In this document: positions 1-64,000 of the stretch, one piece after another
Layout: each line of letters opens with the position of its first letter
Position numbering within the stretch: the first letter of the stretch is position 1
NCBI GenBank assembly: GCA_963702425.1
Contig: CAVPCQ010000016.1
Coordinates: forward strand, 160,001-224,000
Direction: 5' to 3'
DNA: 64,000 nucleotides
From: an uncultured Acidobacteriota bacterium
GTDB lineage: Bacteria > Acidobacteriota > Polarisedimenticolia > J045
The notes under the pieces: model-generated
What the model was told of the DNA's origin: nothing
Databases searched by the model: none
The model's input: only the letters and a program-made list of their open reading frames with translations
Position numbers and translations under genes: made by a program

Positions 1-228
1 CTCGCGGACCGCAATCAGGTCCTCCTCGCACGGGGACCCGCACCAGCGGGCCACGAAGACGACGTAGGTGATCCCCGGTCGGCCGGACAGCGCGACCTCC
101 TTGCCGTCGACCGTCTTCAACGACGGGGGCGGCTGGGCCGCGGCCGGAGTGCCGGCCAGGAGTGCCAGCGCGGCCAGCACGGCCAGCACGGCCGCGGTGA
201 GGGCGGGGACGCGGTCGCGCGCGCTCAC
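1..228 (-). CDS. Exported thioredoxin-fold (TlpA/redoxin-like) protein, 5' part only; runs off the window edge
   Basis: Manual translation from GTG at 228, which overlaps the ccdA stop (GTGA): signal-like ALTAAAVLAVLAALALLAG, then KTVDGKEVALSGRPGITYVVFVARWCGSPCEEDL; lies downstream of ccdA. Confidence 0.6.
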   Translation of the reverse strand, partial: MSARDRVPALTAAVLAVLAALALLAGTPAAAQPPPSLKTVDGKEVALSGRPGITYVVFVARWCGSPCEEDLIAVRE

Positions 229-986
229 AGGAACTGCCACGCCTTGGTGAAGAACCAGATCCCGATCGCCAGCATCACCGCACCGGTGAGCTTCTTGAGC
301 GTCACCATCCAATGCCCGGGCCGCGGCAGCGAGGCGGCGAGTCCCGAGCTGACGCCGAGCAGCAGGAACAGCACGCCGAGGCCGAGGCTGAAGACCAGCA
401 TCGCGATCGTCCCGAAGACGACGCGGCCCTCCCGCGCGACCATCGCCGCCAGCGGGAAGACGATCGGCGCCGCGCACGGAGCAGCGACGATCGCCGAGGT
501 CGCCCCCATCAGCAACGCGCCGAGGCTCCCCTCGCGCGGCCCGGAGCCGAGCCGTTGCAGCAGGAAGGTCGGCACCCGGATCTCGAACAACCCGAGCAGC
601 GAGAGCCCGAACACGGCCAGCACGGCGGCCACGATCGCGTAGCCCCAGAAGCTCTGCGTCAGGCTGCCGAAGGTCCGGCCGGCCAGGATCGCCGCCAGGC
701 CGAGCGCGGTGTAGACGACCGCCATCCCGAGGACGTAGAGCAGCGAGCGCCCCAGCACGCGGCTTCGGCGCGACTCCTGGCTGGCGCCGGCGGCAACGGC
801 AGCGGACTCCGCGCCGCCCATGTACGCGACCACGATCGGGATCATCGGGTAGACGCACGGGGTCAGGGACGTCAGCACGCCGGCGGCGAAGAAGATCAGC
901 AGCGCGAACGGGTCCGAGGCGCCGCTCAGGCTCTGCGCCAGCCGATCCGACAGGCCGCCGATCCAGCTCTCGAACGTCTGCAGCAC
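225..986 (-). CDS. ccdA: Cytochrome c biogenesis / disulfide interchange membrane protein (CcdA, DsbD transmembrane domain)
   Basis: GVLTSLTPCVYPMIP and AAPCAAP motifs, about 6 TM helices, C-terminal LPRPGHWM. Confidence 0.85.
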   Translation of the reverse strand: MLQTFESWIGGLSDRLAQSLSGASDPFALLIFFAAGVLTSLTPCVYPMIPIVVAYMGGAESAAVAAGASQESRRSRVLGRSLLYVLGMAVVYTALGLAAILAGRTFGSLTQSFWGYAIVAAVLAVFGLSLLGLFEIRVPTFLLQRLGSGPREGSLGALLMGATSAIVAAPCAAPIVFPLAAMVAREGRVVFGTIAMLVFSLGLGVLFLLLGVSSGLAASLPRPGHWMVTLKKLTGAVMLAIGIWFFTKAWQFL

Positions 987-989
987 GCG

Positions 990-1319
990 CTACGCCCCCA
1001 GGATCCGGTCGAGCATCTTCATCCACGCGTCGCGCGGCTGGTTGCCGACCGCCTGGTCGACGATCTGGCCGTCCTTGAAGAGCATCACGGTCGGGACCGA
1101 CATGACGCGGAAGCGGACCGCGGTCTGGCGGGCGTTGTCGACGTCGACGCCGACGAACTTCACCTTCCCCGCGTAGTCCTTCGACAGCGACTCCAGCGTC
1201 GGGGAGAGCATCTTGCACGGGCCGCACCAGGTGGCCGAGAAGTCGACCAGCACCGGCGTCGGGGACTGCAGTACTTCCTTCTCGAAGCTGTCGTCGCTCA
1301 CCTGCGGCAGGTTCGCCAT
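990..1319 (-). CDS. trxA: Thioredoxin
   Basis: ATG at 1319; PVLVDFSATWCGPCK active site, VMSVPT; 109 aa. Confidence 0.95.
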   Translation of the reverse strand: MANLPQVSDDSFEKEVLQSPTPVLVDFSATWCGPCKMLSPTLESLSKDYAGKVKFVGVDVDNARQTAVRFRVMSVPTVMLFKDGQIVDQAVGNQPRDAWMKMLDRILGA

Positions 1320-1508
1320 GGGATCGTCGGCTCCTTTCGTTCGGGGATCGCTTGCGGACAACCTCGGGATGATACACCGCGGCCCGCGGCCCGGCCCGCC
1401 GGTTCCCCGAACCCCCCGCCGTCCGCGGCCGTCTCGGTTGCCCCGCCGTCGTCCGGAACCGACCTTCTGGAGAGAGCCGGGCGCGAGCCCCGGCTTCGTG
1501 GAGCGCTC

Positions 1509-2198
1509 ATGCCGGTTTCCCGTTGTCCGCAGTGCGGCGCCGCGCGCGACGTCGAGAAGCCGGATTCGCTGGCCCGCTGCAGTTCCTGCGGTGCGCTGCT
1601 GGCCGACGGCGCGGCGAGCGGCACGCTCGTCGCCCGCGCGCGGTTCGCACCACACGAGGCGCGCCTGAAGGTCGCGCGCGCCCTCTCGGCCCGCGGTCGC
1701 GCCTGGCTGCCCGGCTCGCCGGAGCTGGTCCTCTTCCCGTTCACCCCGACCGGCGATCCGCGGCAGCCTTTCCGCCCCCTGGCCGCCCTGCCGCCGCTGC
1801 TGGGTGGCGGCTGGCGGCCCGCCGGGGCCGATCTCGCGCGCGATCCGCACGCCGGCCCCGCGGCCGGGGAGCCGGCCCGCGAGACGGGGCCGCGAGCCGT
1901 CGCCTCGTGCGCGGTCGCGGCGCCGGCGCTGATCGTGCAGTACCCGCTCTACCGGGTGCCTCTCGAACACGGCGACTTCGCCTCCGCCGCGTGGTGCGAC
2001 GGGGTCGATGGCCGCGTCGTGCTGCCTCCCGAGCTGGCGGCGCCCGAACCGCCGACCGGCGAGCTGCGCCTCGGGCGCTGGGTCGCGCTGGCGGCGGGGA
2101 TCGGCCTGGCCGGCGGGATGCTCCTGCCGTTCCCGGCGTCGGCCGTCGCGGTGTCGGTCGGCGGCGCGGTCCTCTGGTGGGCCGCCGGGCGCCGGTGA
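1509..2198 (+). CDS. Double zinc-ribbon membrane protein A (hypothetical)
   Basis: MPVSRCPQCG...RCSSCG, WCDGVDGRV motif, two C-terminal TM helices; this is the C-terminal part of track ORF 312..2198. Confidence 0.65.
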   Translation: MPVSRCPQCGAARDVEKPDSLARCSSCGALLADGAASGTLVARARFAPHEARLKVARALSARGRAWLPGSPELVLFPFTPTGDPRQPFRPLAALPPLLGGGWRPAGADLARDPHAGPAAGEPARETGPRAVASCAVAAPALIVQYPLYRVPLEHGDFASAAWCDGVDGRVVLPPELAAPEPPTGELRLGRWVALAAGIGLAGGMLLPFPASAVAVSVGGAVLWWAAGRR

Positions 2199-3238
2199 GC
2201 GATCCCGCCCCTTCCCCCGCCCTCTCCTGCCCCCGCTGCGGCGGCTCGCCCGACCCGGAGGGGGGCCCCGGGTTGCTCGCACGCTGCCCCTCCTGCGGGG
2301 TGCTCGGCCGGATCGAAGGGGACGAGGCGCGCGGACAGGTCGTCGTGCCGGCCAGGCTGGCCGCGGGCGACGCGCTGGACCGCCTGGCGGCTGTGCTCTC
2401 CGAGCGCGGGCTCGGCGAGCTCGCGGTCGAGCGGCACGAGCTGGTCTACGTCCCGTACTGGCGGATCGAGACCACGCTGGCGGGGCGTATCGAAGGCGAG
2501 CGCCGCGTCGTGGTCGAGGAGATCAAGCAGGTCTTCGACGAGCAGGGGGCGCGCCGGCCGATCGTGCGCCGGCGCGACGACGGCATCGAACAGGTCGTGA
2601 AGGAGGTCCAGGAGCTGCACGTCGCGCTGGTCTCGGCCTGTCCGCTCGAGGAGTTCGGGCTGCCGGCGCTCGACCGGAAGCGCCAGATGGCGGGCGAGCT
2701 GGGCCTGCGGCGGCGGGCCGATCTGCTGGGCCCGCTCGTCGTGTTCACCCCCGCGCTGCGCGAGACGGCGACGGTGCTCGATCCGATCGTCGGCCGCGAG
2801 CGCGCGCAGGACGAGGCCCGCGCGATCGTCGCGCACCGCGCCGAGGGGCTGGCCACGGGGCTGCTCCCCGGTGCGGAGGTCGACATCGAGCGGCTGGGCG
2901 AGGACGCGACACTGCTCTTCTACCCGGTGCGGCTCGTCTGGTTCCGCGCGGCCGGCCGCCCGGGGCAGGCTGCGTTCGACGCCTCGACCGGCACGCTGGT
3001 CTCGCTGCGCACGGCCGAACCGTTGGCCGCGGGCCTGCACCGCCGCGCACTCGGGCTGGCGGCGCTCGCAGCGGGGTTCGTGGTCGGCGGCCTGCTGCGG
3101 GTCGCGGCGCTCCCGCCGCCGATCCTGGACGGGGGCGGGATCAGCGCGGGGATCGCCTTCGTCGCGCTGGCCCTCGGGGCGGGTGCGTCGTGGGTCCTCA
3201 TGCGCGTCGTGCGCCAACTCGCCGCGGAGGCGCCGTGA
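2195..3238 (+). CDS. Double zinc-ribbon membrane protein B (YdjG-like architecture)
   Basis: GTGA overlap with upstream stop; SCPRCGG...RCPSCG, LVYVPYW, LLFYPV, FDASTG motifs, two C-terminal TM helices. Confidence 0.7.
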   Translation: MSDPAPSPALSCPRCGGSPDPEGGPGLLARCPSCGVLGRIEGDEARGQVVVPARLAAGDALDRLAAVLSERGLGELAVERHELVYVPYWRIETTLAGRIEGERRVVVEEIKQVFDEQGARRPIVRRRDDGIEQVVKEVQELHVALVSACPLEEFGLPALDRKRQMAGELGLRRRADLLGPLVVFTPALRETATVLDPIVGRERAQDEARAIVAHRAEGLATGLLPGAEVDIERLGEDATLLFYPVRLVWFRAAGRPGQAAFDASTGTLVSLRTAEPLAAGLHRRALGLAALAAGFVVGGLLRVAALPPPILDGGGISAGIAFVALALGAGASWVLMRVVRQLAAEAP

Positions 3239-3753
3239 GCGCGCCGCGCTTCCTTCCGCTGGCCTGCCCGCGCTGCTCGGACGACCTCGCGGGGCGCGCG
3301 GTGGACCGGGTCGCGTTCTGCCGGGCCTGCGGCCGCGCTTACCGGGTCGATGGCGGCGCCCTCGCGGACCTGCCGGCCCGCCGCGTGACGCTCGCGCCGC
3401 CAGGCGACGGGGCGTTGCTCGCGCTGCCGTTCTGGCTGCTCGGTCCGGTCGCGATCCCGGCCTTCCTGGGCGCACGGCCGCTGACGCTGGCTCGGATCGC
3501 GACGCGGGCGCTGTCGGCGTGGCCGACCGCGGAGGGGGTCGAATCGCCGCTCCCCTTCGGCGCGCGTGTGCCGCCCGGCTCGGCGCCTCAAGTCTGCCGG
3601 TTGGCGCGGCTCGCGGCCCCCTCCGCCGGCGCGCCGCTCTCGCTCCTGGCGGTCCCGGCACGCGTCGAGGGGGGCCGGTTCCTGCTCCCCGGCGACGCCG
3701 GCACGCTCTACCCCGACGATCTCCACGAAGGCCGCCTCCTCGCGCAGCCGTAG
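3235..3753 (+). CDS. Double zinc-ribbon protein C (hypothetical)
   Basis: GTGA overlap; LACPRCS...FCRACG, LALPFW; the TAG stop is part of the first REP GTAG. Confidence 0.65.
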   Translation: MSAPRFLPLACPRCSDDLAGRAVDRVAFCRACGRAYRVDGGALADLPARRVTLAPPGDGALLALPFWLLGPVAIPAFLGARPLTLARIATRALSAWPTAEGVESPLPFGARVPPGSAPQVCRLARLAAPSAGAPLSLLAVPARVEGGRFLLPGDAGTLYPDDLHEGRLLAQP

Positions 3754-4050
3754 GGCCGGCCTCCGTGCCGGCCCGCTCCTCGCATTCGTGCTTCTCGCGC
3801 AGCCGTAGGGGCCGGCCTCCGTGCCGGCCCGCTCCTCGCATTCGTGCTTCTCGCGCAGCCGTAGGGGCCGGCCTCCGTGCCGGCCCGCTCCTCGCATTCG
3901 TGCTTCTCGCGCAGCCGTAGGGGCCGGCCTCCGTGCCGGCCCGCTCCTCGCATTCGTGCTTCTCGCGCAGCCGTAGGGGCCGGCCTCCGTGCCGGCCCCT
4001 ACGGTTCGTTGCCGCGCGCGCTTCGGGCCGGCACAGAGGCCGGCCCCTAC
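3739..4050. repeat. GTAG-family REP cluster: five tandem REPs at ~56-bp period plus one inverted copy
   Basis: GTAGGGGCCGGCCTCCGTGCCGGCCC (GTAG plus GGGCCGGC-N6-GCCGGCCC hairpin) at 3750 (one G short), 3805, 3861, 3917 and 3973; inverted copy at 4025-4050; sequences between the tandem copies are identical. Confidence 0.9.
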
Positions 4051-4083
4051 CGGCATCCCGGTGCGCGCGCTACGCTGGCGTGC

Positions 4084-5530
4084 GTGAAGACCGCCGACCG
4101 ACCGGGAACCGTGCTGCACCTCGACCCGTTCAGCGGGGCCGCGGGGGACATGTTCCTCGGCCTGCTGCTGGACCTGGGTCTCGACCCCGCCCTGCTCGCC
4201 GCCCTTCCCGCACGCCTCGGCCTGTCGGGGGTCGAGGTGCGGACCGAGCGCGCCGCCCGTGGGCCGTTCGACGCCGCGCGGGTGCGGGTCGTGGTGCGCG
4301 GGCAGGAGGAAGAGCCGGCTGAACCGGCCGACGACCTGCTCAACGGCGACGGCCCCCCGCACGTTCACGCGGACCACGGCGATCACGATCACCGCCACGG
4401 CGAAGCCGTGCGTCAGCACGGCGAAGCCGGGCACCGCACGGCGAAGCCGGGCCCGCCACGGCGAAGCCGTGCATCAGCACGGCGAAGCCGGGCCCCGCCA
4501 CGGCGAAGCCGTGCGTCAGCACGGCGAAGCCGGGCACCACGCCGGCCGCCAGCTGGCCGGGATGCTCGCCGCGTTCGAGCGCGCCGCGCTGCCGCCGCGA
4601 GCCCTGGCGCGCGCGCGCCGCGCCGCCGGCCTGCTCTACGCCGCCGAAGGGAAGGTGCACGGCCTCCCGGCCGAGGAGGTCCACCTGCACGAGGCCGGCG
4701 CCGACGACGCGCTGGTCGACATCGCGGGGACCTGCCTGGGGCTCGAGGAGCTGGGGATCGATCGCGTCACCTGTTCCGCCCCGGTCCCGCTCGGCGGAGG
4801 CGCGATCCGCTGCGCGCACGGCGTGCTGCCGGTCCCGGTGCCGGCCGTGGTCGAGCTGCTGCGCGGGGTCCCGGTCGCGGGCGGCCCGATCGCGAAGGAA
4901 CTCGTCACGCCGACCGGCGCGGCGCTGCTGGTCGCGATCGTCGATGCCTTCGGCCCGCTCCCGCCGCTGACGATCGTGCGCGTCGGCCACGGGGCCGGCG
5001 GCCGCGACGACGCGGCGCTGCCGAACGTGCTGCGCGGCCTGCTGGGCGCGGCGCTGGAAGAGGTCGCGCGGACGCGGCAGGTCGCGGTGCTGGAGACGGC
5101 GCTCGACGACATCCTGCCGCAGGATGTCCCGGTGCTGATCGAGCGGCTGCTCGCGGCCGGCGCGCGCGACGCGATGGTCGCCCCGGTCCAGATGAAGAAG
5201 GGGCGCCCCGGGTTCCACCTGACCGTGCTCTGCGACCCGGGCGAGGAGCGCCGGCTGGCCGGCATCCTGCTGCACGACACGCCGACGCTCGGCGTGCGGA
5301 TGCGGATCGAGCGCCGCGTCGAGTGGGACCGCGACGTCGTCGCGGTCGAGACGCCGTGGGGCCCCGTCCGCGTCAAGCGCGCCATGGACACGCGCGGCCG
5401 CGTGCTGCGCGCCCAGCCCGAGTTCGAGGACTGCCGCCGCGCCGCCGACGCCGCCGGCGTCACGCCCGACGCCGTGCGCCGCGCGGCGCAGGCCGCCCTG
5501 GGCGAGCCACCGGCCGAGGACCCGAAATGA
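4084..5530 (+). CDS. larC: Nickel pincer cofactor biosynthesis protein LarC (frameshifted in His-rich repeat)
   Basis: LHLDPFSGAAGDMFLG in one frame; EGKVHG, VHLHEAGADDALVDI, CAHGVLPVPVPA, ELVTPTGAALL, MKKGRPG, QPEFEDC in the frame of 4259..5530. Confidence 0.85.
4396..4540 (+). repeat. Seven tandem 21-nt units encoding HGEA-xxx heptads inside larC
   Basis: CACGGCGAAGCC-N9 repeated seven times; two units are 20 nt (145 = 147-2 nt), which accounts for the frame change. Confidence 0.85.
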
Positions 5531-7611
5531 CCGCCCGTCGCTCCTTCTACGTCACGACCCCGATCTACTACGTCAACGACCTGCCGCACATCGGCCACAC
5601 CTACACCACGGTCGTCGCCGACGCGCTGGCGCGCTTCCACCGCCTGGCGGGCGACGAGGTCTACTTCCTGACCGGGACCGACGAGCACGGGCAGAAGATC
5701 GAGCGCGCGGCGGCGAAGCGCGGGATCGCGCCGCTGGCGCTGGCCGACGAGGTGGTGCTCAACTACCGGCAGCTCTGGCCGGCGCTGGCGATCAGTCACG
5801 ACGACTTCATCCGCACCACGGAAGCGCGGCACAAGGCCGGGGTCTACGAGCTGTTCCGCAGGATCCGCGAGAAGAGCCCCGACGCGATCTACAAGGGCAC
5901 TTATCGCGGCCTCTACTGCACCGGCTGCGAGGCGTTCTACACCCCCGCGCAGCTGGTCGACGGAAAGTGCCCCGAACAGGGCCATCCGGTCGAGGAGGTC
6001 GAGGAATCGTCCTGGTTCTTCCGGCTCTCGGCCTACCAGGACCGGCTGCTCGCGCTGTACGACCGGCAGCCCGGGTTCGTGCTGCCCGAGACGCGGCGCA
6101 ACGAGGTCCGCGCCTTCGTGGCCTCCGGGCTGCGCGACCTCTCGATCTCGCGCAGCAGGGACAAGGTCGGCTGGGGGATCCCCTTCCCCGGCGACCCCGA
6201 GCACGTCGTCTACGTCTGGTTCGACGCGCTGACCAACTACCTCTCGGCGCTCGGCTACGGCTCCGACGACCCGCGCAAGGTCGCGCGCTACTGGCACAAC
6301 GAGCCGGGGCACACGGCGCTGCACCTGGTGGGCAAGGACATCCTGCGCTTCCACGCGGTCTACTGGCCGGCCTTCCTGATGGCCGCCGGCGAGGAGCTGC
6401 CGCGCACGGTCTTCGGCCACGGCTGGTGGCTGAAGGACGACGCCAAGATGAGCAAGACGACCGGCAACATCGCGCGGCCCGGTCCGCTGCTCGAGACCTT
6501 CGGGGCCGATGCGCTGCGCTGGTTCCTGCTGCGGGAGATCCCGCTCGGGCTCGACGGCTCGTACTCCGACGAGGCGGTGCTGGAGCGGACCAACTCCGAC
6601 CTGGCCAACAACGTCGGCAACCTCTACTCGCGGGTGCTGGCGCTGATCGAGAAGAACGAAGCGGGCGTCGTCCCCGCCGCGGACGGCGCGCCGGCCGACG
6701 CGGTGCTCGACGGTCTGGCCGCCGCGGCGCGCGCGGCCTACCGCGCGGGGTTCGAGACCCACGACCCGTCGGCCGCGCTGCGCGCGGTGACCGAGTGGGC
6801 CGACGCGCTGAACAAGTACTTGGTGCGCCACGAGCCGTGGAAGCGGCCCGGGCGCGAGGCGCTGACCGCGGGGGTGCTGGGCGTCGCCGCGCAGCAGCTC
6901 GCGCAGATCGCGCTGCGGCTGCACCCGGCGATGCCGGTCGCCGCCGCCCGGCTGTGGCGGATGCTCGGCCTGGGCGAGGACCCGGCGCGCGAGATCGCGC
7001 CCGGCGTCGACCTGCTGGAGCTGGAGACGCTCCCCGTCGCCGGCCGCCGCATTGGCGCCGGCGAGGCCGTCTTCCCGCGCCTCGACCGCAAGGCCATCTT
7101 CGGCGACGTCGCTCCCGCTGCTGCGCCCCCCGTGGCCTCCTCCGGCGCGCCCACTGTAGGGGCCGGCCTCCGTGCCGGCCCGCCCACTGTAGGGGCCGGC
7201 CTCCGTGCCGGCCCGCAAGAGGCATCGACCGTGTCCGACACGCCACCCCCCGCCCCCGCCTCGCCCCCTTCTCCGCTGCCCGACGGCCTGATCGCGATCG
7301 ACGAGTTCTCGAAAGTCCAGCTGCGCTGCGCGAAAGTCCTGGTCTGCGAGCGCCACCCGAACGCCGAGAAGCTCCTTCGCCTCGAAGTGGACCTCGGTGG
7401 CGAGACGCGGCAGCTCGTCGCCGGCATCGCCTCGGCCTACCGGCCGGAGGACCTGGTCGGCCGAACGATCATCGTCGTCGCCAACCTCAAGCCGGCCAAG
7501 CTCCGCGGCCTCGAGTCGCAGGGGATGCTGCTCGCGGCGACCGGCCCGGACGGCGTGCCGCACGTGCTGGGGCCGGACGGCGAGGTACCGCCCGGGTCCA
7601 AAGTGTCCTAG
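5527..7611 (+). CDS. metG: Methionine--tRNA ligase with C-terminal tRNA-binding (Trbp111-like) domain
   Basis: ATGA overlap with larC; YVTTPIYYVNDLPHIGH, GTDEHGQK, YVWFDALTNY, GKDILRFH, KMSKT, C-terminal NLKPAKLRGLESQGM. Confidence 0.95.
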   Translation: MTARRSFYVTTPIYYVNDLPHIGHTYTTVVADALARFHRLAGDEVYFLTGTDEHGQKIERAAAKRGIAPLALADEVVLNYRQLWPALAISHDDFIRTTEARHKAGVYELFRRIREKSPDAIYKGTYRGLYCTGCEAFYTPAQLVDGKCPEQGHPVEEVEESSWFFRLSAYQDRLLALYDRQPGFVLPETRRNEVRAFVASGLRDLSISRSRDKVGWGIPFPGDPEHVVYVWFDALTNYLSALGYGSDDPRKVARYWHNEPGHTALHLVGKDILRFHAVYWPAFLMAAGEELPRTVFGHGWWLKDDAKMSKTTGNIARPGPLLETFGADALRWFLLREIPLGLDGSYSDEAVLERTNSDLANNVGNLYSRVLALIEKNEAGVVPAADGAPADAVLDGLAAAARAAYRAGFETHDPSAALRAVTEWADALNKYLVRHEPWKRPGREALTAGVLGVAAQQLAQIALRLHPAMPVAAARLWRMLGLGEDPAREIAPGVDLLELETLPVAGRRIGAGEAVFPRLDRKAIFGDVAPAAAPPVASSGAPTVGAGLRAGPPTVGAGLRAGPQEASTVSDTPPPAPASPPSPLPDGLIAIDEFSKVQLRCAKVLVCERHPNAEKLLRLEVDLGGETRQLVAGIASAYRPEDLVGRTIIVVANLKPAKLRGLESQGMLLAATGPDGVPHVLGPDGEVPPGSKVS
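7149..7214 (+). repeat. Two in-frame 33-bp REP-containing units within the metG interdomain linker
   Basis: GCCCACT plus REP twice (GTAG at 7156 and 7189), translated as PTVGAGLRAGP twice. Confidence 0.9.
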
Positions 7612-7674
7612 TGCCGTCTTTGCCGCGCCCCGGGGGCTTGTGTTCCGGCCCTGGCCGCGGTACCAGAGGGGGCC

Positions 7675-10600
7675 ATGCCCGAGAAAGAGCCCCGCCGCGG
7701 CGCCTCCCGCGCCGAGATCGAGAGCGCGTTGCGGCGCGCGGGCGGCAACCGCGCCGAGGCGGCGCGCGCCCTCGGGGTCGGCCGGGCCACTCTCTACCGT
7801 TGGATCGAGGCCGAGGCGATCGAAGGCACCGACGGCTCGAGCCTGATCGGTGGTCGCTACGAGTTGCTGCGCCCGCTCGGCAGCGGCGGCCAGGCGACGG
7901 TCTTCCTGGTGCGCGACCGCGCGGCCGCCGGACGCGGCGAGCCGTCCGAGCGCGCACTCAAGCTGCTGCACGCCGAGGTCGGCGAACCGGAAGAGGTCGA
8001 GCGGTTGCGCGGCGAGTTCCGCGCGCTGGCCGGCCTGCGCCACCCGGGATTGGTGCGCGTCTTCGACTTCGGCGTGGACGACGCCAGCGGGCGGCCGTTC
8101 CTGGTGATGGAGGTCGTGCCGGGCACGCCGTTCGTCGCGGCCGCCGCCGGGCGCTCGACCCGGTGGGTCCTGGCCGCGCTCGCCGCCGCGCTGCGCGCGG
8201 TCGCGCACCTGCACCGCCGCGGGATCGTGCACCGCGACCTGAAGTCCGAGAACGTGCTCGTCGCGCCGGGAAGCGATCCGGGACGCCCGGGCCGCGCGAC
8301 GGTGATGGACCTCGGCCTGTCGGAGGCGCTGGCCGGGCCGCAGCAGGGCGCCGGCGGCACACTGCTCTACGCCGCGCCGGAGTTGCTCGCCGGCGAGCGC
8401 GCCTCCGCCCGCAGCGACGTCTTCGCACTCGGGGTGACGCTCGAGCGCGCGCTCGACGAACGGCGCGACGACCGGCCGCCCGGTCTCGACGCGTTCCTCG
8501 CGCGGATGACCGCGGCCGACCCGGCGGCGCGCTTCGCCGATGCCGCGGTGGCGCTCGAGGAGCTGGAGCGGATCGCAGGTCCACTGCCCGACGCCGCCGG
8601 TCCGGCCGACGGGACCGCGGTCGCCTTCGTCGGCCGCGCGGCCGAACTGGCCGAAGCGCTGGCGCGCCTCGATCCGGCACGCGACGCGGCAACGCCGCCG
8701 TTGCTGCTGATCACCGGCGAAGGGGGCGCGGGCAAGTCGCGCCTGCTCGAGGCCGTGCTCGACGAGCTGCGCGCCCGCGGGACCGCGGTCGCGCGCGGCA
8801 CCTGCCGCCCGGGCGGCGAGCACAGCCTCGATCCGCTGGTCGAACTGCTGGCCGAGGTGCTCGGCGGCGCCGACGGAACCGGGACGGCGCCGGCCGACGA
8901 GCTGGTGCGCCGGCACCGCGCCGCGCTGGCCGCGGTCGCGCCGGCGCTCGTCGCCCCCGCGGCGGACGAGCCCCCGCCCGACCGTCGGACCGCGATCGCC
9001 GCGCTGGCCGAGCTGGCGGTCGAGTCGGCACGCGCGCGGCCGCTGGTGCTGGCGGTCGAGGACCTGCACGACGCCGACCCGTTCGTGCTCGACCTCGTCG
9101 CCGCGATCGCCCGCCGCGCGCGCGGCACCGCGCTGCGCGTCGCGGCCACCGCCCGGCCCGACGAGGATCGACCCGCGTTCGCCGCCGCGGCCCGCGCGCT
9201 GGAGGCCGAGGGGCTGTTCGCGGCGCTGCTGCTCGGCCCGCTCTCGCGCGCCGAGGTTGCAGCGCTGGCCGCCGAGGTCGTCGGGCCGGCACGCGCCGCG
9301 CTGCTGGCCGAGCGGGTCCACGGGCTGACCTCCGGGAACGCGTTCTTCGCCGAGACGGTGCTGCGCGATCTCGCCGAGCGGGTCGGCGGCGACGGCGACG
9401 AGCTGCGCCTGCCGACCAGTCGCCAGGAAGCGCTGGCCGAGAATGTCGCGCGCAGCGGCCCGGCCGGGATCGCGCTGCTCGAAGCGCTCGCCGTCGCCGG
9501 CGCGCCGGAGACCGACGTCGACCTGCGCGCCGTCGTCAGTGGCGCTGGGGGCGGCGAAGCCGCAGGCGTCGCCGCCGCGGACGCCGTCCCGGCGCTGCTC
9601 GCACGCCGGATGCTCGTGCGCCGCGACGACGGGCGGCTCGACCTGGCGCACGCGACGCTGCGCGAGGCGCTGCTCGAGGCGGCGGGCGCGGAGCGCCGGC
9701 GCGCGCTGCACCGCGCCTGGGCCGCGCTCGCCGCAGACGACTCGGCGCGGATCGTCGAGCGTGCCGGACACCTGCTGGCGGCCGCGGACGGCGCGGGCCA
9801 TGCGGACGCGCTGCTCGCGGCCGCCGACACGCTCGAGCGCTCGTGGCGGCCGGGGGCGGCGATCCCGTTCCTCGAAGCGGTGCTCGCGGCGTCGCTCGAG
9901 ACTGCGGTCAGCGCGGCGTCGCTCGATGCCGCGCCCCGCACCGCGCGCGAGCGGCTCGCGCTCTACGCACGGCTCGAGCGGGCCTGGCACGCGATCCGCA
10001 ACGACGTCCGCGCGATCGACCTCTGTCGCGCCTGGGCCGACGCCGCGCGGGCGCTCGGCGACGCGGCCTCGGAATCGCGGGCGCTCGGAATGCTCGCGGC
10101 ACGGCTGCGCGGCCTCGCCCGCTTCGACGAGGCGCGGGCCGCGGCCGAGAGCGCGGTTGCGCTGGCGAAAGGCAGCGGCGACCCGGCGGCGCTCGCGCTG
10201 GCGCTGAAGATCCTGGCCAGCGTGCAGCTCACGGCCTGGGATCACGACGCCGCCCTGGCAACGATGGAGCAGGCGCTGGCGCTCTTCCGCGAGACGGAGG
10301 ACCCAGGGCGCGCGGGCAGCGCCGAACGTGCCGGCGGCGCCGAGCGCTCCCGCGACGTCGCGACCTGTCTCAACGACATCGCGTTGCTGCGCGCGCTCGG
10401 CGGCCGGACACAGGCCGCGCTCGAGGCACTGGACGAGGCGCGGGCGATCTTCCGCGGGCTCGACGACCGCGTCTGGGCGGCGAACCTCCACGTCAACGAG
10501 GCGCTGGTGCGGACCTTCCTCGGCGACCTGGCGGGGGCGGCGGCGCGCCTCGACGAGACGCTGGCCGAGATCCCGGCGCTCGGCGCCGCGGTGCCGCTCG

Positions 10601-12943
10601 AGCTGGCGCTCGAGAACCTCGGCCTCGTGCAGCTCCGGCTCGGGCGCTACGAGGCGGCGCTGGCGACCGGCCGCCGGCTGCTCGACGAGGCGACCCGCTT
10701 CGACCGCCGGGCCTACCGCGTCTCCGGGCTGCTGATCGCCGGCGAGGCGCTGTTCTGGACCGACGAGCGCGACGCCGCGCGCGAGCACGACCGGCTCGCG
10801 CTCTCGCTGGCCGAGGCGCTGGGCGAAGCAGCGCAGCTTCAGTTCGCACGGCTCGCCGTCGCGCGCGACCGGCGCGCCGACCGCGCCCTCGACGCCGCGC
10901 GCGAGGCAGCCGACGCCGCGCTGGCCGACTCCGAGCGCACCGGAAACCTCAGGATCCGCGCACTGGCGGCGCTCGAGCGGGCACGGATCGCGCTCGACGA
11001 AGAGGACGCCCCGGGCGCGCTGGCCTGGCTCGACCGGGCCGAAGTCGCGCTGGCGGTTCCGCGCGAGGACGGCCCGGCCACGCGTGCCGCGCTGCTCTAC
11101 GAGCGCGCCCGCGCGCGCCGACTGGCGCGCCAGCCGGACCTGGCGCGGGCCGACGCCGAGGAGGCGATCGGCCTGGCGCGGCGCTCCGGGATGACCGAGC
11201 TGGAACTGCGCGCGCTGGCCGTGCTGGCCGGTCTGTTCGCCGAGCGCGGCGACCAGCCGGCGGCGGACGAGGCGCTGGCCCACGCGGTGGCGCTGGCCGA
11301 CGCGCTGGCCGGCGGGATCGCCGACCCGGCGCGGCGCGCGCGCTTCCTCGGCCGGCCCGACCTGCTCGCCCTGCGCGACGCGGCGGTCCGCCGGGGCGCG
11401 CTGCAGCCCGCCGGACGCGCCGCCGCCCCGGCCGGCCGGGCACGCGGCCTCGACCCGCTGGCCGCGCTCTACGAAGTCGCGCAAGCGGTGGCCGACGAGG
11501 GCGACCTCGACCCGCTCTTCCGCCGGATCGTGGCCCTCGCGGTCGAGCAGGCGGGCGCGGAGCGCGGCCTGCTGCTGCTGCGCCGCGCGGACGGCGGCGC
11601 GCTGGAGCCGGTCGCGGCCGAGGGGGTGGAGGACCGGACCGCGCACGACGCGGTGCAGATCTCGAAGAGCGTGCTGGCCCGCGCCGACGAGGGGCACGCG
11701 ATCCTGGCCCGTGACGCGCGCTCGCATCCCGACCTGTCGGAAGCGCAGTCGGTGGCGCTGTTCGACATCCGCTCGGTGATGTGCGTTCCGCTGCGCCTCG
11801 GGCGCGAAGTGCTGGGCACGCTGTACGTCGACACCCGCGGCGCGCACGCCGCGTTCTCGGAAGCCGATCTGCGCTTTCTCGAGGCGCTGGCCGCGCAGGC
11901 GGCGGTCGCGCTGGGCTACGGGCGGCTGGTCGGCCGGTTGTCGCGCGAGCGCGAGGCGCTACGCCAGGCAGCCGACGCGGCGCGCGGTTTCGGCGAGCTG
12001 ATCGGCCGCTCGGCGGCGATGCGCCGCGTCTTCGAGACCCTGGCCAAGGTCGCGCCGACCTCGCTGCCGGTGATCGTCACCGGGGAGTCGGGGACCGGCA
12101 AGGAGCTGGTCGCACGCGCGCTGCACGAGTCCTCTCCGCGTCGCGCCCACCCGTTCCTGACCGAGAACTGCGCGACGATTCCTGAGACGCTGCTGGAGAG
12201 CGTCCTGTTCGGCCACGCGCGCGGCGCGTTCACCGGGGCGGACGCACCGCGCCGTGGCCTGTTCGAGCTGGCGGACGGCGGAACCCTGGTGCTGGACGAG
12301 ATCGGCGACATGAGCCCGGGGCTGCAGGCCAAGCTGCTGCGCGTGCTGCAGGACCGCGCCTTCCGGCCGCTCGGCAGCGAGCGGCTGGTGCGCGCCGACG
12401 TGCGGGTCGTCGGCGCGACCCACCGCGATCTCGAGTCGCTGATGCGGGACGGCGTTTTCCGGCAGGACCTCTACTTCCGGCTCAACGGAATCACGATCGA
12501 GATCCCGCCGCTGCGCGAGCGCCGCGAGGACGTCCCGCTGCTGGCGCATCACTTCCTGGAACGCGAGGCCCGGGCGGCCGGCCTTCCCGCTCCTCCCACG
12601 CTGGAGCCGTCGGCCCTTCGCGCGCTGGCCGCGCTCGACTGGCCGGGCAACGTGCGCCAGCTCGAGCACACGATGCGGCGTCTCCTGATCTTCGCCGAGG
12701 GGGGCCGGATCACGCGCGAGACCCTGGCCGCGGACCCGGAGCTGGCGGCGGCCGCAGGGCTGAAGGCGGGGGCGGCGGGCGGAGCGAGGGCGGCCGCGGG
12801 ATCCGCGCCGGTGCCCCCGATCCGAGCAGGCGGTCCGGGAGGCGCTCGCCCGCACGGGTGGAAACCGCAAGGAGGCGGCGCGGACGCTGGGCCTGTCGCG
12901 CGCGACCTTCTACCGCCGGCTGGGGGAGCTGGGGATCCGCTGA
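7675..12943 (+). CDS. Fis-HTH / Ser-Thr kinase / STAND-type ATPase / TPR / GAF / sigma54-activator AAA+ / Fis-HTH multidomain regulator (frameshift near 12820)
   Basis: N-terminal GGNRAEAARALGVGRATLYR; kinase LGSGGQATV, HRDLKSEN, DLGLS, GTLLYAAPE; GEGGAGKS and VEDLHDAD; TPR-like helices; GAF SVMCVPL..GTLYVD; GESGTGKE, GAFTGA, LDEIG, FRQDLYFRL, WPGNVRQL; alternative frame gives ALARTGGNRKEAARTLGLSRATFYRRLGELGIR-stop at 12941-12943. Confidence 0.85.
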
Positions 12944-13084
12944 GGGAGTGTCTCCAGGCGTGTGGTCCACGCGGCGAGTTGCGGGTCCGGGACGGTCCGC
13001 GTTCCGGCCGAGCCCGGGTTCGAGTTCACGCTGAGCGTGGTGCCGCTTCCCGATGGGCCGTGAGGGGAGCCCTTCCTTCACCTT

Positions 13085-13250
13085 CCCGTGAGACACCCTC
13101 CGTGTCTCACGGGGCGCGGACACGCCCTTCGGCCCCCTTCTCCGTGAGACACCGCAACCCCTTGCAAAGACACGATTTGCTGGATGAGACACCTCATCTC
13201 CCCCGTGTCTCATGGACACGGCCTCCCGAGTGTCTCATCCCCATAAGACA
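13085..13250. promoter_or_regulatory. Putative upstream activator sequences (GAGACA/TGTCTC repeats) for the adjacent sigma54 activator
   Basis: Perfect inverted repeat CCCGTGAGACAC-N5-GTGTCTCACGGG (13085-13113); further TGAGACAC at ~13145 and ~13185, GTGTCTCAT at 13205 and 13230, TAAGACA ending 13250. Confidence 0.7.
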
Positions 13251-13255
13251 AGCAA

Positions 13256-13268
13256 TATCAACCACTTG
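13256..13268 (+). promoter_or_regulatory. IHF binding site
   Basis: TATCAACCACTTG matches WATCAANNNNTTR exactly and lies between the UAS and the -24/-12 element. Confidence 0.65.
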
Positions 13269-13284
13269 ACGCCGCCGCTCCGCA

Positions 13285-13300
13285 TGGCCCGCCTCTTGCA
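13285..13300 (+). promoter_or_regulatory. Sigma54 (RpoN) -24/-12 promoter
   Basis: TGGCCCGCCTCTTGCA with exact GG-N10-GC spacing, followed by AAGGAGG RBS and ATG at 13328. Confidence 0.8.
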
Positions 13301-13327
13301 GTAGTGCTTTTCAAAGGAGGAAGGACC

Positions 13328-15277
13328 ATGAAACCCGCACGCTGTTTCCTGGCACTCGCACTGGTGCTGGCGCTCGTCCCGCTCGCGCTTGCCGGGGGCA
13401 AGCCGACTGCGGTGCTTGCGCGCGACCTGGGCGCGGCGTTCGACGCGGCGAAGACCCCGGCCGGCACGCCGGTCGTGATCCAGCTCCGCGACGGCGCGAA
13501 ACTTGGCGGTCCGCTCGCGGCGCTCGCGGCGTCGGGCCGCACGGTCGGCCACGGCGCGCTCGTCGCCGCGCTCGATCGGGCGACGCTCGACCGCCTGGCG
13601 GCCGACCCCGCGGTGCTCTCGCTTTCGCCCGACCGCGAGATCCGCGCCAACCTCGACGTCGGCCGCCCGGCGGTCAACGGCGACATCGCCTACACCACGA
13701 CCGGTGCGACCGGCCGCGGCGTGACCGTGGCGCTGATCGACTCCGGACTCGCGCCGGGCATCGCGGTCCCCGAGTCGCGCGTCTTGGCGCGCGTCGACTT
13801 CGTCGATCCGAAGGGCAAGGCGCGCGACGGCTTCGGCCACGGCACCCACATCGCCGGGATCATCGGCGGGCGGGACGGCGTGGCGCCGGAGACCAACTTC
13901 GTCGTGCTGCGCGTGCTCGACGACCAGGGGGCCGGCCGGCTCTCGTCGGTGATCTCGGCGGTCGACTGGGCGATCGCCAACAAGGCCGCGTACGGGATCG
14001 AAGTCGTCAACCTGTCGCTGGGCTACACGCCGCAGATGTCGTTCCGGTTCGACCCGCTGAACGTCGCGGTGCGCCGGGCCTGGGACGCCGGGCTGACGGT
14101 CGTCGCCTCGGCCGGCAACCGCGGCCGCGATGGCCGCCTGACGATCAACGCACCGGGCAACGACCCGCTGGTGATCACCGTCGGCGCGATGAACGACTTC
14201 AACACCGTGGCCCGCGGGGACGACTCGGTGACCACGTTCTCCGGCCGCGGCCCGTCGCTGGGCGACCTGGTCGTGAAGCCGGACGTCGTCGCGCCGGGCA
14301 ACCGGATCGTCGGGGCGATGGCTCCCAACTGCTCGCTGGCGACGAACTACCCCGACAAGGTCGTGGACAACAATCTCGAACTGTCCGGCACGAGCATGGC
14401 GGCCGGCTTCGCCACGGCGACCGCCGCGCTGCTGCTCGAGCGCTACCCCGACGCCAGCAACGACGCGATCAAGTCGATCCTGATGCGCTCGGCGGAAAAG
14501 GTGCCGGGCGACGTCTTCGCGCGCGGCGCGGGCTACCTCGACGCGCTGAAGGCGCTCCAACTGGCGGCTACGATGGCGACGCCGCGCGACTTCAACTCGG
14601 CCTCCCCGCTCGTGGCGCGCACGCCGAAGGGCGTGGCCTTCTACACCCTGAACGGCAAGACCCACCGCCCGGTGCTGCTGGCCAACGTCGGTGCGACTTA
14701 CGGCAAGGGCGCGACCTATGGCGACCCGCAGTTCTGGCACGACGCGGAGCTGTGGGGCGAGCGGGCCGCGGCCTATGCCGACGGCGTGATCTGGGCCGAC
14801 GGCGTGATCTGGGGCGACGGCGTGATCTGGGGCGACGGCGTGATCTGGGGCGACGGCGTGATCTGGGGCGACGGCGTGATCTGGGGCGACGGCGTGATCT
14901 GGGGCGACGGCGTGATCTGGGCCGACGGCGTGATCTGGGGCGACGGCGTGATCTGGGGCGACGGCGTGATCTGGGGCGACGGCGTGATCTGGGGCGACGG
15001 CGTGATCTGGGCTGACGGCGTGATCTGGGGCGACGGCGTGATCTGGGGTGACGGCGTGATCTGGGGCGACGGATTGCTCTGGGGCGACGGCGTGATCTGG
15101 GGTGACGGCGTGATCTGGGGCGACGGCGTCATCTGGGCCGACGGCGTGATCTGGGGTGACGGTGTGATCTGGGGTGACGGCGTGATCTGGGCCGACGGTG
15201 TGATCTGGGGCGATGGCGTGATCTGGGGCGACGGCGTGATCTGGGGTGACTCGCTCACGGGCGCCGTAGCCGACTGA
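13328..15277 (+). CDS. Secreted S8 subtilisin-like serine protease (AprX-like) with C-terminal hexapeptide repeat tail
   Basis: Signal peptide MKPARCFLALALVLALVPLALA, propeptide, catalytic VALIDSG / HGTHIAG / SGTSMA, oxyanion SAGN; 26 x (G/A)DGVIW at the C-terminus. Confidence 0.9.
   Translation: MKPARCFLALALVLALVPLALAGGKPTAVLARDLGAAFDAAKTPAGTPVVIQLRDGAKLGGPLAALAASGRTVGHGALVAALDRATLDRLAADPAVLSLSPDREIRANLDVGRPAVNGDIAYTTTGATGRGVTVALIDSGLAPGIAVPESRVLARVDFVDPKGKARDGFGHGTHIAGIIGGRDGVAPETNFVVLRVLDDQGAGRLSSVISAVDWAIANKAAYGIEVVNLSLGYTPQMSFRFDPLNVAVRRAWDAGLTVVASAGNRGRDGRLTINAPGNDPLVITVGAMNDFNTVARGDDSVTTFSGRGPSLGDLVVKPDVVAPGNRIVGAMAPNCSLATNYPDKVVDNNLELSGTSMAAGFATATAALLLERYPDASNDAIKSILMRSAEKVPGDVFARGAGYLDALKALQLAATMATPRDFNSASPLVARTPKGVAFYTLNGKTHRPVLLANVGATYGKGATYGDPQFWHDAELWGERAAAYADGVIWADGVIWGDGVIWGDGVIWGDGVIWGDGVIWGDGVIWGDGVIWADGVIWGDGVIWGDGVIWGDGVIWGDGVIWADGVIWGDGVIWGDGVIWGDGLLWGDGVIWGDGVIWGDGVIWADGVIWGDGVIWGDGVIWADGVIWGDGVIWGDGVIWGDSLTGAVAD
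14777..15244 (+). repeat. 26 tandem 18-bp coding repeats, (G/A)DGVIW
   Basis: 468 nt = 26 x 18; consensus GGCGACGGCGTGATCTGG with synonymous variants, Gly/Ala swaps and one GDGLLW. Confidence 0.95.
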
Positions 15278-15383
15278 GTTCTTCATGGGTTGACGGAACG
15301 GTTCCGCGGGGCCCCGTCTTCTCCCCCCGCCCCGCGGAATCGCCGAGGCCGGAATCGTCCCCCCACGGACCTCGGTTTCATCC

Positions 15384-15430
15384 CGCGCAGGGGTCGGGCG
15401 GTCCCTTGGACCCGACCCCTGCGCGATCTT
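15384..15430. terminator. Probable intrinsic terminator between the convergent protease and xth genes
   Basis: 15-bp perfect stem CGCGCAGGGGTCGGG / CCCGACCCCTGCGCG followed by ATCTTTCT. Confidence 0.55.
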
Positions 15431-15433
15431 TCT

Positions 15434-16213
15434 CTAGGATGGGCGCGCGTCCAGGTCGACGAAGACCGGCGCATGGTCCGAAGGCTTATCGCCTCGGCGC
15501 GGCTCGACGTCGATCTCCGCGGCCGCGGCCCGCACGGCGACGGGTCCGGTCGCGAGCACCAGGTCGATCCGCGCGCCGAGGTTGCGCCGGAAGGCGTTCA
15601 TCCGGTAGTCCCACCAGGAGTAGCGCTTCGGGGCGTCGTCGCAGCGCCGATAGACGTCCGCCAGCCCCCAGTCGAGCAGGCGTTTGAGCCGGACCCGCTC
15701 CTCGTCGGTGAACAGGATCGAGAAGCGGAACTCCTGCGGGTCGTAGACGTCGCGCTCCTCGGGGATGAGGTTGAAGTCGCCGAGCAGCACGAGCGGCTGG
15801 TCCGGGCGGTGGGCCGTTTCGAGGTGGCGCGCGAGGTCGTCGAGCCAGCGCAGCTTGTAGGAGTACTTGTCGGTCCCGACCTCCTGACCGTTCGGCACGT
15901 AGAGGTTGAGGAAGCGGATCCCGCCGACGGTAGCGGCCACGGCGCGGGCCGCGGGGTCCCAGGCCAGCTCGGGGAGGCCGACCGCCGGGTCCTCGAGCGG
16001 GGCCCGCGCCAGCAGCGCGACACCGTTGTAGGTCTTCTGCCCGAGGACGACGGCCTCGTAGCCGGCCGCGCGCAACGCGTCGCGCGGGAAGTCGGCGTCC
16101 GTGAGCTTCAGCTCCTGGAGCCCGATCACGTCGGGCCGGCGGGCCGCGAGCCAGTCGAGGACCGCCGGCAGCCGGACCTTGAGCGAGTTGACGTTCCAGG
16201 TGGCGATGCGCAT
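15434..16213 (-). CDS. xth: Exodeoxyribonuclease III
   Basis: MRIATWNVNS, LQELK, YNGVA, YVPNG, GDFN, YSWWDYR, RIDL, SDHAPV. Confidence 0.95.
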   Translation of the reverse strand: MRIATWNVNSLKVRLPAVLDWLAARRPDVIGLQELKLTDADFPRDALRAAGYEAVVLGQKTYNGVALLARAPLEDPAVGLPELAWDPAARAVAATVGGIRFLNLYVPNGQEVGTDKYSYKLRWLDDLARHLETAHRPDQPLVLLGDFNLIPEERDVYDPQEFRFSILFTDEERVRLKRLLDWGLADVYRRCDDAPKRYSWWDYRMNAFRRNLGARIDLVLATGPVAVRAAAAEIDVEPRRGDKPSDHAPVFVDLDARPS

Positions 16214-16369
16214 CGCGGCTCCGGGCCCGCGGCGCGGCCGCGGGGCGGCAGTGTAGCGCAGGCGCGCGGTGGCGATCCCGCGGCAGGGAGGGCGGTGCGA
16301 CCGGCTCGGGAGTTCTTGCTTGACGGTTCGCACGCGAGCTTCCTACACTCCGTTCCGGAGCCCCTGGCC

Positions 16370-16933
16370 ATGAGCACCCCCGGACACAGCCGCGCACCGA
16401 TGACCGCCGCCGACTACCTTGCGATGGCGGACGACGGGCGGCGCTACCAGCTGTTCGATGGGGAACTCGCAGAGATGACACCGGGACCTTCGGTGCGGCA
16501 CCAGCTGATCGTGATGAAGCTCGCGGCCTGGCTGCACGGTCACGCGGAGGCCCGCGGCCTCGGCAGGATCATCCCCTCCCCCGTCGACGTCATCCTCGGC
16601 CCACGGACGGTCGTCCAGCCGGACCTCCTGTTCATCGCGGCCGCGCACGCGGCGGCTCTCGACATGGACCGCGTGCGGATCGCGCCGGACCTCGTCGTCG
16701 AGATCCTCTCGCCCTGGACCCGTGGCGACGACCTCGGGCGCAAGGCGGACCTCTACGCCGCGGCCGGCGTCGCGCACTACTGGATCGTGGACCCCGAGGC
16801 CCGTTCGATCGCCGAGTGGATTCTCGAGGGCGGACGATTCGTGGAGCGCGCCCGTGCGTCGTCCGGCGGGCGGTTGCGGCCCGCGCTTTTCCCGGGGCTC
16901 GAGCTGGATCTCGACACCCTCTTCCGGGCCTGA
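16370..16933 (+). CDS. Uma2-family (PD-(D/E)xK) putative endonuclease
   Basis: RYQLFDGEL, HQ, VQPDLLF, PDLVVEILSP, KADLYAAAGVAHYWIVDPE. Confidence 0.85.
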   Translation: MSTPGHSRAPMTAADYLAMADDGRRYQLFDGELAEMTPGPSVRHQLIVMKLAAWLHGHAEARGLGRIIPSPVDVILGPRTVVQPDLLFIAAAHAAALDMDRVRIAPDLVVEILSPWTRGDDLGRKADLYAAAGVAHYWIVDPEARSIAEWILEGGRFVERARASSGGRLRPALFPGLELDLDTLFRA

Positions 16934-16937
16934 TCCG

Positions 16938-17270
16938 ATGAACCGCTACATGATCTGGTTCGACATCGACGACACCTCCGAAGACCTCGCCTTCGTCGAG
17001 GCGCTCGACGCGTTCCTCGACGACCTCCGGGAACGCGACATGATCGGGGGCTGGCGGCTCTCGCGGCGCAAGCTCGGCTTCGGTCCGCCGGAGCTGGGCG
17101 AGTTCCAGCTCGAGATCGAGACCGAGGACCTGGCCCAGCTCGAGCGGGCCTTCCGCGAGGTCTCGCGGCGGGAGGGGGAAACGGAGGAGCGCCACGTCGC
17201 GGTCTTCTCGCGGGTCCGCAACATGAAGACCGGGCTCTACCGCGACTTCCCGGACCCCTGGCGACGCTGA
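16938..17270 (+). CDS. Small conserved protein (DUF6614-like)
   Basis: 110 aa, YMIWFDI..., WRLSRRKLGFGP, LYRDFPD; family assigned from recall. Confidence 0.6.
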   Translation: MNRYMIWFDIDDTSEDLAFVEALDAFLDDLRERDMIGGWRLSRRKLGFGPPELGEFQLEIETEDLAQLERAFREVSRREGETEERHVAVFSRVRNMKTGLYRDFPDPWRR

Positions 17271-17272
17271 AG

Positions 17273-17336
17273 CGGGGACAGCAACCGTTAGCCGGTAAGC
17301 CGCTCGAATCGGGGACAGCTACTGTTAGCCGGTAAG
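17273..17336 (+). repeat. Left array: two copies of a 27-bp core at 37-bp period flanking RAYT1
   Basis: CGGGGACAGCAACCGTTAGCCGGTAAG at 17273 and CGGGGACAGCTACTGTTAGCCGGTAAG at 17310. Confidence 0.85.
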
Positions 17337-18047
17337 GCGCCACCCCGGCATCGACCGCGGCTCGTACGTTCCCGCTGCGCCATCGGCGTCTATCGCGTGG
17401 TGGCCGCGCCTGCCGGGATGGAGCGGACGCCCATGGCGGCGCTCCAGCCACTCGAGCATCTGGGGCCCTACGGATGGGCGCCCGGTGCTCGTGTTCAGCC
17501 GAAGGCGCTCGAGAGCCGCCTCGTCGATCCCCTCGCCAAGCCACGTCGCCCAGTCACGGATCGATCCCGGAAACGGGCGCGACGCGGCGAGCAGGTCGCT
17601 CGTCGCCCCAAGGGCATGAGTCCGCGCGCTGGACCAGGGATAGTCGGTCGCGAGCAGTGCGAGGTCCGCGCGGACGGGGTTCAGTTCGACGTACCGGACT
17701 GCCTCCCAGAGGTGCTGGTCGTCGAGTAGGGTCGAATAGAAGCGGTTCGCCCAGAGGTGCCCCGTCCACCCGTTCTGCTCGTTCACGAGACGGGAGAAGG
17801 CCCGGTGTGCATTCCCGATCGCCAGCGCCATCGCGTCCGCCCGCCGCGGCATGACGACGAGATGAACGTGATTCGGCATCAGGCAGTAGGCCCAGACGTC
17901 GAGCGCAAAGCGCTCGGCGTAGGCCTTGAGCAGGGCGAGGTAGCGACCCCGATCGGCGTCCGACGCGAAGATCTCGGCGCGGCGGTTCCCTCGGTGAGTA
18001 ACGTGGTACGGGAATCCCTGCTGCACGAGACGCGCCATGCGTGCCAT
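17325..18047 (-). mobile_element. REP-associated tyrosine transposase-like HUH Y1 protein (RAYT1)
   Basis: YHVTHRGNRR, YCLMPNHVHL (HUH), GHLWANRF, RYVELNPVRA, YPWSS; no tnpB. Confidence 0.9.
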
Positions 18048-18180
18048 CTGCCCTCCGCCCTGCGTGTGTTTCGCGGACTCAATCTGCCACGCGGGGGAAG
18101 GGGCGCTTGCCGACGACCGGGAGACACTTCCCGGGGCGTGGAATGGAGGCCCTGCGGAACCGGTGCGCCCCCGAGAACCG

Positions 18181-18281
18181 CTTACCGGCTTGCGGTTGCT
18201 GTCCCCGATTTGACCGACTTACCGGCTTACGGTTGCTGTCCCCGATTTGACCGGCTTACCGGCTTACGGTTGCTGTCCCCG
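18181..18281 (-). repeat. Right array: three inverted copies of the same core at 37-bp period
   Basis: CTTACCGGCTT(A/G)CGGTTGCTGTCCCCG at 18181, 18218 and 18255, linked by ATTTGACCG(A/G). Confidence 0.9.
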
Positions 18282-19114
18282 GAGACGATGCGGTCCCGGC
18301 CATGGCGATCGGGGTGCACGCGGAACTCGCACCGTCCCGCCGCGACGAACTCCGCTCCGACGAGCACGGTCTGGGACGGTGCGCACTCCACGAGGACCGG
18401 CGCGCCGGACGCGAGACGCGGCGCGACCTCTCGTACGAACGCTCGAATGACGGCCAGCCCGTCCCCCACCACGACCAGCGCGGTGCGCGGATCGTGTTCA
18501 CGGACCTCGGGCTCGAGCGCGTCGAACTCGTCTTCGCGGACGTACGGCAGATTGGCGACCGCGAGGTCGAAGCGCGGCCCATCGGCGAGCGCGCCGCAGA
18601 GATCACTGCGCACCAGGCCGACGTGCTCCACCAGCCCGCAGCGCGCCCGGTTCTCCCGCGCGAGCGAGAGCGCCGCTTCCTCCCGCTCGACCGCCACGAC
18701 CCGCGCCCGCGGCCGCGCCGCCGCGATCGCCAGCGCGAGGCAACCGCCACCCGTCCCGGCATCCAGCACCAGCGCCGCGCGGTCCTCCGGCAGCCGGGCG
18801 ATCGCCAGCAGCGCCAGGTCCTCGGTCTCCGGGCGCGGGACGAGGGCGCGGCGATCGGTGACCAGGTCCAGCCCGAGGAACGGCCAGTGCCCGACGACGT
18901 GCTGCAGCGGCTCGCGCGCTTCGCGCCGGGCCACGAGCACCGCGAAGCGCGCCGCCTCCGCCGGCGCCAGGGCTTCTCCGCCGCGCGCGAAGAGCGCCCC
19001 GCGCGACAGCCCCAGCACCTCCCCCAGCAGGACCTCGGCCTCGAAGGCCGCGTTCTCGATCCCGGCGGCGGAGAGGCGGGAGCGCGCGTCGGCGAGCGCC
19101 TCGCGCAGCGACAC
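18227..19114 (-). CDS. prmC: Release factor glutamine methyltransferase PrmC/HemK
   Basis: EPLQHVVG, ALVPRPETE, LDAGTGGGCLA, ANLPY, directly downstream of prfA; start approximate. Confidence 0.9.
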   Translation of the reverse strand: MSLREALADARSRLSAAGIENAAFEAEVLLGEVLGLSRGALFARGGEALAPAEAARFAVLVARREAREPLQHVVGHWPFLGLDLVTDRRALVPRPETEDLALLAIARLPEDRAALVLDAGTGGGCLALAIAAARPRARVVAVEREEAALSLARENRARCGLVEHVGLVRSDLCGALADGPRFDLAVANLPYVREDEFDALEPEVREHDPRTALVVVGDGLAVIRAFVREVAPRLASGAPVLVECAPSQTVLVGAEFVAAGRCEFRVHPDRHGRDRIVSGDSNRKPVSRSNRGQQP

Positions 19115-19134
19115 GGGGCGGCGGGGCGTCCCGC

Positions 19135-20229
<1,095 letters not shown>

Positions 20230-20280
20230 GGAGCTGTGGCCTCCCGGGGCGTCGCCCGGCAGGGAGGGGCGGCGCCGGTT

Positions 20281-20514
20281 CTACTTCCCGGTGCGGCGCT
20301 TCTCGGCCATCTTCTCCTGCTTGCCGTAGCGCTTCTGGAACCGCTCGACGCGGCCGGCGCTGTCGATGAGCTTCTGCTTCCCGGTGAAGAACGGGTGGCA
20401 GGCGGAGCACATGTCCACGCGCATCTCTTTCTTGGTGCTGAACGTCGTGAACGTGTTGCCGCAGGAGCAGACGACCTGGACCTCGTGGTATTCGGGGTGG
20501 ATTCCGGGCTTCAT
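20281..20514 (-). CDS. rpmE: 50S ribosomal protein L31 (Zn-binding type)
   Basis: [33 protein letters not shown]. Confidence 0.95.
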
Positions 20515-20612
20515 CGCGGGTGTCCCTTCTCGCCCGACCAAGTCCGGTCGAAAGCCCGGTCTTGGCGGCGCGCAGCCGGCGGATAGTAGGCGCTTTCCCC
20601 GGGGGCCGCCAC

Positions 20613-20655
20613 CCCCGGCTCCCGGGTGGCCTGGCGGGCCACCCGGGAGCCGGGG
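20613..20655. other. Perfect 19-bp GC-rich hairpin between rho and rpmE
   Basis: CCCCGGCTCCCGGGTGGCC-TGGCG-GGCCACCCGGGAGCCGGGG. Confidence 0.6.
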
Positions 20656-20744
20656 CTTCGCCCTCTTGCCCGGCGCCGGCCGACGGGCTCTGTCCGGCGC
20701 TCGTCGTGCCGGAGTGACCCCGACCGGCGGGGTCGAGCGACGGA

Positions 20745-21992
20745 TCAGGCGGCCATCTGGTCGAGGAAGTCGGCGTTGCTGGTGCTCTTCCGCAGCCGGT
20801 CGAGCAGCAGCTCCATCGCCTCCACGGTGCTCATCTGGTCCAGCACCTTGCGCAGCACCCAGACCCGACGCAGCTGGTCCGGGGACATCAGCAGCTCCTC
20901 CTTCCGGGTCCCGGAGAGGTTGGCGTTCATCGCCGGGAAGACCCGCCGGTCCGAGAGGTCCCGGTCGAGGTGGATCTCCATGTTCCCCGTCCCCTTGAAC
21001 TCCTCGAAGATCACCTCGTCCATCCGCGAGCCGGTGTCGATCAGCGCGGTCGCGAGGATCGTCAGGGAGCCCCCCTCCTCGACCTTGCGCGCGGTCCCGA
21101 AGAACTTCTTCGGCTTGGAGAGCGCCGCCGCGTCGATGCCTCCCGACAGGATCTTGCCGGTGGTCGGCTGGACCGCGTTGTAGGCCCGGGCGAGGCGCGT
21201 GATCGAGTCGAGCAGGATCACCACGTCTTCGCCGAACTCGACCATCCGCTTGGCCCGCTCGAGCACGATCTCGGCGACCTGGACGTGGCGACTGGCGGGC
21301 TCGTCGAAGGTCGAGGCGATCACTTCTCCCCGGACCGTGCGCTGCATGTCGGTCACTTCCTCCGGGCGCTCGTCGATCAGCAGCACCAGCAGCTTCACGT
21401 CCGGGTGGTTCTCGGCGATGGCGTGCGCGATGGCCTGCAGGAACATCGTCTTGCCGGTGCGCGGCGGGGCGACGATCAGGCCGCGCTGCCCCTTGCCGAC
21501 CGGCGACAGGAGGTCGATCACGCGCCCGGTCAGGTTGTCGCGGGTCGTCTCCATCCGGAGCGGCGCGTCGGGGTGCCACGGCGTCAGCTCCTCGAACTTC
21601 TTCGTGCGCACGGCCTCGGCCGCGGGGCGCCCCTGGATCGTCTCGAGCTCCTGCAGCGCGAAGAACTTCTCGCCGCGCCGCGGGTGGCGCAGCGGCCCCG
21701 TGATCAGGTCCCCGGTGCCGATGCTGAAGCGGCGGATGATCCCGGGCGACACGTAGATGTCGTCCGGCCCCGGCAGGTAGCTGTGCTCGGGCGAGCGCAG
21801 GAAGCCGTAGCCGTCGGGAAGCAGTTCGAGCACGCCGAACGCGACGACGCGCTCGCCCTTCCGTACCTGCTCGACCAGGATCCGGTGGACCAGCTCCTGG
21901 CGCCGCATCAAGGACAGCCCTTCGATCGACAATGACTTTGCGAGCCGGGTCAACTGGCCCGCACGCATGTTCTTCAGGTCGTGGAGGTTCAT
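20745..21992 (-). CDS. rho: Transcription termination factor Rho
   Basis: [51 protein letters not shown]. Confidence 0.97.
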
Positions 21993-22594
21993 GCGTCCTT
22001 CCCGGCGGGGCGCGCGAGCGCCTCGTCGACGATCTTCGACAGCTCCTTCATCCCGGCCCCGGAGTGGGCAGAGGTCGACACGACGGGAACCCAGGGCGGG
22101 AGCTCGAGCTCGCGCCGGGTCTCGGCCGCCGCCTGCGCGGCGCGTGATCCGGAGACCTTGTCAGCCTTCGTCAGCACCACGGCGAACGGTACCTCGCGCT
22201 CCGCCAGGAACGCGGCGAGCGCGTGATCGAGCGGCTGGGGCGGGTGCCGGCTGTCGACGAGCTGCAGCGCGAGGCGGAGCGGCTCGCGCCGCTCGAGGTA
22301 GCTCGCGAGGAGCTGGTCCCACGCCTCGCGCGCACCGGCCGACACTCGCGCGTAGCCGAAGCCAGGCACGTCGACGACGTAGGCGCGATCGTCCACCAGG
22401 TAGAAGAAGATCTCCCGCGTCCGGCCGGGCGCCTTGCTGACGCGCGCGATCCCCTTGCGCCCGACCAGCCGATTGATCAGGCTCGACTTCCCGACGTTCG
22501 AGCGGCCGAGCAGCACCACCTCCGGCCGCCCATCGCGAGGGAAGTCCTCCGGGCGCGCCGCGGCGCGCACCATCTCGACGCTCTTCGGTCTCAC
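21989..22594 (-). CDS. engB: Ribosome biogenesis GTPase EngB/YihA/YsxC
   Basis: [27 protein letters not shown]; GTG start at 22594 inferred. Confidence 0.9.
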
Positions 22595-22790
22595 CGCCCT
22601 GCCTTCATCGGGTGCGCGGGCCACTGTGCCGGGCCCGCCGCCCTCATCGTGCTGCCGGGGTCGCGGGGCGAGCCGAAGCTGGCCCGCGACGGGGTCGACG
22701 CCCCGGTCGTGCCGGGGCACCCTCGCGCAGAAGACTATCCCAGGTCGCGCCGCCGCGCAGCCCGGCCGGCACTCGCTCGAGCGAGATGCC

Positions 22791-23633
22791 TCAGAACAGG
22801 TACTTGATCAGCAGGACCTCGTTCCCCTTCTCGCTGTAGATCAGCTCGTCGACCGTGCGACTGGCCAGGAGCAACCCGAAACCGCCCGGCCGCAGCCCCT
22901 GCTCGGCGCGCACGTCGGCGTGGTGCAACGGGTCCTCGGGCGGGTTCGAGACCGCAGCGTGGGGCAGCGCCTCGCGGTCGAAGCCGGGCCCCGGGTCGCG
23001 CACGTAGTAGACGATCGTGCGGCGCGTCCGGATTGCCGCGACCTCGATCACCTTGTCGGGATCCAGCTTGGCCCCGTGCTCGATCGCGTTGAACAGGATC
23101 TCGCGGAACGCCGCCATCAGGTTGTCGCGCTCCGGGTCCGGGAGATCGTCGCGCATCTCGGCCAGGAACTGGATCAGCCGCTCGCCCGTGACGCGGCGCG
23201 CGGTCAGGCGCAGCGCGATCCAGTCGGCGTTGGCGGAGGTGACTTCAATCGCCGTGCGCCAGCTCTCGTCGGCAGCCTCGATGGCCTGCCTCACCATCTC
23301 CGCGATGCGCGGAGCCTCGAACGGAGCGGTGAAGCAGGCGAAGACCCGCGCCCGGAGCGCTTCGATCACGTCCTCCGGACGCGCCGTGGCGGCCAGCAGG
23401 ATGACCGGGACGCCGGGCCGCGCGGCGCGCAACTCGGCCAGCAGCGCGATGTCCTCGTGGATCGTGCGTTCGGGGTCGGTGACGACGGCATCGTAGGACT
23501 TGCGGCGCAGCCGCTGCAGGGCATCTGCCGAGCCGTGGGCCAGTTCGAAGACGCAGCCCGGCAGGGACGCCTGCCGGACGACTTCCTCCGCGAGCGCGGG
23601 GTCGGTCCGGATGAACAGGATCCTCGCTGCCAT
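22791..23633 (-). CDS. Receiver domain plus RsbW-type HATPase (anti-sigma-factor kinase-like) fusion
   Basis: N-terminal REC-like region (YDAVVTD, PVILL); C-terminal EILFNAIEHG, VRDPGPGFD, GGFGL, KGNEV. Confidence 0.75.
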   Translation of the reverse strand: MAARILFIRTDPALAEEVVRQASLPGCVFELAHGSADALQRLRRKSYDAVVTDPERTIHEDIALLAELRAARPGVPVILLAATARPEDVIEALRARVFACFTAPFEAPRIAEMVRQAIEAADESWRTAIEVTSANADWIALRLTARRVTGERLIQFLAEMRDDLPDPERDNLMAAFREILFNAIEHGAKLDPDKVIEVAAIRTRRTIVYYVRDPGPGFDREALPHAAVSNPPEDPLHHADVRAEQGLRPGGFGLLLASRTVDELIYSEKGNEVLLIKYLF

Positions 23634-23664
23634 CGGGCCCTCGCTCCGCGCTCGCCGTCCGTTC

Positions 23665-25617
<1,953 letters not shown>

Positions 25618-25817
25618 GCTGGACCTCCTCTCGGCTTCCTTCCCACTCCGGGACGGGCACGAGCGGCCGCAGCCGACATCCCGCGGCGACTCGGGCTGCG
25701 CCGGATCATACGAAAATTGTGCGCAAGGGCGGAAGATCGCCGGGCGAGATTTCTCCGATCCGCTGCGTTTACAAGCCGGTTACTAGAAACGGCTGAGTGT
25801 GGGCGGATTCGCCCCGC

Positions 25818-28199
<2,382 letters not shown>

Positions 28200-28247
28200 C
28201 GCGCTCCGTCGCCCGGCGCCCGCCGGGGCGCCGTGGCCGGAAAGACG

Positions 28248-29504
<1,257 letters not shown>

Positions 29505-29520
29505 GTCTACTCCCCGGCCG

Positions 29521-30114
29521 TCAGCGAGGACGCCGTTCGATGACCTGGTCGATCAGTCCGTACTCCGCGGACTCGGCGGCGGAGAGGAAATGATCCCGGT
29601 CGGTGTCCTTCTCGATCCGGTCCATCGTGGCGCCGGTGTGACGGACCAGAATGTCGTTGATGATCACCTTCAGGCGGTCGATCTCCGCCGCCTGGATCTT
29701 GATGTCGGTCGCCTGGCCGCCGAGCCCGAAGGCGAGCGGCTGGTGGATCATGATCCGCGAGTGCGGTAGCGCGGAGCGCTTCCCTTTGGCACCGGCCGCG
29801 AGCAGCACCGCCGCCATGGAAGCGGCCTGCCCGACGCACATCGTGTTCACGTCGGCCTTGACGAACTGCATCGTGTCGTAGATCGCGAGCCCCGCAGTCA
29901 CCGAGCCGCCCGGCGAGTTGATGTAGATGAAGATGTCGCGGTCGGGATCCTCGGCTTCGAGAAAGAGCAGCTGGGCAATCACGAGATTGCTTACGAAGTC
30001 GTCGATCCCGCTGCCGATGAAGATGATGTGGTCCTTGAGCAGCCGGGAGAAGATGTCCCAGTAGCGCTCGCCGCGCGGGGTCTGTTCGACCACCGTCGGC
30101 CAGGGGACCGTCAT
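29521..30114 (-). CDS. clpP: Clp protease proteolytic subunit
   Basis: [28 protein letters not shown]; alternative start at 30165. Confidence 0.95.
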
Positions 30115-30193
30115 ACCCCGAACCGCTGCCTGCTCCCGGGCCGTTTCGAACACCCGCTCGATCATCCGCTATCCTCTGGGAAGGGCTTACCCC

Positions 30194-31486
30194 TCAGGAA
30201 ATCTTAGCTTGCGAGTAGAGCCAGTCAAGGCTCCGGCGGCGCAGGAGATCGCGCTCGAGCCCCTCGAGGTTTCCCGCCTTGGCAAGACGGGTTCGCGCGT
30301 CGGCCACCGGCACGCCCGTCTCCCGGGCCAGCAACTCGATCTCGCGGTCGAGCTCGCCCGGCTCGATCGTCATCCCTTCCTTCTTCACGATCGCGTCCAG
30401 CAGCAGCCGCGCGCGCACCGACCCCTCTGCCGCGCCACGCTCCCGCTCGAGGACCTTGTTCCAGTCGAGCTGGACCTTGTCGGGATCGATTCCGCGCATC
30501 GCCAGCCCGCGGCCGAGGTCCTCCAGGCGGTCCTTCAGCTCCTGGCGCACCAGCGACTCGGGCGCCTCGAACGGGTGCAGCGAGAGCAGGTCCTCGAGCA
30601 GCCGCTGGCGCGCCACGGCGTCGGCCTCGCCGCCCTTCACGCGGTGGATCGCTTCGCGGATCTTCCCCCGCAGGTCCTCGACCGACTCGGCACCGGCGGC
30701 CTTGGCGAAATCGTCGTCGAGCGGCGGGATCTCCGGCTTGCGGATCTCGTTGACCTTCCCCTTGTAGTAGATCGTCTTCCCCTTGAGCTGGTCGCTCGGG
30801 TGATCGTCGGGGTAGCTGACGGAGAATGCGAAATCGTCCCCCGCGTGCAGGTCCTGGAGCTTCTGGTCGAACTCCGGCAGGTTCCCCTCTTCGCCCAGGC
30901 GGACCACGCGCGGCTTGCGCTCGATCACCGGCGCCTGGCCCAGTTCGGCGCCTTCCATGTCCACCGCCAGGTAGTCGCCCATCAGGCTGCCGCGGTCGGT
31001 CACCGGAACGAGCTTCCCCTGCCGCTCCCGGAAAGCTTTGAGTTCCGCTTCCAGCTCCTCTTCGGTCACCTCGACCGCGGGCCGGGCGATCGTCCGGCCG
31101 ACGTAGTCGTGCGGCTCGATCGTCGGCGCGACGTCCACCGCCAGCGCGAAAGCGTACGGCTCGTGTTCCTTCGCTGGCTCGATGTGATCGTGCCCATCAG
31201 CGAGTTCGACCGTCACACCGCCTTCCACCGGGTCGAGCCCCTCGCGCCGGACCGCCTCGCGCGCGAAGGCCTCGAGCAACCGCTCCGCCGCCTCGTGGCC
31301 CAGCTCGCCGCCCAGCCGCTGCCGCACGACTTCGAGCGGGGCCTTCCCGGGTCGGAAGCCGGGGAGCAGCACCCGCTTCCGGTGCTCCCGGAGCAGGTCC
31401 TGGAAGGTCGCCGCCACGTCCGCGGCGGGCACCTCCACCTGGAGTCGGCGGCGGGTCGGGGAGAGCTCGGTCAGTTCGGTCTTCAT
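30194..31486 (-). CDS. tig: Trigger factor
   Basis: LPGFRPGKAP ribosome-binding motif, FKBP-like middle domain, upstream of clpP. Confidence 0.93.
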   Translation of the reverse strand: MKTELTELSPTRRRLQVEVPAADVAATFQDLLREHRKRVLLPGFRPGKAPLEVVRQRLGGELGHEAAERLLEAFAREAVRREGLDPVEGGVTVELADGHDHIEPAKEHEPYAFALAVDVAPTIEPHDYVGRTIARPAVEVTEEELEAELKAFRERQGKLVPVTDRGSLMGDYLAVDMEGAELGQAPVIERKPRVVRLGEEGNLPEFDQKLQDLHAGDDFAFSVSYPDDHPSDQLKGKTIYYKGKVNEIRKPEIPPLDDDFAKAAGAESVEDLRGKIREAIHRVKGGEADAVARQRLLEDLLSLHPFEAPESLVRQELKDRLEDLGRGLAMRGIDPDKVQLDWNKVLERERGAAEGSVRARLLLDAIVKKEGMTIEPGELDREIELLARETGVPVADARTRLAKAGNLEGLERDLLRRRSLDWLYSQAKIS

Positions 31487-31502
31487 GCCTGTCCTCTGGC
31501 GC

Positions 31503-31587
31503 TGGTGCGAAAGGGGGGATTCGAACCCCCACGGCCGAAGCCACGAGATCCTAAGTCTCGCGCGTCTACCAGTTCCGCCACTTTCGC
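31503..31587 (-). tRNA. tRNA-Leu(TAG)
   Basis: GCGAAAGTGGCGGAACTGGTAGACGC..CTTAGGA..long variable arm..GTTCGAATCC..CCA. Confidence 0.93.
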
Positions 31588-31728
31588 ACGGATCGGGGCG
31601 GCGGACGAACCATGGTCTGGATGATAAGGCGAAAGGCGTGACGCGGCGCCCGGGGATCCGGGCGCGGCGCCGGGCGCGTGGTTCGGCAGGCGCGTCGAAC
31701 CTGGCGCGCGCAGCCGTGAGAAGGGTGT

Positions 31729-31804
31729 TGGTGAGCCGCCAGGGACTTGAACCCCGAACCCGCAGATTAAGAGTCTGCTGCTCTGCCAGTTGAGCTAGCG
31801 GCCC
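31729..31804 (-). tRNA. tRNA-Lys(CTT)
   Basis: GGGCCGCTAGCTCAACTGG, anticodon arm GCAGA-CTCTTAA-TCTGC, CCA end. Confidence 0.93.
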
Positions 31805-31911
31805 ACCCGAGCGTTGCTGAGGCCGGAATCGGTCTCCCCTCCGGCGAGCGGGGGATTATACGCGACCAACCCCCGACGGCAACCAACTATGGTTCCACGT
31901 CGCGGGAAGAT

Positions 31912-31988
31912 TGGGGTGGGCGACGGGGCTCGAACCCGTGACAACCAGATCCACAGTCTGGGGCTCTACCAACTGAGCTACGCCCACC
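31912..31988 (-). tRNA. tRNA-His(GTG)
   Basis: G-1 present, anticodon arm CCAGA-CTGTGGA-TCTGG, CCA end. Confidence 0.93.
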
Positions 31989-32060
31989 ACGTCGTTCCAT
32001 GTTCCATCACGGCGCCGACACGCGGCACCCGCCCGGCGAACCGTGTCGCGCCCGGCGGGT

Positions 32061-32137
32061 TGGCGCGCCTGAAGGGAGTCGAACCCCTGACCTGCTGCTT
32101 AGAAGGCAGCTGCTCTATCCACCTGAGCTACAGGCGC
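32061..32137 (-). tRNA. tRNA-Arg(TCT)
   Basis: GCGCCTGTAGCTCAGGTGGATAGAGC, GCTGC-CTTCTAA-GCAGC, CCA end. Confidence 0.93.
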
Positions 32138-32345
32138 GTGGCCGTTCCACCTTGTCGCCAGGCCCGCAGGGCCGGGGGTCGCCCGCCGGAATGCGGCGGG
32201 TATCGCCCGCGAAACGTCGTAACGTAGCCTCTCCCCCCCGCAGGTGCAAGGGGCCGGGCAGCGGGCGGGCCCCCATGGGGAGCGGGAGGCGGGGGTGGCC
32301 GGGCGCGCGACGTCGGCGACGGGGCGCAGCGACACAGGACCGGCG

Positions 32346-32558
32346 CGAATGCACATCCTCCGACAGAGGAGGGGGTCGAATGCACAGCCACCGGTCGACG
32401 CCGGGTCTGGCTGCCGCTGCGCGCTTCGAAACACCGCCGCGGAAGGCCCGCTTCCGACCCGGCCCCCTCCCGCAGCGTGCCCCCGCGCTCGCCCCGGGCG
32501 CTCGTTCCCCGCGGAATGGTGCATTCGACGCCCTTCTCTGTGCGCGGATGGGCATTCG
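32346..32558. repeat. 40-bp imperfect inverted repeat pair upstream of RAYT2, each arm bounded by CGAATGC(A/C)C
   Basis: 32346-32385 versus reverse complement of 32519-32558: 34/40 identical by manual alignment. Confidence 0.75.
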
Positions 32559-32659
32559 AGGCGGCCCTCTGTCGGCACCTTCGCGACCCGGCAATGCATC
32601 GCCCAACGCTGCGGCCCGGGTCCGATGCGGACGGCCGCCCTCCGACGCTAGCTTGCCCC

Positions 32660-33475
32660 ATGCTCCACGCCTCTCCCCGCGCCGCGCACGGCACGCTCCT
32701 GTTTCGCAGCTGGGCCGAGGCCCGCGCGCTCTGGGTTCGGCTCACGGCTGGCCTACGCTTCCGGGCCCTCGTGCTGATGCCGGACCACGTCCACGTCCAA
32801 TTGACGGATGCGACGCAGTTGGCGCCCCTGGCGGTGGCACTCCGCAGCTATGCACAGTGGCGCAACGGAGCGCGCGGGGAGTCCGGCCCGGTCTGGGAGC
32901 ACCGGGCCACTCCGACGCCGATCCGCGGAAGCGAACACGTCGAGCGCACGACGCGCTACATTCACCTGAACCCTTGCCGCCGCGGCCTCTGCCATGACCC
33001 GCTCGCCTGGCCGTTCTCGACGCACCGCGATGCGGTTGGGCTCGCGCTGCCGGCGGTGCGGCGTCCGGTCCCCGACCCTGAGCAATTCCACGCGTGGGTC
33101 TCTGGCGATCCCACGGTGGACGCGCGCGGCACCCCGTTGCCGGGCGCGCCGGGCGCGCCCGCACGCACCTGGTCGCTCCCACAGATCGCCGCGGCCGTCA
33201 GCGCGTTGACGCGGACGCCCGATTCGGCGCTGCGCACCCGCGGCCCGGTACGCAGCCTGCTGCTCTGCGCGGCCGCCCGGCTGGCGGTGGCACCGGACGC
33301 CGTCGTCGCGGAGTTGGCCGGCGTGGATCGGTCGACGGCCCGGAGGGCGGCTGCGCGCCGGGACCGGCGGGTGGCCGTCGTCGAGCGCGTAATCGGAGAC
33401 GAGCGCTTCGCGCTGCTGCACGACGGCGACCTGCGGAGGGACCCGGCCTGGCGCGCGTACCGACATCGGTCTTGA
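32660..33475 (+). mobile_element. Divergent RAYT-like HUH Y1 transposase with C-terminal helical extension (RAYT2)
   Basis: VLMPDHVHV (HUH), GPVW, RYIHLNPCRRGL, WPFST; C-terminal VAELAGVDRSTARR is HTH-like; start uncertain. Confidence 0.75.
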
Positions 33476-33498
33476 GGGGGGGCCCTGCAATCGCGGAA

Positions 33499-33603
33499 TC
33501 CGCCCCGGCACGCCTCGGCAAGGTCCGCCCAGTCATGCCTCGGGAAGGTCCGCCCAGTCATGCCTCGGCAGGCTCCGCCCCGGCACGCCGCCGCAGGCTC
33601 CGC
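33499..33603 (+). repeat. Degenerate ~25-bp tandem repeat downstream of RAYT2
   Basis: GCCTCGG(C/G)AAGGTCCGCCCAGTCAT at 33512 and 33537, with diverged flanking copies. Confidence 0.65.
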
Positions 33604-33715
33604 ATCGGGCACCCGCCGCGGGAGGCGAAGAACTGGCGCCTGGCGTCGTTGGGCGAGCGGCGAGGTCCGGGCCCCGGGACGGCCCGGCCGGGACCGGGTC
33701 CGACGGGAAGCGAGT

Positions 33716-33791
33716 TGGCGCGGCTGGCTGGAATCGAACCAGCGACCCCCAGCTCCGGAGGCTGGTGCTCTATCCGCTGAGCTACAGCCGC
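33716..33791 (-). tRNA. tRNA-Arg(CCG)
   Basis: GCGGCTGTAGCTCAGCGGATAGAGC, CCAGC-CTCCGGA-GCTGG, CCA end. Confidence 0.92.
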
Positions 33792-33954
33792 GCGCGGGCC
33801 GGGAATCATAGCGCAACCGCCGCCCGCCGCGCCGGTCGGAGCCCCGCCCCACCTTCCATCGCACTCACGAAAGGCCTGTCGGGCCGGTCGCCGCGCCTCG
33901 CCGGTTGCAGCGGCGACGCTGCGGCAACATCCTCTCCCGCGCGAGGGAGCTGCG

Positions 33955-35705
33955 ATGCCGCTCGAACCCGGAACGCTCGTCGGTCCCTACAAGATCGTCG
34001 TCCTCATCGGCACCGGTGGAATGGGTGAGGTCTACCAGGCGCGCGACACGCGGCTCGGACGCGAGGTCGCGCTCAAGGTGCTCCCCCCCGAGCGGGTCGC
34101 CGAGCCGGAGCGCCGGCAGCGGTTCCTCCAGGAGGCCCAGGCGGCCTCGATCCTCAACCACCCGAACATCGTCGCCATCTACGACATCGGCTCGCAGGAC
34201 GGTTTCGACTTCATCGCGATGGAGTTCGTCGACGGCCAGACGCTCGATCACCTGATCCCCAAGGGCGGAATGCGGGTCGAGCAGGCGCTCAGAATCGCGG
34301 TCCCGGTCGCCGACGCGCTGGCCCGGGCCCACGCTGCGGGGATCGTCCACCGCGACCTCAAGCCGGGAAACGTGATGGTGGCGCGGGACGGGCCGGTGAA
34401 GCTCGTCGACTTCGGCCTCGCCAAGCTGGGCCTGCGCCTCGGCTCCGGCGACGACGACTCGACGCGGACGGCGCTCTCGAGCGGCGCCCACACCGTGGAG
34501 GGGCGGATTCTCGGGACCGTCTCGTACATGTCACCCGAACAGGCGGAGGGGAAGAAGGTCGACGCGCGCTCGGACATCTTCAGCTTCGGCACGCTGCTCT
34601 ACGAAATGCTGACCGGCGAGCGGGCCTTCCGCGGGGACTCGACGCTCTCCACCCTCTCCGCGATCCTGACGCTCGAGCCGCGGCCGCTGCGCTCGATCGC
34701 GCCGGCGATCCCCCCCGAGATCGAGCGGGTCATCACGCGCTGCATCAGGAAGGACCCTGAAAAGCGCTGGCAGAACATGACCGACATCCGCGTGGCGCTG
34801 GCCGAGCTCAAGGAGGAAACGGAGTCCGGCACGCTGATCGCGCAGCGACGGCCGCGCGCCGGGGCGACCGGCGGCCGGACCCAGTGGCCGCTCATCGCCG
34901 GAGCGCTGGCCGGGCTGGCGCTGGTACTGGCGGGCGCCTGGTGGCTCATCCGCGGAGCGGCCCCGGAGGAGCCGGAGGCCGTTGCGGTGGCGGAGCAGGC
35001 TCTCACAGACGCCGCCGAAGGAAGCGCTCCGGGCCCCCTGCTCGCGCCGGAGGAGCCGGACGCCGCGGCCGCCCCGTCCGCCGCAGACGAGCGGGCCGCG
35101 GCCTCCGCCGGGGCGGTCCCGTCCGTCGCGCCGGAGACCCCGTCGGTCCCGGCTGGTCTTCCCGCCGCGGCCCCCAGGCCCCCCCCGAAGCCCCGGGAGC
35201 GGGCGCCGGGGACCCTGCCCGCAGCCGTCCCCCCCTCGCATCCCCTCCACCCCCACCCGCCCCGGAGCCGGCCCGGGTCGTGCTCCCCGAGGGAGCGCGA
35301 ATCGTCGTCGCCCTCGCCTCGGAGGTCCGGTCGTCGGGCGTGAAGCAGGGCGACCGCGTCGCGCTCGTCGTCAGCGAGGACGCGCAGATCGAGGGGACGG
35401 TCGTGGTCCGCAAGGGGACCCCGGCGACGGGCCAGATCCTCGACGTACAGCGCCGCAACGTCTTCGGCGGCGGCGGCCGGCTGGTGATGACGGTCCTCTG
35501 GACCACCGCGGTGGACGGCCAGGAGGTCCGCCTGCGTCCGGTGCCGACCCGCGGCGGCAGCAAGAAAGCCGAGGGGATCTCGCTGGTGCGCGAGAAGTCG
35601 GAGAAGGCGGGCCGCGGCGAAGACAAGCGCGAGATCGTGGTGCCGGCCGGGGCGTCCTACAACGCCTGGGTCGACTCGTCCAAGGAGATCGCCGCGCCGC
35701 GTTGA
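33955..35705 (+). CDS. Membrane Ser/Thr protein kinase with Pro/Ala linker and C-terminal beta-rich domain (frameshift in C-runs at ~35230-35260)
   Basis: IGTGGMGEVY, HRDLKPGN, DFGLAK, YMSPEQ, one TM helix; continuation VVLPEGARIVVALASEVRS...KGTPATG...GRL in the frame of 34884..35705. Confidence 0.8.
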
Positions 35706-35766
35706 GTGCGGGCCCGTTGCGACCCGGTGCGTTGGACGGCCGGGTGGACGCAAGGCACCATGGGCG

Positions 35767-36414
35767 ATGGCCGATCCCGATTCGCGAAGCGGCGCGCGCT
35801 ACGCGACTGCAGACATCCTCGACTGGGTCGCCAAGGTCCACGCCCCGCACGACGCGGGGTTGGCCCGGGCCTTCGCGACCCCTTCCGACATGCCGGCGAT
35901 CATGGTCGGTCCGAACGAGGGGCGCCTGTTGCACCTGCTCGTCCGTTTGATCGGCGCACGCAGGGTGGTCGAGGTCGGCACGCTGGCCGGCTACTCGACG
36001 ATCCACCTGGCGCGTGCGCTGCCCCCGGACGGACACCTCTGGACGGTGGAGTTCGAGCCGCGCCACGCCGAGCTGGCCCGCGCGAACCTCGCCGCCGCCG
36101 GCCTCGCGGAGCGGGTCACCGTCGTGGTCGGCGCCGGCACGAGCATCCTCCCCGGGCTCGAAGAGCACGGCCCCTTCGACGCGGTCTTCCTCGACGCCGA
36201 CAAGGCCAACTACGACCGCTACGCCCGGTGGGCGATTGCGAACCTGCGGCCGGGCGGCCTCGTGCTCGGAGACAACGCGTTCCTGTTCGGCGAACTGCTG
36301 GACGACGACGAGCGCGCACGGGCGATGCGCGCCTTCCACGAGATCGTTGCCGCAGCCTGCGATTCGGTCTGCATCCCGACCCCGGATGGACTGTTGCTCG
36401 GGATCAAGCGGTAG
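35767..36414 (+). CDS. SAM-dependent O-methyltransferase (caffeoyl-CoA/COMT-like family)
   Basis: VEVGTLAGYST, FDAVFLDADKANY, LRPGGLVLGDN. Confidence 0.9.
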   Translation: MADPDSRSGARYATADILDWVAKVHAPHDAGLARAFATPSDMPAIMVGPNEGRLLHLLVRLIGARRVVEVGTLAGYSTIHLARALPPDGHLWTVEFEPRHAELARANLAAAGLAERVTVVVGAGTSILPGLEEHGPFDAVFLDADKANYDRYARWAIANLRPGGLVLGDNAFLFGELLDDDERARAMRAFHEIVAAACDSVCIPTPDGLLLGIKR

Positions 36415-37177
36415 GCACCCGCTGCCGCCGCAGCAGCATGCGATAGACGACGTAGATCGCGGCCGCGGCCAGCAGGTGCTTGAGGGTGTGGCCGCTGACG
36501 CGGCCGCCGAGCATCGCCGCGATCGGGTGATCCAGGCGCTCGGCCGCCATCGCGCCGCCGTACAGCGCCGCAGCGCCGTACAACCAAGAACCGAGCGTGT
36601 AGGGCGAGCGGATCAGCGCGGTGGCCGCGAGGGTGACTGCGAGGAACCCGACCTGGGCCGCCAGGTAGGGCGCGACGTTCCCGCGGAGCGCCCAAAAGAC
36701 GACGGAACCGACGCCGCTGGCCGCCAGCGCACAGGGCAGCAGCCAGCCCGGCCGGACGGTGCGATCGGCGAGCGTGCCCGCGACCAGGCCGGCGAAGCCG
36801 AGCGCCATCGGCAGCCGGTCCCAGACCAGCGTCGCGTCCCTTGGATCGAGGTGGTAGACGGCGGACCCGAGCGCGGTCAGCGCCACGCCGCAGAACATCG
36901 CGAGCCACGACGCACGCGCCGCGCGCGGCGTCGCGCCGCGCGCCATCGCTCTCGGCAGCGCGTTGAGACCGAGCAGGCCGACCACCAGGAACGGCAGGTT
37001 GGAGATCACGTCGAAGGCGTGCGGCACTCCCCACAGCGTGCGTTGATCGGCGAACGCGTGATAGGACTGCGGCTGCGCGATCGGGGGGAGCGCCGCGGCA
37101 ACGAGCCACGGCGCCGAGGCGGCGCAGCAGGCCAGGACGGCGACTCCGGCGGAAGGACGACTGAGCCCGCGCCCCAC
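36404..37177 (-). CDS. Ceramidase-like (CREST) membrane protein
   Basis: QPQSYHAFADQR, SNLPF, GSAVYHL, LVWDRLPM, SGHTLKHL; start estimated. Confidence 0.75.
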   Translation of the reverse strand: MGRGLSRPSAGVAVLACCAASAPWLVAAALPPIAQPQSYHAFADQRTLWGVPHAFDVISNLPFLVVGLLGLNALPRAMARGATPRAARASWLAMFCGVALTALGSAVYHLDPRDATLVWDRLPMALGFAGLVAGTLADRTVRPGWLLPCALAASGVGSVVFWALRGNVAPYLAAQVGFLAVTLAATALIRSPYTLGSWLYGAAALYGGAMAAERLDHPIAAMLGGRVSGHTLKHLLAAAAIYVVYRMLLRRQRVPTA

Positions 37178-37274
37178 GATGGCGTGAGCGTAGCACGGTG
37201 CCGCTGGAGTCGGCGGCGGCGGATTCCGTTCGCGTCGCGATCGAGGCGAGTCGTTCCCTGGTTCGTGAAACGAC

Positions 37275-37351
37275 TGGTCGGGGCGGCCGGATTTGAACCG
37301 GCGACCACCTGCTCCCAAAACAGGTGCGCTACCAGGCTGCGCCACGCCCCG
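37275..37351 (-). tRNA. tRNA-Pro(TGG)
   Basis: CGGGGCGTGGCGCAGCCTGGTAGCGC, anticodon TGG, GGTTCAAATCC, CCA end. Confidence 0.93.
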
Positions 37352-37373
37352 ACGGCGTCCGGAGCGGATAAGC

Positions 37374-37829
37374 CTAGCGGTCGCGCCGCTCCCAGTCGAA
37401 CGGGATCTCGTTCATCTCGGGATCGATCCGGTCCTCGTCGGGCAGCTTCGGGTCGTGCGGGCGATCGGTCACGACGATCACCAGCGACTCGACCAGGCCG
37501 CAGCCCTTCAGCCCGAACCAGACACCGGGCGGGATCGTCACCGCCAGCGGTGCGTGGTCGCCCAGGAAGAACTGGTTCAGCTCGTTCTCGGTCTTGGACC
37601 CCTCGCGCCCGTCGAAGAGCCCGATCCGCACCTGCCCGGCGACGACGGCGAGCGTGTCGGTGCGGTGCCGGTGCCGGTGCCAGGCCTTGACCACCCCCGG
37701 AAAGAGGGTCGTCAGGTGGACCTGGCCGGCGACGTGGCCGGCCGGCCCGTCGGCGCGGAACAACTCGACGACCCGGCCGCGCTCGTCGGCTTTCGGCTCG
37801 AGGGTGTGAACGACGACCCCTTCGATCAT
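37374..37829 (-). CDS. dTDP-4-dehydrorhamnose 3,5-epimerase-family cupin
   Basis: DERG, PGVVKAWHRH, IPPGVWFG, PDEDRIDP. Confidence 0.8.
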   Translation of the reverse strand: MIEGVVVHTLEPKADERGRVVELFRADGPAGHVAGQVHLTTLFPGVVKAWHRHRHRTDTLAVVAGQVRIGLFDGREGSKTENELNQFFLGDHAPLAVTIPPGVWFGLKGCGLVESLVIVVTDRPHDPKLPDEDRIDPEMNEIPFDWERRDR

Positions 37830-37942
37830 GGGCGCTCCGGGCGCCGGGTGGTGAAGGCGCGCCGGGGATGGTAGAAACCGCCCCCGCGCCCCGTCAACCG
37901 CGGCGCCCGTGCGCCGCCCCTCGGCGCCGGCGGGAGACGACG

Positions 37943-39016
37943 ATGGAAATCTCGCTTTGCGGCCTGCCCCACTCGGGCAAGACGACGCTCTGGAGCATCC
38001 TGACCGGCACCGCGCTGCCCGAGGGGGGGAAGGTCGAGACCCGTCGCGGCATCGCCAAGGTGCCCGACGCCCGGCTCGACCGGATGGTGCCGCTCTTCAA
38101 GCCGAAGAAGACGACCTACGCCACGGTCACGTACGTCGACCCCGCCCCGCTGGAGAAGGGCGCCGGCAAGGCCGACAACCCGCTGCTCGCGCCGCTGCGC
38201 ACCGCCGACGCGCTGCTGCTCGTGCTGCGCGCCTGGGACGATCCGTCCGATCCGCACCCGGACGGCTCGGTCGACCCGGCGCGCGACCTGTCGCTGGTGG
38301 AGACGGAGTTCCTGCTGGCCGACCTCGACGTCGCGCAGCGCCGGCTCGAGCGGCTCGAGGCGATCATCAAGAAGGCCGGCAAGGACGAGGACAAGCGCGA
38401 GCAGGAGATCCTCACGCGCGCGGTCCGGCAGCTCGAGAAGGAGGTCCCGCTGCGCGCGGCGCTGTCCGAGGACGAGCTGCGCGCGGTGCGCAGCTACGCC
38501 TTCCTGACCGCCAAGCCGCTGCTCGTTGCCGTCAACCTCGACGAGGACCGGACCGGCGAGTTCGGCCAGGGACCGGAGGCCTTCGGGCTCGGCACGCTGA
38601 CCGGCCGCCCGGGGACCGAGTTCGTCGCGCTCTCGGCCAAGATCGAGCGCGAGATCGCCTCCCTGTCGGCAGCCGACGCCGCGGCGTTCCGCGCCGACCT
38701 CGGGATCGGGGAACCGGCGCTCGAACGGCTGATCCGTGCCAGCTACCACCTGCTGGGCTACATCTCGTTCCTGACGGTCGGCGACGACGAGTGCCGCACC
38801 TGGTCGATCCGGGCCGGCACCCCGGCGCGCGGGGCGGCGGGGGCGGTCCATTCGGACATCGAAAAGGGGTTCATCCGCGCTGAAGTCGTACCCTGGGACA
38901 AGCTGCTCGAGGCCGGCTCGCTGGCGACGGCCCGTGAGAAGGCGTGGCTGCGGCTCGAGGGGAAGGAGTACGTCGTGCAGGACGGCGACGTCGTCCACTT
39001 CCGGCACTCGGGCTGA
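37943..39016 (+). CDS. ychF: YchF/Obg-like ATPase (DUF933 C-terminus)
   Basis: GLPHSGKTT, KVPDARLD, FLTAKP, AAGAVHSDIEKGFIRAEV, LEGKEYVVQDGD. Confidence 0.85.
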   Translation: MEISLCGLPHSGKTTLWSILTGTALPEGGKVETRRGIAKVPDARLDRMVPLFKPKKTTYATVTYVDPAPLEKGAGKADNPLLAPLRTADALLLVLRAWDDPSDPHPDGSVDPARDLSLVETEFLLADLDVAQRRLERLEAIIKKAGKDEDKREQEILTRAVRQLEKEVPLRAALSEDELRAVRSYAFLTAKPLLVAVNLDEDRTGEFGQGPEAFGLGTLTGRPGTEFVALSAKIEREIASLSAADAAAFRADLGIGEPALERLIRASYHLLGYISFLTVGDDECRTWSIRAGTPARGAAGAVHSDIEKGFIRAEVVPWDKLLEAGSLATAREKAWLRLEGKEYVVQDGDVVHFRHSG

Positions 39017-39126
39017 GACGCGTGCCGGCAGCGGCGCAGATCTGCAACGACCTGGTCGAGGCGAGCGAGATCAGCGACGAGGTGTCGGCTCCGCTCCCGT
39101 GAACCGGCCGGGCCCTCCGACGGGCC

Positions 39127-41301
39127 CTACCCCAGCCCTGCCAGCAGCGCCTGGAAGCGCGGCAGCCCGCGCAGCGCGTCGAGGTTGCTGTCGTGCTCGA
39201 ACCAGCCACGCTGGGTCAGGCCGCCCGCCACGGCCCGCTCGAGCACGGCGAGCGCCGCCTCGGAATCGCCCGCCATCGAGTAGATGCAGCCGACGTTGTA
39301 GAGCAGCATCGGCTCGTTCGGCTCCTCGGCCTCGGCCAGCCGCGCCCACTCGATCCCGCGCGCCGTCGAGCCGAGCGCGACCAGCGCGTTGGCTCCCATG
39401 TAGCGCGCGCGGGTGTCGTCGGGCTGCCGGTCCAGCCGCTCCTCCACCTTTTTGAGGCCGCGGCGATAGGCCGCCTCCGCCTCCCGCTTCCGCCCGAGGT
39501 CGGCCAGGATCTGCGCGCTGAGCAACGGCGACTGGTAGTCCTCGGGGTGGAAGACCTCCGCCAGCTCGTAGCGGCGGGCCGCCTCCTCCGCCTTGCCGGA
39601 CGCGAACAGGTGGCGCGCGTAGAGGTACTGGGCCTCGAACAGGCCGGGGTCGAGCTCCAGCGCGCGGCGGAACGCGGTCTCGGCCTCGGCCTCGCGACCG
39701 GCGGTCGACATCGCGACGCCGAAGGAGGTCTGGGCCTCGGCCAGATCGGGGTCGAGCGCCAGCGCCTTGCGCGCCGCCTCCTCGGCCTGCGCGATTTGCT
39801 CGGGGACGCGGGCGACGTAGAGGTAGAAGAAGCAGTGGCAGAGCGCGATCCCGGCCCAGGCCCGCGCGTAGGACGGATCGAGCTCCAGCGCGCGCCGGAA
39901 CAGCTCGATCGCGTACTCGACGCCGCGACGCCGGTACTGGAAGTAATAGCTGCGGGCGCGCAGGCAGCACTCGTAGGCCTGAAGGTCGCGCGTCGGCGGC
40001 CGGCCGAGCGCCTCCTGCTCGCCGTGCGTCAGGGTCACCTCGAGCGCGTCGGCGATCGCGCGCGCGATCTCCTCCTGGATCGCGAAGACGTCCTCGAGCT
40101 GGCGGTCGAAGGTCTCGGACCAGAGGTTGAAACCGCTCGCCGTATCGACCAGCTCGGCGGTCACGCGCAGGTGCTCCCCGGCCTTGCGCACGCTCCCCTC
40201 GAGCAGCGCCTGCACCGCGAGCCGCCGCCCGATCTCCCGCGTGTCGAGCCCCGCCCCGCGCAGCCGGAACGAAGCGGTCCGCGAGGCCACCGACAGCCCG
40301 CCGATCCGCGCCAGCGCAGCGATGATCTCGTCGGCCATGCCGTCGCAGAACCACTCCTGGTCGCGCTCCTGGCTGTTGTCGGTGAACGGCATCACCGCCA
40401 CCGAGGGGCCGGCGGCCGCGACGGGCAGCGGGGGAAGCGGCTCGGCCCGCCCCTGGCGGGCCGCGTCGAGCGCCTCGCGCAGCGCCGCCGCGCCCGCGAA
40501 ACGGCGCGCTGGGTCCTTGTCGAGGCAGCGCAGGACGACCCGGTCGAGCTCCGGGGGCAGGTCGGGGCGCAGCGCCGAGGGGGGCGGCGGCTCGTCGCGC
40601 AGGATCGACGCCAGGATCTCGATCGCGCCCGCGCCTTCGAACGGCCGCCGCCCGGTCGCCATCTCGTAGAGCAGGACGCCGAACGAGAAAACGTCCGCGC
40701 GCTCGTCGGCCGTCTCGCCGCGGACCAGCTCCGGCGCCATGTAGGGGATCGTGCCGGTCAGGCCGAGCGGAACCATCGTCGCGGTCGGCGCCTCGGCGGC
40801 GTCCTGGCGCGGCGGCGACGCGGGGGGATTCCGCTGGGCGATGCCGAAGTCGAGGATCTTCGGCCGGCCGTCCTCGGTGACGACGACGTTGGCCGGCTTG
40901 AGGTCGCGGTGGACGACGCCGCGGCCATGGGCGGCCGCGAGCGCGTCGGCCAGCGGCAGCGCGATCGCGAACAGTTGCTCGAGGGCCATCCCCCGTTCCG
41001 GGATCAGCGACGCAAGCACGCGGCCCTTGACCAGCTCCATCACCACGAAGCGGTGCGCGCCGGCATCCTCGACCGCATACACCGTGACGATGTTCGGGTG
41101 GTTGAGCGCGGCCAGCAGGCGCGCCTCGCGCTCGAGCCGCAGCAGGGCGTCCGGCGTCAGCGCGATCCGGTCGGGCAGCAGCTTGATCGCCACCTCGCGT
41201 CCGAGCCGGGTATCGAGCGCGCGCCAGACGACGCCCTCTCCACCTCCGCCGAGGCTGTCGAGGAAGCGGTAGTGGAGCAGCTTGTCGCCGGGTCGGATCA
41301 C
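39127..41301 (-). CDS. Ser/Thr kinase plus TolB-N-like domain and TPR repeats
   Basis: HRDLKPAN, DFGIA, YMAPE; SVAVMPF..DGMADEII..LEGSVRK; C-terminal TPRs. Confidence 0.88.
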   Translation of the reverse strand: MIRPGDKLLHYRFLDSLGGGGEGVVWRALDTRLGREVAIKLLPDRIALTPDALLRLEREARLLAALNHPNIVTVYAVEDAGAHRFVVMELVKGRVLASLIPERGMALEQLFAIALPLADALAAAHGRGVVHRDLKPANVVVTEDGRPKILDFGIAQRNPPASPPRQDAAEAPTATMVPLGLTGTIPYMAPELVRGETADERADVFSFGVLLYEMATGRRPFEGAGAIEILASILRDEPPPPSALRPDLPPELDRVVLRCLDKDPARRFAGAAALREALDAARQGRAEPLPPLPVAAAGPSVAVMPFTDNSQERDQEWFCDGMADEIIAALARIGGLSVASRTASFRLRGAGLDTREIGRRLAVQALLEGSVRKAGEHLRVTAELVDTASGFNLWSETFDRQLEDVFAIQEEIARAIADALEVTLTHGEQEALGRPPTRDLQAYECCLRARSYYFQYRRRGVEYAIELFRRALELDPSYARAWAGIALCHCFFYLYVARVPEQIAQAEEAARKALALDPDLAEAQTSFGVAMSTAGREAEAETAFRRALELDPGLFEAQYLYARHLFASGKAEEAARRYELAEVFHPEDYQSPLLSAQILADLGRKREAEAAYRRGLKKVEERLDRQPDDTRARYMGANALVALGSTARGIEWARLAEAEEPNEPMLLYNVGCIYSMAGDSEAALAVLERAVAGGLTQRGWFEHDSNLDALRGLPRFQALLAGLG

Positions 41302-41403
41302 GGGGACTCCGGGGCGGGAACCGGGACCCAGTCTACGGCAGGGCGACGGCGGCGGGGTGGCAGACGCGGCGATCGACGCAACGAACGGCAGCGGAGAACG
41401 GGG

Positions 41404-41827
41404 TCAGGGGACGACCGTCAGCCCCAGCGCCTCGGCGTTGCGACGGATCCGGTCGTCGATGCTGAGCATGGCCAGCCGGCGCAGCGCCGGCAGCGCAGCG
41501 AGTGCGCTCGCCAGGTGGATCGCGTCCAGGGTCCGCACCGGCTCGAGCGGGAACGTGGCCCGGGCTCGCGCCATCACGTCGGGGCTGATGCGCATCCACG
41601 ACCACCCGGCAGCCGTTCGGCCGAAGAATCCCGCGACGCACCATCGCCTCCGCCTCCGTCAGGCGCTTGAGTTCGACCGCGCGCCGCAGGGCGCGATCGC
41701 TCTCGAGGTGCGTGAGATCCGACGCGATGACCGCCTCGGCTCCCGCGAGGGCCTCGCGGATGACGGGAGCGCTGTCCTCCAGCAGCAGCCAGGCGGCGAC
41801 GGCGCTGGACTCGGCGTAGAGGATCAT
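41404..41827 (-). CDS. vapC: VapC-like PIN-domain toxin (frameshift near 41625)
   Basis: N-terminal MILYAESSAVAAWLL in one frame; PVRTLDAIHLASAL..SIDDRIRRNAEALG in another. Confidence 0.75.
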
Positions 41828-42114
41828 CGATCGCTCCGGAGGTCGTCGAAGAGTTCCCGGAACTCCTCAGCGGTGAGCAGCGGTTCGAAGAGCGGGTAGC
41901 CGTCCGGGTCGTTCCCCGTGCCGAGCGTCACCAGCCCGGCCGCGGCCATCTCCTCGAGCTTCGAGGGGAGTTGCGGCTCGGCCGGACGGCGAGGCGGGCC
42001 GAGCTCCGCGACAACCACGCCCCGGTCGGTGACGAGCACCGTCTCCCCCTCCCGCACCCGTCGGAGGTACTCGCTGAGCCGCGCCTTGAGGTCGCGCACG
42101 CCGATGGCGATCAT
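41824..42114 (-). CDS. Phd/YefM-family antitoxin
   Basis: MIAIGVRDLKARLSEYLRRVREGETVLVTDRG; ATGA overlap with the toxin. Confidence 0.88.
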   Translation of the reverse strand: MIAIGVRDLKARLSEYLRRVREGETVLVTDRGVVVAELGPPRRPAEPQLPSKLEEMAAAGLVTLGTGNDPDGYPLFEPLLTAEEFRELFDDLRSDR

Positions 42115-42120
42115 GCAACC

Positions 42121-42140
42121 ATTATAGTCTCGTGTGACTA
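42121..42140 (-). promoter_or_regulatory. TA promoter -10 (TATAAT) with overlapping palindromic operator
   Basis: ATTATA at 42121-42126 reads TATAAT on the minus strand, 6 nt before the ATG; TAGTC-N6-GACTA at 42125-42140. Confidence 0.65.
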
Positions 42141-42253
42141 CACTCACAACGATCCCCTTCTGCATCGGAGCCTGGGGCGCGAACGGACGTTGCGCTACCG
42201 CATCCGGCGAGGATCCTCCCGGGGGCGGGAATCGTGCGCATGCGGCGGGGCAG

Positions 42254-43630
42254 CTATACCGTCACCGCCCCCGCCACCGCCTCCGCAACGATCGCCGCCT
42301 CGCCCGGCAGCAGCGTGCGCGGGTCGAACAGCAGCGCGCCGTCCTCGACGCGCGCCACGACCGGCGGCTCGTGCCCCCGCAGCCGCGTCAGCAGCGCATC
42401 GTCGGAGAGGCCGGCCGGCGGGCGCACCGACACGAGCGTCGTCGGCAGGTCCTCCTCCGGCGCCGCCCCGCCGCCGACGCGCGACACGCCGGCGATCGTC
42501 TCCACCGCGAGGCCCGGCGCCGCCGCGCGCAGCGCCGCCGCCAGGTCGTCCGCCGCCGCGCGCAGCTCGCCCTCCGACAGCGACAGCATCCGCGCCGCCG
42601 GCAGCTCCGCCGCAGGGTCGGCCGCCATCGCGCCGAGCGCGGTCGCGGCCAGCGCCGCCAGCGTCAGCTTGTCGGGGCGCAGCGCGCGCGCCAGCGGGTG
42701 CTTCGCGCAGCGCGCGACCAGCTCGCGCCGGCCGACCAGCACGCCGGCCTGCGGCCCGCCGAGCATCTTGTCGCCGGAGAAACAGACCAGGTCGGCGCCC
42801 TCCTCGAGCAGCTCCTCGACCGACAGCTCGCTGGCAGGCCCGGCGCTGTCGCGGAACAGTCGGCCGCAGCCCTGGTCGGCCAGCACCGGCACGCCGGCCT
42901 CCTTTCCCAGCGCGGCCAGCTCCGCCACCGGCACCTGGTGCGTAAAGCCGACGATCCGGTAGTTGCTCGGCCAGACGCGCAGGATCAGCCCGGTGTCGCC
43001 CGAGATCGCGCCCTGGAAATCGGCGAGGTGCGTGCGGTTGGTCGTGCCGACCTCGCGCAGCAGCGCGCCCGAGCACTCCATGATCTCGGGGATCCGGAAC
43101 GAGCCGCCGATCTCGATCAGCTCGCCGCGGCTGATCAGCACGTCCTTCCCCTTCGCCAACGCCGACAGCGCGAGCAGCAGCGCCGCGGCGTTGTTGTTGA
43201 CGACATGCGCCGTGAAGCCCGGGAAGAGCAGCCCCAGCAGCTCGTCGACGTGGTCGGCGCGGTGGCCGCGCGTCCCCTGCGCGACGTCGTACTCGAGGTT
43301 CGAGTAGCCGGTCGCGGCGTGCTCGATCCACGCCCGCGCTCGCGGGCCGAGCGGCGCGCGCCCGAGGTTGGTGTGGATCACGACCCCGGTCGCGTTGATC
43401 ACGCGCCGCGGCCGGGGCCGGGCCAGCGCCGCCAGTCGCGCCGCGCAGGCAGCGGCCAGCTCGTCCTCCGTGGGCGCCGCTTCACCGCCGCCGATCGCCG
43501 CGCGGGCGGCGTCCAGGGCGCCCCGCAGGACGGCCAGCAGGGCCCGCCGGGACCAGGCGGCGGCCGGCTCAGCGAGGGCCGGGTGGGCGAGCAGGCGGTC
43601 GACGGACGGGAGCTGGCGACGCGGGTCCAT
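42254..43630 (-). CDS. selA: L-seryl-tRNA(Sec) selenium transferase
   Basis: VINATGVVIHTNLGRAPL, VNNNAAA, EIGGSFRIP, EVGTTNRT, FSGDKMLGGPQAG. Confidence 0.95.
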   Translation of the reverse strand: MDPRRQLPSVDRLLAHPALAEPAAAWSRRALLAVLRGALDAARAAIGGGEAAPTEDELAAACAARLAALARPRPRRVINATGVVIHTNLGRAPLGPRARAWIEHAATGYSNLEYDVAQGTRGHRADHVDELLGLLFPGFTAHVVNNNAAALLLALSALAKGKDVLISRGELIEIGGSFRIPEIMECSGALLREVGTTNRTHLADFQGAISGDTGLILRVWPSNYRIVGFTHQVPVAELAALGKEAGVPVLADQGCGRLFRDSAGPASELSVEELLEEGADLVCFSGDKMLGGPQAGVLVGRRELVARCAKHPLARALRPDKLTLAALAATALGAMAADPAAELPAARMLSLSEGELRAAADDLAAALRAAAPGLAVETIAGVSRVGGGAAPEEDLPTTLVSVRPPAGLSDDALLTRLRGHEPPVVARVEDGALLFDPRTLLPGEAAIVAEAVAGAVTV

Positions 43631-43782
43631 GCCGCCATTCTCGCCGCCCGATCCCGGGTTGGAAACGGCCCGTCGGCCCGGCGGGCCGCCGGGCTGGCCT
43701 CGCCGCCCGGCCGGACCCACCTTCTCCGGGAAGGGCCCGCGCGGCCGGACGGCCCGCCCCGCGCCCTTTCCCGAGGACCCTC

Positions 43783-44409
43783 GTGGCCGACACGCTCTTC
43801 ACGCCGACCGAAGTCCGCGCCGACCTCGACCGCCTCGAGAAGCTGCTCAAGCGGCTTGCTACGGAGTACGAGATGTTCCTCGCCGGCTCGATCCGCTGGC
43901 CACCTTGGCAGCGCCAGGCCGAGGTCGAGGCCGTCGTCCGGCACTACGCGAAGAACCCGCCGCAGCGCACGATCGACCGCTTCCGCTTCAACACGATGGT
44001 GCACCGGCTGCGGACCAGCCAGGAGCGCTGGAACCGGCGGCAGCGCGCGATCGAGATGGAAGGTCACCGCACGCGGCTGGCGGGCCAGGCGCCGCGGCCG
44101 CAGGAAGCCGAGGACGTCCAGCGTCCGCACGTGATGGTCCGGACGTTCGCCGGGGGTGGCAAGCTCGACGCGACGCAGCTGCGCGACCTCTACACCACCT
44201 ACAAGCAGGCCAGCCGCGCGCGCGGGCTGTCGGTCTCGGGCCTCACCTACCGCGGCTTCGCGGTCAAGGTCGACGCCGCGGTGGGACAGGCCCGCAGCCA
44301 CCATCCCGGGCGGGACGTCGAGTTGCTTCTCGACGAGGTCGGTGGCAAGGTGAGGCTCGTGGTCCGGGCCGGCCCGCCCCGCGAAGAGGAAGAGCCGGCC
44401 GGCCGCTGA
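43783..44409 (+). CDS. Hypothetical protein, MXAN_5187 C-terminal-domain-like
   Basis: EYEMFLAG..RFRFNT N-terminal helices and C-terminal LYTTYKQA..GGKVRL resemble that family (recall only). Confidence 0.55.
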   Translation: MADTLFTPTEVRADLDRLEKLLKRLATEYEMFLAGSIRWPPWQRQAEVEAVVRHYAKNPPQRTIDRFRFNTMVHRLRTSQERWNRRQRAIEMEGHRTRLAGQAPRPQEAEDVQRPHVMVRTFAGGGKLDATQLRDLYTTYKQASRARGLSVSGLTYRGFAVKVDAAVGQARSHHPGRDVELLLDEVGGKVRLVVRAGPPREEEEPAGR

Positions 44410-44426
44410 CCCGGGAGCCCACGCCC

Positions 44427-45227
44427 ATGCGCCGCGTTCTTCCGCTCCTCTCCGTGACGGTCCTTGTCGCCATCCTCGCCGCGCTCGCGGTCGCGCCGGC
44501 GCTCGCCCGGCAGAACAAACCGGCAGCCGATCCGGCCGCCCAGGCCGCTGCCGAAGCCGAGGCTGCGGCCGCGGCGGCAGCCGAGGCCGACGCCACGGCC
44601 GAGGCCGACGCCACCGCCGAAGCCGTGATCGACGAGATGGTGACCGAGGAGCCGATCATCGAGCTCGAGAGCGACATCCTGGCCCGCTTCCCCGAGGTGG
44701 CCGAGGCGCTGGCCGCCGTCGAGGCCGACCGGACGAACTCCGAACTCTGGCGCGTGCTCGGGGTGCGGCTGACCAATCGTGCCGGCTTCAAGGACGGGAT
44801 CGAGGCGCTGAACGAAGCGACCGATCTCGACAAGAACAACGTCGCGGCGTGGAACGATCTCGGCACCGCCTACATCCGCAGCGGGAAGGCCAGCAGCGGA
44901 ATGAGCGCGATCCGGCGCGCGCTGAAGCTCGAGCCGTTTTCGGCCGTGGCGCACTACAACCTCGGCATCGGCTACCAGGCGCAGGGGAACTACGACGCGG
45001 CGATCCAGTCGTTCGAAACCGCGCTGCTGCTGGACCCGAGCCTGGCCGACGTCAAGCGCAACCCGGGCGCCCTGACCAACCCGGCGCTCCCCTACGTGCA
45101 GCTCGGTGTCTACATGAAGCGTGAGGGGGCCGCTCCGGCGCTCTTCATGGACCAGGCGCCGCCGCAGGGGCTGGTGAAACCGGACGCCGCTGCTGCGCCC
45201 GCCGCACCCGCGGCCCCTGCGAAGTAG
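44427..45227 (+). CDS. Exported TPR-repeat protein
   Basis: Signal peptide, Ala/Glu-rich linker, AWNDLGTAY and AHYNLGIGY TPRs. Confidence 0.75.
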   Translation: MRRVLPLLSVTVLVAILAALAVAPALARQNKPAADPAAQAAAEAEAAAAAAAEADATAEADATAEAVIDEMVTEEPIIELESDILARFPEVAEALAAVEADRTNSELWRVLGVRLTNRAGFKDGIEALNEATDLDKNNVAAWNDLGTAYIRSGKASSGMSAIRRALKLEPFSAVAHYNLGIGYQAQGNYDAAIQSFETALLLDPSLADVKRNPGALTNPALPYVQLGVYMKREGAAPALFMDQAPPQGLVKPDAAAAPAAPAAPAK

Positions 45228-45236
45228 CCGCGCGCG

Positions 45237-45827
45237 CTACGTGCGCGCCTCGAGCCCGAGCAGCATCAGGTCGAAGAGCGGCTCGAGCAGGGCCATCGGC
45301 TCCGTCCCGTGCGTCACTTCGGCATACAGCGCCGGGATCAGGAGCGTGCGCATCGCGGCCTGGATCGCCGACGCGGTGGTCGCACGCGGCTCGATCTTCC
45401 GGAAGAGCCCGCTGCTTTCGCCGTCGACCAGGACCTCCTCGATCAGCTCGCGCTCGGCCTTCGAGTACGGGTGGTTGGGCTGCTGGTAGATGATCGCCGT
45501 CAGCTCCTCGAGCACGTCACGGTGCACGCCGAGCAGGTCCTTGAGCTGGGTGATGACACGCAGCCGCGCGTCGGCCATCGCGCGCAGCTTGCGGCGCGGG
45601 TCGTCCTGGCCCTCGACCGCGCCGCGCATCGCGGCCAGCACCTGGTCGAGGTCGCGCTGCAGGACGAGATCGAACAGCTCCTGCTTGCCGCCGGGGACGT
45701 AGTAGTAGAGCGCACCTTTCACGACGCCGAGTTCGGCCGCGATCTCGGAGAGGGAGGCCTTGCGGAACCCGAAGCGCGCGAAATGACGCCGGGCGGCGTC
45801 GAGGATCCGTTCCTTCGTGAGCTTCAT
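45237..45827 (-). CDS. TetR/AcrR-family transcriptional regulator
   Basis: ILDAARRHFARFGFRKASLSEIAAELGVVKGALYYY. Confidence 0.9.
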   Translation of the reverse strand: MKLTKERILDAARRHFARFGFRKASLSEIAAELGVVKGALYYYVPGGKQELFDLVLQRDLDQVLAAMRGAVEGQDDPRRKLRAMADARLRVITQLKDLLGVHRDVLEELTAIIYQQPNHPYSKAERELIEEVLVDGESSGLFRKIEPRATTASAIQAAMRTLLIPALYAEVTHGTEPMALLEPLFDLMLLGLEART

Positions 45828-45935
45828 GATTTGACCCTTCTACCGAAACAGTCGAGCAAGTCCCGGCTAGCCGAGACTACCCTTTTCTTGCCGATTTGAC
45901 CACGGACAGGCCCGCGCCGGGCGGCCTCCGAACCG

Positions 45936-48035
45936 TCAAAGGTCGCGCCGCGCGCGGATCAGGACCGGATCTCCCGGAGCCCGGCGAAGCAGCTCGTCGA
46001 GCTCCGCCCGGGCTTCGTCGGCCTGTCCCTGTTTCTTCAGCACGGCGGCCAGCCCCTCGACCGCGCCGCGCTCGGTCGGCCGGAGCGCCAGCGCCTTCCG
46101 GTATGAGGCGAGCGCCCCGGCGTCATCGCCGAGTGCCGCGCGGGCATCGCCATCCAGCGCCCACCCCTCGGCATCGCGCGGATGCTCTTTCAGGTAGGCC
46201 GCCAGGCGCTGCGCGGCCGCCTGCGGCTGCCCGGCCTTGATCTCGGTGCCGGCCAGTCGCGTCTCGATCCCGACGTAGCCCGGCAGCAGGCCCGACAGGC
46301 GGATCCAGAGCGCACGCGCGTCGAGCGGCCGGTCCTTCCCCTCCAGGTAGGTGCTGTAGCTGCGGTAGCCGAGGTAGAAGGTCGGGTGCCGCTCGATCGT
46401 CCGGCGGTACCAGAGCTCGGCGTCCGCGTCGCGGCCGGCCCGCTCGCAGGCCTGGGCGAGCTTGAGCAGCACCTGCGGGTTGTCGGGATCAGTGACCGTG
46501 AGCTTCGTGAGCAGCTTGACCGCCGCGTCGGGCTGACCGGCGCGCATCAGTTCCTGGGCCCGGTCGAAGCGCTGGTAGTCCTCCATCGCGTCGCGCGGAT
46601 TGCGGCCCGTCAGACCAGGGAGCGCCTCCTCGCCCGAGCTTTCCCCGCCTGGACCTCCGGCGGCATAGCCGAGACTCTCGAGCCGCGCGATCGTCTCGGG
46701 GTCGGTCCCGCCGCCGAACCCGGCGGCGGCGGAGAGACGCTCGTGGCGCACCAGTCCGGTTGCCATCTCGCGCAGCGAGCGCTGCATGGTGGCCGCACGC
46801 GCCGGCTCGCCCGGCGCGAGGTTCTTCCCTTCCTTCGGGTCGGCGGCCAGGTCGTAGAGCTCGGGACGCGTCGACTCGATGTACTTGCCGTCGCCGTCGC
46901 GCTGCGCGTAGAGCGCGGACCAGCCGAACTCCTCGTAGGGGTAGAGCGTCTCGGCGTAGAGCGTGCGGACCGGCGCCGCCCGAGCCGCTTGCGACGGCGG
47001 CCCGGCGGGCCGGGCCGCCGCGGCGAAGAGGTCGCGCCCCTCGGTCTCGCGGGGCGGCGGCTCGCCGAGCAGCGCGAGCGCGGTCGGAACGACGTCGACG
47101 ACGCTGGCCAGCTCCTCCACCACCGTTCCGGGCGCGACCTTTCCCGGCGCGACGACGAAGAACGGGATGGCCAGCGTCTCCTGGTAGAGCAGCAGGCCGT
47201 GCTCGTCCTCGCCGTGCGTGCCGAGCCCCTCGCCGTGATCGGCCAGCACCACGATCGCGGTCCGCCCCGCCGCCCCGGACTTCTCGAGCGCGAGGATCAG
47301 CTCCCCGACCAGGTGGTCGGTGAGCGCGACCTCGCCGCTGTAGGGATCGCCCGGGTGACGCTCGCGGAACGGCGAGGGGGGCGAGTACGGGGTGTGCGCG
47401 TCGAACAGGTGGACCCAGACGAAGAACGGCTTGCCGCCGTGCTCGGCCAGCCAGCTCGCCGCGTGCGCGGCCGTCTCCGGCCCCGGGCGCTGGGTGCGCC
47501 GGGCGCCGGTGTCGTCGTTCCCCAGGTCGTCGTCGAACAGCTCGAAGCCCTGGCCCAGCCCGAACTGGCTCGAGGTGGTGAAGGACGAGACGAAGGCCGC
47601 GGTCGCCCGTCCGTGGCCGCCGAGCAGCTCGGCCAGCGTCGTGACGTCCTCCGGCAGCCGGAAGCGGGCGTTGTTGCGCACGCCGTGCGACGGCGGGTAG
47701 AGCCCCGAGAGGATCGAGGCGTGGGCCGGCGTCGTCAGCGGCACGGTGGTCCAGGCGTGCACGACGCGCGCCCCCTTCGCGGCCAGCGCGTCGAGGTGCG
47801 GCGTGGCCACCGGGGAGGGGCCGTAGCTCGAGACGTGGTCGGCGCGCAGCGTGTCGAGCGTGATCAGCAGCAGCGAGTCGGGCCCGCCGGCGGCGGGCGC
47901 GGCCGGGTCGCGGCGATCGCCACGGCCACCGCTGCAGGAGAGGCACCACGCCGCGGCGAGGACGGCCAGCATGGCGACGCCCCCGGCCGCGGCGAACGAA
48001 CGCACGAAGAATCGACCGTCAGGCCGACAGCTCAT
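45936..48035 (-). CDS. Sulfatase-like (alkaline phosphatase superfamily) hydrolase with C-terminal TPRs
   Basis: LITLDTLRADH, LTTPAHASILSG, WVHLFDAH, ADHGEGLG, ELYDLAADP, LESLGY, TPRs; start may be ~47973. Confidence 0.85.
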   Translation of the reverse strand: MSCRPDGRFFVRSFAAAGGVAMLAVLAAAWCLSCSGGRGDRRDPAAPAAGGPDSLLLITLDTLRADHVSSYGPSPVATPHLDALAAKGARVVHAWTTVPLTTPAHASILSGLYPPSHGVRNNARFRLPEDVTTLAELLGGHGRATAAFVSSFTTSSQFGLGQGFELFDDDLGNDDTGARRTQRPGPETAAHAASWLAEHGGKPFFVWVHLFDAHTPYSPPSPFRERHPGDPYSGEVALTDHLVGELILALEKSGAAGRTAIVVLADHGEGLGTHGEDEHGLLLYQETLAIPFFVVAPGKVAPGTVVEELASVVDVVPTALALLGEPPPRETEGRDLFAAAARPAGPPSQAARAAPVRTLYAETLYPYEEFGWSALYAQRDGDGKYIESTRPELYDLAADPKEGKNLAPGEPARAATMQRSLREMATGLVRHERLSAAAGFGGGTDPETIARLESLGYAAGGPGGESSGEEALPGLTGRNPRDAMEDYQRFDRAQELMRAGQPDAAVKLLTKLTVTDPDNPQVLLKLAQACERAGRDADAELWYRRTIERHPTFYLGYRSYSTYLEGKDRPLDARALWIRLSGLLPGYVGIETRLAGTEIKAGQPQAAAQRLAAYLKEHPRDAEGWALDGDARAALGDDAGALASYRKALALRPTERGAVEGLAAVLKKQGQADEARAELDELLRRAPGDPVLIRARRDL

Positions 48036-49506
48036 CCAGCACCGCGCCGAGCAGATCGTAGAACCGCCCCGCCGACGCGGCGTGGACCTTCTCGCCGGGC
48101 GCGTGCACGCCGCGGATGTCCGGTCCGAACGAGACCATGTCCATCCCGGGCACGCGGTCGCCGATGAGACCGCACTCGAGCCCGGCGTGGATCGCCGTGA
48201 CTTCGGGCACCTTGCCGTAGAGCTTCTCGAAGGTGCGCTGGGTCGCCGCCAGCGACTTGGAGGCCATGTCGGGCTTCCAGCCGGGATAGCCGCCCAGGTC
48301 GGTGGCCTCGACGCCGGCCAGGCGTGCGACCGCCAGCAGCTGGTCGACGATGTCCTGCAACGCCGGCGCGCTGGAGGAGCGCGCGAGGTTGGCGATTTCG
48401 ACCGTGTCGCCGGTCGTGTTGATCACGCCCAGGTTGGTCGAGCTCTCGACGAGCCCCTTGATGTCCATGCTCATCGCGACCACGCCGGTCGGCGTCGCGC
48501 GCAGCAGGTCGACCAGCCGGCGCGAGTCGGTCTCGCCGAACGCGCCGCCGGACGCGGCAGCCGCCTTCTCCGGGGCGCCGACCGCGATCCTCAGCCCGTC
48601 GTCGAGCCCCTTGTACTGCTCGGCCAGCTCCTTCCGCGCGGCCTCGATCCCCTTGCGGAACGCGGCCTCTCCGGCCGCCTCGACGAACACGACCGCGTGC
48701 GCGTCGCGCGGGATCGCGTTGCGCTTGTTGCCGCCGTCGATCGAGGCCAGGCGATACGCGCCCCCCTTGCCGCCCTGGTCCAGGGCGCGAGCCAGGGCGC
48801 GGATCGCGTTGAGCCGGTTGCTGTTGATCTCCAGCCCCGAGTGGCCTCCCTTGAGGCCTCCGACCGTCACCTGAAGCGCGACCCAGCCCGCCGGCGCCGG
48901 GGTGCGCGCGGCCTTGAAGGTGTGCTTGACGTCGCGGCCGCCGGCGCAGCCGACGAAGAGGATCCCCTCGTCCTCGGAGTCGAGGTTGATCATCATCCGG
49001 CCGGCGAGCAGCTTCGGATCGAGGCCCGCGGCGCCGGTCATGCCGGTCTCCTCGTCGATCGTCATCAGCAGCTCGAGCGGGCCGTGCTTGACCGCCTTGT
49101 CGCCGGCGAGCGCGAGCATCGTCGCGATCGCGATCCCGTTGTCGGCGCCGAGCGTGGTCCCCTCCGCGGTCAGCCAGTCGCCGTCCTTGACGACGTGGAT
49201 CCGGCCCTGCTCGGGGTCGTAACTGCTGGCCGGGTCCTTCTCGCAGACCATGTCGAGGTGCCCCTGCAGGACGATCGTCGGGGCCTTCTCGCGGCCGGGC
49301 GAGGCCGGCACGCGCACGACGAGGTTCCCGACCGCGTCGCGCGCGGTCGCGAGGCCGAGCGACTTCGCGTGCTGGAGGACGTACTCCGCCATCCGCTCCT
49401 CCTTGCCGGAGGGGCGCGGGATCTCGGTGATGTGCAGGAAGTGGTGCCAGAGCTCGGCGGGCGTCAGCCCGTGGAAAACGCGGTTGTGCTCGTGGTCGTG
49501 ACCCAT
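48019..49506 (-). CDS. pepD: Aminoacyl-histidine dipeptidase (M20C)
   Basis: IPRPSGKE, LQGHLDMVCEK, TTLGADNGI, DEETGMTGA, GGHSG, IHAGLECG. Confidence 0.93.
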   Translation of the reverse strand: MGHDHEHNRVFHGLTPAELWHHFLHITEIPRPSGKEERMAEYVLQHAKSLGLATARDAVGNLVVRVPASPGREKAPTIVLQGHLDMVCEKDPASSYDPEQGRIHVVKDGDWLTAEGTTLGADNGIAIATMLALAGDKAVKHGPLELLMTIDEETGMTGAAGLDPKLLAGRMMINLDSEDEGILFVGCAGGRDVKHTFKAARTPAPAGWVALQVTVGGLKGGHSGLEINSNRLNAIRALARALDQGGKGGAYRLASIDGGNKRNAIPRDAHAVVFVEAAGEAAFRKGIEAARKELAEQYKGLDDGLRIAVGAPEKAAAASGGAFGETDSRRLVDLLRATPTGVVAMSMDIKGLVESSTNLGVINTTGDTVEIANLARSSSAPALQDIVDQLLAVARLAGVEATDLGGYPGWKPDMASKSLAATQRTFEKLYGKVPEVTAIHAGLECGLIGDRVPGMDMVSFGPDIRGVHAPGEKVHAASAGRFYDLLGAVLDELSA

Positions 49507-49658
49507 CGAACGAGCCTCCTGGGGTGCCGGCGGTGCGGCGGAAAGGACCGCGCATTCTACCCGCAGCCGGGGGCGCCCGCCCTCCGCGTTCCCTTCGGCC
49601 CGGCGATCCGGCAGAATAGGTGGTCGGCCCCCCGCCCGAGGGGGCCAGGAGGCCCGTC

Positions 49659-50264
49659 ATGAGCCGCACCCTGGTCGTGATCCTGATCATCCTCGCGATC
49701 ATCGTCGTCCCGGTGATCCTGATCGGTTCGTGGTTCGCGCGGAACTTCAACCAGCTGGTCCAGATGGACGAGCAGGTCAACGGCGCCTGGAGCCAGGTCG
49801 AGAACGCCTACCAGCGCCGGATGGACCTGATCCCCAACCTCGTCGAAACCGTCAAGGGGGCCGCCGCGTTCGAGAAGGGCACCTTCACCGAGGTCACCGA
49901 GGCGCGAGCCAAGGCCGGCTCGATCAAGATGACCCCCGAGCTGCTCAAGGACCCGACGGCGTTCTCCAAGTGGGAAGCGGCGCAGGGCGAGCTCTCGGGC
50001 GCGCTCTCGCGGTTGCTCGTCACGGTCGAGAACTACCCCGAGCTGAAGGCCAACCAGAACTTCCTCGACCTGCAGACGCAACTGGAGGGGACGGAGAACC
50101 GGATCGCGACCGCGCGCCAGCGGTTCAACGAGACGGTCCAGGGGTACAACGCCCGGGTCCGCAGCTTCCCGACCTCGGTCGTCGCCTCCTTCACCGGCTT
50201 CGCGCAGCGCCCGTACTTCCAGGCCAAGCCGGGAGCCGACACCGCGCCGGCGGTGAAGTTCTGA
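49659..50264 (+). CDS. lemA: LemA-family protein
   Basis: N-terminal TM, YQRRMDLIPNLVETVKG, ENYPELKAN, LEGTENRI. Confidence 0.93.
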   Translation: MSRTLVVILIILAIIVVPVILIGSWFARNFNQLVQMDEQVNGAWSQVENAYQRRMDLIPNLVETVKGAAAFEKGTFTEVTEARAKAGSIKMTPELLKDPTAFSKWEAAQGELSGALSRLLVTVENYPELKANQNFLDLQTQLEGTENRIATARQRFNETVQGYNARVRSFPTSVVASFTGFAQRPYFQAKPGADTAPAVKF

Positions 50265-51076
50265 CCGCTCGCCTCCGCCGCGCGCCGCGAGGCGCCCGCC
50301 TGCTGACGGTCGCGCTGCTGCTGGCGGCGACGGGGGTGGTCTACGCGCTGCCGATCCCGCCGCCGCCGCCGCGTTTCCTGCACGACGGCGCAGGACTGCT
50401 CTCTCCGGACGACCGAGCCCGGGTCGAGGCCAAGCTGGGCGAGCTCGACGCGAAGCAGGGGCTGCAGGTCGGCGTGGTGATCCTGCCGTCGCTCGAGGGG
50501 GAGATCCTCGAGGAGTACACGCGCAAGGTCGGGGAGGCTTGGAAGCCCGGCCTTCGAGAGAAGGACGACGGGGTGATCGTCGCGATCTTCCCGAACGACC
50601 GGAAGGTGCGGATCGAGGTCGGAACGGACCTCGAGGGGGCGGTCCCGGACGTGATCGCGGGGCGGCTGATCCGCAACGTGCTCGGCCCGGCCTTTCGACA
50701 GGGACGCTACGCCGACGGCCTGATCGCGGTGCTGGACGGTCTCGGCGCGGCGGCCCGCGGCGACACGACGCCGCTCGGGCGGGACGAGCGCCAGCGCACG
50801 CGCGAGTTCCGGCCCGCGATCTGGTTGCTGCTCGGCTTCCTCGCGCTGGTGATCCTCGCTTCGATGATGTCCCGGCGCTCGGCCAGCTCGCGCGACCTCT
50901 ACCGCCGCGGGCGCCGCGTCGGCACCGGCAGCGGTCCGTGGTGGTTCCCGCCGAGCGGCGGGAGCTGGGGTGGTGGCAGCGGATCCGGCGGCGGCGGTGG
51001 CGGGTGGAGCGGCGGCGGCGGCGGATTCGGCGGCGGCGGCGGGTTCGGCGGCGGCGGCGCCTCGGGAGGGTGGTGA
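50261..51076 (+). CDS. TPM-domain (YgcG-like) membrane protein with Gly-rich tail
   Basis: DGAGLLS, DDGV, RIEVG..LEGAVPD, GGFGGGGASGGW; start codon uncertain. Confidence 0.85.
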   Translation: MTARLRRAPRGARLLTVALLLAATGVVYALPIPPPPPRFLHDGAGLLSPDDRARVEAKLGELDAKQGLQVGVVILPSLEGEILEEYTRKVGEAWKPGLREKDDGVIVAIFPNDRKVRIEVGTDLEGAVPDVIAGRLIRNVLGPAFRQGRYADGLIAVLDGLGAAARGDTTPLGRDERQRTREFRPAIWLLLGFLALVILASMMSRRSASSRDLYRRGRRVGTGSGPWWFPPSGGSWGGGSGSGGGGGGWSGGGGGFGGGGGFGGGGASGGW

Positions 51077-51774
51077 TGGACGCGCCCGACCTCGCACCGA
51101 TCCTCCGCGGACGGCGGCTGGCCCGCTGGGGCCGGCTGCTGTTCCTGGTCGCCCTGGCGCTGGTCGTGGCCGGGCTGGCCGACCTGGCGTCGCTCTGGTG
51201 GATGGCGCAGCAGGTCCCGACGACCTGGGAGGAGCAGCCGCTGCTGCTCGGCCTGGGCGCCTTCTTCATCGCGCTGGCGCTGTTGCTGGCCGGGCTCGGC
51301 CTGTGGATGCAGGCGCTGGGCGCGCGGCGCGCGCGCACCACGCCGGCGGCCTTCCTTCCGCCGGACGAGGAGCGGCGGGTGGTCGAGGAGATCCGCCGCT
51401 TCGAAGCGCGTTCGTCGGGCGAGATCGTCGTCCACCTCTGCGGGCGGTGCCGCTCGGGCGAGATCATGCGCGACGCCGCCGAGACCTTCGGCCGCCTCGG
51501 GCTGACGCGGACGCGCGACCGCAACGCCGTCCTGTTCTTCATCGCCGTGCGTGACCACCGCTTCGCGGTGCTCGGCGACAGCGGGATCGACGAACGTGTC
51601 CCGCCCGGCTTCTGGGACGAGGTGGTGGGAAGCGTCGAGCGCCACTTCGGCGAGGGCCGCTTCGGCGAGGGGCTGGCGGCCGGGATCGATCTCGCAGGCG
51701 AGGCACTCGCCCGTTACTTCCCGCCGCGCCCGGACGACCGCAACGAGTTGTCCGACGCGATCTCCCGCACCTGA
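51076..51774 (+). CDS. TPM-domain membrane protein
   Basis: Two N-terminal TMs, EARSSGEIVV, TRDRNAVLFF, LGDSGID, NELSD. Confidence 0.85.
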   Translation: MDAPDLAPILRGRRLARWGRLLFLVALALVVAGLADLASLWWMAQQVPTTWEEQPLLLGLGAFFIALALLLAGLGLWMQALGARRARTTPAAFLPPDEERRVVEEIRRFEARSSGEIVVHLCGRCRSGEIMRDAAETFGRLGLTRTRDRNAVLFFIAVRDHRFAVLGDSGIDERVPPGFWDEVVGSVERHFGEGRFGEGLAAGIDLAGEALARYFPPRPDDRNELSDAISRT

Positions 51775-51781
51775 GGGGTCG

Positions 51782-53129
51782 ATGGCCGACGCGCGCGACC
51801 GATCCGCGGAAGCGGGGCTGCCCGGGACCGAGTTTGCGTCGCGCCGCGCGCGCGTGCTGGAGGCCCTGGGGACCGACGCGCTGGTCCTGGGGGCCGGGTC
51901 GCCGGTCCCCTACGCGCGCGACGTCGAGCACCGCTTCCGCGTCGACAGCGACTTCTTCTACCTGACCGGTCTCGTGGAGCCGGGTGCGGTGTTGGTGCTG
52001 CGCGGTGGCGCCGAGCAGCCGTTCACGCTCTTCGTGCGCCCGCGCGACCCGGAGCGCGAGGTCTGGACCGGACCGCGGATCGGACCGGAGGGGGCCGTCA
52101 CGCGGTACGGTGCGGACCGCGCCTTCGCGGTCGGGGAACTGGGCCCGCGGCTGTCGGACCTGCTCGACGGCGCCGAGCGGCTCCACTTCGCGCCGTGGAA
52201 GATCCCGGCGCTGGACCACGCGGTGCAGCGCGCGCTGGGCGAGCTGGCGCAGAAGGAAGCACAGGGACGGCGAGCGCCGGGGGCGTTCGTCCTGCCCGGG
52301 GAACTGCTGCACGAGCTGCGCCTCGTCAAGTCGCCGGCGGAGCTCGCCGCGCTCGCGCGGGCCGCGGAGATCACAGCGCGCGGCGTCGCCGCGGGGATCG
52401 CGCGCGTCGGCCCGGGCCGATACGAGGTACCAGGTCCAGGCCGCGGTGGAGCGGGCCTTCCTCGAGGCCGGGGCCACCGGGCCGGCCTTCCCGACGATCG
52501 TCGCCGCCGGCGCCAACGCCTGCTGCCTGCACTACGTCGACAACCGCGCGGCGATCGGGGCCGGCGACCTGGTGCTGATCGACGCCGGCGCCGAGCACGC
52601 GCTCTACAACGGCGACATCTCGCGCACCGTGCCGGCGAGCGGACGGTTCTCCGCGGCGCAGCGGGCGCTCTACGAGATCGTGCTCGCGGCCGAGGAGGCG
52701 GCGATCGCCGCGGTCCGCCCGGGGGGCACGCTGCACGCGGTGCACGACGCGGCGCTCGCCGTGCTGGTCCGCGGGCTGGTCGATCTCGGCCTGCTCGCCG
52801 GCGACCCGGCGCTGCTGATCGAGACCCGCGCCGACCGGCGCTTCACCATGCACCGGACCTCGCACTGGCTGGGGATGGACGTGCACGACGTCGGCCGCAC
52901 GCACCGGGCCGGTGCACCGCGCCCGCTCGTGCCGGGGATGGTCTTCACGATCGAGCCGGGGCTCTACCTCGTCCCGGGGAGCGAAGGTGTCTCGCCGGAG
53001 TTCGCCGGCCTCGGGATCCGCCTCGAGGACGACGTCGTCGTCACCGTTGATGGGTGCGAGGTGCTCACGCGCGGCGTCCCGATCGCGGCCGACGAGGTGG
53101 CGGCACTCGTCGCTGCGGAGGGTCCTTGA
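51782..53129 (+). CDS. pepP: Xaa-Pro aminopeptidase (frameshift near 52430)
   Basis: FRVDSDFFYLTG, LRLVKSPAE in frame 1; LHY, DAGAE, DISRT, HWLGMDVHD, TIEPGLY, GIRLEDD in frame 2. Confidence 0.88.
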
Positions 53130-53972
53130 ACGACGACCGGCCGGGGCCGCCCTCGCTGCCGCCCGATCCAACGACCCACCCGGACCGCCCGATCCAGCCG
53201 ACCTCCGGACCGCCCGATCCAGCCGACCCGCCCGATCGCCCCAACCCGTTCCGTCCCGCCGGCGCGGCCCCCGCAGAGCGGGACTTCCCCGCCCCGCCCT
53301 GGGGCGTCGCCGGCGTGCTGATCGGCCTCGCGCCGGTGCTGGCGATGACGCTGCTCCCGCTGCTGGCGGGGGTGAGCGCCGACCTGGAGGCGATCGAGTC
53401 GCTCACCCTCCGGGAGCGCTACTTCGGATTCTTCTTCGTGCAGGGCCTGCTGGCGGGGATCGCGATCGTGGCGGCGCTGGCGTCGCGCGGCGGTCTCGCA
53501 GCGCTCGGCTTCCGGCGCCCCGGCGCCGCCGGCACTGCTCGTCCCGGCCGCGGGCGGCGCGGGGCTGGTCGGCGCTTCGACCTTCTGGGCGCTTTCGCTC
53601 GAACGGTTCGCCCCCGCCGCGTACGCCGAGATGCTGGCCGAGCAGGCGCAGCAGATGGACCTGCTCGCCGCACCCTGGCCGCTGCTGCTGCTGGCCGCCG
53701 TGATCGCCGCGCCGCTGGCCGAGGAGCTCTACTTCCGCGGCTTCGTCTACGGCGGCCTGCGGCGCGACCTGCCGTTCGCGGTCGCCTCGGGCCTGTCCGC
53801 CGCGATCTTCTCCGGGATCCACCTGATGGCCTGGTCGACGGTGCCGCTCTTCCTGGTCGGGCTGGCGGCGGCCGTTGCCTACGAGCGCTACCGGACGCTC
53901 TGGGCGCCGCTCGCGCTCCACGCCGCATTCAACGGGACGGCGCTGGCCGTCGAGCTGCTGGCCGGGCCGTGA
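53126..53972 (+). CDS. CPBP/Abi-family intramembrane metalloprotease (frameshifted)
   Basis: APLAEELYFRG, FSGIH, LHAAFN in 53631..53972; N-terminal TMs in another frame. Confidence 0.75.
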
Positions 53973-55549
53973 GCGAAGGGCAAGCCGCCGGCGGTCCCCC
54001 CGCCCCGCCCCGCGCGGCCTGGCCGGCCTCCGGCCGGTCCCGCGCCCCGCGCGCCGCGCTGCGCCGCGCGCTGATCGCGGCCCTGCTCGCGACGCTCGCG
54101 ATCCAGCTCCCGCTCGTCGTCGGCTACGCCCGGATCCAGTCCGATGCGTGGACCGAGATGGCGCGCCGCGGGATCTTCCCGGTGCCGGAGTACTACGGCT
54201 TCCTCCCGCTCCAGGGGCCGCGCCTGGTCGCGATGTCGCTGTTCGCGATCGACATCGGCACGTGGGTCGCGCTGCTGACCCTGCTCCCGCTGGAGGGCCG
54301 GATGCCGGGCGTCTTCGCCGAGGCCCGCCGCCGGCTGCGGCGGCGCTGGCTGCTGGCCCACGCGCCGCTCGCGCCGCTGGCCGCCGTGCTCGGCGGGACG
54401 CGGCTGTTCGGGGAGGCGATGCACGAGTCGGGCGCCGGCGCGGCGTGGTTCGTGCCCGGGCTGCTCGCGGTGCCCGGCACGCCGGCGGCCGGGCTCTGGG
54501 TGAGCGTCGAGCAGATCGTGCTGTTCGCGCTCTCGGCGGCGATGCTGGTCCACCTGACGCTGCTGGCCGGCGTCGTGCGGCCGGCGCGCTGGCTGCGCAA
54601 CACGCTGCTGATCGCGGCCGCCGCGCTGCTGCTGGCGCTGGTCAGCTGGTGGGTCGTGGTGCCGGCCGCCGATCACGGCCTCTCGGCCGCGACGCGCGCG
54701 GCGCGCGCCGAGGGGCTGGAGGCCTGTCCCGGGAGTTGCGCCGCTCGCCGCTCCCGCGCGCGGCGCGCTGCTGTTCGAGGCCTTCGAGCGCACGACGGCC
54801 GACGCCCCGGCGCTGCGCGAGCGTGCCCCCTACGAGCTGCCGCTGGAGATCGCGATCCTGCCGCCGCTTCCCCTGCCGCTCGCGGCCGGGGTCGCGGTCG
54901 AGCTCGCGGCGCGCGCGGCGGACGGCTCCGGTGGCCCGGCCGGCCTGCCGGCCGGCTTCGAGCTCTACCGTCGACGGCGACGGCGGCGCGACCGTGCTGC
55001 CGCTCCCGGCCGAGTGCGGCGTGACGCGGGTCGCCAAGATCGACCGGATCGTGCGCTGGTCCACGGTCGCCCCGCTGCTCGCGCAACTGGGCGACGGTCC
55101 GCTGCGGTTCGGCTACCGCGCAGCGCCGACCGGCCGGCCGATCGCGCCGCTCGCCGCGGTCGACGCCCCCCGGCTCGCCGTGGAGCCGGCGAGCCTCCCC
55201 CCCGGCGTGCCGCGCGCGCGGGTCCCGCTGCCGTTCGCGCGCAAGCTGAGCAAGGGCGCGCCGCTCCCGGACGACGAGATCGGCCGCTGGAGGCGGTTGC
55301 GCCGCGAGCGCCTGCTGCCGCACGACCGGGAGGCCCCGCTCGACGTCGTCTGGCGCGACGCGCTCCCGCCGGCCGCAGCCGCCCGCGCTCGACGCCGAAG
55401 GACGCGTCGCGCTGGTCACCCCGGGCGACGCCGCGTGGGACGACCTGTTGCGCGCGATCGCGGCCGCGGCGCAGGCCGGGGCGCGAACGATCTACGTCGT
55501 CTCGCCGGAGCCGGAGCCGGGACCCAGCGCGGCGAGCCGCGCGCGGTAG
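53969..55549 (+). CDS. Hypothetical polytopic membrane protein with C-terminal soluble domain (several frameshifts)
   Basis: GTGA overlap; about 5 hydrophobic helices up to ~54670; coding-like continuation in other frames to TAG at 55547-55549. Confidence 0.4.
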
Positions 55550-55968
55550 AGCTCCGGGTCGAGCGGCTGCCCGCCGGCCATCAGCTCGTGCATCGCGCGG
55601 GCGAAGACCTCGAGGATCAGGTGCTGGGCGTCGTGCGGGTCGACCCCCGCGTTGACCAGCCGCTCGAACGCCTCGCGCGTGCCGGGCGGATCGTCCTGCG
55701 CCACCTGGCGGTCGATCACCTCGTGCATCACGACGTGCAGGAAGGGGTTCTCCTCGGGGCCCGGGTCGGCCCCCTCCCAGAACGGGCGGTACTCGCGATG
55801 GCTCTCGAGCAGCTCCAGCAGCCGCCGCTCGGTCGGGTGCAGCGCCTCGCGCTCGTCGCGGCGCGCCCACAGCGCGCGCAGCGCACCGCGGCCGGCCCCG
55901 GCGAGCGCCTCGAAGACCTGCCGGTCCTCGGCACCGCCAGATCCGCCGGGACCGCGACCCGCCATCAC
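55492..55968 (-). CDS. DUF1841-family protein
   Basis: HREY, ENPFLHVVMHEVIDRQVAQDDPPG, HDAQH. Confidence 0.75.
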   Translation of the reverse strand: MMAGRGPGGSGGAEDRQVFEALAGAGRGALRALWARRDEREALHPTERRLLELLESHREYRPFWEGADPGPEENPFLHVVMHEVIDRQVAQDDPPGTREAFERLVNAGVDPHDAQHLILEVFARAMHELMAGGQPLDPELYRARLAALGPGSGSGETT

Positions 55969-56016
55969 CGCCGCCTCCCCGTCATGGCCGACTCTGTTCC
56001 TCGCGTCACGTCCGCC

Positions 56017-58230
56017 TCACTTCGCCGCGGCGGGAGCCACCGCGCGCACGAGCGGCTGCTCGGCGGGCGGCGCGATCTGCTTCACCGTCGCCTGGTTGCC
56101 CGCAAAGAGCAGGTACGAGTACTTGCCGTAGTGGGTCAGCCGACGCGCGGTGAAGACCAGCCCCTCGGGCTTGATCGCGTCGACGATCCCCAGCGCGCCG
56201 GCGCCCGGCGCGGGGTGATCGATCACGATCACCGCCGCCGCTTCGGGCCCGGTGGCGGCGGTGCGGGCCACGGTGATGGTGTCGTCGGCCAGCAGCATCC
56301 CCTCCGGCATCCGGCCGGCGAGCAGCGCGGTGAACTGCGTCCCGGGCCGTCCGACCAGCCAGACCCGCGACGCCGCCTGGAGCTGCTCCTTCGTCACGTC
56401 GTGGTCCAGGCGGACCTGCGCCTTCCCCTGCGCCAGCTGGTTGGCAGCGGAGCGGCCGGCCTCGACGAACGACTCGCCGCGGCCGGTCCCGACGACCACC
56501 AGGTCGGGCGGCGCGGCGAGCAGCCGCGCCAGCGTCGGCGGGATCTCGCCCGGCGTCAGCAGCCGGAACAGGTCGACCTCCGCGTCGACCTCCACGCGCT
56601 GCGGCTCGAAGGGGGTGACGACGGTGGCGAGCGCGACGCCGCCCGCCGCCTGGGCCACCCCGCGCGCCCGCTGGCCCTCGCTGCCGACGACGTCCACCGG
56701 CACCGGGATCTGCCAGCCGCCCGGGACGCGCACCGCGACCTCGGTCCGGTACTGGTCGCCAGCGGTCTTCACCGCGGCCCGCTCGAGCACCAGCGACGGC
56801 GCACCCGGGCGCCCGACCCACTGCTTGAAGAAGGCCGAGAGGTTCTCCTTCGCGACCCGCGAGAAGACCTCCTCGATGTCGCTCCAGCCGGCGCGCTGGT
56901 ACTTCTTCTCGGCGTAGAACGCGCGCAGCGCCTCCTGGAAGCGCTCGGTGCCGACGCGCTCCTCCAGCATGTGGAAGATCATCGCGACCTTGCCGTAGCC
57001 GAGCGCGCGGGTCGCCCGGTCGTGCCGCTCCCGGAACTCGGCGACCGCGGGCTCGGTCGCGCCGCCCGCGCGGGTGACGTACTCCGAGTAGTCGCGCAGG
57101 ATCTGGCGCCGGTAGTCGACGTCGCCCCCCTTCGTGTCCTCGCCGGCCAGCGCGTGGTCGGCCATGTAGGCCGTCAGCCCCTCGCACCAGTTCCCCTGCG
57201 CGTAGTCGACGTAGACGCCGTTGCCCCACCAGTCGTGCAGCACCTCGTGCGGTAGGCTGGTCCGGATGATGAACGGCAGCCGCATCACGCCCGCCCCGAG
57301 CAGCGTGAACGACGGCATCCCGTAGCCGGTCGGCAGGATGTGCTCGGCGACCACGAACTGCGGCCAGGCGTGCGGGCCGACGAGCTTCGTGTAGCGCTCG
57401 AGCGAGGCCTGCACGGCGTTGAGGTAGCTGCGGCCGAGGTCGTCGGGAGTGTCGGGCAGGGTGTAGACCGCGAGCCGCTGCCCTTCCCACTCCATCTGCT
57501 GCACCTTCCACGGCGCGGCCACGAGGTGGATCCCTTCGACCGGGTGGGTGGCGTCGTAGCGCTCGACGCGCCACTCGCCCTGCGCCTCGTCGCCGGCCGG
57601 GTCGCGCCGCCCTTCGGAGACGACGCGCCACGCCGCCGGGACCCGGGCCTCGAGCGTGAACTGGCTGCGCACCTGCGTCCCGCTCGGGTACCAGCCGGCC
57701 CCGGGTGTCAGGAACGCCCCCTCGGGCGCGAGGTAGCCGTCCGGCATCCCGGCGATCTCCTCGCGGCTGAACTGGACCTCCTTGGGGAGTTCCGGCGGCG
57801 GCCCCGACCAGGCGACCCTGAGGACTCTCTCTCCCGACGGACTCCCGCCCGGTTCGAATGTCCAGAGCTGGGCCGGGGAGTCTTCTCCCTGCGCGGGACG
57901 CAGCCGCGGCGCCGGGAGCGCGAGCTTCTTCTCGGCGCCGGGCTGCACGAGCCGGGCCTCGGTGATCGCGTACGGCGCGCCGAGCGCGAGCGTGACCTGC
58001 TTCGCCCCGGGAGCGACGGTCAGCCGCGCCGTCCCCTCCAGCACGCGCCGGGCCGGGTCGAGCATGACCGCGAGCTCGTGGCGCGTGATCGCGGTCTCCG
58101 GGAGGGCGCCGCCGGGGGCGGGCGCAGCCGACGCCGGCGGGACCTGGGCGGCGAGGACCGCGACGGGCGTGAGGAGCACGAGGAGCGCGAGGAGGACCAG
58201 GGGAGCGAGCGGGCGCGGCAGCGTTCTCAT
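56017..58230 (-). CDS. Exported M1-family zinc aminopeptidase
   Basis: Signal peptide, TGYGMPSFTLLG, HEVLHDWWGN (HExxH), NWCEGL, GYGK. Confidence 0.85.
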   Translation of the reverse strand: MRTLPRPLAPLVLLALLVLLTPVAVLAAQVPPASAAPAPGGALPETAITRHELAVMLDPARRVLEGTARLTVAPGAKQVTLALGAPYAITEARLVQPGAEKKLALPAPRLRPAQGEDSPAQLWTFEPGGSPSGERVLRVAWSGPPPELPKEVQFSREEIAGMPDGYLAPEGAFLTPGAGWYPSGTQVRSQFTLEARVPAAWRVVSEGRRDPAGDEAQGEWRVERYDATHPVEGIHLVAAPWKVQQMEWEGQRLAVYTLPDTPDDLGRSYLNAVQASLERYTKLVGPHAWPQFVVAEHILPTGYGMPSFTLLGAGVMRLPFIIRTSLPHEVLHDWWGNGVYVDYAQGNWCEGLTAYMADHALAGEDTKGGDVDYRRQILRDYSEYVTRAGGATEPAVAEFRERHDRATRALGYGKVAMIFHMLEERVGTERFQEALRAFYAEKKYQRAGWSDIEEVFSRVAKENLSAFFKQWVGRPGAPSLVLERAAVKTAGDQYRTEVAVRVPGGWQIPVPVDVVGSEGQRARGVAQAAGGVALATVVTPFEPQRVEVDAEVDLFRLLTPGEIPPTLARLLAAPPDLVVVGTGRGESFVEAGRSAANQLAQGKAQVRLDHDVTKEQLQAASRVWLVGRPGTQFTALLAGRMPEGMLLADDTITVARTAATGPEAAAVIVIDHPAPGAGALGIVDAIKPEGLVFTARRLTHYGKYSYLLFAGNQATVKQIAPPAEQPLVRAVAPAAAK

Positions 58231-58269
58231 GGCACGGATGTTAGCCTGACGCCCCCGGGAGGAGGAAGC

Positions 58270-59675
58270 TTGGACGTCGCCGCCTGGTCCCTCGCCTTCG
58301 CCGCCGCGCTGGCCCTCGCCGCGACGCCCGCGCGCGCGGACGAGCCGAAGGAGCCGAAGCCGCCGGGCGAACCGAAGATGCTCCCGTTCGCGGCCGAGGA
58401 GCGGGTGCTCGGCAACGGCCTCGCGGTGATCGTCGTGCCGTACGAGAGCTCCGGGCTGGTGACCGTCGCGACGATCGTGCGCGCCGGCTCCCGGCTCGAG
58501 CCGGCGGGCGGCCCCTCGGGCCTCGCGCACGTCGTCGAGCACATGGCCCACCGCGGCGGGCGGCGCTTCGACGCTCCGGCCTACGACCGGCTGATGCAGT
58601 CGCTCGGCGCCGACGGCAGCGCGCTGGTGACCGACGACTGGACCGGCTATCTTCGTCACCGCGCCCGGCGCCGCGCTGGAGCGCGTGCTCGAGGCCGAAG
58701 CCGACCGGCTGACCGGGATGGCCTTCACCGCGAGCGACTACCGGCTGGAGGCGGGGGCGGTGCAGGGCGAGCATCGCCGCACGGTCGCCGACCCCGCGTT
58801 CCAGGCCCGCGCGCTGCTGCGCTCGCTGGCCTTCCCGCTCGCGGGCTACGGGCACGACCCGCTCGGCCGCGCGGCCGACGTCGCCGCGCTGGCGCTGGCC
58901 TACGACGCCGCGCTGGGCTTCTACCGCCAGTGGTACCGGCCCGACAACGCGACGCTGCTGATCGTCGGCGACGTCGAGCCGGGGCGCGCCGCGGCGCTGG
59001 CCGAGCGCGCCTTCGGGTCCTGGAGCGGCGCGACGACGACCTTCGAGCCGCCGGCCGAGGCGCCGCAGTCCGCGCCGCGCGGCGCGGTGAAGTCGGACTG
59101 GCCGGTCCCGACCGCGCCGGTGGTGCTGGTGGCGTGGCGGGCGCCGGCGCTCTCCGGTCCCGAGGGCGCGGGCGCGGCCGAGTTCGCGGCGCTCGACGTC
59201 GCAACCGAGCTGCTGTTCGGGCCGGTCTCGCCGCTGTACCGCGAGCTGGTCGTCGAGCGCCGCGTCGCCGAGTCGATGACGGTCGAGCTGCCGGCGCGCC
59301 GCGATCCGTTCCTGGCGATCGTCGAGCTGCGCGGGCGGGCCGACGGCCCCCCGGGCGCCGAGGCCGACCTGCTGCGCAGCGCCGTGCGCCAGGCCGCGGC
59401 GGCGCTGGCCCTCGCCTCCCCCGAACCGGCGCGCGTCGAGGCGGTCCGGAGCCGGCGGCGCGCGCTCTTCCGGCGCAGCCTCGACTCGACCGAGGGGGTC
59501 GCGCTGGCGCTGGCGCCGTACGCCTCGCTCCCCGGCGGCCTCGCGGCGCTGGGACGCTACGAAGCAGGCCCTGGCGGCGGTCACGCCGGAGGCCGTCCAG
59601 GCCGCGGCGGCGCGCTGGCTGGTGGACGCCGGCGTGATCGAGGTGATCGTCCAGCGGAGCGCGGCCGGGCCGTGA
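58270..59675 (+). CDS. M16 zinc peptidase, catalytic subunit (frameshifts near 58650 and 59570)
   Basis: LGNGL, AGSRLE, SGLAHVVEHM (HxxEH), EADRL, WYRPDNA across two frames. Confidence 0.75.
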
Positions 59676-61269
59676 GGGTCGGGCGTCGTCGCGGGTGGGC
59701 TGTCCTGCCGGCAGCGCTGGCGGCCGCGGCGGCGCTGGCGGCGCTCGCGGACGCTCGCCGTGCCGGGCTGCCGCGCCCGGGAGGCGGACCCGGCGGCAGG
59801 CGTCGGCGGCCCCCGAGGAGGATGCGGTGCCGGCCTCCGGCCGCGGTGCCCCGGTCGTCTCGATCCGGGTCGTGTTCGACGTCGGCGCGATCGACGACCC
59901 CGTGGGCAAGGAGGGGCTGGCCGCGCTCACCGCCGCGCTCGTCGCCGGCGGCGGGACGCGCGACGCGACCTACTCCGCGCTGCAGGAGCGGCTCTACCCG
60001 ATCGGCGGCACGATCCGCGGCTGGGCCGACCAGGAGACGACCACCTTCGTGGCCGAGGCGCCAGCGGAGCACGCGGCCGAGTTGTACGCGGTGCTGCGCG
60101 GTCTGCTCGTCGCACCGCGCTTCGACGCCGGCGACTTCGACCGGCTCCGCACGGCGCAGGTCGCGGCGCTCGCGGGAACGCTGCGCGGGTCCGACGACGA
60201 GCAACTGGCGCGGCGCGCGCTGGAGCTGCTGGTGTTCGAGAACCACCGCTACGCGCACCTCCCCGAAGGGACAGTGCGCGGGCTCCTGGCGCTCGCGCCC
60301 GACGACGCGCGCGACTTCTATCGCGCGCGGTACCGCGCCGGGAACGCGCGCTTCGGCGTCGCCGGCGCCTACCCGACGGAGCTGCCGGAGGCGATCCGCA
60401 CCGACCTGGCGGCGCTCCCCGCCGGCCTGCCGGAGCGCGAGCCGGTCCTGGCGGCCTCGCCGTCCGGCTTGCCGGAGGTCGTGATCGTCGAGAAGCCGGC
60501 GCCGGCGGCAGCGATCGCGCTGGGCTTTCCGATCGACGTCAACCGCTCCCACCCCGACTTCGCCGCGCTGCTGGTGGCGATGTCGTGGCTCGGCCAGCAC
60601 CGCACCCCCTACGGCCGGCTCTACGAGGAACTGCGCGAGGCGCGCGGCCTCAACTACGGCGACTACGCCTACGCCGAGCACTTCGTCGAGGAGCCGGGGA
60701 CGCGCTTTCACGCGCCGGGGCACCCGCGCTCGCAGCAGTACGCCAGCCTCTGGATCCGGTCCGTGGCCCCGGCCAACGCCGCCTTCGCGCTGCGCGCCGC
60801 GCTGGCCGAGCTGGACCGGATGATCGCCGAGGGGATCCCGCGCGAGGAGTTCGAGCGCCAGCGCGACTTCCTGCGCGCGTACGTCCAGCTCTGGCGCCAG
60901 ACCCCCGACCGGCGCCTGGGGTGGGAGCTGGACGATCACTTCTACGGCACGCCCGACGGCCTGGCCCGGCTCGACGCCCAGCTCGCCGCCCTCACGCCCG
61001 AGACGCTGCAGGCCGCGCTGGTGCGGCACCTCCGCGCCGACCGCTACAAGGCGGTCGTGGTGACGCAGGACGCCGAGCTGCTGCGGCAGCAACTGACCTC
61101 CGGGCTGCCGACCCCGGCGGCGCCGGCCGACGGCGTCCCGGCCGAGACCCCCGAGGCCGACCGGCACTACGCGGCGTGGCCGCTGGGCCTCGGGAAGGCG
61201 TCGGTGACGATCGTCCCGGTGGAGCGGATGTTCGAGACCGCGGCCCCGCCGTGGCGCACGCGGCCGTAG
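59672..61269 (+). CDS. M16 peptidase, non-catalytic partner subunit (5' frameshift)
   Basis: DPVGKEGLAALTA, RLYEELREARGLNYGDY; lacks HxxEH; follows the catalytic subunit. Confidence 0.75.
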
Positions 61270-61286
61270 GCGGTTAGCTTCTCGGC

Positions 61287-62238
61287 ATGAGCAACTTCGC
61301 GATCATCGGGGCCGGCGGCTTCGTCGCGCCGCGGCACCTGGCGGCGATCCGCGACACGGGGAACCGGCTGGTCGCGGCGACCGACCCGAACGACTCGGTC
61401 GGCGTGCTCGACCGCTACTTCCCCGACGTGCGCTTCTTCACCGAGATCGAGCGCTTCGACCGCTTCCTGGAGAAGCTGCGCCGGAAGGGCGAGGACGAGC
61501 GCGCGCACTTCGTGTCGGTCTGCTCGCCGAACTACCTGCACGACGCGCACGTGCGGCTGGCGATGCGGCTGCACGCCGACGCGGTCTGCGAGAAGCCGCT
61601 GGTGGTCAGCCCCTGGAACCTCGACCAGCTCTCCGAACTGGAGACCGAGTACGGCCGGCGCGTCTACACCGTGCTGCAGCTGCGCGAGCATCCGGCGCTG
61701 CTCGCGCTGCGCGAACGGTCGTGGCGGCGCGGAGGCAGCGACGGGCCGGAAGCACGACGTCGTGCTGACCTACGTCACGCGCCGCGGGCCGTGGTACTTC
61801 GTCTCCTGGAAGGGCTCGGACGAGAAGTCGGGCGGCGTGGCGATGAACATCGGCGTGCACTTCTTCGACCTGCTGGTCTGGATCTTCGGCAAAGTGCAGT
61901 CGAGCGAGGTGCACCTGGCCGAGCCGGCGCGGATGGGGGGCCTGATCGAGCTGGAGCGGGCCCGGGTGCGCTGGTTCCTGTCGGTCGACGGGAAGGACCT
62001 GCCGCCCGGCGCCCTCGAGGCCGGGCGCCCGGCCTTCCGCTCGCTGACGCTGGACGGCGAGGAGGTCGAGTTCTCGGAGGGGTTCACCGACCTGCACACC
62101 CGCGTCTACGAGCGGGTGCTGGCGGGGCGCGGGTTCGGGATCGAAGACGCGCGCCCCTCGATCGAGCTGGTGCACCGGCTGCGCCACGCGCCGGTCACCG
62201 CCGCAGGCGGCGACCGGCACCCGGCGTTGACCCGCTGA
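61287..62238 (+). CDS. wbpB: WbpB-like UDP-N-acetylglucosaminuronate 3-dehydrogenase (Gfo/Idh/MocA), frameshift near 61720-61750
   Basis: FAIIGAGGFVAPRHL, DPNDSVG, SPNYLHDAH, CEKPLV; then YVTRRGPWY..SWKG, NIGVHFFD, EFSEGFTDLHT. Confidence 0.85.
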
Positions 62239-62251
62239 AGCGGCGCCCTGC

Positions 62252-62438
62252 GGGCCGGCACGGAGGCCGGCCCCTACGGGTCGCGTCAGAACTGTAGGGG
62301 GGCCGGCCTCCGTGCCGGCCCGCCGGCGGGTCGCGTCAGAACTGTAGGGGCCGGCCTCCGTGCCGGCCCGCCGCGGGTCGCGTCAGAACTGTAGGGGCCG
62401 GCCTCCGTGCCGGCCCGCCGCGGGTCGCGTCAGAACTG
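62252..62438. repeat. GTAG REP cluster: one inverted plus three tandem copies (~47-50-bp period)
   Basis: Inverted REP at 62252-62277; REPs at 62294, 62344 and 62391, each preceded by CGGGTCGCGTCAGAACT. Confidence 0.9.
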
Positions 62439-63522
62439 GAACAGCTGGAACTGCAGCTGGTACTGGTTGCGGTCGGGAAGTTGTCCTTCTAGATCTTGGT
62501 GTAGGCCAGCTTCAGGTTCAGGTTGTGGTTGGCGATCCAGTAGGCGGCCCCGAGCTGCCAGCTCGTCTCGTCGTCAGGGTGCTCGTCGTCGAAGTTCTTG
62601 TTGGCGTACTGCACGTACGGCGTGAGGTGGATCGACGCCGATCAGGAAGCCCAGCTCCGCCAGGAATCGCCTGCTTGGGGATCGCCGTGATGAACGTACC
62701 CCCGTCGTAGTGCACGTAGTCGCCCTGGAAGGTGATCGCGTTCTTGCCGATCGGGAACTCGCCGAAGATGTCGCCGCCGTAGGAATCGGCGTCCTTCTGC
62801 GCGTCGTAGAGCGCGCCGATCGACATGATCTTCTTGGTCCCCTGGAGCGTGCCGGGGTAGAAGTAGCCGGTCGGGGCCTCGCACGGCCAGAAGGCGAGGC
62901 GCGCGATGATCGGCAGCGGGTTGGCGGCATCGACACCGCGGTAGCCCTGGTAGACGCCGAGCGCGGTACTCGATCTGCTTCTTGAACGGGTAGCCGCGGA
63001 TCTGGACGCCGTAGTCGCGTCCGATCCTCTCCTGCGCCGGGGTCGACGTCAGGAAGGTGTACGGGCCCGTAGTCGAGCGTCAGCAGCTGCGCCGCGGACT
63101 GGTTGTGGTTGTAGGAGGTCGCGAGCAGCATCATGCCCATGTCGACCATGAAGTCGTCGTTCGACTTGTAGGTGATGTACATGTCCTGGATGTACATGTT
63201 GGGTGCGTTCTTGACGCTCGCCGCGTCGGGCCTTGCCGATGTTCGGGCTGTCGGTCTCGGTGAAGAAGCTCCAGCGGTCGGAGATCTTGCCGCCGAAGAT
63301 CAGGCGCAGGCGGCGGATGTAGAGGTTCTGCGAGTAGTGATCGGTGTTGACGGTCTCGAGCGCCTCGTACTGCGGCTGCACGAGGATGCCGAACTTCAGG
63401 GTCTGCTTCTCGTCCTTCGAGGCGATCTGCCACTGCGCTTCTGCGGCGTGCGGCGAAACCAGCCACAGCGTCGCGGCCACCAGAAGAAAGAACACCCACC
63501 GTCTCGCCGAGCCTTCCCTCAT
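62430..63522 (-). CDS. Outer-membrane porin-like beta-barrel (OprO/OprP-like), multiple frameshifts
   Basis: Signal peptide, LKFGILVQPQY, YIRRLRLIFGG, ETDSPN; ends QLQFQLFQF-stop (terminal Phe); split over at least three ORFs. Confidence 0.65.
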
Positions 63523-63648
63523 CGAGCCTCCTCCGGTGCCGCCCGGTCTAGGCGCGGCTCGCTTGCCCGCGCTTTTACGGCCGGTGGGAGGCTTATGTCA
63601 ACGGCTCACCGATGCAACTAATGCGTTATCTGACGGGCGTTAGGGAGT

Positions 63649-63721
63649 GTAGGGGCCGGCCTCTGTGCTGGCCCGAACGACTCATCCCGCGAAACGGGCC
63701 GGCACGGAGGCCGGCCCCTAC
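63649..63721. repeat. Inverted REP pair (REPIN-like)
   Basis: GTAGGGGCCGGCCTCTGTGCTGGCCC at 63649-63674 and inverted copy at 63696-63721. Confidence 0.85.
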
Positions 63722-63768
63722 AGGCTGACACGCCGCGTCTCGCGGGGGTAACGGGAGGCCCTGCGGGT

Positions 63769-64000
63769 CTACAGATAGGCCTCCACGGACGGGCAGGCGC
63801 AGACCAGGTGGCGGTCGCCGTAGGCGTTGTCGACCCGGCCGCACGGCGGCCAGAACTTGTGCTGACGCGTGTGCTCGTCCGGGTAAGCCGCCCGCTCCCG
63901 GCTGTACGGCCGGTCCCAGCCGTCGGCGGTCACGACCTGCGCGGTGTGCGGCGCGTGCTTGAGCACGTTGTTCGCGCGGTCGGCGATCCCCTGCTCGATC
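63769..64000 (-). CDS. gcvP: Glycine dehydrogenase (decarboxylating), C-terminal end
   Basis: [45 protein letters not shown]. Confidence 0.92.

Follow-up and report, generated by a model that had tools for sequence, protein, structure and literature searches.

In bacterial enhancer-binding proteins of the GAF type, such as NifA, NorR and FhlA, a GAF domain is followed by a sigma-54 AAA+ domain with the GAFTGA motif and by a Fis-type helix-turn-helix (HTH), and in their systems the activator gene has beside it a -24/-12 promoter with palindromic sites upstream and a site of the IHF type. In PknK of Mycobacterium tuberculosis, which regulates growth adaptation, and in the STAND regulators of the MalT/LAL type a Hanks kinase is joined to an AAA_16/MalT-like NTPase that also has helical repeats. 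A kinase-MalT fusion is described in a part of PMC1262709. Pro-Tk-SP and the pro-subtilisins (3afg, 3whi, 2e1p) combine an N-terminal propeptide with the subtilisin fold.

The locus described here lies in a window of 64 kb from the genome of an uncultured Acidobacteriota bacterium, the whole stretch of DNA that was analysed, and comprises a giant regulator gene and a protease gene with a putative control region between them. With its frame whole, the regulator shares the domain order of NifA, NorR and FhlA, whose arrangement of sites beside the activator gene also recurs here, and it shares the kinase-NTPase fusion of PknK and MalT, with a probable repeat region. It differs from the former by about 1250 extra N-terminal residues (HTH, Ser/Thr kinase, STAND ATPase, probable TPRs) and by its putative target, a secreted protease, and from the latter in that its output is a sigma-54 AAA+ engine accompanied by GAF and HTH. 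Comparison of sequences indicates that the two genes probably form a dedicated activator-target pair, in which the regulator would switch on the protease promoter.

The giant regulator and its relatives

Pfam and motif searches delivered the following features for the regulator gene:

7675-12819, + strand, regulator gene, main frame until the frameshift
7708-7800, + strand, N-terminal HTH_8 (residues 12-42, E 4.5e-8)
7858-8448, + strand, Ser/Thr kinase (Pkinase, PF00069; residues 62-258, E 4.5e-26)
8626-9120, + strand, AAA_16 STAND ATPase (PF13191; residues 318-482, E 2.2e-22)
about 9772-11424, + strand, TPR-type helical region (match to the LGN/Pins TPR chain, E 6e-10)
10357-10566, + strand, TPR_12 (residues 895-964, E 9.1e-5; 23 bits, below the 30.1-bit cut-off)
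11503-11913, + strand, GAF (residues 1277-1413, E 2.3e-16)
11998-12501, + strand, sigma-54 AAA+ domain (Sigma54_activat, PF00158; residues 1442-1609, E 1.5e-67)
12514-12735, + strand, AAA_lid_14, the lid (residues 1614-1687)
12819-12820, + strand, frameshift site, one extra base relative to contigs of close relatives (alignment to run contigs)
12821-12943, + strand, C-terminal Fis-type HTH in the +1 frame (HTH_8 at about 12833-12928, E 3.2e-12; stop 12941-12943)

All three NTP-binding modules are whole, with their catalytic motifs preserved. The kinase contains ALKLL with the catalytic Lys, HRDLKSEN, DLGL and APE, the AAA_16 domain has GEGGAGKS and LVLAVEDLH as Walker A and B, and the sigma-54 domain has the Walker A motif GESGTGK together with GAFTGA, as do 7 of the 8 orthologs checked. 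By profile and motifs the regulator contains a Hanks-type Ser/Thr kinase domain, and its AAA_16 domain, judged by Walker A and B, is a P-loop NTPase; AAA+ domain, Walker A and GAFTGA identify the protein as a probable bacterial enhancer-binding protein. The earlier note had read a single HTH-kinase-ATPase-TPR-GAF-bEBP-HTH gene; every one of these domains is present in the sequence, but the assembly puts the last HTH in another frame.

The best NCBIfam match of the regulator is NifA (E 1.1e-106, residues 1262-1687); assignment as a NifA equivalog was rejected, the 357.8 bits being below the model cut-off of 528.85. A relative goes under the name 'PknK' in one database source. Among 120 listed proteins about 35 (counted by eye) have the full set of Pkinase, AAA_16, GAF and Sigma54_activat, and the regulator shares it with proteins from Sorangium, Polyangia and Planctomycetes annotated as 'sigma 54-interacting transcriptional regulator', to which it is 34-41% identical over parts of the protein only. 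Literature searches found no experiments on these proteins, in agreement with the earlier statement that no characterised example is known, while the architecture itself is annotated in databases (e.g. in Sorangium). In a database listing the kinase-STAND-TPR chassis is also combined with other outputs, namely SARP, LuxR-type, cyclase and GGDEF.

The genome contains rpoN (417.8 bits, above the model cut-off), four genes of the HU/IHF family and roughly 33 enhancer-binding proteins. Among the latter are paralogous giant activators of CbrB-CrcZ-like design, including one on contig C37, whose gene is immediately followed by a sigma-54 promoter. As in the locus described here, the promoter adjoins the activator gene; the targets of the paralogs look non-coding, whereas the target in the window is a protein-coding protease gene.

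Putative control region, protease and flanking genes

Downstream of the regulator the following features were located:

12990-13063, + strand, relic (3' end) of a Uma2-family gene (alignment with G004)
13085-13240, putative enhancer (UAS) cluster of six TGAGACAC sites (13089+, 13102-, 13145+, 13185+, 13205-, 13230-)
13256-13268, + strand, IHF-consensus site TATCAACCACTTG, between enhancer sites and promoter
13285-13300, + strand, predicted sigma-54 promoter TGGCCC-N5-TTGCA (GG 13286-13287, GC 13298-13299; 10/11 match to -24/-12)
13328-15277, + strand, pre-pro-subtilase of 649 aa (ATG 13328, RBS GGAGGA 13316-13321, stop 15275-15277)
14777-15244, + strand, array of 26 contiguous (G/A)DGVIW hexapeptides (18-nt DNA repeat, 92% matches)
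15300-15341, second hairpin
15384-15425, G+C-rich hairpin between the stops of the converging protease and xth-like genes (z -4.58 for the 163-nt stretch)
15434-16333, - strand, xth-like Exo_endo_phos gene (profile search)

All six occurrences of TGAGACAC in the window fall within 13089-13237 (expected 0.90; none of 100 shuffles reaches six). They form the sole cluster of at least three among 58 heptamer sites in the 5.1-Mb genome, and a perfect 12+12 palindrome lies inside the putative UAS cluster at 13085-13113. A search of the window with WATCAANNNNTTR gave a single match, at 13256-13268 (expected 0.01). The four orthologs scanned contain no match to the IHF consensus with up to one mismatch, and G004 and G003 deviate from it at two positions (alignment, read by eye); by these comparisons the exact consensus has not been kept, not even among members of the genus. 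The pattern TGGC-N7-TTGCW is likewise matched once in the window, at 13285-13300, which with 0.44 expected is not significant by itself, unlike the position of the match, which is significant. Transcription of the protease would start near 13311. The enhancer repeats, the IHF site and the -24/-12 promoter that had been proposed from the letters of this region were thus all recovered.

The protease matches Peptidase_S8 (PF00082) with E 3.2e-43 and has a predicted signal peptide at residues 1-22 (13328-13393, read by eye). The triad D138, H171 and S356 is invariant in 35 sequences, and the AlphaFold2 model finds its best Foldseek match in Pro-Tk-SP 3afg (E 1.5e-26, 30% identity). By sequence and model the protein is a subtilase with an Asp-His-Ser triad and an N-terminal propeptide. 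The C-terminal parts of Pro-Tk-SP and the pro-subtilisins are folded domains, whereas that of the window protease is a Trp-rich hexapeptide array left unfolded by AlphaFold2: pLDDT is below 50 over most of the tail in the whole protein (453-545, 553-557, 565-649), and the tail alone gives a mean pLDDT of 31 and no confident fold, a failed model being weak evidence of disorder.

The array consists of exactly 26 contiguous units, the number previously given for this signal-peptide S8 protease, with 19 GDGVIW, six ADGVIW and one GDGLLW, and is followed by GDSLTGAVAD. The units stand in perfect register without spacers, each ending in Trp, and their copy number varies among orthologs, with about 6 in G009 versus 29 in G018 of one genus. 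A left-handed beta-helix of the Hexapep type (PF00132) was rejected for the tail, which has no match to the Hexapep profile at E up to 1 and no predicted fold; the sole Hexapep hint comes from an Atlas cluster, 28% of whose members have Hexapep. W_rich_C, a Trp-rich C-terminal domain found with subtilisins and named in a part of PMC2605481, was absent among the profile matches at E up to 1. As for its role, the tail would most likely extend the C-terminus to serve in binding, in anchoring or in secretion and processing.

The neighbours examined at the locus were metG, the xth-like gene, Uma2, DUF6614 and an IS200-like gene. With metG ending at 7611 and the xth-like gene at 15434-16333, the block lies between metG and xth as first described. 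Of the terminator-like hairpin reported behind the protease, the hairpin at 15384-15425 between convergent stops stands, but a strict terminator scan found no terminator there.

Conservation and alternative explanations

In the family of the window (f1) the regulator adjoins the protease in 11 of 12 assessable genomes, in the same direction in G000, G003, G004, G008, G009, G012, G018, G019 and G020 and divergently in G007 and G016, and pairs are found in three other families (G024, G027, G033); these counts come from related genomes and are hence non-independent samples. Linkage in f1 persists despite inversion and insertions, the latter being a complete Uma2 gene between regulator and enhancer sites in G004 (Pfam E 3.8e-34) and a 2.8-kb insert in G003. 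A tree built from 64 S8 domains places all 10 rows in which a giant regulator adjoins the protease in one 17-row clade (SH-aLRT 99); its 12-row core consists of eight such rows and four at contig ends. A 10/11 match to -24/-12 stands just 5' of the protease in 12 of 16 ortholog loci, with TGGCA-N6-TTGA in three more. Upstream of the protease, the 12 f1 loci have 5-10 GAGAC(A) sites per 350 nt, versus 0.69 elsewhere in the loci, and G015, which lacks an adjacent regulator, retains six GAGACA sites and a 10/11 promoter.

No regulator was found within 0.9-1.5 kb upstream in any of 15 loci from families f9, f13, f15, f17, f18 and f19, so adjacency is not universal; most of these loci retain the promoter and GAGAC sites. 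None was found within about 6 kb of the protease in G030 and G037, and the nearest giant regulators in G108 and G037 lie 40-70 kb off, with no match to the kinase part. The activator-promoter-protease logic of the earlier note is supported by the linkage in f1, the conserved promoter, the accumulation of GAGAC(A), the unique cluster and rpoN. Its proposed check of linkage across genomes turned out positive for f1 and three other families and negative for six, and the term 'self-contained' fits f1 but neither those 15 loci nor the out-of-frame HTH of the window.

In the proposed mechanism the regulator, of roughly 1755 residues with the frame whole, would act as an enhancer-binding protein whose sigma-54 AAA+ engine is gated by the GAF domain and the N-terminal kinase-STAND(AAA_16)-TPR sensor block. 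The C-terminal Fis-type HTH would bind TGAGAC(A) sites 75-220 bp 5' of the protease transcription start, the DNA would bend at the A/T-rich IHF-type site, and the assembled AAA+ ring would open the sigma-54 holoenzyme complex on TGGCCC-N5-TTGCA. The protease would be exported by Sec as a pre-pro-subtilase and mature outside the cytoplasm. Who binds what, the signal sensed and the roles of kinase and tail are all parts of this scheme that we infer.

As assembled, the open frame of the regulator spans 7675-13269, its main frame continuing as junk to that end, and the C-terminal HTH stands in the +1 frame (12764-12943), so that the gene is frameshifted. A real frameshift at 12819/12820 would leave the activator without its DNA-binding domain and incapable of DNA binding here, the module broken in the organism, and the protease silent or dependent on another activator. 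The mostly deleted Uma2 gene nearby, which indicates that the region has undergone rearrangement, fits this picture, which we nevertheless regard as unlikely. The out-of-frame HTH is free of stop codons and matches with E 3.2e-12, and contigs of close relatives from two runs of different studies lack one base, at 12819 in X1 and at 12820 in X3, which brings the HTH into frame; it is the extra base of the window that puts it out of frame. The regulators of G004 and G001 also read into the HTH in frame, other matches in the draft assembly have internal stops too, and the frameshift would equally fit an error of one base in the assembly or a private mutation of very recent origin. That another enhancer-binding protein serves the protease promoter while the adjacent regulator acts elsewhere is highly improbable: 10/11 sigma-54 promoters do precede paralogous WG-tailed S8 genes on contigs C28 and C25, neither contig contains an activator, and orthologs of the six other families lack an adjacent regulator, but no GAGACA sites were found upstream of the C28 and C25 genes, the genome has no second TGAGACAC cluster, the site motif follows the ortholog clade, and linkage in f1 survives inversion and insertions.

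In RRNPP-type signalling a secreted precursor is cut to an oligopeptide that is bound by a cytoplasmic TPR receptor. By analogy, and in line with the feedback of released peptides on the TPR/GAF sensor suggested in the earlier note, the subtilase might cut its own tail after each Trp into many copies of one hexapeptide; once taken up, these would be bound by the activator's TPR sensor and give positive feedback or cell-density sensing. Such an RRNPP-like loop with sigma-54 output in Acidobacteriota, the tail being tandem pheromone-like hexapeptides, appears very doubtful. The 26 spacer-free, Trp-ending units accord with it, as do the lack of an AlphaFold2 fold for the tail, the resemblance of the TPR region to the peptide-binding LGN/Pins TPRs, the preference of subtilisins for large hydrophobic P1 residues, and a copy number of about 6 to 29 in one genus, as expected of cargo rather than of a fixed fold. 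Against this, the missing AlphaFold2 fold supports disorder only weakly, many S8 paralogs in Acidobacteriota have WG-type tails, with units irregular in length and sequence, but no nearby TPR regulator, and there is no known precedent.

Implications for Acidobacteriota

Soils and sediments abound in Acidobacteriota, a phylum rich in secreted peptidases, and to our knowledge almost nothing is known about the control of these enzymes. The locus is an ordinary regulatory design made of two uncharacterised parts, and as a probable pair of activator and target it offers a clean testable case with one giant sensor-activator, one motif (TGAGAC) and one promoter. The Trp-rich hexapeptide tail, with its hypervariable copy number and no predictable fold, poses a structural question. 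Because the kinase-STAND-TPR chassis is shared with other outputs, the input of this regulator, once learned, would carry over to other such proteins. Of 77 related WG-tailed S8 genes in Acidobacteriota, 50 have a sigma-54-type promoter (at least 8/11) upstream, versus 18% of control windows, which suggests that sigma-54 may be a general switch for extracellular proteolysis in this phylum.

Regulator gene and its reading frame

The features that an earlier note had listed for the regulator and its adjacent secreted protease were all recovered in the window, namely the regulator domains, six repeated sites, an IHF match, a promoter, an S8 protease with 26 tail repeats and a hairpin. The description of the regulator as one gene stood only in part: all domains are encoded, but the C-terminal HTH is out of frame in the assembly of G000, the 5.1-Mb draft genome (42 contigs; about 75% G+C across the region examined) that contains the window. 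The window corresponds to C16:160001-224000 of G000, and the names carried by homologues put this genome within Acidobacteriota, close to Candidatus Polarisedimenticolaceae.

Features of the regulator gene (window positions or regulator residues; domains from Pfam)
7675-13269, plus strand: long open frame of the regulator
Residues 12-42: N-terminal HTH_8
Residues 62-258: Pkinase
Residues 318-482: AAA_16
Residues 895-964: TPR_12 (weak, 23 bits, below cut-off)
Residues 1277-1413: GAF
Residues 1442-1609: Sigma54_activat
Residues 1614-1687: AAA_lid_14
12764-12943, +1 frame: Fis-type HTH (HTH_8, E 3.2e-12), stop at 12941-12943

The kinase retains all of its catalytic motifs (Lys, HRDLKxxN, DLG, APE), the STAND ATPase its Walker A and B motifs, and the sigma-54 engine Walker A and GAFTGA. 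The TPR-type region resembles the TPR chains of LGN/Pins in the PDB (E 6e-10), and the top NCBIfam model is NifA (residues 1262-1687), with a score below the model cut-off. Past about residue 1715 the long frame is junk. In G004 and G001, two genomes of the same genus, the AAA+ domain continues into the HTH uninterrupted in a single frame. Two sequencing runs, each from a different study, supply contigs of close relatives that span 12637-12943 and 12538-12943; both contigs are one base shorter at 12819 or 12820, which brings the HTH into frame. Because these contigs, G004 and G001 all read in frame, the extra base is private to the G000 assembly and would be either an assembly error or a very recent mutation. 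The intact regulator is treated here as 7675-12943 minus one base, with a predicted length of about 1755 residues.

The sigma-54 AAA+ domain has 34 matches in G000; at three of these a same-strand kinase domain lies 3.9-4.3 kb upstream. A third kinase-STAND-sigma-54 activator lies on contig C37 (about 82000-87900, minus strand); about 140 nt behind its stop is TGGCATCCCCGTTGCA, a 10/11 match to the -24/-12 pattern, followed by about 350 nt devoid of a convincing frame and by a hairpin. The whole architecture was counted by eye in about 35 of the best 120 database relatives, cultured Sorangium strains included, and among these 120 the kinase-AAA_16 chassis also carries SARP, LuxR-type, cyclase, GGDEF and histidine-kinase outputs. 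In full-text literature searches no account turned up of this regulator type, of the tail, or of Acidobacteriota subtilases under sigma-54 control. Work of Studholme and Dixon in 2004 on planctomycete EBPs and of Perez et al. in 2008 on the myxobacterial kinome reportedly may bear on kinase-EBP fusions. General background on EBPs is found in the relevant sections of PMC7910581. The pertinent passages of PMC1262709 concern a kinase-MalT fusion and leave sigma-54 unmentioned, those of PMC2605481 give Sigma54_activat fused to Lon only and list a W_rich_C domain alongside subtilisins, and in those of PMC12316311 the words Acidobacteria and subtilisin do not occur.

Control region, protease and repeat tail

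Features downstream of the regulator (window positions)
About 12990-13063: 3'-end relic of a Uma2 gene, between regulator stop and protease (alignment)
13085-13113: perfect palindrome in the site cluster
Within 13089-13237: six TGAGACAC octamers, three per strand
13256-13268: IHF-consensus match WATCAANNNNTTR, the only one in the window (expected 0.01)
13285-13300: candidate sigma-54 promoter TGGCCCGCCTCTTGCA, the only TGGC-N7-TTGCW match in the window
13316-13321: GGAGGA
13328-15277, plus strand: protease gene (ATG at 13328), 649 residues
15384-15425: second hairpin, between the protease and the xth-like gene, not called by the strict terminator scan
15434-16333: Exo_endo_phos (xth-like) gene, convergent to the protease
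End of ORF 15290-16933: whole Uma2 gene, beyond the xth-like gene
16722-17270: DUF6614 gene, beyond the xth-like gene
17325-18047, minus strand: IS200-like Y1 transposase

The octamer TGAGACAC has no copy elsewhere in the window (0.90 expected), and six copies were reached in 0 of 100 shuffles. Its heptamer TGAGACA occurs 58 times in the whole genome, with a single cluster, the one upstream of the protease. Chance alone would yield the TGGC-N7-TTGCW pattern 0.44 times, and its match at 13285-13300 therefore draws its weight from place and conservation. The genome encodes RpoN (417.8 bits, above cut-off) and four HU/IHF-family proteins. A second repeated word, GGACACG(C/G)CCT, is found at 13118-13128 and 13214-13224, 96 nt apart, each copy after a minus-strand TGAGACAC site; the word is a possible site for the second, N-terminal HTH of the regulator. 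Strict terminator and sigma-70 scans of 12900-15600 were both empty, and an Rfam scan of 12900-15500 gave nothing close to the gathering score. No sequencing run contained half of the words of the stretch; in the RNA-library run X20 one contig of a relative covers 13314-13475 and none the intergenic region, and such contigs cannot reveal a transcript start.

Upstream, metG ends at 7611; the G+C content is so high that a single open frame (3877-7611) runs through both metG and a Ni_insertion (LarC-like) match, and on both strands many spurious long ORFs overlap real genes. Downstream, 16400-18047 with Uma2, DUF6614 and the IS200-like element looks like a small mobile-type gene patch.

The N-terminus of the protease reads by eye as a Sec-type signal peptide (MKPAR, a hydrophobic core, ALA|GG), followed by a propeptide and the S8 domain (PF00082, E 3.2e-43), of which D138, H171 and S356 are invariant across 35 aligned homologues. 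AlphaFold2 is confident for residues 30-440; among solved structures its model best matches the pro-form of Tk-SP (3afg, E 1.5e-26), with pro-subtilisins next. Two strong hairpins lie 3' of the stop.

Residues 484-639 are a hexapeptide array of exactly 26 contiguous units (19 GDGVIW, 6 ADGVIW and 1 GDGLLW); the underlying 18-nt DNA repeat has 92% matches. When the whole protein is modelled on the 35-sequence alignment, pLDDT stays below 50 over most of the tail; modelled by itself, the tail has a mean of 31, and at such values AlphaFold2 predictions permit neither claiming nor excluding a fold. Pfam searched with E up to 1 gave chance-level matches to the tail and no family, and NCBIfam gave S8 models alone, every one below cut-off. 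In the ESM Atlas the tail finds unnamed Acidobacteriota clusters, one of them with a 28% Hexapep share, a lead only. The period-6 pattern x-D-(G/T/Q)-h-h-W is kept in ortholog tails (loci L014, L017, L019, L020, L022 and L005), but copy number, taken as the Trp count, is highly variable: G009 and G008 have 6, and G018, G004, G007 and G005 have 25-29. G009 and G018 belong to one genus. A short acidic C-terminal end (e.g. TAPGxIED, SLTGAVAD) is retained as well. Distant S8 relatives across Acidobacteriota carry 'hhWG' repeats of irregular spacing. In G000 the best 30 of 46 matches to the tail motif all fall at six S8 loci, behind S8 domains.

Two paralogous WG-tailed S8 genes of G000, both on the minus strand (C28:50474-51787 and C25:16357-17742), have a common duplicated upstream region with a 10/11 promoter, GGCAC-N5-TTGCT, and the palindrome CGGACGCTCCGTCCG. 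GAGACA sites are absent upstream of both, and an activator was not found on either contig.

Conservation of the pairing, promoter and sites

Both proteins were searched in 41 related genomes and 20 regions were compared; the first 470 protease residues were searched in 119 genomes of the class, the unpublished genome G034 being counted only in the tallies of the former search. The adjacency on which the earlier note had built its module held in 11 of the 12 assessable genomes of the window's own family (f1) and further in G024 (f3), G027 (f6) and G033 (f11), but failed in six other families (f9, f13, f15, f17, f18 and f19), where no piece of a regulator was found in the 0.9-1.5 kb upstream at 15 of 15 ortholog loci. 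Within f1 the genes are same-direction neighbours in G000, G003, G004, G008, G009, G012, G018, G019 and G020 and divergent neighbours in G007 and G016, and G006 has a degenerate divergent remnant. The pair of G003 is separated by a 2.8-kb insert and that of G004 by a whole Uma2-family gene (L014:5540-6115, minus strand), which stands between the regulator and the candidate enhancer sites. In G003 (L016:6329-9100), an insert of about 2 kb with two ORFs is flanked by duplicate copies of the site-promoter region and of the first protease codons.

In G015 regulator and protease are on separate contigs with other genes adjoining each; as these contigs do not overlap, adjacency is not demonstrated for this genome. 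G002, G005 and G017 were left unjudged, with the protease 0-330 nt from a contig end. The 470-residue query found no protease ortholog in seven f1 genomes. Six of these consist of 250 to 850 contigs, with the regulator of G001, G011 and G013 no more than about 0.5 kb away from a contig end; in G014 (99% complete) neither gene was found. No regulator was found within about 6 kb of the protease in G030 and G037. In five genomes that have no adjacent regulator, the best giant regulators match only from residue 452 or further on, with 34-39% identity over the longest matches; in G108 and G037 the distance to the protease is 40-70 kb. Both neighbourhoods, metG-regulator and protease-xth, are kept within the genus only.

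In a tree of 64 S8 domains (35 rows with short matches left out), the 10 rows that have a giant regulator next to them all belong to one clade of 17 (support 99); its core of 12 (support 100) is made up of 8 such rows and of 4 rows at contig ends. The G000 paralogues are placed outside this clade.

Of 16 ortholog loci, 12 have a 10/11 match to TGGCAC-N5-TTGCW no more than about 110 nt away from the estimated start; TGGCA-N6-TTGA takes its place in G009, G018 and G008, and G030 has an 8/11 match. GAGACA sites concentrate upstream of the protease, for example in G004 (6/6 in 13 kb), G007 (8/9), G005 (6/6) and G015 (6/6), and the core GAGAC, with the site consensus c(g/a)T-GAGAC-A(c), occurs 5-10 times per 350 nt upstream in 12 f1 loci versus 0.69 elsewhere in the loci. 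Loci that have no adjacent regulator show a -24/-12 match of at least 8/11 in 13 of 15 cases and 2-9 GAGAC sites in 14 of 15. The exact IHF consensus was seen only in G000 among five loci scanned; it was not found within one mismatch in G004, G003 and G007, and G016 has one IHF-type match 209 nt upstream on the opposite strand. An A/T-rich stretch occupies the position in most loci (alignment, by eye). At the level of sequence, the parts and their conservation, the unique site cluster and a linkage that survives inversion and insertions are demonstrated.

A scan of GTDB species genomes yielded 78 further loci (L032-L109) with related S8 genes of 32-45% identity, mostly from Acidobacteriota; for the 77 with 300 nt upstream, 3080 windows drawn from these loci served as controls, together with the opposite strand of the same segments. 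The best -24/-12 match was at least 8/11 in 50 of 77 (65%); control windows reached this score in 18% of cases and opposite strands in 15 of 77. A score of at least 9/11 occurred in 19 of 77 (25%) versus 3.1% of control windows; since the compared genomes are related and not independent, these figures are enrichments, not formal tests. Sigma-54-type promoters are enriched upstream of WG-tailed S8 genes across the phylum. A small activator gene is located directly upstream of the S8 gene at six loci, with a kinase or STAND match beside it at none of them.

Proposed regulation and role of the pair

The mechanism is most likely the standard enhancer-binding-protein scheme, greatly enlarged on its input side. 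Through its C-terminal HTH the regulator would sit on the TGAGAC sites, and the GAF domain together with the kinase-STAND-TPR block would decide on assembly of the AAA+ domain. A bend in the DNA would carry the AAA+ ring to the promoter, where it would open the sigma-54 complex; the pre-pro-protease would then be exported and mature. The binding, the signal, the kinase substrate and the role of the tail are what we infer in this scheme.

The earlier note had also raised the possibility that peptides released by the protease, or from its own tail, feed back on the TPR/GAF sensor of the regulator, which we consider unlikely. WG-type tails are spread among proteases with or without a nearby TPR regulator, and this distribution argues for a general role of the tail, which may lie in binding, in anchoring, or in secretion and processing.

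The reading of regulator, promoter and protease as one activator-controlled unit is well supported for family f1. It is a known regulatory design, of which the regulator and the protease are both uncharacterised parts. Sigma-54 and GAF-type activators are classically linked to nitrogen status, and by analogy a nutrient-scavenging role of the pair is plausible.
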